Positions 1 to 64,000 of a DNA stretch of 64,000 bases are shown here, in pieces; the first letter of the stretch is position 1, and every line of letters starts with the position of its first letter. Under the pieces are notes generated by a model. That model saw only the letters and a list, made by a program, of their open reading frames with translations, was not told the origin of the DNA and ran no database searches. This stretch comes from Lingula anatina. Taxonomy: Eukaryota > Animalia > Brachiopoda. The stretch lies in the NCBI GenBank assembly GCA_051362555.1, contig CM120640.1, positions 39,224,788 through 39,288,787 on the forward strand, in the 5' to 3' direction. Both the position numbers and the translations under genes were made by a program.

Positions 1-176
1 GTTGTAGTGCTAATGCAGGTAGAAGTTGCTGAAACTGATAATGCCATTCCAGTAAAAAAAAATGGGCCTGGATTCTTGCTGCTGTAAAGCAAGACTATCT
101 TATCTTAAATCAGAAAATGAACTCGATTATTTCAAAATAATAGCATATTGGGAAAATGAATTTTCTTTGAACTCAC

Positions 177-242
177 CTGTCCATTTTTGATCTGTCTAAC
201 ATAGCCCCTTGCTTCTGCCATTCTGTATAAGGTCTCTATTGC
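177..242 (-). CDS. TMEM135: TMEM135 coding exon 5 (66 nt); gene continues beyond the left edge of the window
   Basis: TTTAG| AIETLYRMAEARGYVRQIKNGQ |GTGAGT. Matches human [22 protein letters not shown]. Confidence 0.9.
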
Positions 243-447
243 CTAAAGCATAGAATTTTCATTTCATTATATATATATATTGTATATCATTATGGGTAAC
301 CTTGTTGTAAACTGTGAAGAAGACTGATGAAGATAACCTTATCAATACGGAAAGAATTTATGAACAACAGAAAATAAGATGTCAGCTGTTCTCACCAGTA
401 TAGTTTGGAAAAAGGACAACATTAGTTAAGAGCTATGAAAGACTTAC

Positions 448-481
448 CAAATTTGAGACATATAGGGCCAGCATTCCTCTC
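448..481 (-). CDS. TMEM135: TMEM135 coding exon 4 (34 nt)
   Basis: GACAG| (R)RGMLALYVSNL |GTAAGT. Matches human RGLLTIYMANL; frame continues. Confidence 0.88.
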
Positions 482-1338
482 CTGTCAAAATAAGCACAAA
501 ACTTCTTTAAATAAAAGACAAAACTCTCAAGCTTCATTTTAAATTTTTACTTATATATATAATCAAAATTGAATAAACTGTCCAGAAAATTCCTATCAAT
601 TTTTTGTGATTAATTAGTAATCAAAATAATAAGGCTTTATTCATAGAATTCATGATTGAAAAATAGCCATAAATTTATAACAGTCTCAAAGCAAGTCCCC
701 GCAAAATCATATGTACAAGACAACAAAAAGCAATACAATCTTCATAAGCAGAACATGCATAAGCTGTCATCAGACAATTACACTTTCTTTGACATTTCAA
801 AATACATTTCAACATATCAAAATACTAGTATTTTTTTCAATTCCAATATTAATCCAGACAAATTGACAAAAATTAAGTTGACTGCCAATGCTAATCAATA
901 AATTGGCTAATATTCAACAAGCCAGAGAAAAAAAAACTTGCTTTTGAGACATTTGATTTCTTTAATAAGTAACATAACCATTATGCAGCTTTACAAAATG
1001 CAAACCATATCCACTCAAAGTGATACCCTGACCACGTTAACTTTTAAATGATACAAGTTTACCAAGATTGGTACAGTTAGTTAATGTTAATACAAAACCA
1101 CACAAAATCATATACAATATCAGTAAGTACTACCACTTGGCTTAACAATTAACACTTTAATCAGTACTTGTTAAACTACAGCTTCACCTCTATTTCATAT
1201 TAAGATAAAGCATCATAATCAATAAACATGTACAGTGTTTTTTATGCCATTCCCAATCAATCCAATTATCTCTCATGCAGAGTGTAAGTTACCATCACGC
1301 CAAAGAAATGGTTACATTCTTTGCCCTCTAATGCCTAC

Positions 1339-1428
1339 CTGCTTTTCCTCTCGAGATTGATGGCGACAATGCAGGCACAAAGTGCAGGTAGAGAACTACT
1401 TATGATATAGAAACGGCCCAGAGCCTTC
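1339..1428 (-). CDS. TMEM135: TMEM135 coding exon 3 (90 nt)
   Basis: AACAG| (R)KALGRFYIISSSLPALCACIVAINLERKS(R) |GTAGG. Phase 2-2, compatible with neighbours; matches human KILGKFY...VAILIERKSR. Confidence 0.9.
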
Positions 1429-2836
1429 CTGTTAAATCAAAAGAATATAAGGGGATTTGAGACTGAGAGAAGAAATCACAACTACTAATCCATACGTGGG
1501 TGTCTCAAAAGAGAGAGCTTGAAGCAGGTCTTCTCTTGGATCTATGCCTTGTTCTGCTGCAAATGGAGCGAGCACATCAAATATCACTAAAGAATCACAT
1601 AAAAAAAATAGATATCAAAACAGACTTGTGATGGAGATATTGTGTACGAAAACCTTCAACAGATGAATCCTTTTAAGTTTCCGTTCTAAAAGAATCTAAA
1701 AAAAAAATTGTCATGGTCTTTTTGTCAATCTGTTTGCTTAGATCAGCATTTCAAAAGGTTAACAAGCTGGGAAGAAAGGTTCTAAAGGGGCAGACAGGGC
1801 CAGGGGACTGTAAGCACCTTCATACACATCACCTTCATCACTACTGTCCTACATGATACAACGTAACACCTTACCTGTCCTTTCTCTCCACCAGCAATGC
1901 TAATGCTGGCGCAGGCATTGCACAGGGAAAAACATTGAAGAAAAAGTAAAACCCTACAATTCTCCTGCAAGAAACATGCCATGGTGTTATTTGGTGCGAA
2001 GTGTTATTTCGGTGGAATAAGAAAAAAAATCTTTGAATGTTTTTTTATACATATTGTCATTACATCTTTCAGCCTGTTAAACAGAGTCAAGAAAAGGTGC
2101 ATTTTATTAGCATTTATCTAAACTTGGTGACAATTATTATATCAAACTTTATCAATTTAATGTCAAGAGTTTTCTTCACTATGAAAAATATTGATGTACA
2201 TATAATAGGATAACTGCATCATTTTTCATACTATAAATGCCATTTGCCATTAGCAAATTAATACATGGAGATATATCATACTTAGAGTCATTATTCAATA
2301 AATTTATTCCCAAGAGACTTACTTCAAATTTGCTAGGGGAATGGACTTCAACAATGCCCTTCCCCTTGCAACTTTTTTTAATTCTTTTTTTTTTTTTTCT
2401 AAATAAAAATGAGATGTCATGAAAATAATCCACTTTAGTGAATGACATAAATAGGCATGCTTCTGATGAAACTATGATGCGATTCATGAATACATATGCA
2501 AAAAGGAAAACCTTACACTAAAAGATTAGTAACTGATAAGAAATAATTGTGTAACACAAAAAGCCATTAAACACAAAAATACATTAAAGAACACAATGTA
2601 CCAGAATTTTTTCATCACGTGTTCATTATTGTATATATCAAAATTGAGTAATCTTTCAAAGTTTCTACCTGAAAAAATCTTTAAAACAAATTCAAATCCC
2701 AATTATTCTATATTTAATAGTTAAAACTTATCTTAATATCCTGTTTTTGTAATCAGTTATATCTTATTATTGTGAAATACTGAAACTTAAAGGGTTGACA
2801 ACTCTTCATTTTGGTGGAAAAATTGCCATTAAATGG

Positions 2837-2911
2837 AATTTCCTGGAGTAAACAACAATTTTCCCATACTTTCCAATGGTTAATGAATCTGTTCCCACAT
2901 TCAAGGTTAGT
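2837..2911 (+). repeat. Dispersed repeat fragment, second copy at ~18511-18586
   Basis: TTTCCTGGAGTAAACAACAATTTTCCCATACTT.CCAATGGTTAATGAATC occurs at both sites. Confidence 0.75.
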
Positions 2912-3303
2912 CGCTTAATTTTATAAATAAAAATGTGTGGTTTTTGAGAACATAACAGAGGATAGTCATATATGAAGGTCCATGTCATCTTATGGCAAGC
3001 ACAGATTTCAGAATAATTGTGACAACATTTTAGTGGTAAAATGGAATTTATTATATATTATATGTGTTGTTTACAATGTATATATTGTGGAATTTTGAAT
3101 CTCATATAAAGAGTCGTTTTCCCTTTAAACAGTAAAAGGTCAGAAAAGACTTAGCATTCAAGTTAGTACAGGAAATGGTGCTGAAGAAATGTTAATCTAA
3201 TATTGAATAGGCAACAGCAGATAAATACATTTCATGATATATAATATATATATACATGACACAACTGTTTTCAAACCAACCAACTGAATCTTTAAAAACT
3301 CAC

Positions 3304-3431
3304 CTCCATAGACAAAAACCACCCATGAAAAGCACAGCATTAGTTCCTAAGAAGAGCGTAGATTGTAAGATTTCAGGAAGCAGTTTCTTTAAGAAATATT
3401 CTTTGTTCTTTCTTCTGAGAATTGCTGCCAC
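3304..3431 (-). CDS. TMEM135: TMEM135 coding exon 2 (128 nt)
   Basis: Acceptor TTTTTAG|GTG, translates VAAILRRKNKEYFLKKLLPEILQSTLFLGTNAVLFMGGFCLW(R), donor AG|GTGAG. Matches human IAAILRKRK...KLLPEILQSASFL. Confidence 0.92.
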
Positions 3432-3512
3432 CTAAAAAGTTAATAAAAAAATAAATAAATAAAAATTCCCTCTAAATTTCTTAAAACACACCCTGCAGTC
3501 ATATCATATTAC

Positions 3513-4307
3513 GGACATGTCATACACATACTGACTATAAATCAGCAGAATTTGTCACAAGACACACAGCACATGACAGTAAGTCAGAGAGGTGCACTGG
3601 ACCACAAATAACACAAATATTGCAAGACCATTCCAAGTTAACAGGTAATATAACTTCTTCAACAAGCAACATCATTTAAGTATGTGACCGAGAAGCTGTT
3701 ACAACTTACATAACTTTCCTGAAGAATGTATTTATTGTTTAGGAATATATTTTCAGTATATTATTACCTCCACCAAGAAGGTTATGTTTTCACCGGTCTG
3801 TCTGTCTGTTTGTCATTAACATAACTCAAAAAGTTATGGACCGATTTTGATGAAATTTTCAGGATAGGTGGGAAATGGGTTAACTTATAAGTTCAAGTGA
3901 TTAGTTTTTGGACAAGTCATACACATACTGACTATAAATCAGCAGAATTTGTCACAAGACACACAGCACATGACAGTAAGTCAGAGAGGTGCACTGGACC
4001 ACAAATAACACAAATATTGCAAGACCATTCCAAGTTAACAGGTAATATAACTTCTTCAACAAGCAACATCATTTAAGTATGTGACCGAGAAGCTGTTACA
4101 ACTTACATAACTTTCCTGAAGAATGTATTTATTGTTTAGGAATATATTTTCAGTATATTATTACCTCCACCAAGAAGGTTATGTTTTCACTGGTCTGTCT
4201 GTCTGTTTGTCATTAACATAACTCAAAAAGTTATGGACCGATTTTGATGAAATTTTCAGGATAGGTGGGAAATGGGTTAACTTATAAGTTCAAGTGATTA
4301 GTTTTTG
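3513..4307. repeat. Near-perfect tandem duplication, 397-bp unit x2
   Basis: GGACA(T/A)GTCATACACATACTGACTATAA recurs at 3513 and 3910. The copies stay colinear to TTAGTTTTTGG; I saw only two substitutions. Confidence 0.93.
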
Positions 4308-4401
4308 GTGGTGATCCCGATCAATAATCAATCAATAATAAATAATAATCAAAAATTGCTGCCTTGGTGGAGGTCTGCGCTCTCGGAGTGCTTTTCTAGT
4401 T
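4158..4401 (+). mobile_element. Non-autonomous Helentron-associated (HINE-like) element; 3'-truncated copy at ~3761-3909
   Basis: Starts TTATTACCTCCACCAAG, has a (GTCT)n microsatellite, the subterminal inverted repeat CTTGGTGGAGGT and ends ...GCTTTTCTAGTT, the typical HINE layout. Confidence 0.75.
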
Positions 4402-5139
4402 AGTTTATAATATTCTAGAAGTTGACGTGTTCAGGAAAACCAGTATATTGATAAATTGAATCATCAAGTTGGAAACTGCATTTTCAAATGACGTTGTCCA
4501 TTAATTCAGGTGATTGTCAATATATTGTTGGCAGGTTTTTATCATAAATCAATCATATTTGCTTGCCTTGGTGATTTATTGATCAGACATACAGGTTGCT
4601 GAATTTTGCAAGATTGCATACATTATATGCAGTGCCATTTTTCTCAGCACTGCCCTTATAACATGACACACGTACACACACACATGCATTATCTTTCAAT
4701 GTTATTCTTCAAAAGAACATTACATTCCCAATACCATAAAAAAAAGCATCGACATCTTACAGAAACATCACACAGTATGTTATCAGCTATATAGTCTTTA
4801 AAAAATTGCACATATATTTATGTTTTATTTCAGGTCAAGTATCAGTTGTGTAGTGACCCAAAACCACTTCTGGTGGTCAAACAGCCTTCTTTATCTGAAT
4901 GGTTGCCAATGAGCAAGTGAGCTGATCACAAACAAACCATACAGAAGATGACAGGACTGTCACAAAAACAACACAAGTGACAAGAAACGAAACCTTCATA
5001 GTCCCGACTTAACGACACAGACTAAGAACAATGGTGTGACAATTTTTTACACTTGAAAATTTTCTAAATAACTTTTAAGGACAACAGGTAAATATTTCTG
5101 GGAGGTACATAATCCTTGGTAGAAGAAGAAGAATGAAAT

Positions 5140-5433
5140 ATGGAGATGGGTAAAAATAGCAAAGAAGAAGCACTGGAACACATCACTCTTATCAAAGAAT
5201 CCAATAAGATTCACAACTATAAGAAGCCATGGTACAACAGCCTGGCCTCAGCCTTCTGCATGGCTATAGGGTTCATACTACTGGGGATGAGTGCCATAGC
5301 AATTGTATGGGGACTGTATGGCTCTAGCACAGAATGGACAGCAATTGGTGCTGTGGCGTTTCTTGTGATTGGATTCATATATGTGATACTGGCTAGAAGA
5401 GCTGATGGACCCTTTGCATTTTGTACTTTATGA
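5140..5433 (+). CDS. Putative 97-aa membrane protein with two TM helices, nested antisense in TMEM135 intron 1
   Basis: ATG in good context (AATATGG); two clean hydrophobic helices joined by a short loop and followed by basic RR; upstream acceptor TTTTATTTCAG at ~4833; AATAAA at ~5651 and ~5711. No family recognised. Confidence 0.5.
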   Translation: MEMGKNSKEEALEHITLIKESNKIHNYKKPWYNSLASAFCMAIGFILLGMSAIAIVWGLYGSSTEWTAIGAVAFLVIGFIYVILARRADGPFAFCTL

Positions 5434-6547
5434 TCATTAGATTGAAAGGAATGCAAGGCATGGTTGGGGCACCATAATCACAGACTTTGCACAATGTTGA
5501 GTTGCTTAGAAAATTGACAAACACTACCCTCTAACTGCAAAAGCATCATTTGCAAAGCATCACTATAACAAATGAAAGTTATTTTAGTTGTACTTTACAA
5601 GTAGCATGAATATCATAAATATCTGTTGTGAAATGTTCTGGCAACTAAACAATAAATGGACTGATAGCATTTGCCTCTCTGAATTAATATATTCTCACTA
5701 TGTGACTGATAATAAATACTTTTTGCCTTAAATCACAGACAACTCAAGACAGACTATTTGTCTAGATATAATCTTCAGTTTATATTCCAATGCAGAAACA
5801 AGTAAGGACAAAAACCGCTTGTTTGTCACTTAAGTACAAAACAAAATATTGTCAAACATATAACACTTATCCCTTGAAGACAGACATTATCTCAGTCCAA
5901 CCCAGCAAGCATTGAACACCTTGATCATCACACATGTATAATGACATGATACAGTACACCTATACTTTACAATGTGACAAACTAGCAAGTTCTCAAATAA
6001 AATCCTTAAGTTGGTAAATTTTACCATCTTCACATAAATGAAATTGTCTGAAAGGTTACTTTTCATGGTTTATGCATGGACACACTGAAAAAAACAATTA
6101 TGCTTTAACAGGGGAAAAAGTCATTTTACTGAAAAAAAAATTTTTTGATGCTTCATAACTTTCAAAATTTGTTGCACTTTTGATTTTCTATGTATGTTCC
6201 TTGGTTTCCTTACACCTGACCAACACTTGAGTGTTTCTTGTTCCAAAGTGTCATCAGAGGAAGTTTTTCAAATGTCACAAACCCACATCAAACAGTGACA
6301 CACCCTCTGAATGATGTCGATTGAACTTTGAGACAGCTCTTAATTGACAAACGGAGAGTGTCATATTTTTTTCGATGAAATATATAACTGAGACACAGGT
6401 GATCAACAATCTATAGAGTTGGACCTCAGCCTCTAATATTCTATTAGCAGTAAAAGTGCAAGTAGGTTATTTCACCGGCCAGACCACAGAATCTAGCGAC
6501 ACTGAATCCGAGAGTGCACTCTGTTTTTCTGCCCACATAAAACTTAC

Positions 6548-6688
6548 CAGATAAAGTGGTCCATAAATTTTAAATGAATATAAAAAACCACGAGTGCACA
6601 CATCTTTAAACGCTTGAGTACAATAAGGCGTCCAAGTATGACCTAGTTCATAACATGAACAGTTCAAAGTTTTGCTCCAGGTGGCCAT
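6548..6688 (-). CDS. TMEM135: Transmembrane protein 135, coding exon 1 (47 aa)
   Basis: MATWSKTLNCSCYELGHTWTPYC...FKIYGPLYL matches the TMEM135 N-terminus as I recall it (human ...CYEIGHTWHPSC...LKIYAPLYL). Ends at phase-0 donor CTG|GTAAGT; the ORF-track tail beyond this is intron read-through. Confidence 0.93.
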
Positions 6689-6760
6689 CTTGGAATAACT
6701 GACCTCTTGCGCATGCGTGGATATTGTGTTAACGTCCGGTCTTCTGAACCGAGCTTTGCA
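6682..6760 (-). promoter_or_regulatory. Housekeeping-type proximal promoter/5' region of TMEM135 (YY1-like and NRF1-like motifs)
   Basis: YY1-like CAAGATGGCC overlaps the ATG; NRF1-like TGCGCATGCG at 6708-6717; CpG density rises here; no obvious TATA box. Confidence 0.5.
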
Positions 6761-9700
6761 ATTTCGAAAGAAAGTTGCTGCTCAGTAATTCCTCAAAAAA
6801 GTGAATATTCAAGTCATGTTTGTAACGCATATATTTTGTGAAGTTTTAACGTTACTATTTTTATTAATTTCATAACCGTTGATTTCTTTCCATTAATATA
6901 AAACGAAATATATGGGCGAAAATAATGGGCTTATCCAGCCTACACAAACTGAAAAGGGTAGGCGTGACTTTTTTTGTGGGATGACCCTACCAAGACAAAA
7001 ATATATATACCTGTATGTATTGCCGGAAAAGGTGCTTTTTAGATTGTTTTAGGGAAGTCGTTTATTTTCATTTCGTTTAATAAATTTTGTAATTATTTAG
7101 TAGGCTAATGCCGAAAATGGTCCCAAACTCAAGAGATAAGGCCGAGGCTCCGACAATACGAATAATGCAGTGTTAGGAAAAAAATCATAATTTCTATGGG
7201 CTTTAGGTTAAACAAATGACAATACTTAATTATCATTCCAATACATGAGCCTAGGCAACACATAGTCTACGTGTAGGCCCCTAATAGCCAACTTAGCACT
7301 GTGCGTTTCTTGTGAGTCTTCGCCTCAGCTGCCTTAAAAAAAAGATCAATAGATATTAACTAGTCTACCTTTATAAGAAAAAAAACTTAATGATATACAA
7401 TAACTATTACCGATCTATTGCGTAATAAGTGGATCCGATTAAGATCATCTCCGTCGAGACTGCCAATGTGTAAACAGTGTGGACACAGGCAGGTATTGAA
7501 ACCCGAAACCCGGACAGTGCTCTTCAGTGCACTTAGCAAACAATTAAATTCATGGGATAGGAAACCTGAAACCATTGTACAACTTATGTCTTTCACCCAA
7601 ATCCATAATCAAAGTGCTACCTTAAGGATGGAACTTTGTACTTGGTGGAGACACGAGTGCTTGCTTTTAAGATTTGAATTTCACAGTCTAATGGTGCGAA
7701 GTCCGCCTGGAGAAATGAAGCGTTGGTCACTTTTGCTGTTGGTTGCATTCCGTAGGCTACTTATAAGTTACGCGGGGGCAAGAAATTTTTTTTAAAAAAT
7801 GAGAAAAAGAAATTAAATGTATGGATTACACATTATAGATACATCTGTCTTTATGCATTTAGCGAACATTATGGGCCTTTTAGGCCTACTAGTAGGCTAT
7901 AACATCTCAGTTTAAAGACCAAGACTCTGAATAAAGTCCGGTATAATTCATAAAAAAGTAGAAATAAAACAGCTCTATTTATTAATTGAAGAAAGTCATT
8001 ATTTAGCCCAATCTTCAAAGTTTACTAAAGGATAATAGACCTACAGTGAAAAGTAGAAAAAAAGTGGGCAACACCGATTTCTGTATTTAGATAACGCTAA
8101 TTAGAACGTAAATAGTCGCTACCAACCCACAATAAATACATTAGCATGAAGTAAACACTTGCCAAGTCCAGTCATACCGGTAGTCTATACAATTTGGTAG
8201 TGTCACTCTGCTAACAAGCTATCGAATTCGGTCAAACGACCAACAAAAACGTTGCACGGCTTTCATAAAACATCCATTTACAAATGTCGTTTTTTCTCCC
8301 ATCCCACGATATCGTAACGGTATTAACGAAAATTCTTTTCTTTTCTTTTCTTTCTTTCTTTCTTTCTTTTTTCAATGGGATTCCTTTCATTGGTTCAGGT
8401 AAACTACTGCGCGCTGTAAGCACCCCCTTCCAATCTTCCACGACCTTTGTTTTGAAAGGAAAATGACCGAGCAAACAGATTGGCGGGGAAGTGATTAAAA
8501 CTTTTGTTTGGCAACCCGATCGAGTACCAGTGACGAAAAGCCTAAGTAGTTTGCTTAGCTTTCTGTGTGCAAATGCAGCGCTAAATGAGGAGTGAGGGTG
8601 AACAAACATTGGACCATACTTTTCCACTCGGAGGAGAAATTGCTTATCAAGTATGAAAGAGCTTTTAGTATTCCCCCCTTCAACAACGGCGGGGGGTTTT
8701 CAGGTGCCGTTTCTCCCCATAGAGCCAATTAATACTACAACACAAGTCGAGCATGGTCTGAAGGAAAAACACAAAACGTTATTTTCCACTGTACTCTCCG
8801 CATTATGTCTAGTTTACAAATTACCCCTCTTCTAAGCACATTTACCCCATACCTATAGCTTCTCTTATTAACAATAATCACCCCAGTAATTGATAATTAG
8901 CGCCCATTTTGCGGTCTCAATTGCTGCCACCATGTGTAATTATGATTGTGTTTTTACATGTATACGGGTTCGGTAGATTTTAACCTGATTTGGTCTGGGA
9001 TACAAATCGTTGAATATTTCAAAACACCATTAACTGACGTTTAACGCTCTATTGTCCAGACAGTCTATTTGTAACCTTATCCCATTCATACTGTTAGGGT
9101 TTTTATTTCAAAGACGTTACTGATAAATGCACCGCTTCAATTGTTCTAACGATCGAAAGCAAATTAAATTCTGAAAAAATTCCTTTAAGTTATAGGTACC
9201 AGTAACTTCCCTAAGCATGCTCCCACGACTGGTGAATATTAGTTATTTTGTCCTTTGCTGTCATCTCCTCCTACCAGTTAAAAACTATATTCACATTATT
9301 CGGTCTCTCGGGAAGTGTTGCACGTTACAAGGCGTAAAATGAGAAAATCGTGCCTCAACAATCAGCAGAATGTGCCAGAGACTGTGTATGTCATCAAATG
9401 AGAATGTTTGGTAACAGTATACATTGACAAGCTGGTAAAGTTTGGAGTTAATGGTGTTAAAATGCTTCGCGTTAAAAGACGTCTTATACAACTAAGGAAA
9501 AAATATATATAAAAAAGTTAAAGTGGAGAATGAAATGAAAGGATAGATTAAACATTTCAATCCCCTCTATTTATATTGAAAGAAAAGTCATGGCGTGGCA
9601 AAAAAAAAAAGAAAAAAAAAGAAAAAATACACAAATAACTTTGAAACTCCTATTAATTTTTTTTAATTATGCTGTGTTACAAACGTGCTGGGAGAAGATG

Positions 9701-12700
9701 AGTTTAAAAAAATCAATGAATTTCACAAAATATAATATTTGAATATTGTCTTTAATCCATGACAGCAGCAGCGCCCGCTGACATCGCACCATCTGTCTGT
9801 CAACTGTCAAGACGAGCCCACTAGCGAGAGCAGTATGTGCGGGCAAGCAAATGAAAACCCCTGCTGTGTTCAGTTGACCAATTAATTCGTCCCGAGGGAT
9901 CAATTTGTGATCAGCTGCTTGTGTAAACACGAGAGTGCCTCGGCAATATACCACTGTCTGGGCGGACGCTAAACAGGCCTGCGTATTTCAGAAGATAGAG
10001 CCATTATCAATTCCATTAGCCAGGGAGAAAGTAAACTTACGTCACTAGACTGAAATTAGTTATCATTTCGGTCCGTAATCTATTGGAAGGGCGTTTTTAT
10101 CATAAATACCATCTTGCAAGATAATGGTTTTGGCAGTATTTAACGAAACTGTGTCTGAGATGTTTTAATATCTCATCCACCCCACCCCGACTAAAAATTA
10201 GCGTCTACTTATATTTTACGACATTTAAAATGCTCATTGAGACGGAATTTACTTGTTCTGGGAAGGGAAATATCGACGTCCAGCGTGTATATCCCAACCC
10301 CTCGCCTTCATACCTTTCAGTATCTATGTAACAGGTAATGCCGCGTTCCCCTGATAGTTAGAGTGATTTATTGATCACATTTTTACAACTTGTTTTGTGT
10401 AAGAAGTGAGACGCATTGTATTATCCTTACAAATTAATCTTTAGAAAATTAGTCATTTTTTATAGCACTGCACTGTATCCAAGTTGCACCTCCACGCGGC
10501 GAGATGGGTTCACAATAGAAGACCGGTATCCATATGAAAAGAAAAAACCGGCGTTTAAGAACTGCTTTGTTGTCATGTCAGGCGCTCTGTGATTTAACAT
10601 CTTATTTACTACGAGTTTGAAGTACTTTTTATTCTAGCTTTGAAAATGTCACTGATAAGGAGCCGTGAAAGCCGATTTGTTAACTGGTATGTTAGATGTT
10701 TAAATCTCATTTCAGCTTATTGGATTCGAGCAGAATTCGCTTTTTCAAAGCAATCCTTAACTTGGTAGTTTTGTTGTTCGTGCGACTGCTTAAGTCTTAT
10801 ATATCAATTTGTAATCATTTTCGGCGAACTTTTCAGTCATAATCACCAGGAAGGGCTCAGCTCTGGCCGATTTTAATAAGAGAGGAAAAGGAAACCTTTC
10901 CTTATTCATATACTCGTTTAAAGCACGACAGCTTGTCATCTTATCTGGACAAAAATAGAAGAAATCAGGTAGCTAGATGTGCCGAATGACCTGCGCTATG
11001 TAAAGTTAATTTACATTAATACCCTTCTAAAATTTGACAGCTCGTGCAGCTTAAGATCTTACTCAATTTTGGCCTCAAGCAGAAGATATGGTTAGTTTCC
11101 TATCAATGGCCGCGTTGTGCAAGAGTGCACATCTCCAAACCCAACTCGTTTCTACCGCTTCGAGCTACAATATTGCAACAACAAAGGAGCTCATAATCAC
11201 CTCTCTATTCTAAATTCTTTTCTTCGTCTCTAATTTAAAGATGGCTCTGTGGATGCCAACTCTCATTCAGCGTGTCGTCTGCGTAATTTGTCAATATTTG
11301 ACAACACCTGACCTTGTGGCGGGAATGTGCCATGCATGCAGACAGCATCTGAACTTTCGTTGTGAGAAAAACGAGAAGAACAGATGCAGTGCACACTATA
11401 TGACAGATTGCGTACAATTCAAACATGACAAATTGTTGGGATATATCCATGTACTCATAGATCTATGAATCTGCGATTGCCGATTCTAAAAGAAAAGTTT
11501 TTTCAACGTGCCTTTATCATGCGAGTTTTAAATTTCATTGTTGCTCTTTTCATTTTTTTAATCCGTGTCGTTAAAACAGTGGTGACAATTCAATAAAGGA
11601 TTTCTGTATGATGGTTACGAGAAACCTCTGTGTTGTCTGTTGTGGGAACACACGTGATATACAGCTTTAAAAAAAAGAAATCTGCCAGGCCAGGTGTTTC
11701 TTTACTCTATTCTGGCGTTCGTCTATAAATTTTTCTTGGCAGTTCGGTTAATGATAATTCCACGTCAGTTTCAGTCAGCATTATAATGCCAGACCTAATG
11801 TACCATTTTTCAACCCGGAATAACATGAATCATAACACCAATAATGTTATGAATGAAAACAATAGACCTGCCAATAACTGTCATCACCACACGCTCATAA
11901 AAACAAACCGCTAGGTCGCAGATCGATAAGAAGAAAGCTTAATAGTTTTTATGCCAGGACTCTGACTTACGAGAAAGTTCTTCACAGTGGTAGCTATGCC
12001 GCACGTGGGAGCGAAATCATTTCACTGTTCAAAGCGAGTCGAGATTCATTTGCACCTGTCATATATTTTATTGTCTTCTTAAAATATCTTGAATATAGAA
12101 AATAACGAAAGCGTTGAAATAATAAAGCATCAAACACAAGTTTTGGGCAAAATTTCACTCTGTTCTTCTTGGGTGGGCAAAAATAAATGCTGCTCTGTAA
12201 CCTTGCGATCCCTGACCAAGATATTATTTCAGTGCACGTCTAGAGAGAAAGTCTAACGTATGATTATCAGCGACGGCATACCTGTGTGGGATGTTCTTAT
12301 TCTCGTTAGTATGCAAGTATATCGTGACACCGTTGATTTGCGACAAGCGAATTGTTATGGCCGTATATCTACATATGTAACAAACAGATTCCTCATTTTT
12401 TTCTTTCTCGCGTAATTCCTAGGGTCAAGAACATGTCGAACGCACCGAGAAACCGCGAAAATGCAATTAGTAAAACTATCACACGCAATGGCACGCGATT
12501 TGTAAATGGTAAAACACTGCAAAGGGGGGGGGGGGGTGAAGCATCTTCCCCAAAATTGAATTTTTCCATTGGGTTACTGTGGCTTTGCTTATAAAAGTCA
12601 AGCAAAATTTTGTACCTTGTTGGACAAAAAATTCTGCCGACAAAACTCAATTATCGTCGGACATACTTCAAAGGCCCGTGTGGCTATCAGAAAATGAATA

Positions 12701-14800
12701 AGGTCACATTGTAACAAATTTAACAGGGTCTTGGGTTCTGAAGTATTTGTGGGCCACGGGACGGTCTCGCGTTACTATCCTAACGTTCACAAATGATAAC
12801 ACCCAGTGTTAATCAAGACCCCAAGTTTGACACTATTTCATGTGATAGATTGTTCGCCTGCCATGCACATGGTGTCTTTATCTAGATGCACCTTGATCTT
12901 AATGCGTGTAAGGGATCTCCGGTACCCCTTACAACTTACGTACGGTGACAGCCAAACGCCACTGAACGATTATTAATGATATTTGCATGTGAGCATCTCT
13001 GAAGAGACAGAGACACGGACCGGGAATCTAATGATGGATCGCACTAACTAGGACACGGACAGGGACACTGGCAAAGTCAAACACAGTGCACTGTGTGTCT
13101 GTGCCTAGTCATTAATCGACACAAGGCGCTGTAAAATTTAATTTAGATAACAAATGACATTGTATCAACAAACAATGGGAATTTATGACGCTCAAAAATC
13201 GTACAAGGCTTATCAATCAAGGAACGAGATCTATTAAATCTTGTTTTCCACTGCTTGCGTAGCCTAGTTTCTATTGACGACGGAAGAAATTGGATTGAAC
13301 CTGTATTAGGAGGGGTAAAACAACCAAAGATTGTTTAAACAACTTGTAGGCCTTTCTAACGCCTGTATCTTTTTCAGGCATTAGTAACACGTCTCCCAGT
13401 CCCCGAGACTTCCCGGGCTTAATGAAAAGCACACCTATACAGAGATATTTCGCATCAATTTACAGGTGTAATTTCACAACATAGTTCTTGTCGTAAACAC
13501 ATAAGGAAGCAAGGCTTACTTTTTCTTCCATCTATGTCAGGTAACAATAGGTAATTCTCAGGACCTTGTCAAATAGTATGTGCACACCTGATGTGGATCA
13601 AAAGGCTTTTACTATACAATAACAACACGTGTGCTTAGCAGCCGCCCTAGAGAACGTAATTGCTGTAAGATGAAAGGAAAATACAACCCAGCAATTATAC
13701 CTGTTTACATATTAACCCTCACTAAAGAAATACTCCGTATTGTACGCGTCCACTTAAAAGGTCCTTAGAAAGAAAAGCTGCTTTCACCAACTTTGCCCTC
13801 GAAAAGAGTTTGGAATAACTAATTATTATACGCTATATCAGCACACACAGACGCAAGTTTTCTCATGGCTGAAACAACATTTTTGTTTTGACAAGAAAAA
13901 CGTAGAGGCTAAGGGAGATAAACACGAATTTCCCGTTATAATTTTCTCAGACTGGGCTCTTGAATAGCACCGGTTATTTGGCGAGAGAGTGTGTATATTT
14001 TCCCATCCATTTGCTGCATAATTGTAGAACCCCTACGTCAAATAACTTCCCTCTATTACTGGCCGGTCTAATTCAACAGCTCCCAACCTTACTCCTGTAG
14101 GCCATGGTCATTATTGAATATCAAAGAGGTACTTTGCGCACACCGTTGTTTATTTAGCTAAGACGAACATTCATCGTGAATATCGACTAACTTAGCGATG
14201 TGTATTTAGTGGGTGCACCGATGAAAAATTCAATAGCTAAGAGAAATGTCCACATTGTTAGATGTATTGATTAAAAACATCACCTAGCAAAGGTAGAACA
14301 AAAAGAAAATGAGACCCCAAAGTGACTGGAATTCTTGTTCAATATGATTTTATTTTTTAAATGCGTTTTTAACTTAGGACGAAAAAATCTAAGCCAATTA
14401 TTCCACTACTCAAGTTTTAAACTTGGACGAGTGTTTATCTTTCCCATTTGCGGGCACGCTTACACCTTCATACAGCGTTCTCTTTACATTGTACTAGGAA
14501 GGCGAGATAGTATTCACGGGTACGAGGTTTTAATGGTCGGATTTGTTGATAAAACTGTCTAAACTGCTCGTCGATGAGGAATTTCTAGATCAATTAAGGC
14601 TACATCGTGGCATTAAATACCAATATTCCACCTTTCGGTGCGAACTAAAGGATAAGCGTTCCCGCATACTTTCGGTCACCTCTGCGTTTATACTTTATGA
14701 GCAATGATTCGTATAGCTTTCACAGCTTTCTCTTTCTCTTAAGGTGAACGCATAAATCGTAGCCGTCACAAATGGTAATAAATTGCATCTTGATATGTTA

Positions 14801-16576
14801 TTAAACGATCGTTTCATTTCCATTTTTACCACGTTTATGTTTGTCTAGCCGCAATGGCCCTGTAGTCCGATATGAATTCGTATTTGCTGGCTGATACTGA
14901 ACGTCGGGCATTCCTAGAGATTTTCTCGGAGACCGCCTGCCCGTAAGTCTGCTTATGAATTTCCTCCATGACGTTAATGTTTTTGAGGACCAAATCCACA
15001 TCCCGCTTGTAATTCCCACGACAAGTGACATAAAAATTTTCAACATAAATATTTCGATATTTGGACTGTAAGTAAGATTTGGCAAATACCACAAGTTTCT
15101 GTTCGTGTACTCGTACACATAACTGGCTATCACACACGTCGCCGGCACTGTGTAGAGAACGGAGAATATCCCTATTCTTACCATAAGGACTTCCAACTTG
15201 TCTGTCTTCACGCCGTCGTTTTTAACGTGTTTTCTGATTCTAAACAGGGCAACAAATCCTGCCAGTAAAAATGACGTTCCTATGACCAGATAGGCACAAT
15301 TCGGTCCAATTACAAATCCTAGCAAAGATTCTAAATTTTGGTTGCCAACGTAACAGAGACCCGTCAGCTCGTCGGAGTCCACGTTTCTCATTACTAAGAT
15401 AACGATAGTTTTAACTGCAGGAATCGACCAGGCAGCGAGATGGAAGTAACTTGTGTGGAGTTCTATTGCTTCATGGCTCCATTTCAGTCCAGCCGCAAGG
15501 AACCATGTTAAAGATAAAATGATCCACCAGATCTGACTGGCAGTGCCGAAAAAATATAATAAAAGGAACACTATGGCACAGTCTGTGTTCTGAAGTCCCT
15601 CTTGTATTATTATACTCTGGTGTGTGACTGGTTCTGTGTCACAGGCTACGGCCTGTCTCCCAGCTATCAGCCTGACGATGAAAGCAATGCTGTAGATATT
15701 ATAGCACATTGACAAAAAGATGATGGGACGTTCTGGATAGCGAAATCTCTGAGAGTCGATCAGAAATGTCAGCACAGTGAAGAGAGTGGACACGAAACAC
15801 AGGCCCGCCCACACCGACATCCAGATGTCAGCAAAATATTTGTCATCCTTGCTGAAAAGATGATCGGCATTGCAGAGTAAGGCACACTTGTTGGTCCTGT
15901 TGATGTACACGTACTTGTCAGGATGGCGAACGTGGTAGCAGTTTTCCAAGACTTGAGGGGGAGACGGTAAACCGCCCACGGGGTTTTGCCTGCCGCTGGT
16001 AGGCTGAGGAATCGGTGGTGGCCATTGGCCCGACGGAGCCCCACTTTCAACTTGAGGAACGTTGTAGTTGGGATCGCTTTGAGTTTGGTCAGGTTTTCTT
16101 GGTTCAGTGGAGCTTTGCTCCCCCGGACCGTCCATACACATATGATCCTGGTTGTTTTTTGGTGGGAACTGTGAGCAGTTGAGAGCTGCGGGCCAGAGAA
16201 ACCCGAACTCTTCGAGCACTGGCTTGCAGCGCGAGCGCACGCTCTCACACAACGTCCTGCATGGCCCTATAGGCTGGATCACTTTCTCTGTGCACATGGG
16301 GACGTACACCGAACACAGAAAGAACTGAAGCTGTGACGAGCACCCGTATTGTATCAGGGGGGTGAAAGTTTGCAACTGAAGCTCAGCGTCGCCCTGTAGA
16401 TTGTGTCCCACGAGATTAGGCATGCCGGTGACATTGTAGCCCAGTCCTTTGCACATTTTAATCTTTATCGGATCACACGACCTGACAATGTCGGTTGCGA
16501 GCACAGACTGGTCACGGTAGAATATCACTACTTGTAGTGTGACAAACACTATCTTCCACCACAGGTCCACTTCCAT
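14801..16576 (-). CDS. FZD4: Frizzled-4 Wnt receptor (591 aa, single coding exon)
   Basis: Signal peptide; CRD ([47 protein letters not shown]) nearly identical to vertebrate FZD4 as I recall it; [13 protein letters not shown]; seven TM segments; KTxxxW (KTLTSW); C-terminal PDZ ligand ETIV. Confidence 0.97.
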
Positions 16577-16909
16577 AATGGAAATATATCCCCTGTAGGT
16601 GCTGTCTACTACTCTGTATATATACGTTTCTAAGGCAGTTCTATCTAATACTCGTATAATGTCCTAAATCAATCACCTGTGGAACATGAAGTTCATCGTA
16701 ACGTGTACCCGTGACGAGTCATCGCTGGCTTGTTAGCTCTCGTACTCTGCCGTCGGTTCTCCTTCTTGTGAACATCTTAATCATGGCCCATTAAGGCTTC
16801 ATATGGACGAGTTTCGCAGGAGAAATCGTGTGTATATAGATCCTTGTTAACAGCACTTCTGCCAATTTCTACCGAGGCTAAAGCAAATAGACTGTGTGAT
16901 TTCACACTA

Positions 16910-17030
16910 GCGCGATCCAATGACCGACGTTGTTATTCTAACTCGCCCCGCCCCTTGGCATGCTCGATTATCACAACGACAAAACGACCTTAATGATTAT
17001 GAGCTGTCAATCAATGCCGCGCGCTGCCCC
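16910..17030 (-). promoter_or_regulatory. Likely FZD4 proximal promoter (GC box, CCAAT, CpG-rich)
   Basis: CGCCCCGCCCC at ~16944 and CCAAT at ~16917, in CpG-rich sequence about 350 bp upstream of the ATG. TSS not determinable. Confidence 0.35.
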
Positions 17031-17711
17031 CAACGTGGATAACGCAGACGCTTACCGCTGGTGGTATGTATCACGCTTTCGAGGCGGAAATAATCGCTAG
17101 GTACACCAGAGACGCCGAGATACTTTCTCCCTGGTAAAAGAGAAAGCGCACTGCGGCACACAGTGACTGGAGCATTCTGACAGTATTTTTTTACTCCTGA
17201 AATAAACACTCTTTCATCGATTGAGAAACGGTAGAGTCGACGTCACCCGTAGGATTGTATTTTTAGCTGGTAGTTTTCAGACCCCATGAACACGTTTTTT
17301 GTCAGACGTGATAACATAGCTGTGGACTCAGATAAACACTCCGGCAGGTTCCCCGCAAAGACGGACTATTATGTTGCACCTTTAGGTTCGCTTGTTGAAA
17401 GAAATGCGTAGCCAAAATGACTTGTTTTCTATTTTTTCTTATAACTACGGGCTTAAAGAATGCATGCAATGAAACATAAAATTTATGCCGGTGTATCTGC
17501 AATGTGAGCCGAAGCCGCACAAACAGTACTCATGATTTATATCAACAAACTGACAAACGTAATCTCACAGCGTTCTAAATACCTTAATTTGAGTTAAATA
17601 CGGCCTTATCGTATGTACGCCAATCAGGACATGTCAGTGATATGATAGCGCAGCGACGCTCACGACATCTATTGGTGTATTTGTACTGGAAATGACAGTG
17701 TTGGAGTGTAA

Positions 17712-18841
17712 GGCCACACTTTTTTATTTTTATGGATGACATCCTCTGGGGACCCCAAAGTCGGTGCGAGCGGGCGAAAAAAAAAAAAAAACAGTCCAAA
17801 AAAAAAAAAACTGCTTAAGAAAAGTTATGTTTTCAGTACACAGCTGGAAACACTAATTTACCACAGAAACACGTATCAAACTAACAACATGTCTTTATCC
17901 ATGCTCTCAAAATATTAAAGCTTTGTGAATAGGGCCTATTTCGTAGAAAGGTAAAAAGTCATGAATATATATGCTGCATATTACCAAATCTATTTAAGGT
18001 TATTTCATGCATTCTGTTGGTATAGCATCCAATAAAACAAATATCAAATAAACAGCGTGTCTTAATTTGTACTCTCAGAAAATTAAAGCATTGTAAACAC
18101 TTCACAGAATTGTTAAAAAAATGAAGCAAAGATGGGCTTATGCTTCCTACTACTAAGGTAATTTCGGTCGATGCCATTTTGTCTACTTCGACTCAAACGC
18201 TAGAAGCCAACTATCGGGTGGCCTGTCCGACCTTCAGTCCACCAAATACCACGACGCTCTTGTCGACCCTTTTTTCGCTCCAAAAAGAAACTGGTATGTG
18301 CTGCTTTGGACAGAATGTCACTGAAATTTTCCGGGCGATGATCGCTGGCCGCGGCCAGCCTTTCGTATAATTGTAAAAGGGTGATATCTCCATGTCCAAT
18401 ATCAATGGCAAACCAATCCAAAAAGACGGCCCCCGTTCTCTTTATGACTTTAATTGTCGTGTATTTTGAAATTAAAGCAATAATAACTCTTCGTTTCGGC
18501 CAAAAAATGAATTTTCCTGGAGTAAACAACAATTTTCCCATACTTACCAATGGTTAATGAATCCATTTTTACATTCAAAGTTAGTCCCTGGTTTTTTTCT
18601 AAAAAGTTTGGTTTTTTGTTAAAATCTCTTAAGAGCTTGCGGAATTAGCCGAGAATTGCCAATTGCATTTTCCTACAAATTCAATAACGATGTTTGCGAC
18701 AACCAACTTCCTTGCATTGGGGGGGGGGGGGGGGGGGGGGAGCGGTTTGGGGGGGGGATTTTTTTTTTTTTTTTTTTTGGAGAACGGACGAAAATCGGTG
18801 CGCGCGCAGGATGTCATCCATAAAATTAAAAAAGTGTGGCC
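17712..18841. mobile_element. Non-autonomous DNA transposon (MITE), ~34-bp TIRs and TAA target-site duplication (PIF/Harbinger- or Zator-like)
   Basis: TAA|GGCCACACTTTTTTATTTTTATGGATGACATCCT ... AGGATGTCATCCATAAAATTAAAAAAGTGTGGCC|TAA. Confidence 0.85.
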
Positions 18842-19760
18842 TAATGTCTCAAAAACGAGCAAGCCATACCGAATAAACCTGAGAAAATGCAACTTATTGC
18901 ACAAGTCTTTCGTCATCAACTAATTCCTTAAATTTACCGTGTTTCTTCTTTCGGGCCTTATACTTAATGCCAGTCAGAAGCTAATTTGATTAGTAGATTT
19001 TGTTATTCGTCACTAGCCATTGTTACAGTTGAGCATCATAGCAGCAGTTTGTAGTTTGTTCCAGCTGAGCATAGTAGAATTTTGTACTGTTCACAATTTA
19101 AATGTCTTTAAACAAGCTATCGACAGTGAAAAAGTGCAATTGTCATTCCTGCACGTGCGCATGTGCGTGTGTGTGTGTGTGTGTTTGCACCTGTACATAG
19201 GATAACATGGCATTTTTATAGCTTTTAAAAAGAGATGATACAGTTTTATTCACGAAACATTACTACAGAAAGGGAGTTTATCGATCGTTTTTGTCTGATT
19301 CTATTCAATATTATCGCAATGGATAGAATATTAGAAGGGTATTGCGACTTAATTCATCTCAACTAACACAATAAGATTCAGGATAACATCGATATCTGAG
19401 ATTTCGTTTGCTGTCAACCAAATACGGCAATATGTTTCTTCTAAACGAAATCTGAGGAGGCAGAAATGCCGATATGAGAAATCCGATAAAAAGACGCACA
19501 TATCATATATCAGTAAGTCCTTTCTTCGTCTTCTTTTTCTTTCCTTTTTTCTTACAAAGAAATACATTCCTCCGATTTCAATTGCTATTTGACTGTAAGA
19601 AGTAATGCTCTACTAATTCAGTCGGCGATTAAGAAACAGGAGGTTCATTTAGACACGGATTAAGACAGAAACCAGTCATAGATCAGATGTATAGTCTGCA
19701 GGATAAAGATAAAGGATAAACAAATATGCTTGGTATAATATAAAAAAAGATAAAAGAGGG

Positions 19761-19905
19761 CACTGGCGGATTAAGGGTATGGGGAAGGTGGCAGGGGTTA
19801 TAGTGGAGGTGGGAGGGAGGGTAAAAAATCTAAAAATGGACCGCCCTATCCCCTTCTCAAACACAATGGATATACACGAGACATGATTCTCTGGATCCTC
19901 CAATG
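19761..19905. mobile_element. Possible degenerate short MITE
   Basis: Imperfect termini CACTGGCGGAT ... ATCCTCCAATG with a G-rich interior; left end resembles the terminus at 63843. Confidence 0.35.
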
Positions 19906-20463
19906 CACAGTCTAAGTCAATTGCAGATTAAAGATGTCCTACGGCTCTAATTTGATTTAGTATGTCAAAAGGTACCCACATGCAAAATTTGGTGCTTTTA
20001 TCCGCTGTGTCACGATTTGGCCATTTTTTTGCCCTAAGCAACCGGACTATTTCATTCTGATAAGAAACCAAAGCTGTGGTCGCAGGAATAAAAGTACGAG
20101 TCTTGAAACTGGGTCTCGGTAGTGTCATTAAAGTTGATGGCGGTGATACAGACACATGAGCGGGATTGAATGTGATGTGGGTTGGAACAGGGATAATATT
20201 TTTTTTCAATGACTGGTGTCTACTTCTTCATTTAGTCGTTTAGTTTATACATAATAACTCCAATATGCAAATTGATTTTGTGTATTGTCTATTGAACGTT
20301 TAAATAGGAGCCATGATAGAACGTTGTCGTTATTTAATAATGATTATTATTCTGCACTTTCATGTTTTATAATGTGAATGAAAAGATAAAAAGAAAATAG
20401 TAAATAGTAATAAAAAGAATAATTATTATTTTATGATTATTAATGCTTTGTGAGCATGCTCTG

Positions 20464-20898
20464 CAGGGCCGTAGCGTCCGGGGGGGCAGGGGTGCCAAAA
20501 AATAATCGCAAAGGTAAAAAAAAAATAATTGCAAAGTTGGTATTAATTCTGTGAGAAAATGCACGGATTGGCTCTCTTGCTTGTCCACAGAAGAAGAAAC
20601 GTTATTCCTGATCCTGAGACAATCTACGAAATGAAGTCCAATTGGCGTGTTGTGTTGAAAAATGACTGTACTTATGGCAAAATGAACCCACAATTTCTGA
20701 CTTCTGATTGAGCAATAAATAACAGTTAAAATGCACCAGAATGCAGTATTATACATACAGTTTTTAAAAAAATTTCCACACCGTCAGAGGGGGACACCCC
20801 CTCCCACCCCCTCCCCCCTCGGGGCCTTTGCCCCCTCGTGTGCGCTTACTGCCCCCCCCCCCCCCCCCCCCTGGCATTTTCCTCAGGCTACGGCCCTG
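20464..20898. mobile_element. MITE with CAGGGCCGTAGC TIRs and 5-bp TSD (CTCTG)
   Basis: CTCTG|CAGGGCCGTAGC ... GCTACGGCCCTG|CTCTG, with G/C-run subterminal regions. Confidence 0.88.
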
Positions 20899-21263
20899 CT
20901 CTGGTCTATTATTCAGATGTATGTGCCATCTTAACAACGAGTAATGGCACTTAAAATTGTGTCTTAAAAGGTCTTATTAAATTTACATGTAGATCACTGC
21001 AGGAAATATGATTGAGGAATCACGGCAGCTCTCTTGAACATCTTTGCATATTGGCTTCGGTTCGCTGAGTTTTTCTATGCTCAGTTAGTATGTTAAGCCT
21101 TCGAAAATTTCATTTGCCTTACATTGGCTTTATTCTTTGCCCATGTAATTAGTACGACAGCACTGAAGCACCGAAACATCTTTTGTAAGAAATGAATGGA
21201 GGCCAGTGTTACATCTTTATGTGTAAGACCATTTATTATTAGTCTTTAACAGATTAATTTAGC

Positions 21264-21266
<3 letters not shown>

Positions 21267-21356
<90 letters not shown>

Positions 21357-21381
21357 AAATAAATATATATATATATATATA
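21267..21381. repeat. Long (AT)n microsatellite, interrupted once
   Basis: About 85 bp of uninterrupted AT, followed by a second short AT tract. Confidence 0.95.
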
Positions 21382-21506
21382 CTACTTAAATCTATAAACC
21401 GACCCAAATTACAAAGCACCGTGCAATTTCCCCATATATATATATATATATATGGGAAAATTGCACGGTGCTTTGTAATTTGGGTCGGTATATTGATTTA
21501 AGTAGT
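21381..21506. repeat. Inverted repeat (~50-bp arms) centred on (AT)n
   Basis: ACTACTTAAATC..ACCGACCCAAATTACAAAGCACCGTGCAATTT-(AT)n-AAATTGCACGGTGCTTTGTAATTTGGGTCGGT..GATTTAAGTAGT. Confidence 0.9.
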
Positions 21507-23169
21507 GGTTTGCCACAGTCACTCCACGGTGGTGAAATCTCTTCAGCAGACAGACGGTAATCAATAAAAATAATTAAATATGCTTCCGAATAAAAAAAGA
21601 ACAAAGAGGTCTTTTTGGGTATTTTTCCTTTATTCTTCGTCATTTTTATTAAAATAGATCTTTTAAGGTATATCTGAATCTATAGTTTGATATTGCCTCG
21701 ACAATAAGACAACGTTACCTTTACATTAAAACATAGAATAAAGCGTTAGGTGGTAATTTAAATCTTAACAATACAATAACAATACACTGCTATTATTACA
21801 GGTCCATTTGTCTGTGTTCTCATTAATTTCTCCATTACATTAAATATATGTCATATTTTAAATCTAAGAAAATATAGTACTATATAAGTAGGCTAATTTT
21901 GCCCTTGTTTCAATTTTCTTTACATAATATTAATACAGAGTAAATGTTGATTTGCAATTTTATAGACATTCCAAAAGAAAAAAAAAACGATAGATAATAA
22001 AGAAAAGCTGTAATAACAGGTGTAGATCCAGACAAACAAGGTCTTAATATCGTGTACAATTAGATTCAAGTTATCGCCTTGGGCATGTTGTCAATTGCCG
22101 AAGAAGCGCAAAAACAATTTAAGCATGATAATGGTCTATGGGTAAGCGAAATCACAGTACTCCTTTATCCTTTGGCTAGATTAAAACCTTACCAATTTTA
22201 CATGGCTCGATTTAGATTTAACCATTTTATTTTTTTCATCTGAATATTTCATGAGTAAAGATAAAATTTTGACAAAGCAAAGGAAAAATACATATACATT
22301 GCCAACTCCATAATCATTATTTGGTCCTTGAAAGAGGTGCTTATAAAAGCAAGAATGGCACGAAACTTTCAGATTGCCACCAAATGTCTCTTTTGATGGA
22401 CAATCCCACCAACGATTCACCTTCTTCACTTAAAAAGCGTGGTGGTTATTGATCTTCATCTTCTAAATGAATAATGATTACAGCCAATGTCACATAGTCT
22501 TTTCACATATGCCCCAAGGAAAATCATCAAAATCAACACGGAAGCAAACAACTATGTTGTTGTTCGTATGATCTTATGTCAAAAAAAAAAAAAAAAAATT
22601 GGGGGGGGGGGGGGGGGTGTTGGATGTTGAAGATGTCAAGGTGATTACAAAGCACATCATGTAAGTGAACAAGCTTACGCCGGTATCCACCTAAAGGGCA
22701 GCCGGTTGCTCTGTTGTTCCGTCACGGCTTTTGTTTTCTAATGCTACGTTTAAGGAGATCTTTGTAAGTGGCTCTAAAACAATCGGCGCAACTACAGCAG
22801 AAAAAAATGATAAATAAATGAAATACAAAAGAGAGAATATCCAACAACTTAACGTATGGCAATTATCCATACCTCCCACGACAAAATATCACCGCTAATA
22901 GATTTTGGGCTTATTACTGCAAGTCAAATTATGCAAATAAACATAATTATGTCAACAATTATCACGGGATGGAATCATCCTGTCGTCTAGACAATATTTC
23001 ATAATCGCTTTATTGATACTAAGAATAGAAAAAAAATTATATATCGCGGAAATGTTGCCAGCAATCTTACTTAAAAATTGTAAGCTGATGGTATTGGACT
23101 GGAATTAAATTAGCTAAGAAATTGAATTTCGGGAAACAATAATCGTGGTAGGAAAAGTGACCTATTCTA

Positions 23170-23510
23170 TTAGTGAGCGTTGTTGCGTTTCTGTCCTCTT
23201 GGATGCAGCATCTCCAGTGAGGATGTTAACATGTCGACAAGTTTGCCCAAGTCACTCGCAAAAGTCTCCTGGTCTCCATTATTATGATTGACCGAGCCTG
23301 GGCCAGCACTTCCAGCTGACGCACAATAGCTTTCTAAAACTGACCAGGAGCACGATTTCTTGCAGCATTCCTCTACAATGCCCCTTTTTCGCCTGGGCTG
23401 AAGTCCATCTGGGTTTGAGAGATTTGTTGCCGTGCTACTGGCCAAATCGGTATCATGGCGCTTGGAGATCAAAAACGGCAGTGCAGCTCTCTTCGACAAA
23501 AACATGGGAG
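23170..23510 (-). CDS. Insulin/IGF-like peptide A, last exon (C-peptide, A chain, 50-aa C-terminal extension)
   Basis: Acceptor CTCATTTCAG|CT fits the phase-1 donor at 30275. RRKR-GIVEECCKKSCSWSVLESYC gives the CC-x3-C-x8-C A chain. AATAAA on minus at 23009-23014. Confidence 0.93.
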
Positions 23511-24881
23511 CTGAAATGAGAACAATATGTTTTTTAAAGTTTTGTATACGTTTCCCGCTAAAAAGTGAATTCTGTATTTTGTTCATCATTTGAGAGACTG
23601 GAGCATTACTGTAAAAAATCATCAAGTCCCAAATAATGATGGGTATTTTACAGACAATTCTCCTTCGTCGTATATAAAATGTCGCTTTGTTCTCGTGTCG
23701 TTTTGAGACCTCTCCGGTACCCCAAGTTTTGGGCAACGTTGCAGATGCATTGATGAAAATTCAGTGTCACAAACATTCTCAAAGGAATTGTTTTTCGCTT
23801 TCCACTCAAAATCTAATCTGACATGTTTGATATGTTCAGTTATTCCACTTATGAGACTTCGTATGACCACACAAAATCGCTACGGACGTCGGCTAGGTAG
23901 ATTAGCCTATTTTCAGATCTCACTCATAAGAATACCATGGTATTTTACAGACTTGTCTGACACGAGACATCAGCCAATAATGACGATTTAAATAAGCGAA
24001 ATAAGATGAGATTCGATAACAATTGAGACGTGATTAGGCTAGGGCGTTATAAGTATTCTTATTACTTATTTCCTTGTCGCGTAATGGTACATAATTACTG
24101 TGTCATTTTCCATTTCACCAGATTCCTGGACTGTATTAAATACAGCAGTTATTTTTTTGTCGGTATGAAGCGATTTTTTAAAAAAAAATTTGATCAGCAT
24201 TATACATATTATATTCCACGCATCGAGGATGGATAAGTGAAGAGAACAAAATAAGAGGGTTGACATAAGCTCAAACTGGCGAAAGATAGCACATTACAAA
24301 GCAGGTCTGTGGCAAACACCTTGTAGGAAGTAATTTTATTGTGTGTGGGGGAGGGGGTTAACTCCCTATCCCATCCTCCACGATTCCCATGCCTTTTGTG
24401 TGATGTGTTTTCAACATTGTATAGTAATTGACTCTGTCTGTAGTCTGCAAAACAACGCATTGACCGAAAGCGAAAGTCAGTTATCGTTTTAGTATATAAT
24501 TCAAAAACTGAATGTCAATGTCCCCCAAGATAAAATGGCGCTGTAATCCGCCATGTTGTTGTTCGTCTGATCGATGATATTTCCTTTCTTCTGATTGCTA
24601 AAAAACCCACAGATTACATAGTGGTTCATTATGTTCGGCCTCTACGTCAGAGGAAGATACTGAGTTTTATCAGACCTTGAAAATAAGATCGCACTTTGTA
24701 CTAACATTATTATGATTGGTTATATATCGTAGGACTGTATATTGTCATTTGCTACCAATGCCATGCTGTTTACATGCATGTTGTCGTCGGTTAACAAAAT
24801 ACACACATTATATATTTTACATCGTTCATAATACTTTTTTTACTAAATGCATCGACAAATTTGGTTCTTAGTTTTGTTTTG

Positions 24882-24982
24882 TAACTTGAGGGTATCCGTT
24901 ATCATTTGAACTTCTTGCATTTTATGACGTTTTTTAACTTGAGGGTATCCGTTATCATTTGAACTTTTTGCATTTCATGACG
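24882..24982. repeat. 53-bp tandem duplication
   Basis: TAACTTGAGGGTATCCGTTATCATTTGAACTT at 24882 and 24935. Confidence 0.85.
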
Positions 24983-26746
24983 CAAACAGTTTGTTATTGG
25001 AGAGGTCGAGTGTACGTGTCTAGCGGTCATCGTGGGCAGAGTACGTGTCTAGGGATTATCTGTCAACACGTTTCTTCAATTTCTTTTCTTGACTGATTAG
25101 TTATAACAGCTTTTGCGTGATCGTTTTTTCATTTATGTTGTACGGATCGCCCACCAGTGTCTTTATGCTCATGCCTCACCCATTTATAATGGTTTTCATA
25201 ATCAATCTTTAGTCAAAGGGTTTCGAATCTGTTTTCTCTCTGCACGAAATTTACTTAGAGATACATTTGAAGTCAAATTTTTGCAACAAAGCTAGACAAA
25301 ATGCCTCCGTATAGTTTCAAATACAGTAGTATACCTAACCATTGCGTACTTTTACGAAATGGAGGGATGGATAAATAGGCCAATTTTCTACCAGAAATTT
25401 GAAGAAAGTGCAGTTTTAAAGCTATTTTTGACTGAACAAAGCATTAATTTGGTAAATGACTTGGTAGATCAACTTTCTTTAGTTGTATAAGAAACTATTA
25501 GAAGTGGTTTATATGCGTTACTGGGAAACTATTCTCGCTTTATATGTAACTTTAAAGGATAATAGGTAGAGTAAACTTAAGCTTTTCAGTTTTCGAATTT
25601 TAGAGAATCGGCACTCGATCTATACACTAGAAATATGTTTAAATCGATAATCATCCTATAAACACTATAAAAACAATCAATTACTAGAAAAAAGGTTGAT
25701 AATGACAGCTCAGGTAGATAGCTTAAGGATATTGAAACCCTTTATTATCATCCACATACCGAAATCGAGGCTTTTACAGCATCTAAATATTCAATAATGC
25801 ATCTATCTTTGTGCTGATTTAAAATTAAAAAAATCAAAAATATAAAATATCAGCGCTTATATTTCTCCTTGCAATGTATAAGCATAGGCAACTTTAATCA
25901 ATTTAACACCTTTCTATTTAGAGGTAGTATAGCAATCAGTATGGGGCGTAACTTTATCCCTGAACAAGATTTTATTACCAAAATTGGCAGAGTTGACCAC
26001 GAGTGTATAAGCTACATTCCCGTACCATCGTTTTGGTTTAAATCCTTTTGTTATGGAGTTATTAGCCCCTGATTACAGGTTTTCGGCAAACAGACACATT
26101 ATTTTGCTTTATAAACGATAAAATCTGAACGACGACTTTTAAGAAAAATTGCTTACAGGGTTTTGGAGTACTAAATGGTGTCATTAAATAGGCACTGAAA
26201 CGGTGATCGCGGGTGGTTATGTAAAAGATGAAATTGAGAAACCTATTTTTTTCATTTTACCCCAAAATCGCAATTATGACGTCATTATGACATATGTTTA
26301 AATGTCAATTAATTTAGTCACTAAACACTGAAGATTTATCTTTTACCCAAAAGAATGTATGTAAGACAGTAAATAAGGAGTTTTGGGAGAAGGTTGACAA
26401 TATCCTTAACACACATGCTCTCTCCCCTGTGGCTTGTGTGACGTCACCCAACCACGTGACCATGTAGTTCATTTACTTCCAGCCTTAGCAAAAACGATTT
26501 GTAAAGCTCGGTATGAGCTTCAAATTTGTATATTTTTTATAAAGAAATCATTAGTTGGGCATGTTGTTTCTGAAGGATATGCTCAGTCCAAGCCATCTTG
26601 ATGATCTGTCTAAAACCCTTGAAACTCAAGTCACATTTACGAGCAAAATGCTGCCGGAATTAAAATCACGGAATTCTAAGTGCATTCCAAATATTTGGAC
26701 CTCAGGCCCATACCTGTGGTCGGCCCTAATGTTTTGGTCAAGCTCG

Positions 26747-26747
<1 letters not shown>

Positions 26748-26786
<39 letters not shown>

Positions 26787-26817
26787 GTTGTTGTTGTTGT
26801 TGTTGTTGTTGTTGTTG
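26748..26817. repeat. Compound (ATT)n-(GTT)n microsatellite
   Basis: Directly visible; produces the poly-Ile/poly-Cys in spurious ORF 26555-26839. Confidence 0.95.
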
Positions 26818-29800
26818 CAGGTATCACGTTCACTGTTAAATGCTCACGATTGTCTTGAAAACATCTGTAAAATTCCATGAATGATGACTAAGAAATAATG
26901 ACAAATATTCATTTAAAACCAATTTCTCAATAATTTCCAGTAAGTAATTTGATTTTTCCAGTAATTACCTACTTTTCTGCTTCCAAGAAATGCCATTGTC
27001 AGCTTAAACCGACAAAAAGATAAATTTGTCCTGTAAACAATTATGTACGTAAACTTCTCTTTAGACAACACGGATTTAACTCTGAGTTTCATACAGAGAA
27101 AATACTTCTTTTGCCTTAAATTTTAGATAATTTTCAATATCTGAAAATTACCTCTTCACTGCCAAATCCTAAATATCCTACTTATTCAACATTTCTGCTT
27201 ATGATTAGCTTTTCATAATTACAGAGCCGAGATTTTTTATAGAGTAATAGAGAAAGGCGGGTTCACATAAGTTCAAAACAGTATAACAGAGTATAGTCTA
27301 GAGGCAATTCCCAGAACACATTAATGTGAAATTATTTGTCCTGTGTGTCCCAGTAACAATGTCCCAAAAAATCAGGCAAACAAAACGCTAAGCAAGTATG
27401 ATTTTCTCTAAATAACGGTCGATTATTTTTTCAAATCCCACGATAGGTGATTAAACCCTATTCTTATTATCGCCCATAGATAGACAGATTCGGGTGTAAA
27501 TTGTCCTAGACACTCCCGCTGTCCTTATAGTTAAAGGTTTAGATATCAAATACAGCAGTTTCAAGCTTCAACCAAAATATAAATGTAGACTTAAGACAAA
27601 TAGAGCCAAAATAGTCGGTGATCAAAATCGTTATGAGATAAGACATCCAATTTAACCAAAGGCGTCAGTATAAGCTTCTCTTAATGTGTTTTGTCTGCAC
27701 GTTTTGATTATTGCCGTTGACATGACATGTGCAATACGTTGCTAGTTGTAATTCTTATTACAGTGTAGGTAACACGCCACGAAAGAAGCATGGTTCAGGA
27801 GACGCCGTGCAATCATTGTAGAACATTTCTTGGCATGGTGGTACTTTTTACCTATTAAACACGTCTTTATTTCCCGAACTATCGAAGAAAAGTTTTCTTT
27901 CAAATGCTTCAACACGAAGAAGAAAACAAGATGACAAAATGTGCAATTACAGTATTCAAAGTATTTTATATAAGCAACAGTATTCCAAGTATCTTATATA
28001 AGCAACAATCTCTGAAGTGGTTTTCAGCCTCTAGCTTGTCAACCCGGTGGCACGTTCTCAGAACTTGGTGGATAATTTGGAATGTGGTTTAATGGCACCT
28101 TCAATATTTGTTATCGACACTTTTTACAGTAACATAAATAATGCGATAATTAACCAATTTGTCACAAAATCGATTGAAACAAAGTTGAATTTTTCAATAA
28201 AAGTTGACGATTTTCCCTGTCTGTTTTTGCACTGTCGCGACTCGACCATTTATGATTTTCTTCTATAAAACCTTTCTCATTCTTTTTATATAATAATTAA
28301 ATCGCGTAAAGCAAAAAGAGCAACATGTCTTAATTCTAAAGTTAACTTTTTCCCCTTCAAAGCAGTTCAAAGCAAGTTCATTGATTATAACCGTCCCTGA
28401 GATGATTACGATTTATCTATATGAGCATTATCACCATTAAGAGTTTTAACCATCAAAGTATATGGTTACCTGGAATTTACGTTTCAAAGCTGGTATAATG
28501 TACATTTCAAAGCCCATTCAGAGGTCTAAAATGTTCAGGAGAAGATAGCAGATCATCGATCCTTTAGATTATGCGTCTCGAGTTTTATCTCCACCCATTT
28601 CTCCTGAATCTAGAATAGGACTGATTTCAAGAAGCACGATTACATTTTATTACTGTTATATTATGCTCCCGTACTTTCCACACCATCGCATATCAATAAT
28701 TATGCACACAGTAGGAAGGAAGGATTTCAGTAATTTTCTTGTGCAGTGGACAAGACGTAATAACAAAGCTTTTTCACAGTTGCATAAAACTGTTTCTAAA
28801 TATAAGCAATTCGAGTATGGAGACAAAACCAATACTTCCTCGAATGGCATTTTGATCTCGATTTACCACATCAACGCCATCACTCACGGAAATCTTTTAG
28901 AATGGTATCAGGCGATAATGGCATTTGGATCGTCAAGGCAGCGCCCTGTGGCCAATACGAACCCCTCATACGAATCACGGAAACTTATATAATCTTATTT
29001 TAATTGGCAAAGAGATACAGTGCGTGGAAATCCTGCCGCTATTTGCAGCCTTATCCCGAGGAGGCAATTTCCTGAATTGCTTTCTATCAGCTGCACTCGA
29101 ATTAAGGAAGTGGTAGTAGGGCCGTGTCTTGATTAATAGTCATTGGAATCCTATGTCGCTTTACGATGTCCTTAGACGTTACCTTAACCTATACCGCACG
29201 CGATCATCGTTAGCCTAAGAAAACCGCAAATGGAACTATAACTGATCGCCCCATGTCCTCAAAGTAATGACAGCGTAAGGATAAGTTCGGAAATGAATGG
29301 CAATCTTTGCCAGCTTCTTAATTACAAATTTTGTGTTTTTTACGCTGTTGGTAAGGTTTTTTCGAAACCTTTCATTGCTGTTAAAGGTGACAGGTATGTA
29401 GTATCGCAACCTTTTTGTCACACGTAAACAAGTAATTGGTATGGTTTTCGCTGAAAAGAGAAAACCATGGTTTTGCTTCTGTATCGTGCATCTTATTTCA
29501 AACTTTCGGGTTTATTTTGCTGGGTACTAAGAGATGCTAATCAAAGTAATAGGAAAGGAATACATTTACTTTTACCTTTACTTAACTTACTGTAAGAATT
29601 CTGAACTTATTGTAAGGGTAATAAAAGCTGCAGCTGGCTAAACATTATTTGGAGAACATTGTCGAAAGTAGAACTGTTCGTTTTATTTCACCTATCGGGG
29701 TGCTGTTCGTTCAAAATGGCTCCAAATGCAAGACATTCCGACGAGTACGTTGAAGATGATTGACAGGAATGGTAGTCCGCTAGGAACCGTAATCCACTCC

Positions 29801-30274
29801 CCATTATTTTGTACAGGTGACATTGGTTCCATGTACTAACCCCAATACTACAACCTGTCCTTACCTGTACTCATCATATGGGACCCCAGAATTTCATTCC
29901 TAGGACTACTATTCCTGTCACACCTGTCTCATAAAGACGCTTTAGGTCGAAAATTGGTCCAAAATTCTACCTTTGTTTAAGATAAATCCATAGTTGTTCA
30001 CTTAAGTAAAGTATTCTTATGAAACATAAGTCATGTTTTTCTAGTCATAAGCAGGCGCAACGTTTCACTTAATGTAATAGGACATAAAGTAAAGTAAAAC
30101 ATTGGTGTAAAATGTGAAAAATTCTTTGATCTTTTGTCAAACAGGCCCAATCCATCCGACAGAGATGGGTCGTAGAGAGGAAGGTGGACCCAACTCGGCT
30201 GTAAACACACCTTGATGCTAATTTAAGAACGGCACTCGTGTCCAATTAAAGGCTACAAAAAGTATGTTCCTTAC

Positions 30275-30437
30275 CTAACCTCTTCCCAGCTGACGGATTG
30301 TAGTTAAAACCTCTTCCGAAGCACACCAAGTCCAGAGTATCTGCTAATGATTTACCACAAAGGTTTTCTGACAGAGCTGCATGGCATAATGAGAGGACTA
30401 TTACTGTGCCTATGATGAGCGAGTAAGACTTGTACAT
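30275..30437 (-). CDS. Insulin/IGF-like peptide A, first coding exon (signal peptide and B chain)
   Basis: MYKSYSLIIGTVIVLSLCHAALS-ENLCGKSLADTLDLVCFGRGFNYNPSAGKRL, with C-x11-C and the insulin/IGF-type GRGF. Acceptor TTATTTCAG|A ATG, donor G|GTAAG (phase 1). Spliced product is 167 aa. Confidence 0.93.
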
Positions 30438-30705
30438 TCTGAAATAAGATTATAAAAATGAAAATGAATGGCAATTATAAGCAAAACCCTACTTACTTGT
30501 TTTTTTCATGGTGCAATAAACGTTACAATTTAGCTCACTGCGATTTTATAAGTCACGACTTATGTGATCCTCTTCCATATTACATTTCTATACCCCTCTA
30601 AAGACTAAAACAGCACATTTTCTTTCATTGCCCGATGAAGCTCTCCAGGAAGAAGTGGTTGGTTTAATTTGAGATAGGACGCCGCCGACACGTTGTCAAT
30701 CTCAC

Positions 30706-30960
30706 CTGTTGTGTTGTTTTGAGCGTATACAGTTGGAGATAAAGCAGACAACCTTCCTACTAAGTATCAAAAAGCACATGCGGCATCTGGCCATTTTCTC
30801 TGTATTGCGTGAGCGTGTGGTCGTTGCTTCTCCTTTGCCACACAACCTCTTTCGTGAAACTTTCGAATTGAAATACCCAGACCACGAGCACGTGTGAAAT
30901 TTATATACACACCTAATATCTTTGAATACGTCACTTCCTCCCTGCCATGCATATGTGCGT
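30706..30960 (-). promoter_or_regulatory. Predicted non-coding exon 1 and TATA promoter of ILP-A
   Basis: Donor CAG|GTGAG at 30706/30705; TATATAAA on minus at ~30900-30907; CRE half-site at ~30928 and CATATG E-box at 30950. Fits the three-exon insulin gene plan. Confidence 0.55.
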
Positions 30961-33900
30961 ATTTTCATTTTCCATTGTCCCCATTGTCAGACCTTTATGC
31001 ATTTGAAAATCGATAACTTTTCAATCAACTAAACAGTACTAATGACGCAAATTTAAGCAATCGCCATTTCATTAAAAAAAACAACATAATAAATAGCAAT
31101 AGTGCCAGAAAGTCGTGTTGTCTAAATTGCTTTTAAATTTCAGTTACGATCCAACGTTCATGCTTTTTACTTTTTTATGAATCACCAATAATGACGACCA
31201 TCGCCTACTGATTAACCAAATTTACGTAGCAAGTACATATATATCTTAAATACACAATCTTCAGCACACCTATGCAGCTGATACTGTTATGTTAACAAAA
31301 TGCCCAACAAAATCAAGAATTATCCTGTCTCCACTATGAAACATGCCAACATGTCCGAATTAGCTTTCTGGTTATTATTTGGCTAACTCATCGTTCAATG
31401 TCCAATGCGTTTCCTATCCAAACTACATGAAGCAGGGAAGTAGGGTGATTGATAATGTGGGATGATAATGCTTAAGTAGCTATACATAGTAATGCAAAAT
31501 AAGAGCTTTGTTCCAACATGCAGGATATTAAAGCACAATTCTTAAACTTAGCACTGAAGCAAAATATTCACAAGGATTCTACTCTTTTTAAACTTCGGTT
31601 TACTTGTTTTTTTCCTTTCTTTTTTTGTCTATGGTATTTAAAATATCTATTCTTAAACTTCGTTCTGACGTCACGTTACTTGCAAGGATTCATAAGTCCC
31701 TCTTAAGTAGATTATGGTTTGTTTGTTTGCCCGTTTTTTTTTCCGTTGGTCGATGACATTGCCAAGATCTTTCCTTTTTTCACCCAAATGGTTTGTCGTA
31801 AAAGGCGCAGTTTTAGAACAAAAAGTCATTCACTTACCTCGATGTTGTTGTTGAAGCGGCAACCGCAGCACACACCGTTTTTGACTGCAACATTATTAAA
31901 CAAGTGTTGCGTAGCTTGGTCCAAACCTACCTCCACAAATTTTTTCAAACAGATAATAAATAACTCTCAGGTGGCAATTATACCTGAGAAGGATCCAGCT
32001 AAAAGCCTGTGAAATGCATGACTTTCTTTCAAACAAACGTGGAAAACAAATTGGGTCCCCACTCACTTAATCTGAAAAGAGTGTGGCGGGGGATAATGAT
32101 AGTTACTGTTAAGGAAAATTGCTTTGTCTCAAAGATCGAAGGATATTTCATCACGTACCGTCATTATACCTGTGGATTACTTGCAAATCTAGATCTTAGG
32201 TTCTTTTAAGAAATTGGCTGCATCAAGTGGTCATTAGGGAACGTTTGAGAGCCGTAGGTAGCCGCAAGATTTCCGAGATGGGAGACACCCGCCAATATTG
32301 CCCTCCGGTCAAATTTGAAAGACGGTGACTTAAAAACTATTAGCATGCTTGCGGGAAACCCTGAGAATAGATACGTTGAATAGCGACTGCAGGAGACCGT
32401 AAACGCCAGACATTCACAAACAACTGGATGCGTAGGAAACATCGACTTTTCACAACAGGTTGCTAGCAAATTGACTAGGTCCTTGGTGCGCTGGTTATCA
32501 AGTCTTAAGATATAAGGCATTTACTTAACAAGTTGGTTAATTATATGTATAAATAGTCAATGAGGGACGTAAAGGAAGGATGCCATTCATTGGATGCAGA
32601 GGTTGCATGGCAAACTACGATTATATGAAATGTTATTTTTACATTATGGTTCAAAAAGTATTTTGAGAACATAAGAAGTTAATTCGGTGAGGTCTGAGAT
32701 TGCATATGATAAGATGAAATTTGAAACTAGAAATCAAAGGGGATGCCCATAAAGAACTTTAAAGAAACATTGTTTAATGACGTTTATCCTCAAAACTTCA
32801 GCAATTTTCACTTCAACAACAGGTGAATTTTTCCTGAAGCAAAATTACAATTTATCCGTAATGCTTCTCCTTGAACCAAAGAATTACATGTAACGTTTGG
32901 AAAATTATCTAATTATGTTCTTGAGCAGGTTTGTGCGAAAAAATGGATCACGTTGGATACGTTTAGATACGAAAAAAACAGATGAAAAATGGTTTTGATT
33001 GCAATTCTCATAGGAAAAATGTCTTTTTATTGTTATATAATAATGTGTATTCGCAACTGAAAGTCGCTGGATTGTACAATATATCATACAAATTAATACA
33101 AAACTTTAATGCAATAAATAAAATCAAACGAAATTAAATGACAATAACAGAGTATTAAAATGAATCAAAATAATATTTGGTAAATTGAAGATAATTTAAA
33201 ATCATACTAAAAGTCAGATAATTCTTTAAAGTATTTAGTTTCCATGAATGTCTTTGAAGATCTGACAGTTCTCAATTTTGGGTCTCTATATTTTTGAGGC
33301 TGGCGTAGTGAATAGGACCTTTTAATTTAACTGGTAATAGTTGGTTGGTTTAACATGTATGATCTTTGAACATACTGTGGAAATTTGATTCCGATAGCCC
33401 ATCTCTTCTGCATGCAAGCGCTCCACTGTTTGAATTGCTAAGTGCTTCATCATAGGCCTACTAGATATTAGGGTATATGATTTTACATGGTCGTTTCTGA
33501 TTTTTTTCGATTTTGTCACTTTTTTGTTTTGTAAAACCGGGGTGCCATTGGCAAGGCTAATAACAGATATGTGGAAGAATATGAGTTCAGTACTACTGTA
33601 GAAACCCTTGATAGTTTCGATAGTATAGTCTCTGGCTTGCATTTTCACATGATTCATTGGATTACGAGATGGGCCCCTCCCAGCTCAAATCATTATTGTT
33701 CTTAAAACCTTTAAACCTTGTGTATTAAACAGCATAAAGATATCATGGTCAAGGTCATGGTCAAAGTTAGGAAACTGATAACATGATCTATAAAATCGTT
33801 CTTTCTACATTGATTTTTCCCCTTAAATTGCATATTGGTAATGTTGCACAAAAAGTACAAAAAATTGGTTGGTATTTTAGACAGCTCTGTGTTTGTTTTA

Positions 33901-34257
33901 GTAGAGTGCTACAGACACGACATGGGCTTGTTTGAAACGTTGTCCTCGTTGTCCTGCTTAAAAGCATTTGCCGTCTTCTTCCAAACCAAGCTTATTAAGA
34001 GCATAATAAGACTGCTAATAAGAAATGGGGATAGTGTATCTGACAGCCCAGAACTAACAAAACCAGACGTGCTGTATCTTGCAGACACGCTAGTCACGCA
34101 TGAATCCGATATCCACCAAATTTAGATATTTCCTGGCCTTGCCAACATAAGTCAGATCAGTAAGACATAGTGAAAGTCTTCCTTCACGTCTTTGGCAAGT
34201 TAGGCTACACCATTCGCCAGAAGGGTGAATGTGCCATAGAAGAATAGACCTAATGAA

Positions 34258-34425
34258 ATATTATATTATATTATATTATATTATATTATATTATATTATA
34301 TTTAATCATTTGTAAGTAGCTCCGTGTTACTGGAAATTAAGATCAAGTAGCATGCAACTATATTTAAGTCGATATATTTTTTTATCTAATAGTCTGCAAA
34401 GATCCTAGTTACTGCACCATAATAA

Positions 34426-34472
<47 letters not shown>
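34258..34472. repeat. (ATATT)n and (ATT)n microsatellites
   Basis: Visible at ~34258-34302 and ~34428-34472. Confidence 0.9.
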
Positions 34473-36578
34473 GGCATATCATGGCATATCTTCTTATTAC
34501 ATGTTGCTGTGTGATACATATATGATTGACAGATGCAAGATGCTAATATTGTGTGACGTTTACAAAGAAAAATATGTTTTCAGGAGGATTTGCGTCAGAC
34601 ATTTTTTAATTAATTTTTAAAGGGCAGAATATTTTTTTAAAGTTGGTAGATTAATTGTTGAATAATGAAAAGGATGCATAAAACACGAAATGTGAGAAAA
34701 ACCTACAAGTTTGTCTTGAAGTAGAAATGCCATTCGCTTATTACTTCCGTCGCCCACACTAGCAAACCAACAAAATGTAAACGTTATTTTAATACGTAAT
34801 TCTTAAAAGAATTATTTGGAAGAAAAATATGCCTCTCCAGTACCTGTTTGACATAAAAATTTCTTACCATCGCTCCGCTCGGATGAGCTTTACAGGTTAG
34901 ATATGCAATATAGGCCTAACATTCCAATCTAGCTCCATGTACAACTCAATTTGAAATAAAATCTCTGGGTTCCTCAGCTTCTTAAAATGTGGAAACTGGG
35001 GAATTATGAGTTATATTTCACTTCAGCATCTTTTTCTTTGGATAGTTAAGGATGTGTGAAACCTGGAAAGAAATACTGGAAAGAAATAACTACCGCGTTT
35101 TGTAAAAAGGAGAACCAACGGATAATATTCTAATTTCTTTATTTTCGATTGAAAATGCATTTTAAACTCACTGGAATCTTTTGCACGGAAGACGGATCTG
35201 GGAAATGCGAACTTAGTCACTACTCCTCAAACCTAATATAGAGGTTCAAATAAGGTCACGGGCATGCTCTTAAAAATATTAAGAACACAGATTGCAAACT
35301 ATGTTTGATTATTTTAGGGTCCAACATGAAGAACTTTGTATCAAAGTTTCACTGTCCTGGGACCATGAATAATAAAAAATAATTCATTGTCTATCCCCAA
35401 AAAGGGTACATACGTTACTGTCACAAATACAAAACGCCCAGCTGTGGAAATGCTTTACTCACTTTGAAAATTTAATCATCACTGGTTTTGTTCTTTGATA
35501 TATCCCCTACAAGTATAACGTTGTAAAAAAATGATGATATGAAATTAAAATTAAATATACAGGAACATACATTAACCGGAACATACGTTACCATTAAGGT
35601 CTCTTTTTATAATGTAAAGACATGATAGAAATTAAAAATTCAATTAAAAATGAGACAGTCGTGGATTTTTTATCTATAAACATTTATTTTTAAAAAAATT
35701 GAAAACAACTTTGATTTCATTCAATTTTATTTTTTGACACTTCAGCATGTGAAATGCATCTCTTCTATATTGGGTTTGGGTGTACTACGCATTATATGAC
35801 TCAAATATGGCGTATTTAAACATTTAAACTGCCTGGGGTCACCAAAAATGGCTCAATGCAAGGTGATTCATTAAATCCAGGCACAGAAATGGAATTCCGT
35901 TCAGTCCCCCTTTGCTAAGAAAACGAGTTTGGCTTCTTTCCCGTAAAGAATGACGAAGGTGAAGTCTACATAGTGGTAATGCATTGATAACGCGATCCAT
36001 TTTTTTTTTTTTTTTTTTTGCATCAACCACTCGTCTCCTTTATTCAAAATATATCGGCATTTAATGGGTAGTCTAATTCATACTTCTTCCCGTCTCCTTG
36101 CGTTATGCTTCCACCCAAACTTAACTCGGGGTAACGAAATAAGAACTATCCCTGCATTCTCTGGGGCCAATGATAATACACGGTAGCGATAAAAAGACTC
36201 TTCGGGTGATACTTTGCCCATTTATATCCAATCACCTGAAATAAGGTGAATGTATATTTCATTGTACCCGGCAGAGATTGCAGTGCCGGTTTCAATAATG
36301 CGATGGTGGTTCGACCGCCCTTCATTGCCTCTATGAAGAGAGTGGGAGGCTCTTGCGGCCTTTTTCATTCACTGGGAAGAAGCGGAGAGATCGGGTCCGG
36401 TGACCGGGGGGCCATTTCCAGATGGACACCCTTTGCGGTCGTATTAGAGAAAAAATGCCTAAGTGGACACCAGAATGACAACCGTTTACAGCAAGGTGGG
36501 AAGGAGGGACCTGCAAGGGAAGGACAAAGTAGGTGGTTATTAAATCCCCGAAGCTTTGATCATTGCCATAGATAGAGT

Positions 36579-37510
36579 AGGGGAGACCGGGGCTAGTTGG
36601 ACCCCGGGGTAAGTTGGCTCCTCGTCAATTTATGAAAAGTAACTACGAGGTAAAAAAAAATGATCACATCATTTTGTAAAATGACAGTATCCAATAATGC
36701 CAAGAAAGCCTCGGTCGTAAAAAAAGTTTAACAAGGGATGAGTCTAAATGAAAGATTTCTACAGCTAAAAGTAACTTTGTTAAAGAGATTTTTAAATCTA
36801 TTTTCGTAGGCTTTTGATCGAATATAGTATATGTATAGGGCATCAAACTAAAGCTAATTGCTTCAAGTTTCACAAAAATGTAGTTCATTCTATCACCAAA
36901 AAAGGCTGCAATCCTTTTAAAAAAAATGTGCACCCGTAGCTAGTTGGACCTTCATGTAGACCACAATCCTCTGAGCGCAAAAGAGTTATAGACCATTGTT
37001 AAAACAAAGTAAATGGTTTGTTAAATAAATACCAGTTTAAGATTGAATTTGTTAGTTTCTTTTTAAACGAAAGCTAATTGGTTATTGTCATTCATTGAAA
37101 CCTGCCTTATACCATTATTAGTTGATTCTTAAATAAAAAACAAGTTTAATAAATGGATATTTGGGTTTTTGCAACACATACAAGGTAACGTATAGAAACC
37201 TCAATATATCTGCTTTATTTGATCTACTTATTCAGCAAATAAAAATGTGTAAAATGTATTTCATGGTGTTTACATGGGATACCAACTGCATTTAAGTATG
37301 GAGTGCCAACTTGCCAAGTCTCTGGTGCCAACTTGCGTTTTTTGTCAAATTGTGAGCCATCTGGCATATATTTGCAAAATAATGACGTTGCATATGTAGC
37401 TAAATTTCATGGCGTTTGCTTTAAACCGGTTTTGTTTGCTCTTACTCATTCCCAGTTGGCTCTACAAAGCCATAAAAGTCTAATTGGGGCAAATAGCCCT
37501 GGTCTCCCCT
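36579..37510. mobile_element. MITE with ~21-bp imperfect TIRs (possibly pogo/Tc1-mariner-like)
   Basis: AGGGGAGACCGGGGCTAGTTG ... CAAATAGCCCTGGTCTCCCCT; internal recurrence of GCTAGTTGGACC at ~36940. Confidence 0.75.
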
Positions 37511-39264
37511 TTGCATCGCTTGTAAGAGAAATTTGAAGATTAAACGCACCCCCAGGAGATAGAATTTCAAGGAATTGACGTTGAATCGTGTCCACATATA
37601 TCTGAAGCATAAAAAATCTAGTTGTATAACTGTTGTGCAATTATGTAGGACAACAAGACAACAAGTGAATTTACCATGTTACATGTACTCCAAGTAGTTC
37701 ACAAGTGCTAGACAAGAAAAGCTTGTGTATCGAGTTACTCCGGCTACGTCTTCCTTTTTTTTTCAAAAACAAGTCGCTGTTTAGTATCTTTTTCAGAAAA
37801 TAAACACAAATTCAACAATCATCATTTACAAACTTTCTTTAACAACCGACACACAATATAAGCAATGCTTAATAATAAACGGTATGTAGGGCAATGAACC
37901 CTCTTGCTAGTATTCTCGGAAACCAAGCAGAAGAGATGAAATGTCAATGGCAAGTAGAATTCCAGAGTAATGAAAATACTTGGCCACCCACCTCGGACTT
38001 ATTGATGACAATCAAGCTTTCAACGTGGGCGATAGAAATTGTTTCTCAGAAACACATTGCGAAGACATACTGAGTTTGCAAGCGTTTGCGATTATATAAC
38101 ACAGAGTGGCCAAGAATAGATCAAGTCAAAATCTCGACGCCCTGTTTTTGATGTCTTTTTAGTGTATTTTGCACTTACAAGCAAAAAACAACTGCAAAAG
38201 TACTACAAACAAGTTCCACTGAAAGAAATTTCATGAGCAAAGTAGACATAGCAACCCATCCCAATTTGCAACGTGCTCCATTGTTACAATGACCTTTACT
38301 CCGAGATCTTCACAATTCCATATATCACCAGTATTCAACTTTACTTCGATTTAGAGATCTTCACAATTCCATTACAACAGTATTCTTTCTTTCGGGTCAA
38401 ACAAAAAAACTCACGGAAAACACAAACTAGTTGTACAAGACAATTAACGTGGTTTTACAACTGATCTATTTTGTCAATACAACAATATCTACCAAATAGT
38501 GGGACCTAATATTGTAGGTTGGATGCAGAGGTCTAGCACAACCTTTGAAGGGATATGAAATTATCACTTTTGTTATCTAATATGTTGTCTCATATCTAAC
38601 TTAAGTCTATCAGGTGTTGTCTGTTGGAAGAACAAGTGTTTTACACCGCCGTTTTGATTGTACTCGTGGCCTGCTGACATTGCGATCTTTGACGTCAAAA
38701 TGATTATTGCTAGGTGAAAGACTCTCGTAAGAAACTAATCAAATAACTGAACAGAAGTAGGTGAGATAAAAAAAGAAATTCCGTTCAGAAACAATGGACA
38801 AATCCCAGACGTTGGAAAGAACGATAGTTCAAAAACTGGATCTTAGCAAATGAGAGAAAAGTTTATCATTAAAAAATGCCTGATTTTGTGAGTAAACAAC
38901 GCCGCGCCAAGTTCTACTTTGTAATAAATGAGTCTCAATATGTCAAACGTCCTCGATGCCTTTGGCATATATTTAGTCATCATGGGCAACACTCTTGTCT
39001 AAACGCCCCATTGTTTTTTCTCGGAAATCAAATACTTCAAATAGCAATTGCAGTATACTCGAGTCCACATAAGTGGGGATCAAACGCCACACACTGGGAT
39101 TTAAATGTGGCGCAAGCTGTGGTCTTCATGCGCGCAACCAAAATCTTGCATAATACTAGTAATCATTGTCTAGACAAAGCAAGGTTTCCGTGAATCTACA
39201 CGCAAAACGATAGTAGACATAGTAAAGATGGCTTATCCATCAATGATATCAGGCTGTGAAACCA

Positions 39265-39330
39265 ATCTTCGTCTTTTTAGTCTTTGTGTACTATATATAT
39301 ATAGTACACAAAGACTAAAAAGACGAAGAT
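39265..39330. repeat. Perfect 66-bp palindrome centred on (TA)6
   Basis: ATCTTCGTCTTTTTAGTCTTTGTGTAC-(TA)6-GTACACAAAGACTAAAAAGACGAAGAT. Confidence 0.95.
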
Positions 39331-39449
39331 GCACGCACATGTATACACTCACACGCACTCACACACACTAACTTAAAACACAGAGAGCAGCACTTCTGAT
39401 CTAAAAGCATTCTTATAATCATAGTGGCATTTTGGACGAAAACATCTAA

Positions 39450-39546
39450 GACTGGGTTCCCATCCCTAGATCGATCTAACAGGATCGGTCCATCTCCACG
39501 GGGTCCCTTGCTAAATTGGGTCTGGGAATGGGTCTGGGAATGGTCT
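39450..39546. mobile_element. Internally deleted, inverted copy of the MITE at 40000-40223
   Basis: Termini GACTGGGTTCCCA and TGGGAATGGTCT are reverse complements of that element's ends; shares AGATCGATC. Confidence 0.6.
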
Positions 39547-39999
39547 TTTACATACTTAATCCTCAAATGAGGTATATACTGTATGTGACTCTGTGGCTTT
39601 TTTCCTTGACAATTATCAGCAATGCCATGACCAAGTCGTAGCAAGTATAGTAAAACCTAGATTTCATTTACACGGGCGCCGTGCGATGAAATTGTCCGTA
39701 CGATTTCTTTTTGAAATCGTAAGGAGCTACGGGCTTCGCCGGGTATGTCTACATTACATGGCCTTAAATCCGTACGATTCCGTGCGATTTCGCACGGCCA
39801 CCGTTACCTCCGCTCAGACGCCGTACGAAAAGAGTATTATGGGCAGTAGACGTGCACCGTACGGGCATCTCATTTCCAACGTTATCTAGGCTGAAGTTGA
39901 TTTGCTGTCACTTGAGAAAGCCAACAAGTTTGTTCATTCCTCTTAAAAAAGTATCAGCATGCTGTCGATAAAAATGATAAAAATAAAAATCTTATCTAA

Positions 40000-40223
40000 G
40001 AGACCATTCCCACAGATATTTAGATCGATCTATCCCCCTGGGGAGTCTCACTAGATTGCTGTTAGCTAACCGCTTAAATGTCTGTCCCGCCTACTAAAAG
40101 CTGTAAGGGGGTAATTAACTTTTGTGCGCGCTCGGCTCCCAGAAGCTGACAGCAATTTAGCGTGAACCCCCAGGGAGTTAGGTCGATCCAGATGGATCGA
40201 TCTAAATCTGTGGGAACCCAGTC
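40000..40223. mobile_element. Harbinger-like MITE
   Basis: TAA|GAGACCATTCCCACAGATATTAGATCGATC ... GATCGATCTAAATCTGTGGGAACCCAGTC|AAA. Confidence 0.65.
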
Positions 40224-42720
40224 AAAGCCTGCCAGATATGGCACGCTGGAATTACTACGGGGCACTCTTATTCCTTAGAGAATACCCAAAGGTGACCTCT
40301 TTGCAGCCCACCAAACGAAAAAGCTCGAGATTTTTGTAAATGATAACTTATGCTGACTCATTACATGCTGACTCACTATTCAGGATATGGAGTCTTATTT
40401 AACATGTGACACGTATATATATATTTTATCCCTTAATATATCCCTTAATAAACGGGCAATAATTTATAATGTCGAAGTAATTTTTCGAGACAATTCATTT
40501 GTGGGTCATATAAAAAAGTGGCCTTGGTTGGCTAAATCTCGAACAAACAAATCTCTGTGTAGTTTTCTTACTTGGCACGAATGATGATGTCAATTTTTGT
40601 GGAAATTTTAGTTGAAGAAGACATAATAAGAGCTTTCCGCATTATTTTCCCTGAACTCACACTGAACAGCACCGAATTGCCCACCTCGGAATCTCGGCGT
40701 ACTTACTTGTGTAAAAAAATGTTTAATGAGATCAAATTACATAAACATAGATTACATAATCTTTCAAGAATACCCGTATCATTGAAAAGGACACCAGGAA
40801 TCATAACGGTTGTTTTACCTTAATGTCTGACGAAACAACAAAAACACTTTAAACCATACATAATGCGCGTTTTAATGACCTGTGTCTATTCATGGACTTT
40901 TACCCTTTAAAATAATGACGCACGTTATCTTTATCATTATTTTTTTTAATAATCATTTCAAACGTTTATTTAATTGATTAAAACAAACTTCATTTGAATA
41001 CAATATTTTGTATAGGTATTCAATACACGTTTTATATATTGCAAGGCGAGTTTAATAAACCCTTTGTTTTATAACTTTGTTTTATAACCGCTACCGATTG
41101 CACCGAACCCGTAAAAAGCAGCGAAAAATAAAGACTGACATCTGACTTTTATTTTAGGGGAGTCATCTGTTTCCCTCTACCAAGACCACAGATTGATTTT
41201 TCACTACATATTCACAGATAATGTCTCTGGCTAAATATGGTCAATCTCAGAAGAGTAGGCCTACACATATTTTCGACGGGCCTGGAAGAGGGTAGCCGTC
41301 TGCATGGCTTTACACAATGATATGTAGTAGGGGCATATACATTAATGGTTTGATGTACAAATAAAGACACGCTGTACATGTCATGTGGATGTCCAAGTGC
41401 ATGGATGAATCGCACAATTGTTCGTGAGTAGGAAAAATTGCTTTTCCCCCGAGGAATATTCATTTTGGCAGGTAAATACCAAATAGAGATATTTTAAAGT
41501 TTATCAAGATAAAAACTCCATACACTTTCTCTACAGCTACGTGTATACCCGTAAACGAAGAAAGGACGCATGTACGTCTGTCTGGACTCCAATTTATTTG
41601 TTTCTTTATTTATTTTTTAATTTAATTTAATTTAATTTAATTTAATTTAATTTAATTTTATTTTATTCATTATTTATTTATTTTTATTTTTTGCATTTCT
41701 GAATCTTAGGTCTCGACATTTTAAATGCTTGCTTCAAAGTTTGGACAATCTGACCAAGATCCATGCTTCTATCACAGTTGTTGAAATGTACAACTCGCGA
41801 GAAGTTTCCTCTATTGGTGAAACAGGCACTTCAGTGAAGATAGAGCAAAGCTTTCATACCATTACATCTAATGGTATCTCCGGATTGAGTAGAATAGTTT
41901 TTTTGTTTAATGTATTATCTGACTCCCGTATTGCAAGAGGTGGAAAAATAATTCCTTACCTTTGATTCTGTGCTAAGTGACTTCTAATTCTATATAATGC
42001 GTGTTAGATATGTCTCATAAAGGGGGATGTTTTCGTTTTTTTCTTCAGATTATCAAGAAACCTAGTGAAAATTAGTTAAGCATAGGTCACGCCGACGGTC
42101 ATTGAAAGTAGGGAAAGGGGACTAAGCACACGTTTTACTTTGTCTTGGAGTAAACCCTCGATAATTTAGTGTGTCTGCAGTGGCATGCTTATACTTCACT
42201 TATTTCTTAACAATTTTTGTAAAGTGATTATCAGTTACGGTTCTATTACTTGGCCCTTGCAACCTTTGGTGACAGTTCCGAATCATGTTACGTTATCCTC
42301 TAAGTAGATGTATTGTTATACATGGACTCAACCATGAGCAACTGTGTTGTCTGAAATAGTGAATAGTACAAATGTCTTTGTACTTACATATTTGTTTGTA
42401 TCTATTTCAGTGTAGGCCCCCAGTAGCCAACAAGATTATCATGGATAGGACGGGATTAGGATAATTAAGAAACGTGTATGTACTTCATAAACATGGATGA
42501 TTTCATCAAGTTAGGAGGAACATGTAACCCTATACCATTCTTTTTACAGGGCCTTGAACATATTTGGGACAAGCATTATTTTTCAAATAGGCCCACATGT
42601 GAACAACTTTTTGACAACTCGATCCCATATAAAAACTCACACCATTGGGTTTTCCAAAAATGTATTACCAGAAAAATGGAAGCAAATTGAAGAATGACCA
42701 GAAAAAAACAGCAATCAGTC

Positions 42721-44190
42721 TCATACAGTATGAAAGTTGGCGCCAGTTGCACGTTTAGCCGCTCTGCGAACATACTCGTGAAGGGCTCCCGTGTTCGGCC
42801 CTCGTTGCGATTGGTGAGATTTGTCGGAAGCAATCACATTTTGCATTATTCCTTTCAAGCCTCTTAATCTCAAAAGTACACTGCTGTAGTCGTTTATATG
42901 CACCCCGATATACAGAGTGTCATCGCCCTCGACGATCAGACCGACGGGAAATATGAAGGGATCTTCTATGTACTTATAACGTACAATAGGAACACTTTTC
43001 ATGATGTCCTGATGGATTCTGATATTATCACTTACATAGACTACACGCCTTTGTTCCGCATGAAGCACAATTATGTGAGTCGTATAATATCTACGCGTCA
43101 GATTGTCCACCCGCTTTTTGAACAGAGTACAGTGTGCGACGGATATATAGTACGGGTAGCTGTACAACTCGAATGGAGTGCCTCCTCGCAAATGGTTACC
43201 GAGATCTTGAAACTGATAACTCGGGTCTTCAAAGTGGACAAAAGAGCACACCATTTGTCTTGAGCACATCATGATTCGTAGAGGATCTAAATTGTGAACA
43301 AAATATAATGTCCCATGGTCATTGTAGGCCGCCCAGTGTTTATCTCGAGGGATACCCTTGTCCATTGGTCGGGGTTTTACTCCACCATTTGTTATCTGAG
43401 GTACGATAACTTTTTCTCTCACATAATCCCACATCAGTGTATAATCCAAAACATCGCCGTTCTGGAAAAATATCCCCGTGTTCAGAGACACGAAAACATC
43501 ACTCCCTACTTTGAACAGTCTCGGTTCTATAGGTCCATCACCGATCCAGAAGTTCTTTGGTGCCGGAATGCCCATTAGAGAGCCATTTGTGATAGGTTTT
43601 AAATTTTGGTCAAATTTCTGGACATAAAAATAATTGTCCTGAAAGCTGTTATAGGGGTAATTTTTCTTGTCTTCGTATTTCTCTTTGTCTAGCCAGATGC
43701 GCAATATGGCTACCAGCTCACCGTTGTACCACGTGATGGCGGGGCTATTGGCAAAGAATACATTTTGGTGAGGCGGATCGGGAAACATTTGTGCAACTCG
43801 TTTTTCAACGCCAGGGGAAAACGAATACACCAGCGAGGACGTAACGTTCGTGCGGAAGGTAAGGGAAGACACATTCCCAAGAAATACAATACCGTCCATT
43901 TCATATGTCATAGAGAACCGATCTTTTGCTTCGATAGTTGGATTTCGCGAAGAGTCGGAATCTCTTGACTGGCGTCTTTTGACATCGTCACTGGTATTCA
44001 CAGTGTCTGAGTATTTGTCTGATTGCAGCCGTCGCAAACGCGGCTCGGTTCCCGTTTCCAGAGCCTGAAAGTCTCGTCCAGCATCGTTTCTCATTAGTAG
44101 CACCACAACGCCCAAGAGACAAAGCAGAAAAATGCCAAACCGTCGTGTCTGGCGAATTTTGAAGGCTCGAAGTAAATTGCTTAGGTCCAT
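42721..44190 (-). CDS. Type II membrane protein, putative beta-propeller glycosyltransferase/phosphorylase (beta-1,2-mannosyltransferase GT91/GT108- or GH130-like), ~489 aa in one exon
   Basis: Short basic N-tail, single TM (FGIFLLCLLGVVVLLM), polar stem, then NSPAI..LRIW, GPIEPRLF, RDKHW, HNLDPLRI, LRGGTP, FPVGL. These resemble the NPS / GxEDPR / EKNW / RGG motif series of that clan. An acceptor TTTTTGCAG 6 nt upstream of ATG 44190 suggests the first 15 aa of the ORF-track call are intronic. Coding status is very likely; function is moderate confidence. Confidence 0.7.
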   Translation of the reverse strand: MDLSNLLRAFKIRQTRRFGIFLLCLLGVVVLLMRNDAGRDFQALETGTEPRLRRLQSDKYSDTVNTSDDVKRRQSRDSDSSRNPTIEAKDRFSMTYEMDGIVFLGNVSSLTFRTNVTSSLVYSFSPGVEKRVAQMFPDPPHQNVFFANSPAITWYNGELVAILRIWLDKEKYEDKKNYPYNSFQDNYFYVQKFDQNLKPITNGSLMGIPAPKNFWIGDGPIEPRLFKVGSDVFVSLNTGIFFQNGDVLDYTLMWDYVREKVIVPQITNGGVKPRPMDKGIPRDKHWAAYNDHGTLYFVHNLDPLRIMMCSRQMVCSFVHFEDPSYQFQDLGNHLRGGTPFELYSYPYYISVAHCTLFKKRVDNLTRRYYTTHIIVLHAEQRRVVYVSDNIRIHQDIMKSVPIVRYKYIEDPFIFPVGLIVEGDDTLYIGVHINDYSSVLLRLRGLKGIMQNVIASDKSHQSQRGPNTGALHEYVRRAAKRATGANFHTV

Positions 44191-46958
44191 GGCTTTCTGC
44201 AAAAAGCAAAGGATGATTACTTTCATACAAATCAAATGTTATTGCTTGTTATTTTCAATTGTCCGTTTCGAAAAAAAAACTGTTCACAAAACTTCAAAAA
44301 AATTTTAAGACGTGACAAGAAAACAAAGAACGACAATTGTTAACCACGGAAATATTTCTCCAAAAAGAAAAAAACCCACCGTTTTCTTAGAATAAATGTG
44401 ACTATAAGCCTAGATCACATGTCCTATCTTTATGTCTTAAAGATAGGATATGCCGTCTGTCTGACTGAGTTCATTTTTAAATATCAAAGTTATCACACGA
44501 TAGCTGAACTAATTCAGTGCACACAGCTGATCTCGTTTCAAGATTAATTCAGGCTAGACTTTAATGGGGACTTTTAAGGGGGGGGGGGAGATACTTATGT
44601 ACATGAACCATCACAAGTTGTCACAAAATTGCCGTTGCAACGAATGATCACCAATGGCCAATAAAATATAATAATGCATTTGATTTATTAAGATGTTTAG
44701 TCTTTTTGTAGATGGCGTAATAGCCGCGATTTCAAAGTAAAAAAGTAATTTTTCTCGTTCACCATACCAGCTATACCTTTAGGCTTATGGAAGAAGACTA
44801 ACAAAGTTTCTGGACATGTGCAGTTCAGATGTGTGATATTAGATTTTTTTTTAATGTTTGTATATTTGATGGGGGTTTCAACGCAAAATATTGAAAAATA
44901 TCGGATCACAAACACAGATTTCGCTTTGAAAAAACTTTTGACTAGAAAATCAAGCTTTTGATGATAAGAAGTGTATGCGAGGACCAAACATATTTTAATC
45001 AGTTTAATATGTTGTTTTAATTCTTAAATGATTGACAGTCATTCCATTACTGGGCAATAATACTAAATTTCCTCTTTTCGAACTATTTTTCTTCAATAAA
45101 TCTTTCGCTGGTTTTATTCCTACAGATTTACGCCAAGAGAGTGCAAATAAAGTGTAATGACTTCAGTACAGAAAAACCTGCACTACTGTACTTATCCAAG
45201 TGCAGCAAGGACAGAAATAGATAATTGATGATAATGTTTAATACTTTATCAGATTTTGTTGAGTCGAGACATTCGGTACTGTTCCTACCTTTCAATTAAG
45301 CCTTCGCAGGCATTTAATACCACCCCTGGTCCGAAACGACAGCAGACAAAGCCATTAGTCGCGTGATACACCTAGAGTTCATGTCGCCAGCACCATCCCT
45401 CAGGTCGTTTTCTTACCCTAGAACAAAAAATGAATTCATCATTCAAGGACAAACAAAGGAGTTGCGTAATTTATATTTCATAATCTGAGAAGGACGTGTA
45501 TGAATTACTTTGTGACACGTTTTGCTCCCACCACGATACTCATATTTCGAAAGTTTCTGGTCAACAAGAGGGATTGGTGATCTCATTTTTTTCTCTCGAC
45601 AATTAAAGACTATCATTTTTACCATACACGCAAAGCCAGGTATATATCGGGCAGATAAACGTCCAACAAAACCTTAATTTTACATTGATATAAAATAACA
45701 CTGACATTCGCATAATTTAATACATACATGTATGGCATGAAAACATCAGTCGCTGCATTAAATGTGTTGGGCATTACCTAATCATAACAGTATTTTAGGC
45801 TTGTTCAACACAGTCAGTGCCCAGTGACTGTGCGTGTAGCATATAAATCTGCCAGCCAAAAAAAGTGGAATCCAAATAAATTAACTGCCTAACAGAGACG
45901 CCACCAAAGTAATGGAGACAACAGAAGGACGATTTAAAGCTAACTTTTACAACTATCCTATTTTTCACTGTTCTTATCATATGTGATCACGCCTAAAATT
46001 TTATCCAGAATATCAAAAAGATGCACTCACGGTTTATAATTATACATTCAGTTACGTATGACAATACGAATTAAAAGCACCGACGAAAGTTTTTTCCTTC
46101 GATTTTCTATCAAACTTTTATATATATTTTTTTTTTGTGTAATTACAACTCCCCGTCACCCCCCTCCACCCTCATCACGAAAAACAGTTTGGATATTAGA
46201 GCCATTTATACAAAGGGTTGAAACTGAGTCTGATATGCTTTAGGTGCTTCTAAGATCATATCGGTGGATACTTAAATTAATTTTGCCCCAAGTCGTATAG
46301 AAACAGTGATTTATACCCAGCACATGAAAAGAACTGGTAATTTAAACGATAGTTAGAAAGCGAAAAGATATTTTACAAGATATGATGCCTTTTGCTATGC
46401 CATTAATATTAGTCTTTCGCTATCTCAGGAAATGGTTTCTCGTTTTAACAGATAATATACTACTTGTTTCTCACCTTATCCCCCAGCAAAACGTACTGCC
46501 GAAGCTAGAAAAGGATATATATTGGTCTACATAGAAATCCTCACCGTACACTATTCAAAGACTATAGAGGCGCATACCCAGTTTGTCTACCTGCATGTAT
46601 GAGTAAGCCTTTGTCCCCACTGTTCTGTGTACAGGGCACCAGGTGGGGCGAACAGAGAGTATTTATACACCTTACATACCTTTATATTGAGAATCGATAT
46701 TTTCGAGTACGTGTTTGGCACTGGGTAGAAAGTCAACTAGGCCTACTAGGCCACTATGACCCAACACACACCACCAAATGCTAGTTTTTACTAGAATGTA
46801 CATACACCTGACTAATATGTGAAACTAAGCTAGAATGTTACAATAAATCCCTATGGTAAGCTTATAAGTTCATAAGTTCCATATAGCCGTTTAACGCACT
46901 ATCATCAGCTACAGTATACGATATAATGTCCATGGGTATTTGTGACAAGAAAACTTAC

Positions 46959-47140
46959 CTTCATCGGTCGAGAGAAGGGTCCCCATTTCCTCTGTCTGTC
47001 TTGAGTACCACAAGGCCGCTGTTCACAACACGGTAGAGGTGTTAACTGTTGATTATCACCTGAGCGTTGAGGTATCAGGGCGTGACGAAATTGGCCGTCG
47101 GCCTTTCCCTTGCTCTTTGTCGGGTGTCATTGGCTGGCGC
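46959..47140 (-). other. Candidate first exon and promoter of the glycosyltransferase-like gene
   Basis: Strong donor ATGAAG|GTAAGT at 46959 would splice in frame (M-K|K-A-M-D) to the acceptor at 44196; CCAAT on minus at ~47129; CpG-rich. Confidence 0.45.
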
Positions 47141-47769
47141 GAACTGTGCCGCGTTTAACACCGTATTGAGAAAAACGTTTTCAGGCTGACCCCGGGAAAG
47201 CAACCGTTTTATTTTCACTGAACACTTACGTCATTTATCAATATAGCAGGCTCCACAATAAGCGGGCGGGGCTCATACGAGGGGTAATTCACGTTCCCAG
47301 CGTTTAGCTGTCACACAACACATCGGCTTAATCCAACACCCATTTTAGTGAAAACAGTGCAGGACACTGTTCCAGCATTACGCTATTTCGGAGAGTTAAT
47401 GTTGACAGGGCCTTATATTATACAAGTCCATATCATTAGAATAAAAGGAACAAACTGTATTTGTATGCTTACAAGAGATCTATCAGAGCTCTGTGCCATC
47501 TAATACAAAATGAGAAGGTGTAGGGACATCATCTGGATTTTCTCACACTCCTGGTTCCTTAATATCTCATTAAACTTAATAAGCACCAAGTAATGTGGTA
47601 ATTAGGCTCTTTCCCAAGCCAATTTCAGTAAATTCAATGGGAAAGATAAGGCTTACAACAAAGGGGTTCTCATTGTAGTAATTACCTTTGAATATATAAT
47701 TTCTTTATTAGACCCACGTGTCCCTCACGCCGAGTCACGGCCCCGAGCCGCTCTGTGACAGCCCTCTAA

Positions 47770-48036
47770 GGGAGCGTTCCCATAAATCCATCGTACTAGC
47801 TGGATCGTTCTAACTCTGCGGAGGATTTTCGCTAACTTGCATTCAGTACCAGCGGGTTAAATGTCTGACAGGCCTACTCAAGCCGCTAGGGGATAATTAA
47901 AGATAGTCAATTACCCCCCAGTTACTCAAGGGGGCGTGCCAGACAATTAAGCTGATTACACTGAAGACACTTTAGCGAGAAGCCGCGTAGAGTATGATCG
48001 AACCAGTTAGTACACTGGGTTTATGGGAACGCAGTC
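47770..48036. mobile_element. Harbinger-like MITE with long imperfect TIRs and TAA TSD
   Basis: TAA|GGGAGCGTTCCCATAAATCCATCGTACTAGCTGG ... CCAGTTAGTACACTGGGTTTATGGGAACGCAGTC|TAA. Confidence 0.7.
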
Positions 48037-49822
48037 TAAGAGTATCCATTTACGTGTGTATGAATTCACAGGTGTATAGCTCCGAGACCAGTATGCTGTA
48101 ATTATTCGGTTTTATAACAAACATTATCAAATAATTGTAGGTTGAAAATGTCATTTTATTGACATTAATACCTTGATTATGACTCAAAGTACGAAATATA
48201 AATACTGATAACTGAATATATATCTGTAAATATTACATGTATGGAGGCGTAAAAATTTTATATGCAATTTTTGTGCACGTATGGCAGTCGACAGGTATGG
48301 AGACTACGTAGTAGGGTTTAGTAGAGGAGGGTGGGGAAAGCAAAATTGGTGAATTTAAGCATTCAGCGGCCATTTCGTCATGACTAAGGCCACGTTTCTT
48401 TTCAGACAGCAGTTTAGTTACATACCAGTGTAATTATGTCACACCGAAAGGAAACACTCACATTGTGGCTTATAGCTGGGGGGGGGGGGAACAGAGCCAG
48501 GAGAAATAGGACTAGATTTTATTCTAAAAAGAAAGAAAAAATGAAAATAACATAACTAGTAATATGACCAAAAAATTACCCTAACTTAGAAAGTGGCAGG
48601 TCATATTGTTAACAACAAAAAGAAATGCACTATTATATCGTTGTTCAAAGTTGCTAGTCCTGTTTCGTGAGGTAATACTGAACTCTTTTGTTGGACAGCC
48701 GCTCCTATCGCATTGCTCGGACGGGTCAGGACAAGATTGTCACTGTCAGGCCAATGAGTTATATACCTCTTTTTCCGCCCTTTGGTCAGGCGTTCAGCAA
48801 AATTACCTAACTTCAAACGTCGTAAAATCTATATACAGGCCTAAAGCTTTCTCGTGTCTGCTGCCCATACCCACTGCCATTTCAAGGGGTTTAAAATAAA
48901 AAAGGCAAACCCTGAAAAAATAGTATGGTGGGGGAGGAGGGGTAGCCATCTTGGTTATTTATTTATTTTCATTTTGTTTATTTATTTTGGTCCTATATTG
49001 CGGCAGAATGTCTTACCTTATATCACGTGATCGCTCGGTCAGCACCTTGACAAAAACAGTGTCATTGATATTATAATGATAAACCCCCAACTTTCGATAT
49101 ATTATTTGGCTATAACATAGACGACCCCCTCCCCCACACAAATACTCTAGGCCCAAACAAAACACCGAGTGGTGGACGCACCGAGACATGCCCTGCGTGT
49201 GCGCACGTATGCGCTCACGTCAGCGTCATGTACACCGATACGTACGGTGAAATGATACAGTCAAGAGACATTAATATTTTAACACTAAAACAACGTAAGC
49301 TATTCATAAGAGGCCTGGAAAACGATCCGAATCTTTGAGATCCTCGCGTCAAATTCTTTCCCTGGAGGGTAGCATGATATGTATGCGGTAGGCCCACTAC
49401 ATTTTCGTAATTGATACTTGTTCACGTTGTTGTTTATGTGACACGAAAATGAGTCGGTCTCAATCCGATGCAATAAACACACCGCCCTAGGTGTCACTGC
49501 TTGTAATTCCCAGCTCTAATTAAACACAAACTGTGTCTGTTTAATGTTCAAACGAAAACCAACGTGTCTCAGTTCTAGGTTGTTTAATACTTAAGACATA
49601 TGTTTGGAAATTATTCTTGAAAACTGGCTCGGTAATTTAAATAAGCACGGCAATTTATCAAAAAACTGTCCATTTTAAAACACGTTGGTTTTAATTCGCT
49701 GCAATATTTCCAGATATAGTCGTTTATGACTATTAACTTGAGGCTTTTTATTTGTTAGGATGTTGTAGTTCTATACCAATTGTTTCCAGAGTGTGGACCT
49801 TTCTGGCAGTCTAACAAGTAAC

Positions 49823-49859
<37 letters not shown>

Positions 49860-50824
49860 GTTAAGATGACCGGTCTCATTTTTTGTTGGAAAAAGTGCAA
49901 ATTATTTTTTATGCTCTGTTCTTCACTTATAGATAAAATATGCTATTTTTGAAATAGAGTTAAAATGTTAATGTGCATGCAAAATTATAACTTAAATATT
50001 AAAAACTGATATGAACAATGCGTCCCAGAAGGGAGTTTTGAACGGTGCGAAGTCGAGATCGGTTTTTAAAAGAAAAAGTTTCGAAAACTGGGTAACAGTC
50101 AAAGATATACATTGCTTTTAACTAAGGTATTAAGAGATGTAATGAAAATACTAACGTGGTCATACAGTATACTGGGTCAATGAAAGAAAATAAGGACCAG
50201 GCATTAGGGTTTTTATTTAGTTAATTGCTGTGGTATTTTGAATATCTGTTACAACAGACTTACCCGATTTAAACGCACTTGATGTCCTGAACGCTAGTCT
50301 CTGACGTACTGCTGTGAATATTTTGACTCGCGTAACAATACAAAAGGCAACTTTGTTGTGATGATTGTAGGACAATGATGATGACAGTTGGTTTTCAGTT
50401 ATTTCAGTATGCTACATGTAGCAGACCCTTTCACGCCTCCGATACATGGACCCAGAATGCGTTTTTCTTTAAAGCTTTTTTTTATTTGATAGAATTTGTT
50501 AAATAAAGAATAAGCAGATTTTGGTATAAATCAAAAGGGAAGCGACTTTAAGAACAAAGCCATAAACACGGAAATTGATTTTATTATAGTTCCAAAATCA
50601 AAATGATTAAGCTACATTACTATTTAACCATAACGTTTGAGGATGTGCTCCAGGAGTGATGAGTTTCAATCAATGTCTAGTTAACGGATGCTTTCTAAGC
50701 ATTTAGACCTACCTGTGTCGGCGTGCAAGCCTCTAATCAAAGCCTCCCTCCCCCCGTATCATTTAGTTTCTCAGTTAGCCGGGTTCTTTGGTTCACTTTG
50801 ATGGCGTGTACCACCCTATGGCGG

Positions 50825-50826
<2 letters not shown>

Positions 50827-50861
<35 letters not shown>
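50827..50861. repeat. (CA)n microsatellite (others: (TTTAA)n ~41616, (AAT)n ~49824, (CT)n(CA)n ~52120)
   Basis: Directly visible. Confidence 0.9.
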
Positions 50862-50863
<2 letters not shown>

Positions 50864-52119
50864 TTATATAAGATGTATTAGCTTGTGCGCCATTATCCGG
50901 CTTGTCCGTGTGGGATAGAAGTTTATAAGGATTGAGAAAGCTTCTGTTGTAATCTGTCCTCCCTTCTTCTGCTTCCCAGTTAAATATCACGCAGTTAAAT
51001 ATCATGGGGCTGTTCAACTAATCAGGTGAAGCACAATGCTCTAAAAAAAAAAAAATTAGTCAGGACGCATTCCAATGCAATAGTCTTCAAATGAAAATGT
51101 CCAACCAGAAAAAAACCTGCAAGACAGCATGTGGTTCTGTTGCTACGACAAATGGTCAAATGGTGCGTTTCTGGTTTCGTGTCACGTTCACATTACTTAC
51201 TTATCTGATGATTGAATGCGTCTGTATCGTGATAATTTCTATCAAAATGACCCGTTTAATTGTTCGTCTTTTGGGCCCTTTTGCTGTTTGATATGCAGAA
51301 ATATTTTTAAAAAACCCCACTTGAAATGATGAAGTCTCCTTGCTTAAGTAGAAGTTAGACACGCTCCTTGAGCGATTAAGGGGATCTGTGTAAACGCTAC
51401 TTGACACAAGAATGTTTAAAAGTCGACGCTGTGATGAAGTACAGAAAACTGTCGCGGGCAGCCACGAGCCCGTTAAGTACCCTGGACACCAACGTCAGCA
51501 CAGTGCCCAGACAAATAAAACGCATTAGTTTAGATTAATTAATCATACAGAGGTCAAATTACGGCGCACTTATTACGTCAATAAGGGTGTTATCATTTGA
51601 TTTGTACTAAAAATGTATTTCTTGAAAAATTCAAGAACGTGACATACAGATGGCATGAATAGTAAAGCAGCTATAACGTTCTCGTAATAAGTTTCGACGG
51701 AGCATAACGAAATGAACAAGGCCCGTTTCAGCCGCCACCAGAATTCGCTTAAAACTTCTAACAATACAACTGGCACATCTAGCCGAATGCCGCCGTATTA
51801 GTTCTTCTCTGTCACGTACTTCAACTTACGGCTTTTTATATGTGGCGCACGGATTTACATTTTACCAATTATAAAGTATTAGCACTTGCTGATTGACTAT
51901 GTACATTTGAATATGACAAATATTAAACGTACATTAAATATTACTTGTAATAAAACTGTTAAAATGGTCATATGTGAAACAAAGCGGAAAACAAAAAATT
52001 AATGCTCATGAAGAGATAGAAAAAACAATTTGAATAAAATGCAAAGAGGAAGGCATTGTGACACAAGTGCAAATGATAAAGATTCTGCGCCCACATTCCA
52101 TCACATTTCTCCATCTCTT

Positions 52120-52161
<42 letters not shown>

Positions 52162-53559
52162 GCACATACACCCTCACACACAAGGCAAGCAGTATTACGA
52201 TTTTATATCTTTGACTCTTTCATCTTATGTGTTTTTGTAAACTGATCTCGAATGTGCAGCCAAGTTAAGTCTTCTACCATCTATGAAAATTTCAAAGCAT
52301 TATATGTAGTAAACAAACTGCACCTTCAGTTAAAACAATGCCTACGGGCTACGGCAGAACCATATGCCAGCTCGTAATGGTTGACAGAAACGGCGCGTGC
52401 TGCGTCGCTTTTGCAATAACAACTTGTGCGTGCTAGTTCTCCCATGTGTTTTCAATGATACGCTTGAGTAATTAAAAAAGATCGGAACCGTCTTTGCAAA
52501 TTATGTTTCAGTTTTGTCGACAGCAAGCCGACAAAAATAAAACAGGTTTCTGTTAGGGTGTGACCCTGCATGACGCAGCTCAACAATAATAGCTTTTTCA
52601 TGCTTGCTCCATCTTAATTAAAAGAACAAAGGACGACTTGGATATTAGGCTCATAAAAATGATACCCCTGGAATTGTAGGATCTTTTCATAACTGCATTG
52701 GTTGTTGAAGAAAACACACGCATGAGTAAATCACCAGTTGAGGTAAGTAGTACTAATATCATTTTTTTCATTGATCAGTGCTCTAATGATAACGCCAATT
52801 TATGTTTAAAAATGTTTTGCGGTTAGCCTTTTTTTTTTGCAATTCTGATAATCAAACGAGAGTGAAAATTGATCTCAAATCGGGGCTTACCAGTCTCGTT
52901 ATCACATTCTAAAATGACAGCTTCACACTGCCAACGAGAGATTCAGATGAGGTCACTGAAGTTTGTAATAACAATCTGGTAACCAGATCACTGTACCGAT
53001 TTTTAAAATGATTACTATTGAATAATATCTGTTGAATCTCCGCAACACTCATATACGAAGAGTGATCGAAAAAACGGTGTCTGCACTACAGTAGGTTTTT
53101 GTAAATATGTTACTTCACTGCAACTGCACTGTGCCAAACATAATGCATAATTTTTCTATATGTAGATGAATACTACCAAAAAATGATACATTGTTTTCGT
53201 CGCCTTTTCCACACCTTTCATACTAATGTCGATTCAGTATTTTCCACACATAACATTGTTAATAACAAAATCTTTGTTTCAAAGATTAGCTGTTAAGACT
53301 CAGAACGTGCAATCTATGTTCGTAAGGAGACTCATTATGCTTTAAAAGGTTGTCACATCTTTAAAATTTTATAATAATTGCTTTGAAAACTGGTTCTTAT
53401 CTATTTCATTGCCAGTCTATGCATCACTAAACAGGTGAAAGAAACAACATATACAGCTATATCACATTTATGCTCATTTTTTTAGTCTGTTTCTCACCGT
53501 TACTCCATAAATGGGCTCTGCTAGATATACAGTCCATACTCGAACAAAAAATCTTTTAA

Positions 53560-54530
53560 ATTTCTATTGGCGATCACAAAAATTTAAGACACGTTTGCGT
53601 GATAACACGTTCATATGGTCATCAATATTAAAAGCTTGTGTGGTCCCCGCGGAAACGGAAAAGAACTGCAACGAGACGGGACGTGCTGTCCTCAAGTGAC
53701 ACCAATATATTCTGTGGTTTCTGGTCCAATCTTGGATCCAGGCCTGTGTCAATATCTCCAAATTGGTTGGTGTTGGGCCACTTCTTTGGAATGCCATCCT
53801 TAATTCGTCCCAGATATGTTTTATCCACGAGCAAAAGAGTGGATCTGGTAGATGAATCCTCACCAGTCGGGAAGTGTGAGGGGTTGCATGGTCGTGTTGT
53901 AGGCCCCAATTGTTCTGGAATAGCCCTCGAATGAATGATACCGAGTGATTTTAGAGGATGTCTCTGTACGTTGCCATTTTGGAATAGAACCACTGGTCAG
54001 AGAGTTTTAAGGCACAAAGCTTCCATACCTGGACTGTACCACCTCCAGCAACCACGGTTTCTTAGATTTTCTATAGAAACAACCGTTTTCCAAAAAGACG
54101 AAGCACCTTACTACGGCTACATGTATCACAAGGGCGCAGTTCGATTTGATTCATCAGTGAACGTTGAATGTTTCCAATGAGCCACTGTAAGGTTCCGGTT
54201 CTGCATGGGCCACCGCATTCTGTTTCCATGGTGGACTCGTTTAACTTTGGTTTTTGGCCATTCTTCTCGCCCATGTTGAAGTTGTCTTCTGTTAACGTAT
54301 CGACATTGTTTGTATTGTTTGGTTTTATCGACATTTTCGGACCAGTAGTTCTGCGGCAATGGCTCTGACAGGTTTTTCCTTTTTTCCAGCAAAATTGCGA
54401 CAATGTGAGGATTGGTGATACAGGGCATGTATAATGGCCTGGTGCTGCGCTGTAAGTGACATCTCTCCTCTGGAGAAATCTCATTACAGTTTTTCTTGAT
54501 ACCTACGCTCACTGGCAATTTTTGCATTAT
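53560..54530 (-). pseudogene. Decayed Tc1/mariner transposase fragment
   Basis: Frame-shifted minus-strand pieces in the right order: WKHSTFTDES (first D, cf. WxxVxFSDES), VLFQNGNVQRH (cf. FQQDNAxxH), IKHIWDELR...PTNLEIL..AWIQDW (cf. IEHxWxEL...PxxLxEL...EW). Confidence 0.75.
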
Positions 54531-55999
54531 TGAGGTCTACACTATGGAACACTACCATCTGGTTCCTCAAACATATGCCCGCTATGCCTGCTTTGGTTTT
54601 TTAAGGTGGTCTCACCTTTTCTAAATTTCTATTCAATATTGGCAGCTAGACAAAACAAATCTTATAGCCACAAAAAGAAACATCTGTTTACAAACCCCTA
54701 ACATCCTTGCCTTTACTTGCCGTATACTGAGTGAAATGTTCTGTTTAAATTGCAGAAAGATATTATTTGAGAGTGTGACAACCTTTTTAAGCAATGTCGT
54801 GTTTAAGCGTGTTTTAAATTGTTCTAAATACGTCACTGATAAAATTTTAATCAACTTCTGTCTAAATGATTATTGAAGTGAAAGTGATACTTTCCTTCTT
54901 TTGATTCAGTGTTTTGGCCTTTTTTCTATGAATGGTATGCGGTTGTTAATATATTCAGGACAAAATGAACGTAATACCTTTCGAGAAAACGGGTGTGCAC
55001 GGGCCAAATGGGTGGGGTTAGCGTAATTGTTTTTGCTGGCTTGTTACGTTCCACGAGCGCTGTTGACTACTTATTCCATACTGCTTTCAATTTCATTGCT
55101 GTCTATTTCAATTAATACTTGTCACTGTGGGCACTGTTTTTTGCTTGCCGAGTAGATTTGATTTGATATGCAATCACACCGAACCTACGGTATACCACGT
55201 TGTAATACAATAGAAATACTTTTTGTTTGGTTTAATCACAAAGCTGCGTGACAATATGGATATTTGATACCTCAAAGCTACCATAAAAGTAGCGATCTTT
55301 GAAGTTATTTTAGCGTCTGCTGTGATAAAAATATCACATGATACTGATTTTAATAGGCATTTCCTTGCCTATTACTTGTTTTGTCTCGCCACAAAAAGCA
55401 TTGCACTGTTGAATGATTGTACTATACGCATATCCACCCGCGCTGTGTAAAGCGTTTTATTTTCCTTTAAATGATATCTTCAAGTTGTCTTGTGGTTTAG
55501 TCCATGGCCACTTACTGCAAAAAGAAGGCATGTGATAGAATGGGCATATAAGTTCTTAAGCTTATGATATTTATAAGGTTTTATTTATTCCATTTTTTCT
55601 TTATACTTTAGTGAAGATTGAGACAGCTCAAATATGTATTACCAAGTTTTTCACTTTTTACGTAAGATCATGGCTTTTCTCCAAGTCTCAGCAAATAAAT
55701 ATTCTAAAAGAACAACGACCTTTTTCCAAAACGTTTTCCCATCCATTCCCCCTTTCTCTAGAGACGGGAATCACGTCAAAATCCACGGTATGTTAAGGTG
55801 AGTTCGGTTTCAGTTACTTAAACCAGAACCACGTTCCTCCGCCCACGCAATATGCTCAAGTATTGTTTAGGGTGGAATCAAAAAGCATTTGACCATCACC
55901 TCCATTAATGCCGAAGATATAAATATTTAGAAAGAAAATTATTTCTGCATCGTTTCAACCGAAGCAACGAGGTGCCTTACAAAAATGAATGAAATGAAA

Positions 56000-56290
56000 A
56001 CAAAACAATGGCATTTGCATAAATAGGAAAAAGACCGCTTAAAGTAAGGTGTACCCTAGCAACCATCTGTGCTTGCAGCTGACTGAGAAGCATTAAGCTG
56101 ATACATTATTGTGCCCCGGAACTAAAGCATTCCAACGAACTTGCTGATGTCATGAGGTGAAATATTTAAAGGGAAGGTAGAAATCATGGTGTGGCCAGTA
56201 TAACGTGACTCTGAAAACGTGCTGCACAATTTTCCTCACTTATCTCTGAAGAAAGGATTCTCTTTGAAACGCGAGGTTGTAGATTTTAAG
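56000..56290 (+). promoter_or_regulatory. Predicted promoter and non-coding exon 1 of ILP-B
   Basis: TATTTAAA at 56163, Inr-like CCAGT about 30 bp later, donor AAG|GTAATT at 56290/56291; upstream Sox, octamer, X-box, E-box and CRE-like motifs. Confidence 0.55.
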
Positions 56291-56440
56291 GTAATTTCTT
56301 GGTGTATTGTGTTTTTTTTTTTCAGGCCAGTAGTTTTTCTTTCAGTTTTTAACAAAATTAGCTTTACGTAAAGAGTTTTTTGAAAAAAGGAAAAGTTTTT
56401 ATGTGGAGATTTTCATTCACTTCAACTTTTTTACTTTCAG

Positions 56441-56675
56441 ATGCGATTCCTATGGGCATCAGCAAGCATAGTGCTGCTTTTTCTCATCTCTAGTTGCCAA
56501 AAAACCTCAGCCGAAAAAGTACAGAAATTCTGTGGACGCGACCTTCCAAGAGCAATGTACATGGCCTGTGGAATTGTACGAAGAAAAAGACGCAGTTTAG
56601 ACAGTTCGCTCAGTGCAAGCAGACTAACAGATTTGCATAAAGTATTGAATGTGCCCGCACCACGTTCTTTTCAAT
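56441..56675 (+). CDS. Relaxin/gonadulin-like insulin-superfamily peptide B, first coding exon (signal, B chain, start of C-peptide)
   Basis: TTTCAG|ATG; signal peptide MRFLWASASIVLLFLISSCQKTSA; B chain EKVQKFCGRDLPRAMYMACGIV (C-x11-C); RRKRR cleavage site; phase-1 donor T|GTAAGT. Confidence 0.9.
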
Positions 56676-59361
56676 GTAAGTATTTTTTAGCATGGCAATT
56701 TTTACGCGTGGACACTGAATATAGCCCAATTAAAAAGTGCTGTTGTGGCCCCATGCCCCTGGAAATGGAAAGCAGGGGGAAACTAAAAAAGAGGAAAAAA
56801 CAAACTATTTAGTTATTACTTTTTATCTAGTGGGAAATCCAACCCTATGCTCCGTGTAGAAAAAAAGATAGGGATTATGCACTTTTATTTTATAGTTAAT
56901 GGGAGATCCCACCCGATGCTCCTGGTGGAGCTACAAAAACTTTAAGGCTGAAAAAAAGAAATTGTTTAGTTTCAACTAAAATCTAAAAGGAAATCACACC
57001 CGGAGTGTCATAACCTTAAACTGAGAAAGGCCTTCACTGGGCTTAAATCACACTCGCCTCGTTCGCGGATGAACTGTGTCGTCTCTGTATCGCATTCAGA
57101 ACATAAGGTTAAACTGAAACGATTTATGATAAATCCAATGCAAAAGATGGGTACGAAGGATAAAGTGCGTGAGAGCGGAGGGCGGGGGGAAAGTGACATT
57201 TACTTGGTCAACCCTTAAAGTGAAAGGTGGCGCAATAAAACGTCGTCAAACTGGGTGCTGGAAATGGTAATATATACAGTTAATTCGAGCTCGAGAAGAT
57301 ACGCCTGTCATATATTTTCCCAGTGTTTTTAGATAATAACCTATCACAGATAACTAAAGCTGATCATTAATTTCAATATCATGATGTTCAAGGGTTTCAA
57401 AGGGAAAAGGCAGAGGTCGCCTCTTAAATGATACCACTGTTATTTGTGTGATATTTTGAATCACGCTATCAATTTATTTGGATACATCTAATGCAGCTGA
57501 TTGCGAAGTTCAAAGAGATAACAGACGGTTACGAGCAAAAGCAAAATTATGCGATGAAAATGAAGTATCATAAACCCATTAAGCGATGCCGTGAAAAAAA
57601 TTAACTGATATGTGAGCGTTTAGATTAATACAATGAAATAAGATTCCCGCTAGAATAGAATTGTCCCCTTTTGGCAGTCATTATTCTTAAACGCCTTTTG
57701 TGGTATTATCATGTACCTAAGTGTAGGAGTGCTTTGATGTTAGAAAATGTTCCTTTGAAATATACAAGCACCCATCATTATGATTTATTTGTTTCGTTGC
57801 TACTTCAAACAGTCGAATTATGTACGTCAGTCATAGCATAAACGTCATGAAAACATAAACTTTACTAAATATTTTACGGTTGTTACAAAGTGACCATAAC
57901 GTATACGAGACATGAAATGGCAAACCCACTTTTACATTACAAATTATTTATAGTAACAAGCGTTTGTCTTTTTATAAACATCTTTCATTTTCCGACGACA
58001 ATATTTCATAACACTTGAAGCACTAAACGCCCGCGATCAGACGACTACCAGGGGCAATCTGTCAAAACCGCACACTATGCGCTTTTGCTTTTTTAACCTA
58101 TCACTTTATCATTATCGTCTAGACTGGCTGAAAACGAATGCTAAAACAGTTCATTGGCTTAGAATTGGACTTGTTGAACTGAAGTCAATATAATTCAAGA
58201 TCAAGGAGGGCAAAATGTTGTTTTTTTTAACGTTGAAGGCATTTCATCAAAACAATAGAGGATGTTCGTTTTTATTATTGCGCCAGGCTTTGATCCAAAT
58301 AGAAATCTTAACGAGTATATCAAGAGGAAAAAAATAACAGACAGCAATAATTTGATATTAAACTGCCAGTAATCCCAATGTTATCTAATCACAATGGATT
58401 GACAAACAAAGAAAAAAGAAATGGTAGATAATTCAATATTTAAATACAATTTTGGGCGGCAATCGATGAGCACAGTAAAACACTCCAATAAGGTCACTAT
58501 AGATATTTCTCTAGAAATTTCCATGAAGTCTGATTAACAAAGTGTTTAATGAACTCCGACTGACCAGACTTTTGTGACAGTTGTGTATAGCGACGCCCAT
58601 ACAGGCATTTTTGACATGCTGTTTGACTTAAAACATGTGTTACGAAATTTGCTAACAATCACCGTGAAAGTTGAGAGGGCATCAAACGACAGGGTTATAA
58701 TTTCAGGATCCTGGGAATACGGTCTTGACATATGAAATTTAAGTTTAAACAAATTGCATTCAATGTCAACAGCAAAAAAAGATACGCCCTTCTTGTTGAG
58801 ATTTTAAAGCTTATTATTTTTAGACAATAGGTTGAGTTACAATGTAAATTGAATGCAAGTTTTGTTTTTAAAGTGATGTCAAATCTTCCCAAACACGTTG
58901 ATATAACGCATATTTCTGCTAAATGAATTGCTTTGTTTCCTCTAAATGAAATCAGCCGCTGTTTAAGTCGATACACCTCGATATTAGGCCTATTTATGAA
59001 TTTGGAAGATATCTGATATTATCGATTTTATGAAAATGAAGTACAAATAATGAAAGGAATTTTTAATGATAATGTTGTCAACCAAAAGACTACTCCTTTT
59101 TTTTCGAGCGTACGCGCATGAGATTTCTTGAGATTGTTTAGTGAATTTTTACTGAAACACATTCTTTACAATTGTAAAGAAAGATAATGAAAGAAACAGG
59201 TCGTTTAACATATAATCATCCATATGTAGGTCTACTTAGTCTAGCTTCTTATAGGCCTACATTCTTGAAATAATAGCCAGCATCGCACGTTAACGAAAGT
59301 TTTGCAATACTACGTGCAGCATAAAGAAGTATTTTCTAATGTTTTTTTTCTTTCTTTTCAG

Positions 59362-59597
59362 TAATGAATCTCTTCTATCCATCCGCACTGGATGCTATTG
59401 TTTCTTCCAAGACTCTGACTACGGAGTCGGTTCAACGTCGCTTGCTTCGCACTTCTATTCTTAACAAGGCAAGGACAGAAATATCACGGACGGTTAAAAC
59501 CCCCTTATTTACCAGGCGTTCAACGCCTCTTCATGTTGTCGCCAATCTGTGTTGCAAATACGGTTGCACTGTAGAGGATCTGGAAGGAGTTTGCTAG
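59362..59597 (+). CDS. Relaxin/gonadulin-like peptide B, last exon (C-peptide and A chain)
   Basis: Long polypyrimidine acceptor ...CTTTTCAG|TA completes the phase-1 codon. RR-STPLHVVANLCCKYGCTVEDLEGVC-stop gives CC-x3-C-x8-C. Spliced product is 156 aa; AATAAA at 60047 and 60312. Confidence 0.9.
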
Positions 59598-62500
59598 CAA
59601 TTTAAGACGTTACAGTGATGCTGTATAAACCACAGTGGCTCGAAAAGTTTCAAACGATGCCTTCATCGTTTACGACGACCAACCCACGGTACTTATAAAT
59701 TACGACATCTCGTTGCTGCTTTTGATGGAAAGGACGGGAAAGAAGAAGTCACAGAACGCGGATTTATTTTCCAAAGATAAGACAAAATTGCATATAAGAG
59801 ACAAATCAAGATTAAACCTTGTAAAAGCTCATTCAAGTGAACGATTTTTTTCACACTGTCAAAAAAGCCCCAGGTGCAACCTTATTTCGAGTTCTGTAAC
59901 TCGTACTTTTGTTATTTATAGTAGTCTATTGATGAGGCGACTCCTTTAAGCTGCCGTAGAATGGTTTTCATATTTTTCTTTCAGTGGATACGAGCCAAAG
60001 CATTTGTGAAAAGTAGAGAACCTACGAATAATGTGTCATTTAAACTAATAAAAACTAGGCAAGGACATAAAAAGCCTGTAAATTATGTATCTCTGTGATT
60101 TGTTCCATCAAATCACACTTCGATCTCAAGGTTCCCTTTCAAACCGGAACAGCACAAGACTTAACGGGAGACAAAGATCAAATTTACCTAAATATTATTT
60201 ATTTTAATGAATGCATTAATATCACAAAAATGTTTCGCAGAAAATAATGTGTTTTCCTAATGCATAACTAGTATTGATGTATGCGACATGTTTGTACTTA
60301 ATTTATTGATCAATAAATGTTGCTTAGCATTTATTTATGAGAGAGCAGGTCTCTCTCTTGTAATGTAGGAAGTAGTTGCCGAAGGCATTTTTTGGATTGT
60401 ACTTTCAGCTTAGATAGATAGATGAAGCTTGCGCTCAGTCTATAAAGTAGGTGACTCTAGCTTTATTGTTACAGTGTATTTCAATAAAAGAAATAAAGAT
60501 TCTTCTTATATTCTCAGTTTAAGACATGTGTTCGTGCTTTTACACAAGTAACACGTGCAATAAGAAAATATTAAACATGTGTCGCCTCTAAAAAACCAGA
60601 CCGATGAATAGTTTTGGCAGTTATCGTTTGAAGTTTAAATATTTCACAATAACTGAGATACTTATTCAAAAATAGACTTGCAGAAAACACAAATGGCACG
60701 TTTTCTAGACTAAACACTTATATAGAAAACATTTAACCTTAATTTCATGCTATGTTCGTGCCAACAGCTTCCAACATTCAATTTTTGTGCTCACAGATCG
60801 ACTAATACAGCAGCTGCAATATCAAATATTTATCTTAAGTCATTTTGCGATATCTTTAAACAACAACAAAAAAGTGTGCCAACTTGCGGTGTGAAATTAA
60901 GTAGTGGCTAAGTCCATGTCACCTTCCTGAAAGAGGACCGTCTGAGCACTGGAATATGAGACGGTTAAACAATTTTTACACTTTAATTCCAATATTAAAC
61001 CTCAGCCCATTTCAATTGTAATGATGCCCAGCACAGGCCCAGAACCATCAAAATAAACATAATCCATATTCATCACCTGTAACAACAAAATAATGAGAAA
61101 AGGAACTTTAGAATATTTGAAACCCGTTTAACGAAGGCAAAATGCGATCGATGTATAAAGGAAATAAAAAAACAACGATAATGTTAACGCATTGTGATAT
61201 GTTGTCACCTCTAGTGCAATCTGAAAGTGATGGTTCGTTGCTGCGCCATACATGGCAGATTTGAAGGGCGTCATGGTTTTATAAAAGAATCTTTTCATTA
61301 AAGAAGTCCGATATCAGCAATGTTCATAACATACCACACGCATAGGAAAAACTTTAAAATATTTGGTTGCATTTTAATTAATTAGGTTGAGTTTTATGTC
61401 TGTAATTCAGATACTTGGGGCCATCATATGTATGATGGGTCTTATCTCCATGTTTAAATTGTACATACATGTAACTCAGGATCTTTTATTTTGCATCGTT
61501 TATCGAAAGTTTACTATGATTTCAAAGGGTCTGGACGAGCAGGATATCTCATTTTATACAACCCGCTAGAGCTAAAATTTGCAACGCCTTAAAACATTTT
61601 TAAATGATAAGATTCGAGCCGACAGTTTAAATGTTTAGGCACACTAGGTTGCTTTTTCTATAATTATATTTAGTCTGGTGCAAAACTACACAGCGGACTT
61701 GGGTTTACGCTATGTAAGAGTACTTGCTATAATAAACATGCTCGTGCGGAGCCCCCGTGCAGTGCCTCCCATTTTTGCTAATATTACATCGTGTTCCTGA
61801 CAACACCTACACGTACGTCGCGCAACGTTAAACTTCTGACTCATACATCTGGGTGAGAATACCGGTTCTTCTGTTTGAAATCCAGCTGGGTACTTAACGA
61901 TTAGATGTAAAAGATAGCGTGCTTTTCAAAACTTCGAAAGGTGATATTTCTGTGAACTTTTGGGAGATGTCACTGAAAAGACCGCCTCTAGATTTGAGAT
62001 GGTGAAAGTAAACAGTAAATAAATATACCCACTGACAAACAGTCCACATATTTCTCCTGATATTTTCTAATTGGAATATACTAAAAACAAATTCTATCGT
62101 CTAAGCTAATTTGCCAGCTCTCATGCACGCCCTCGGCCATCAGTTCGTTGATAAAAACCTAGCTCTACAAAGTATTATACATACGTCTTCGTGCACACGA
62201 CTGACCAGTTATTAAGATGACCTGAAGTGACCCCTCAGTAAATGTGTTAGATGAGGTCACCCCTCGATCAAACTAACCAATGTCTTGTCACTAACTAAGT
62301 TTAAAGGCAAAAAAATATGGAGCAAAAACTTTTCAGAAATTCCTGCAGGTGCGCATCGCATCATTTGATTTCTAAAATCAGAGCAAACGTTCACTGGATA
62401 CTTATTTATGCCTTAAGGGAAATGAACTAAAGCTGCAATCATATTTCAATTAATGTCCATTCTATATGTGTCAGAGCCCATCTTAGAAATCATATCCCCA

Positions 62501-63842
62501 AAACAGCAGCATTCACATGTGACATGCGTGAATCATAACATTTTTCGAATTTTTTACCTCTTTTTAAAAAAATCCTCACCATTGTATTCCTATGCCTAGC
62601 CCCAGAAGGTGAACTGCACCGGTGAATGACACCATAAATTATTGTGAAAATATTTTCTCTTGGGCTGAAACTGCTAAGTCAGAACTGTATCATTTTAAAA
62701 GTTATCATTTTAACAGAACAATATTTAAAAAAAGAACCTTAAATTAAAACGTCCTTTGATTGACATACGCCTCAGTGTGACAAGATGAGTCAGAGTCGTG
62801 CATGTGCATATAAATAGGCCTTTGTTGACAGACACAAAACTAACAACATCAAAATTAACATGAAAACATAAAAATCACAATAACTTGAAGTTAAGGTCCT
62901 TAGTAGACTTTTCTATACCCTTGAATAAGAGTGAAGGGGTATTTTCCAAAATAAATTTGGTTTTGGACTTAATTTCATTAAAACGCCCCCTTCTCTGGTA
63001 TTAATAATTGTCTTCACCTTTCTGTTTCCTATCTTTTAATGTGAAATTTTAACTTGATAAAAAGAGCAAAATTAATATCAAAAGTCAGAATTGTAATGTT
63101 ATTAACAAGCATTGCTATATATTGTAATTTGTATAGAAAAGAAATTATTTCACGATGGGCAAAATGAAACAACCTTAACTATTGCTGAATTATATTTCCT
63201 TTGCTTAGTTCCATACCTATCTCTTTCTAAGTCATATGAAAAGAAATAAAATCAATAAACAATAAATCAAAAAGTTGTATTGCCATTGCAATTTACCCTA
63301 ATGAAACCATATCTAATAAAAATAAAACACAATCGGCTTTCCCCTTTTCTTGAGGCAGAATGAACTTCCAACAATTATGCCACATAGACGATAGCCACGT
63401 TATATACATGTATTATCCTTGTATGTATGTATGGTATCACACAGCTACACTATAAATCCAAACATGGCTTTAAACAGTCGTCTTGTGACATTCCGATAAA
63501 ACAGGACACAATGCAATCAGTGAGGCAAAGCAAGGCTTGGTCAGTATGTTTAAAGACATTTGAATACTAAAATTTCATTCCAATATGGAAAAAAAACCCC
63601 ACATTACATCTAAAAGGATAACTGAGGAGTTGATGTTTTAATTCGTTTTAAAAGCTGTACATAGGGTTATACAACTGTACATGTACATATCCACACAAGT
63701 GGATTGATAGCGCATACCACAAGCCACACAAAACCTCATTGAAAGGAAAATGCAAAACTCGTAAATAAATCGATTTCTGAGTGACTAATGGGAGAAATAC
63801 AACACCCAAAGGTAATTCGCGTTCCGTCGGTGGATATCAATC

Positions 63843-64000
63843 CAGTGGCAGATTTAGAGGGGGAGCCAGGGGGGTCCTGACCCCCCCCCTTCGGTTTCTG
63901 AAATATATATTACACCAATATTTCCTTCTTGAAATTAGAATTTTGATATTGATAGTTATAAACCATATCAAAGGACACTGTTTGCTCTCCAAAACACCAA
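63843..64000. mobile_element. Probable left end of a MITE, truncated by the window edge
   Basis: CAGTGGCAGATTTAGAGGGGG...CCCCCCC terminus, typical of common invertebrate MITEs; the other TIR is not visible. Confidence 0.45.

Follow-up and report, generated by a model that had tools for sequence, protein, structure and literature searches.

The window analysed here, a stretch of Lingula anatina DNA considered over its full 64 kb, contains a candidate hormone gene with two coding exons, a gene of the insulin/IGF type in divergent orientation, and several other genes and elements (Table 1).

Table 1. Features of the window in order of position.
Feature	Position	Strand	Remarks
TMEM135-like exon	6470-6781	-	Pfam PF15982, E 3e-13
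Frizzled-4, intronless, about 590 aa	14804-16576	-	Best named relatives: nemertean 68%, annelid 66%
Insulin/IGF-type gene, coding exon 2	23170..23510	-	Pfam Insulin, E 2.4e-9; GIVEECC; 50-residue C-terminal extension
Insulin/IGF-type gene, coding exon 1	30275..30437	-	Pfam Insulin, E 6e-5
Expressed gene, 505-codon open frame, spliced upstream exons	42724-about 47000	-	RNA joints
Short element, likely a dispersed repeat	47770-47980		Many loose-ended RNA reads in 4/4 runs
Broken frames, possible Tc1/mariner transposase remnant	53567-54536	-	By eye, on appearance only
Hormone gene, likely end of 5' UTR intron	56415..56440	+	Pyrimidine tract and AG abutting the ATG
Hormone gene, coding exon 1	56441..56675	+	235 nt, ends in phase 1; encodes signal peptide, B chain, a basic cleavage site and the first part of the C peptide
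Predicted signal peptide	56441..56512	+	Residues 1 to about 24; cleavage site by eye
Predicted B chain	56513..56578	+	Residues 25-46, Cys31 and Cys43
Basic cleavage cluster after B chain	56579..56593	+	RRKRR, from sequence
Inferred phase-1 intron in C peptide	56676..59361	+	2686 nt, GT..AG
Hormone gene, coding exon 2	59362..59597	+	Remaining C peptide, RR site, A chain; stop at 59595-59597
Cleavage site before A chain	59514-59519	+	RR, from sequence
Predicted A chain	59520..59594	+	Residues 132-156, CC-3x-C-8x-C, last residue Cys

Frizzled-4 is followed, 8 kb downstream, by the TMEM135-like exon. The human genome also has FZD4 and TMEM135 side by side, and this would be an old gene pairing. 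The expressed gene with the 505-codon frame shows RNA joints at 44196/45289 in all four of four runs and at 45416/46958 in three of them, and Pfam gives it a weak hint of a beta-mannosyltransferase (E 0.05). The broken frames at 53567-54536 resemble by eye the remnant of a Tc1/mariner transposase; a Pfam scan of two of these frames gave no match. The gene on the reverse strand at 23-30 kb belongs to the insulin/IGF type, given its GIVEECC motif and its 50-residue extension. Its product of 167 aa is identical, letter for letter by eye, to the published Lingula anatina entry comp152136 (PMC8557429). The match marks the host as a lingulid brachiopod, very likely L. anatina, and led to the rejection of a mollusc host. 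It agrees with the earlier note on this DNA, which had taken the host for a probable lophotrochozoan from the letters alone.

Translation of the hormone gene starts at the ATG at 56441. An in-phase donor after 56675 and an acceptor before 59362 allow its two exons to be joined (by script) into an open frame for a 156-aa precursor with six mature cysteines, as had first been read. The donor is the sole GTAAGT among the 10 GT-purine sites listed; the acceptor is preceded by pyrimidines at 17 of 18 bases and is the best of the 10 AG sites between 59300 and 59540, three of which, this one included, are phase-compatible for exon 2. Such genomic signals predict the 56675/59362 junction. The intron matches in position and phase those of relaxin/Dilp8 genes and also those of other insulin-family genes. 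The best support for joining the two exons comes from the relatives considered below, in which both chains are matched by one transcribed precursor.

Cysteines occupy residues 19, 31, 43, 142, 143, 147 and 156 of the precursor. Six lie in the B and A chains and one, passed over in the first reading, in the predicted signal peptide, whose hydropathy peaks at 2.87 in the segment starting at residue 9. The A-chain spacing CC-3x-C-8x-C together with the two B-chain cysteines constitutes the signature of the insulin/relaxin superfamily (PMC12702675), and genomic signals indicate the superfamily layout of signal peptide, B-C-A order, basic sites and a phase-1 intron in the C peptide. Re-reading of the sequence returned the same B- and A-chain motifs as before: the A chain stops on its last cysteine and has no GIV start, and a glycine precedes its third cysteine. 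Dinucleotide shuffling of the window, repeated 300 times, never produced the relaxin-type A motif; the B-chain RxxxR motif turned up in two shuffles and the A signature followed by a stop in one. These patterns were composed after the gene had been seen, and the null is a rough, indicative one. With the exons scanned singly, Pfam Insulin reached E 0.13 on exon 1 (13.7 bits, against a PF00049 cut-off of 23) and gave no match on exon 2. The ESM Atlas provided insulin-family leads only, at 0.87 and 0.91, the latter being the best match for exon 1 and a cluster with Insulin in 23% of its members. A third insulin signature in the window, near 26,790, was read as a poly-Cys repeat frame.

Expression was surveyed in eight of nine RNA runs from the same species (X6 was left out, and tissues are not given), with 6-30% of each being read. 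Few reads fell near the locus in these samples, and none spanned the 56675/59362 junction or the joint of the 5' UTR intron before 56441. Run X7 has about 2-fold depth on exon 1 and none on exon 2, while in run X8 traces of signal are confined to intron bins and the last part of exon 2. In run X9, 5-6 reads pass the donor into the intron and 25 of 30 bins are covered, which suggests unspliced RNA or DNA. Run X2, in which the 42.7-47 kb gene stands at about 15-fold with spliced joints, has zero depth on exon 1 and on the A-chain part of exon 2. The hormone gene is weakly expressed at most in the sampled RNA runs. Hormones of this kind usually show low, tissue-restricted expression. Downstream of the gene, at 60144-61298, RNA depth rises to about 5-fold in X7; this could represent an extended 3' UTR or the tail of a different transcript.

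The zero count of junction reads speaks for a silent or decaying copy, or for two exons spliced otherwise than proposed. So do the absence of the peptide from the three transcriptome-derived Lingula insulin-like precursors of Thiel et al. 2021 (PMC8557429) and the failure to find a full-length copy in a set of 5.8 billion proteins. In that set exon 1 had 144 candidates among proteins of 138-2000 aa, none of them at E 10 or better, and the B-chain region had no candidate among proteins of 78-249 aa; exon 2, compared with 1.84 billion representatives, had no true relative among its two matches, which are attributable to chance (long repetitive proteins aligned outside the cysteine motif). Since the protein searches missed the published relatives too, they are weak evidence of absence. 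Moreover, the frames are open, the splice sites are strong and in phase, none of the six cysteines or of the cleavage sites has been lost, and for both chains there are matching transcribed relatives in other brachiopods and in nemerteans (PMC8557429). A silent or differently spliced locus is thus quite improbable, and the gene is very probably real and functional.

Compared with the PDB, the A chain gave eight matches at E 10 or better, of which seven belong to the relaxin family (relaxin-3, INSL5, relaxin or INSL3; E 0.055-0.52) and one is a viral insulin-like peptide; insulin and IGF A chains are absent from these eight. The A chain of the neighbouring gene, used as a control, gave the opposite outcome, with 34 of 34 matches to insulin, IGF or DILP and 0 of 34 to the relaxin family, so that the comparison does discriminate. 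For the B chain the top two matches are relaxin B chains, with 18.4 and 18.1 bits, and insulin B chains come next with 17.2. Every one of these scores is weak (E above 0.01), and for the B chain relaxin leads insulin by only about 1 bit. Weak scores are to be expected with queries of 25 residues.

A single phase-1 intron interrupts the gene, a phase-2 intron is absent, and the B chain stands straight behind the signal peptide. Feng et al. 2025 (PMC11863921) use this layout to tell genes of relaxin/Dilp8 type from those of dILP7 type. Insulin-type genes have it too, and it sets the Lingula gene apart from dILP7 only. The dILP7 type was discarded for want of the phase-2 intron and of a spacer between signal peptide and B chain. 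Neither of two dILP7 motifs tested (conserved Trp motifs) has a match in the window, and no dILP7-type gene was found within its 64 kb. Molluscan insulin-related peptides (MIPs) have eight cysteines and an extra disulfide; this class was set aside on the six mature cysteines and the brachiopod host. The insulin/IGF type was likewise rejected, as the A chain has neither the GIV start nor the IGF-type C-terminal extension, both of which are present in the neighbour. The A-chain matches, the gene layout and the cysteine count uphold the placement made by the earlier note, with relaxin/Dilp8 rather than with insulin, MIP or dILP7, and on these sequence characters the peptide can be assigned to the relaxin/Dilp8 type (gonadulin, RGP) with good confidence.

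The cassette RxxxRxx(I/V), on which the first reading had laid weight, is present only in part. Both arginines are in place (Arg33 and Arg37), but the last position is Tyr40, where relaxin-1 to -3 hold Ile or Val (PMC12702675). Vertebrate relaxin-1/2/3, INSL3 and INSL5 supply the best PDB matches for both chains and share the two cassette arginines; the Lingula peptide differs from them in the terminal tyrosine and in a proline inside the B helix. Tyrosine occurs at the same position in insulin and in starfish RGP1. Since RGP1 activates RXFP/LGR3 though it has neither cassette arginine, the cassette is weak class evidence, being neither complete here nor needed.

The tyrosine shared with insulin and the narrow B-chain margin would also fit a shortened, IGF-derived peptide whose likeness to relaxin is convergent and whose signal passes through the insulin receptor tyrosine kinase or through a receptor of GRL101 type. 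The B helix of Drosophila Dilp3, which is of insulin type, likewise carries Arg and Pro at its first positions; GRL101 accounts for five of the eight listed Lingula LGRs (PMC11863921); and Veenstra 2021 argued for such an origin of echinoderm GSS. However, this explanation is at odds with the missing GIV start and with the absence of insulin and IGF from the A-chain matches, and the idea of GSS signalling through a kinase is contradicted by receptor assays in two starfish. It seems improbable, although less so than a silent copy.

Close relatives of the Lingula peptide exist among published insulin-like peptides from five nemertean species (Notospermus g9929, Cerebratulus, Baseodiscus, Lineus ruber and Lineus lacteus) and three other brachiopods (Novocrania, Terebratalia and Laqueus). 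Thiel et al. 2021 (PMC8557429) file them in their supplement solely as insulin-like peptides, without class or receptor; no relative was seen among the eight phoronid entries of its insulin-like section. Identity was counted by eye at 17 positions of the B chain and 23 of the A chain and amounts to 14/17 and 13/23 for Notospermus, 9/17 and 12/23 for Novocrania, and 8/17 and 10/23 for Terebratalia. The group has in common the six-cysteine layout, the proline and second arginine in the B helix, Pro-Leu near the start of the A chain, the glycine before its third cysteine and an end on the last cysteine, whereas the Lingula precursor (156 aa) and its C peptide are longer. Judged by these likenesses, the nemertean and brachiopod peptides are probable orthologues.

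A more distant relative is the precursor of the annelid Owenia fusiformis, which has been placed in the relaxin/Dilp8 clade (Feng et al. 2025, PMC11863921). Its identity to the Lingula peptide is modest (7/17 and 7/23 by eye), and the neighbouring insulin/IGF-type gene, with four identical positions in the B chain, has as many in the A chain (7/23). The main route linking the two passes through Terebratalia, whose B chain is like that of Owenia at 9/14 positions. The Owenia gene shares with the Lingula gene a single phase-1 intron, a B chain right behind the signal peptide, Arg and Pro at equal B-chain positions and an LGR3 in the genome; it differs in that Lys takes the place of the second Arg, the precursor is 247 aa long and a single residue follows the last cysteine. 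In the same study one gene of the nemertean Lineus longissimus is labelled RLP; neither of its two Lingula precursors is so labelled, and one of these could be the gene described here. With an annelid in the published clade, a nemertean RLP and near-orthologues in the 2021 supplement, this class is better documented in lophotrochozoans than the earlier note supposed. A literature search, with most subscription journals outside its scope, turned up no publication in which a Lingula relaxin-like peptide is named.

The start codons of the hormone gene and the insulin/IGF-type gene are separated by 26,004 bases, an interval that contains at least one expressed gene. This proximity to an IGF-type gene (26 kb, divergent) is of the kind known for gonadulins: IGF and gonadulin genes adjoin in several arthropods (Veenstra, PMC7357564), and their linkage has been described for arthropods and ambulacrarians (Veenstra, PMC7357564, PMC8286064). 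Lingula is not mentioned in the text of these synteny papers, and linkage of this type is now seen in a spiralian as well. The Lingula peptide would share the published clade and the receptor type with arthropod gonadulin and Drosophila Dilp8, and its gene likewise has one of IGF type nearby. In contrast, gonadulins are poorly conserved in sequence (PMC7357564), while the brachiopod-nemertean group is well conserved.

The ligand class had been associated with leucine-rich receptors of the LGR3 kind, and an LGR3 orthologue is indeed present for Lingula anatina in the table of Feng et al. 2025 (PMC11863921). The eight Lingula LGRs listed comprise one LGR3, no LGR4, five GRL101, one bursicon receptor and one thyrostimulin receptor, which makes LGR3 the only listed Lingula receptor of relaxin type; Owenia and Lineus likewise have LGR3. 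As a separate observation, LGR4 is missing from those eight receptors (PMC11863921) and dILP7-type peptides from the brachiopod insulin-like precursors listed there (PMC8557429); the dILP7-LGR4 pair may have been lost in brachiopods.

Starfish offer a functional parallel, in that RGP1 and RGP2 (gonad-stimulating substance, GSS) activate RXFP/LGR3 and not LGR4. They resemble the Lingula peptide in precursor layout and in an A chain ending on Cys, and RGP1 also in Ala-x-Tyr before the second B-chain cysteine. They differ in lacking both cassette arginines, and for them a receptor and an effect on spawning have been demonstrated, whereas the Lingula peptide is known from its gene. We infer splicing, secretion, processing to a heterodimer, LGR3 binding and a rise in cAMP. 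The prohormone would be secreted after removal of the signal peptide, cleavage at RRKRR and RR would free a B chain of 22 residues and an A chain of 25, and three disulfides would join them into a heterodimer able to activate Lingula RXFP/LGR3 and to raise cAMP in target cells. As far as sequence can indicate, the peptide is likely to be the LGR3 ligand of Lingula.

Its most likely role, to judge from the analogous starfish RGP and fly Dilp8, would be reproductive, in gamete maturation or release. Relaxin-type signalling has reproductive roles in adult flies and starfish, and likewise in mammals (PMC11863921), and arthropod gonadulins are produced by gonads where tested (PMC7357564). Both points argue against a main function of the same ligand and LGR3 as a growth or tissue-state signal to the nervous system, in the manner of larval Dilp8. 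Such a function would accord with the regulation of growth and maturation by Dilp8-LGR3 in Drosophila and with the occurrence of related precursors in nemertean and brachiopod transcriptomes (PMC8557429), but is considered unlikely; a mainly reproductive role appears, by analogy, somewhat better than an even bet. In Lingula, oocyte maturation can be induced by dibutyryl-cAMP injected into the gonad, with 20-70% success (PMC13121700). This result fits the proposed pathway; since rising cAMP directly triggers maturation in oocytes of many invertebrates (PMC7290932), it is not specific to the hormone. For the account as a whole, that of a Lingula relaxin/Dilp8-type prohormone which is likely an LGR3 agonist and most likely reproductive, a probability of about 0.55 seems appropriate.

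The relaxin/Dilp8 family is already known and has published spiralian members. Four points appear to be new: the gene in Lingula, the way it suits a receptor that has had no known ligand, its membership of a peptide group conserved between brachiopods and nemerteans, and its position near a gene of IGF type. In several invertebrate phyla LGR3 is an orphan receptor, and a part in spawning control has been suggested for it (Feng et al. 2025, PMC11863921). The peptide, with about 47 residues in two chains, is a concrete candidate ligand for the LGR3 of Lingula, which at present is made to spawn with dibutyryl-cAMP (PMC13121700), and it unites a conserved group of brachiopod and nemertean peptides so far filed as insulin-like.

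It is tempting, if doubtful, to see in this peptide the gonadotropin of lingulid brachiopods. In work on Glottidia by Freeman in 1994, a protease-sensitive factor of the lophophore reportedly acts on follicle cells, where cAMP leads to release of a maturation-inducing substance, and the gonadotropin reading rests on this study. If it is true, Spiralia would share with starfish a cascade that leads from a relaxin-type peptide through LGR3 and follicle cAMP to a maturation substance, and the origin of this cascade would date to the earliest bilaterians; the neighbouring IGF-type gene would then be what a spiralian has kept of an ancestral IGF-gonadulin-dILP7 cluster.
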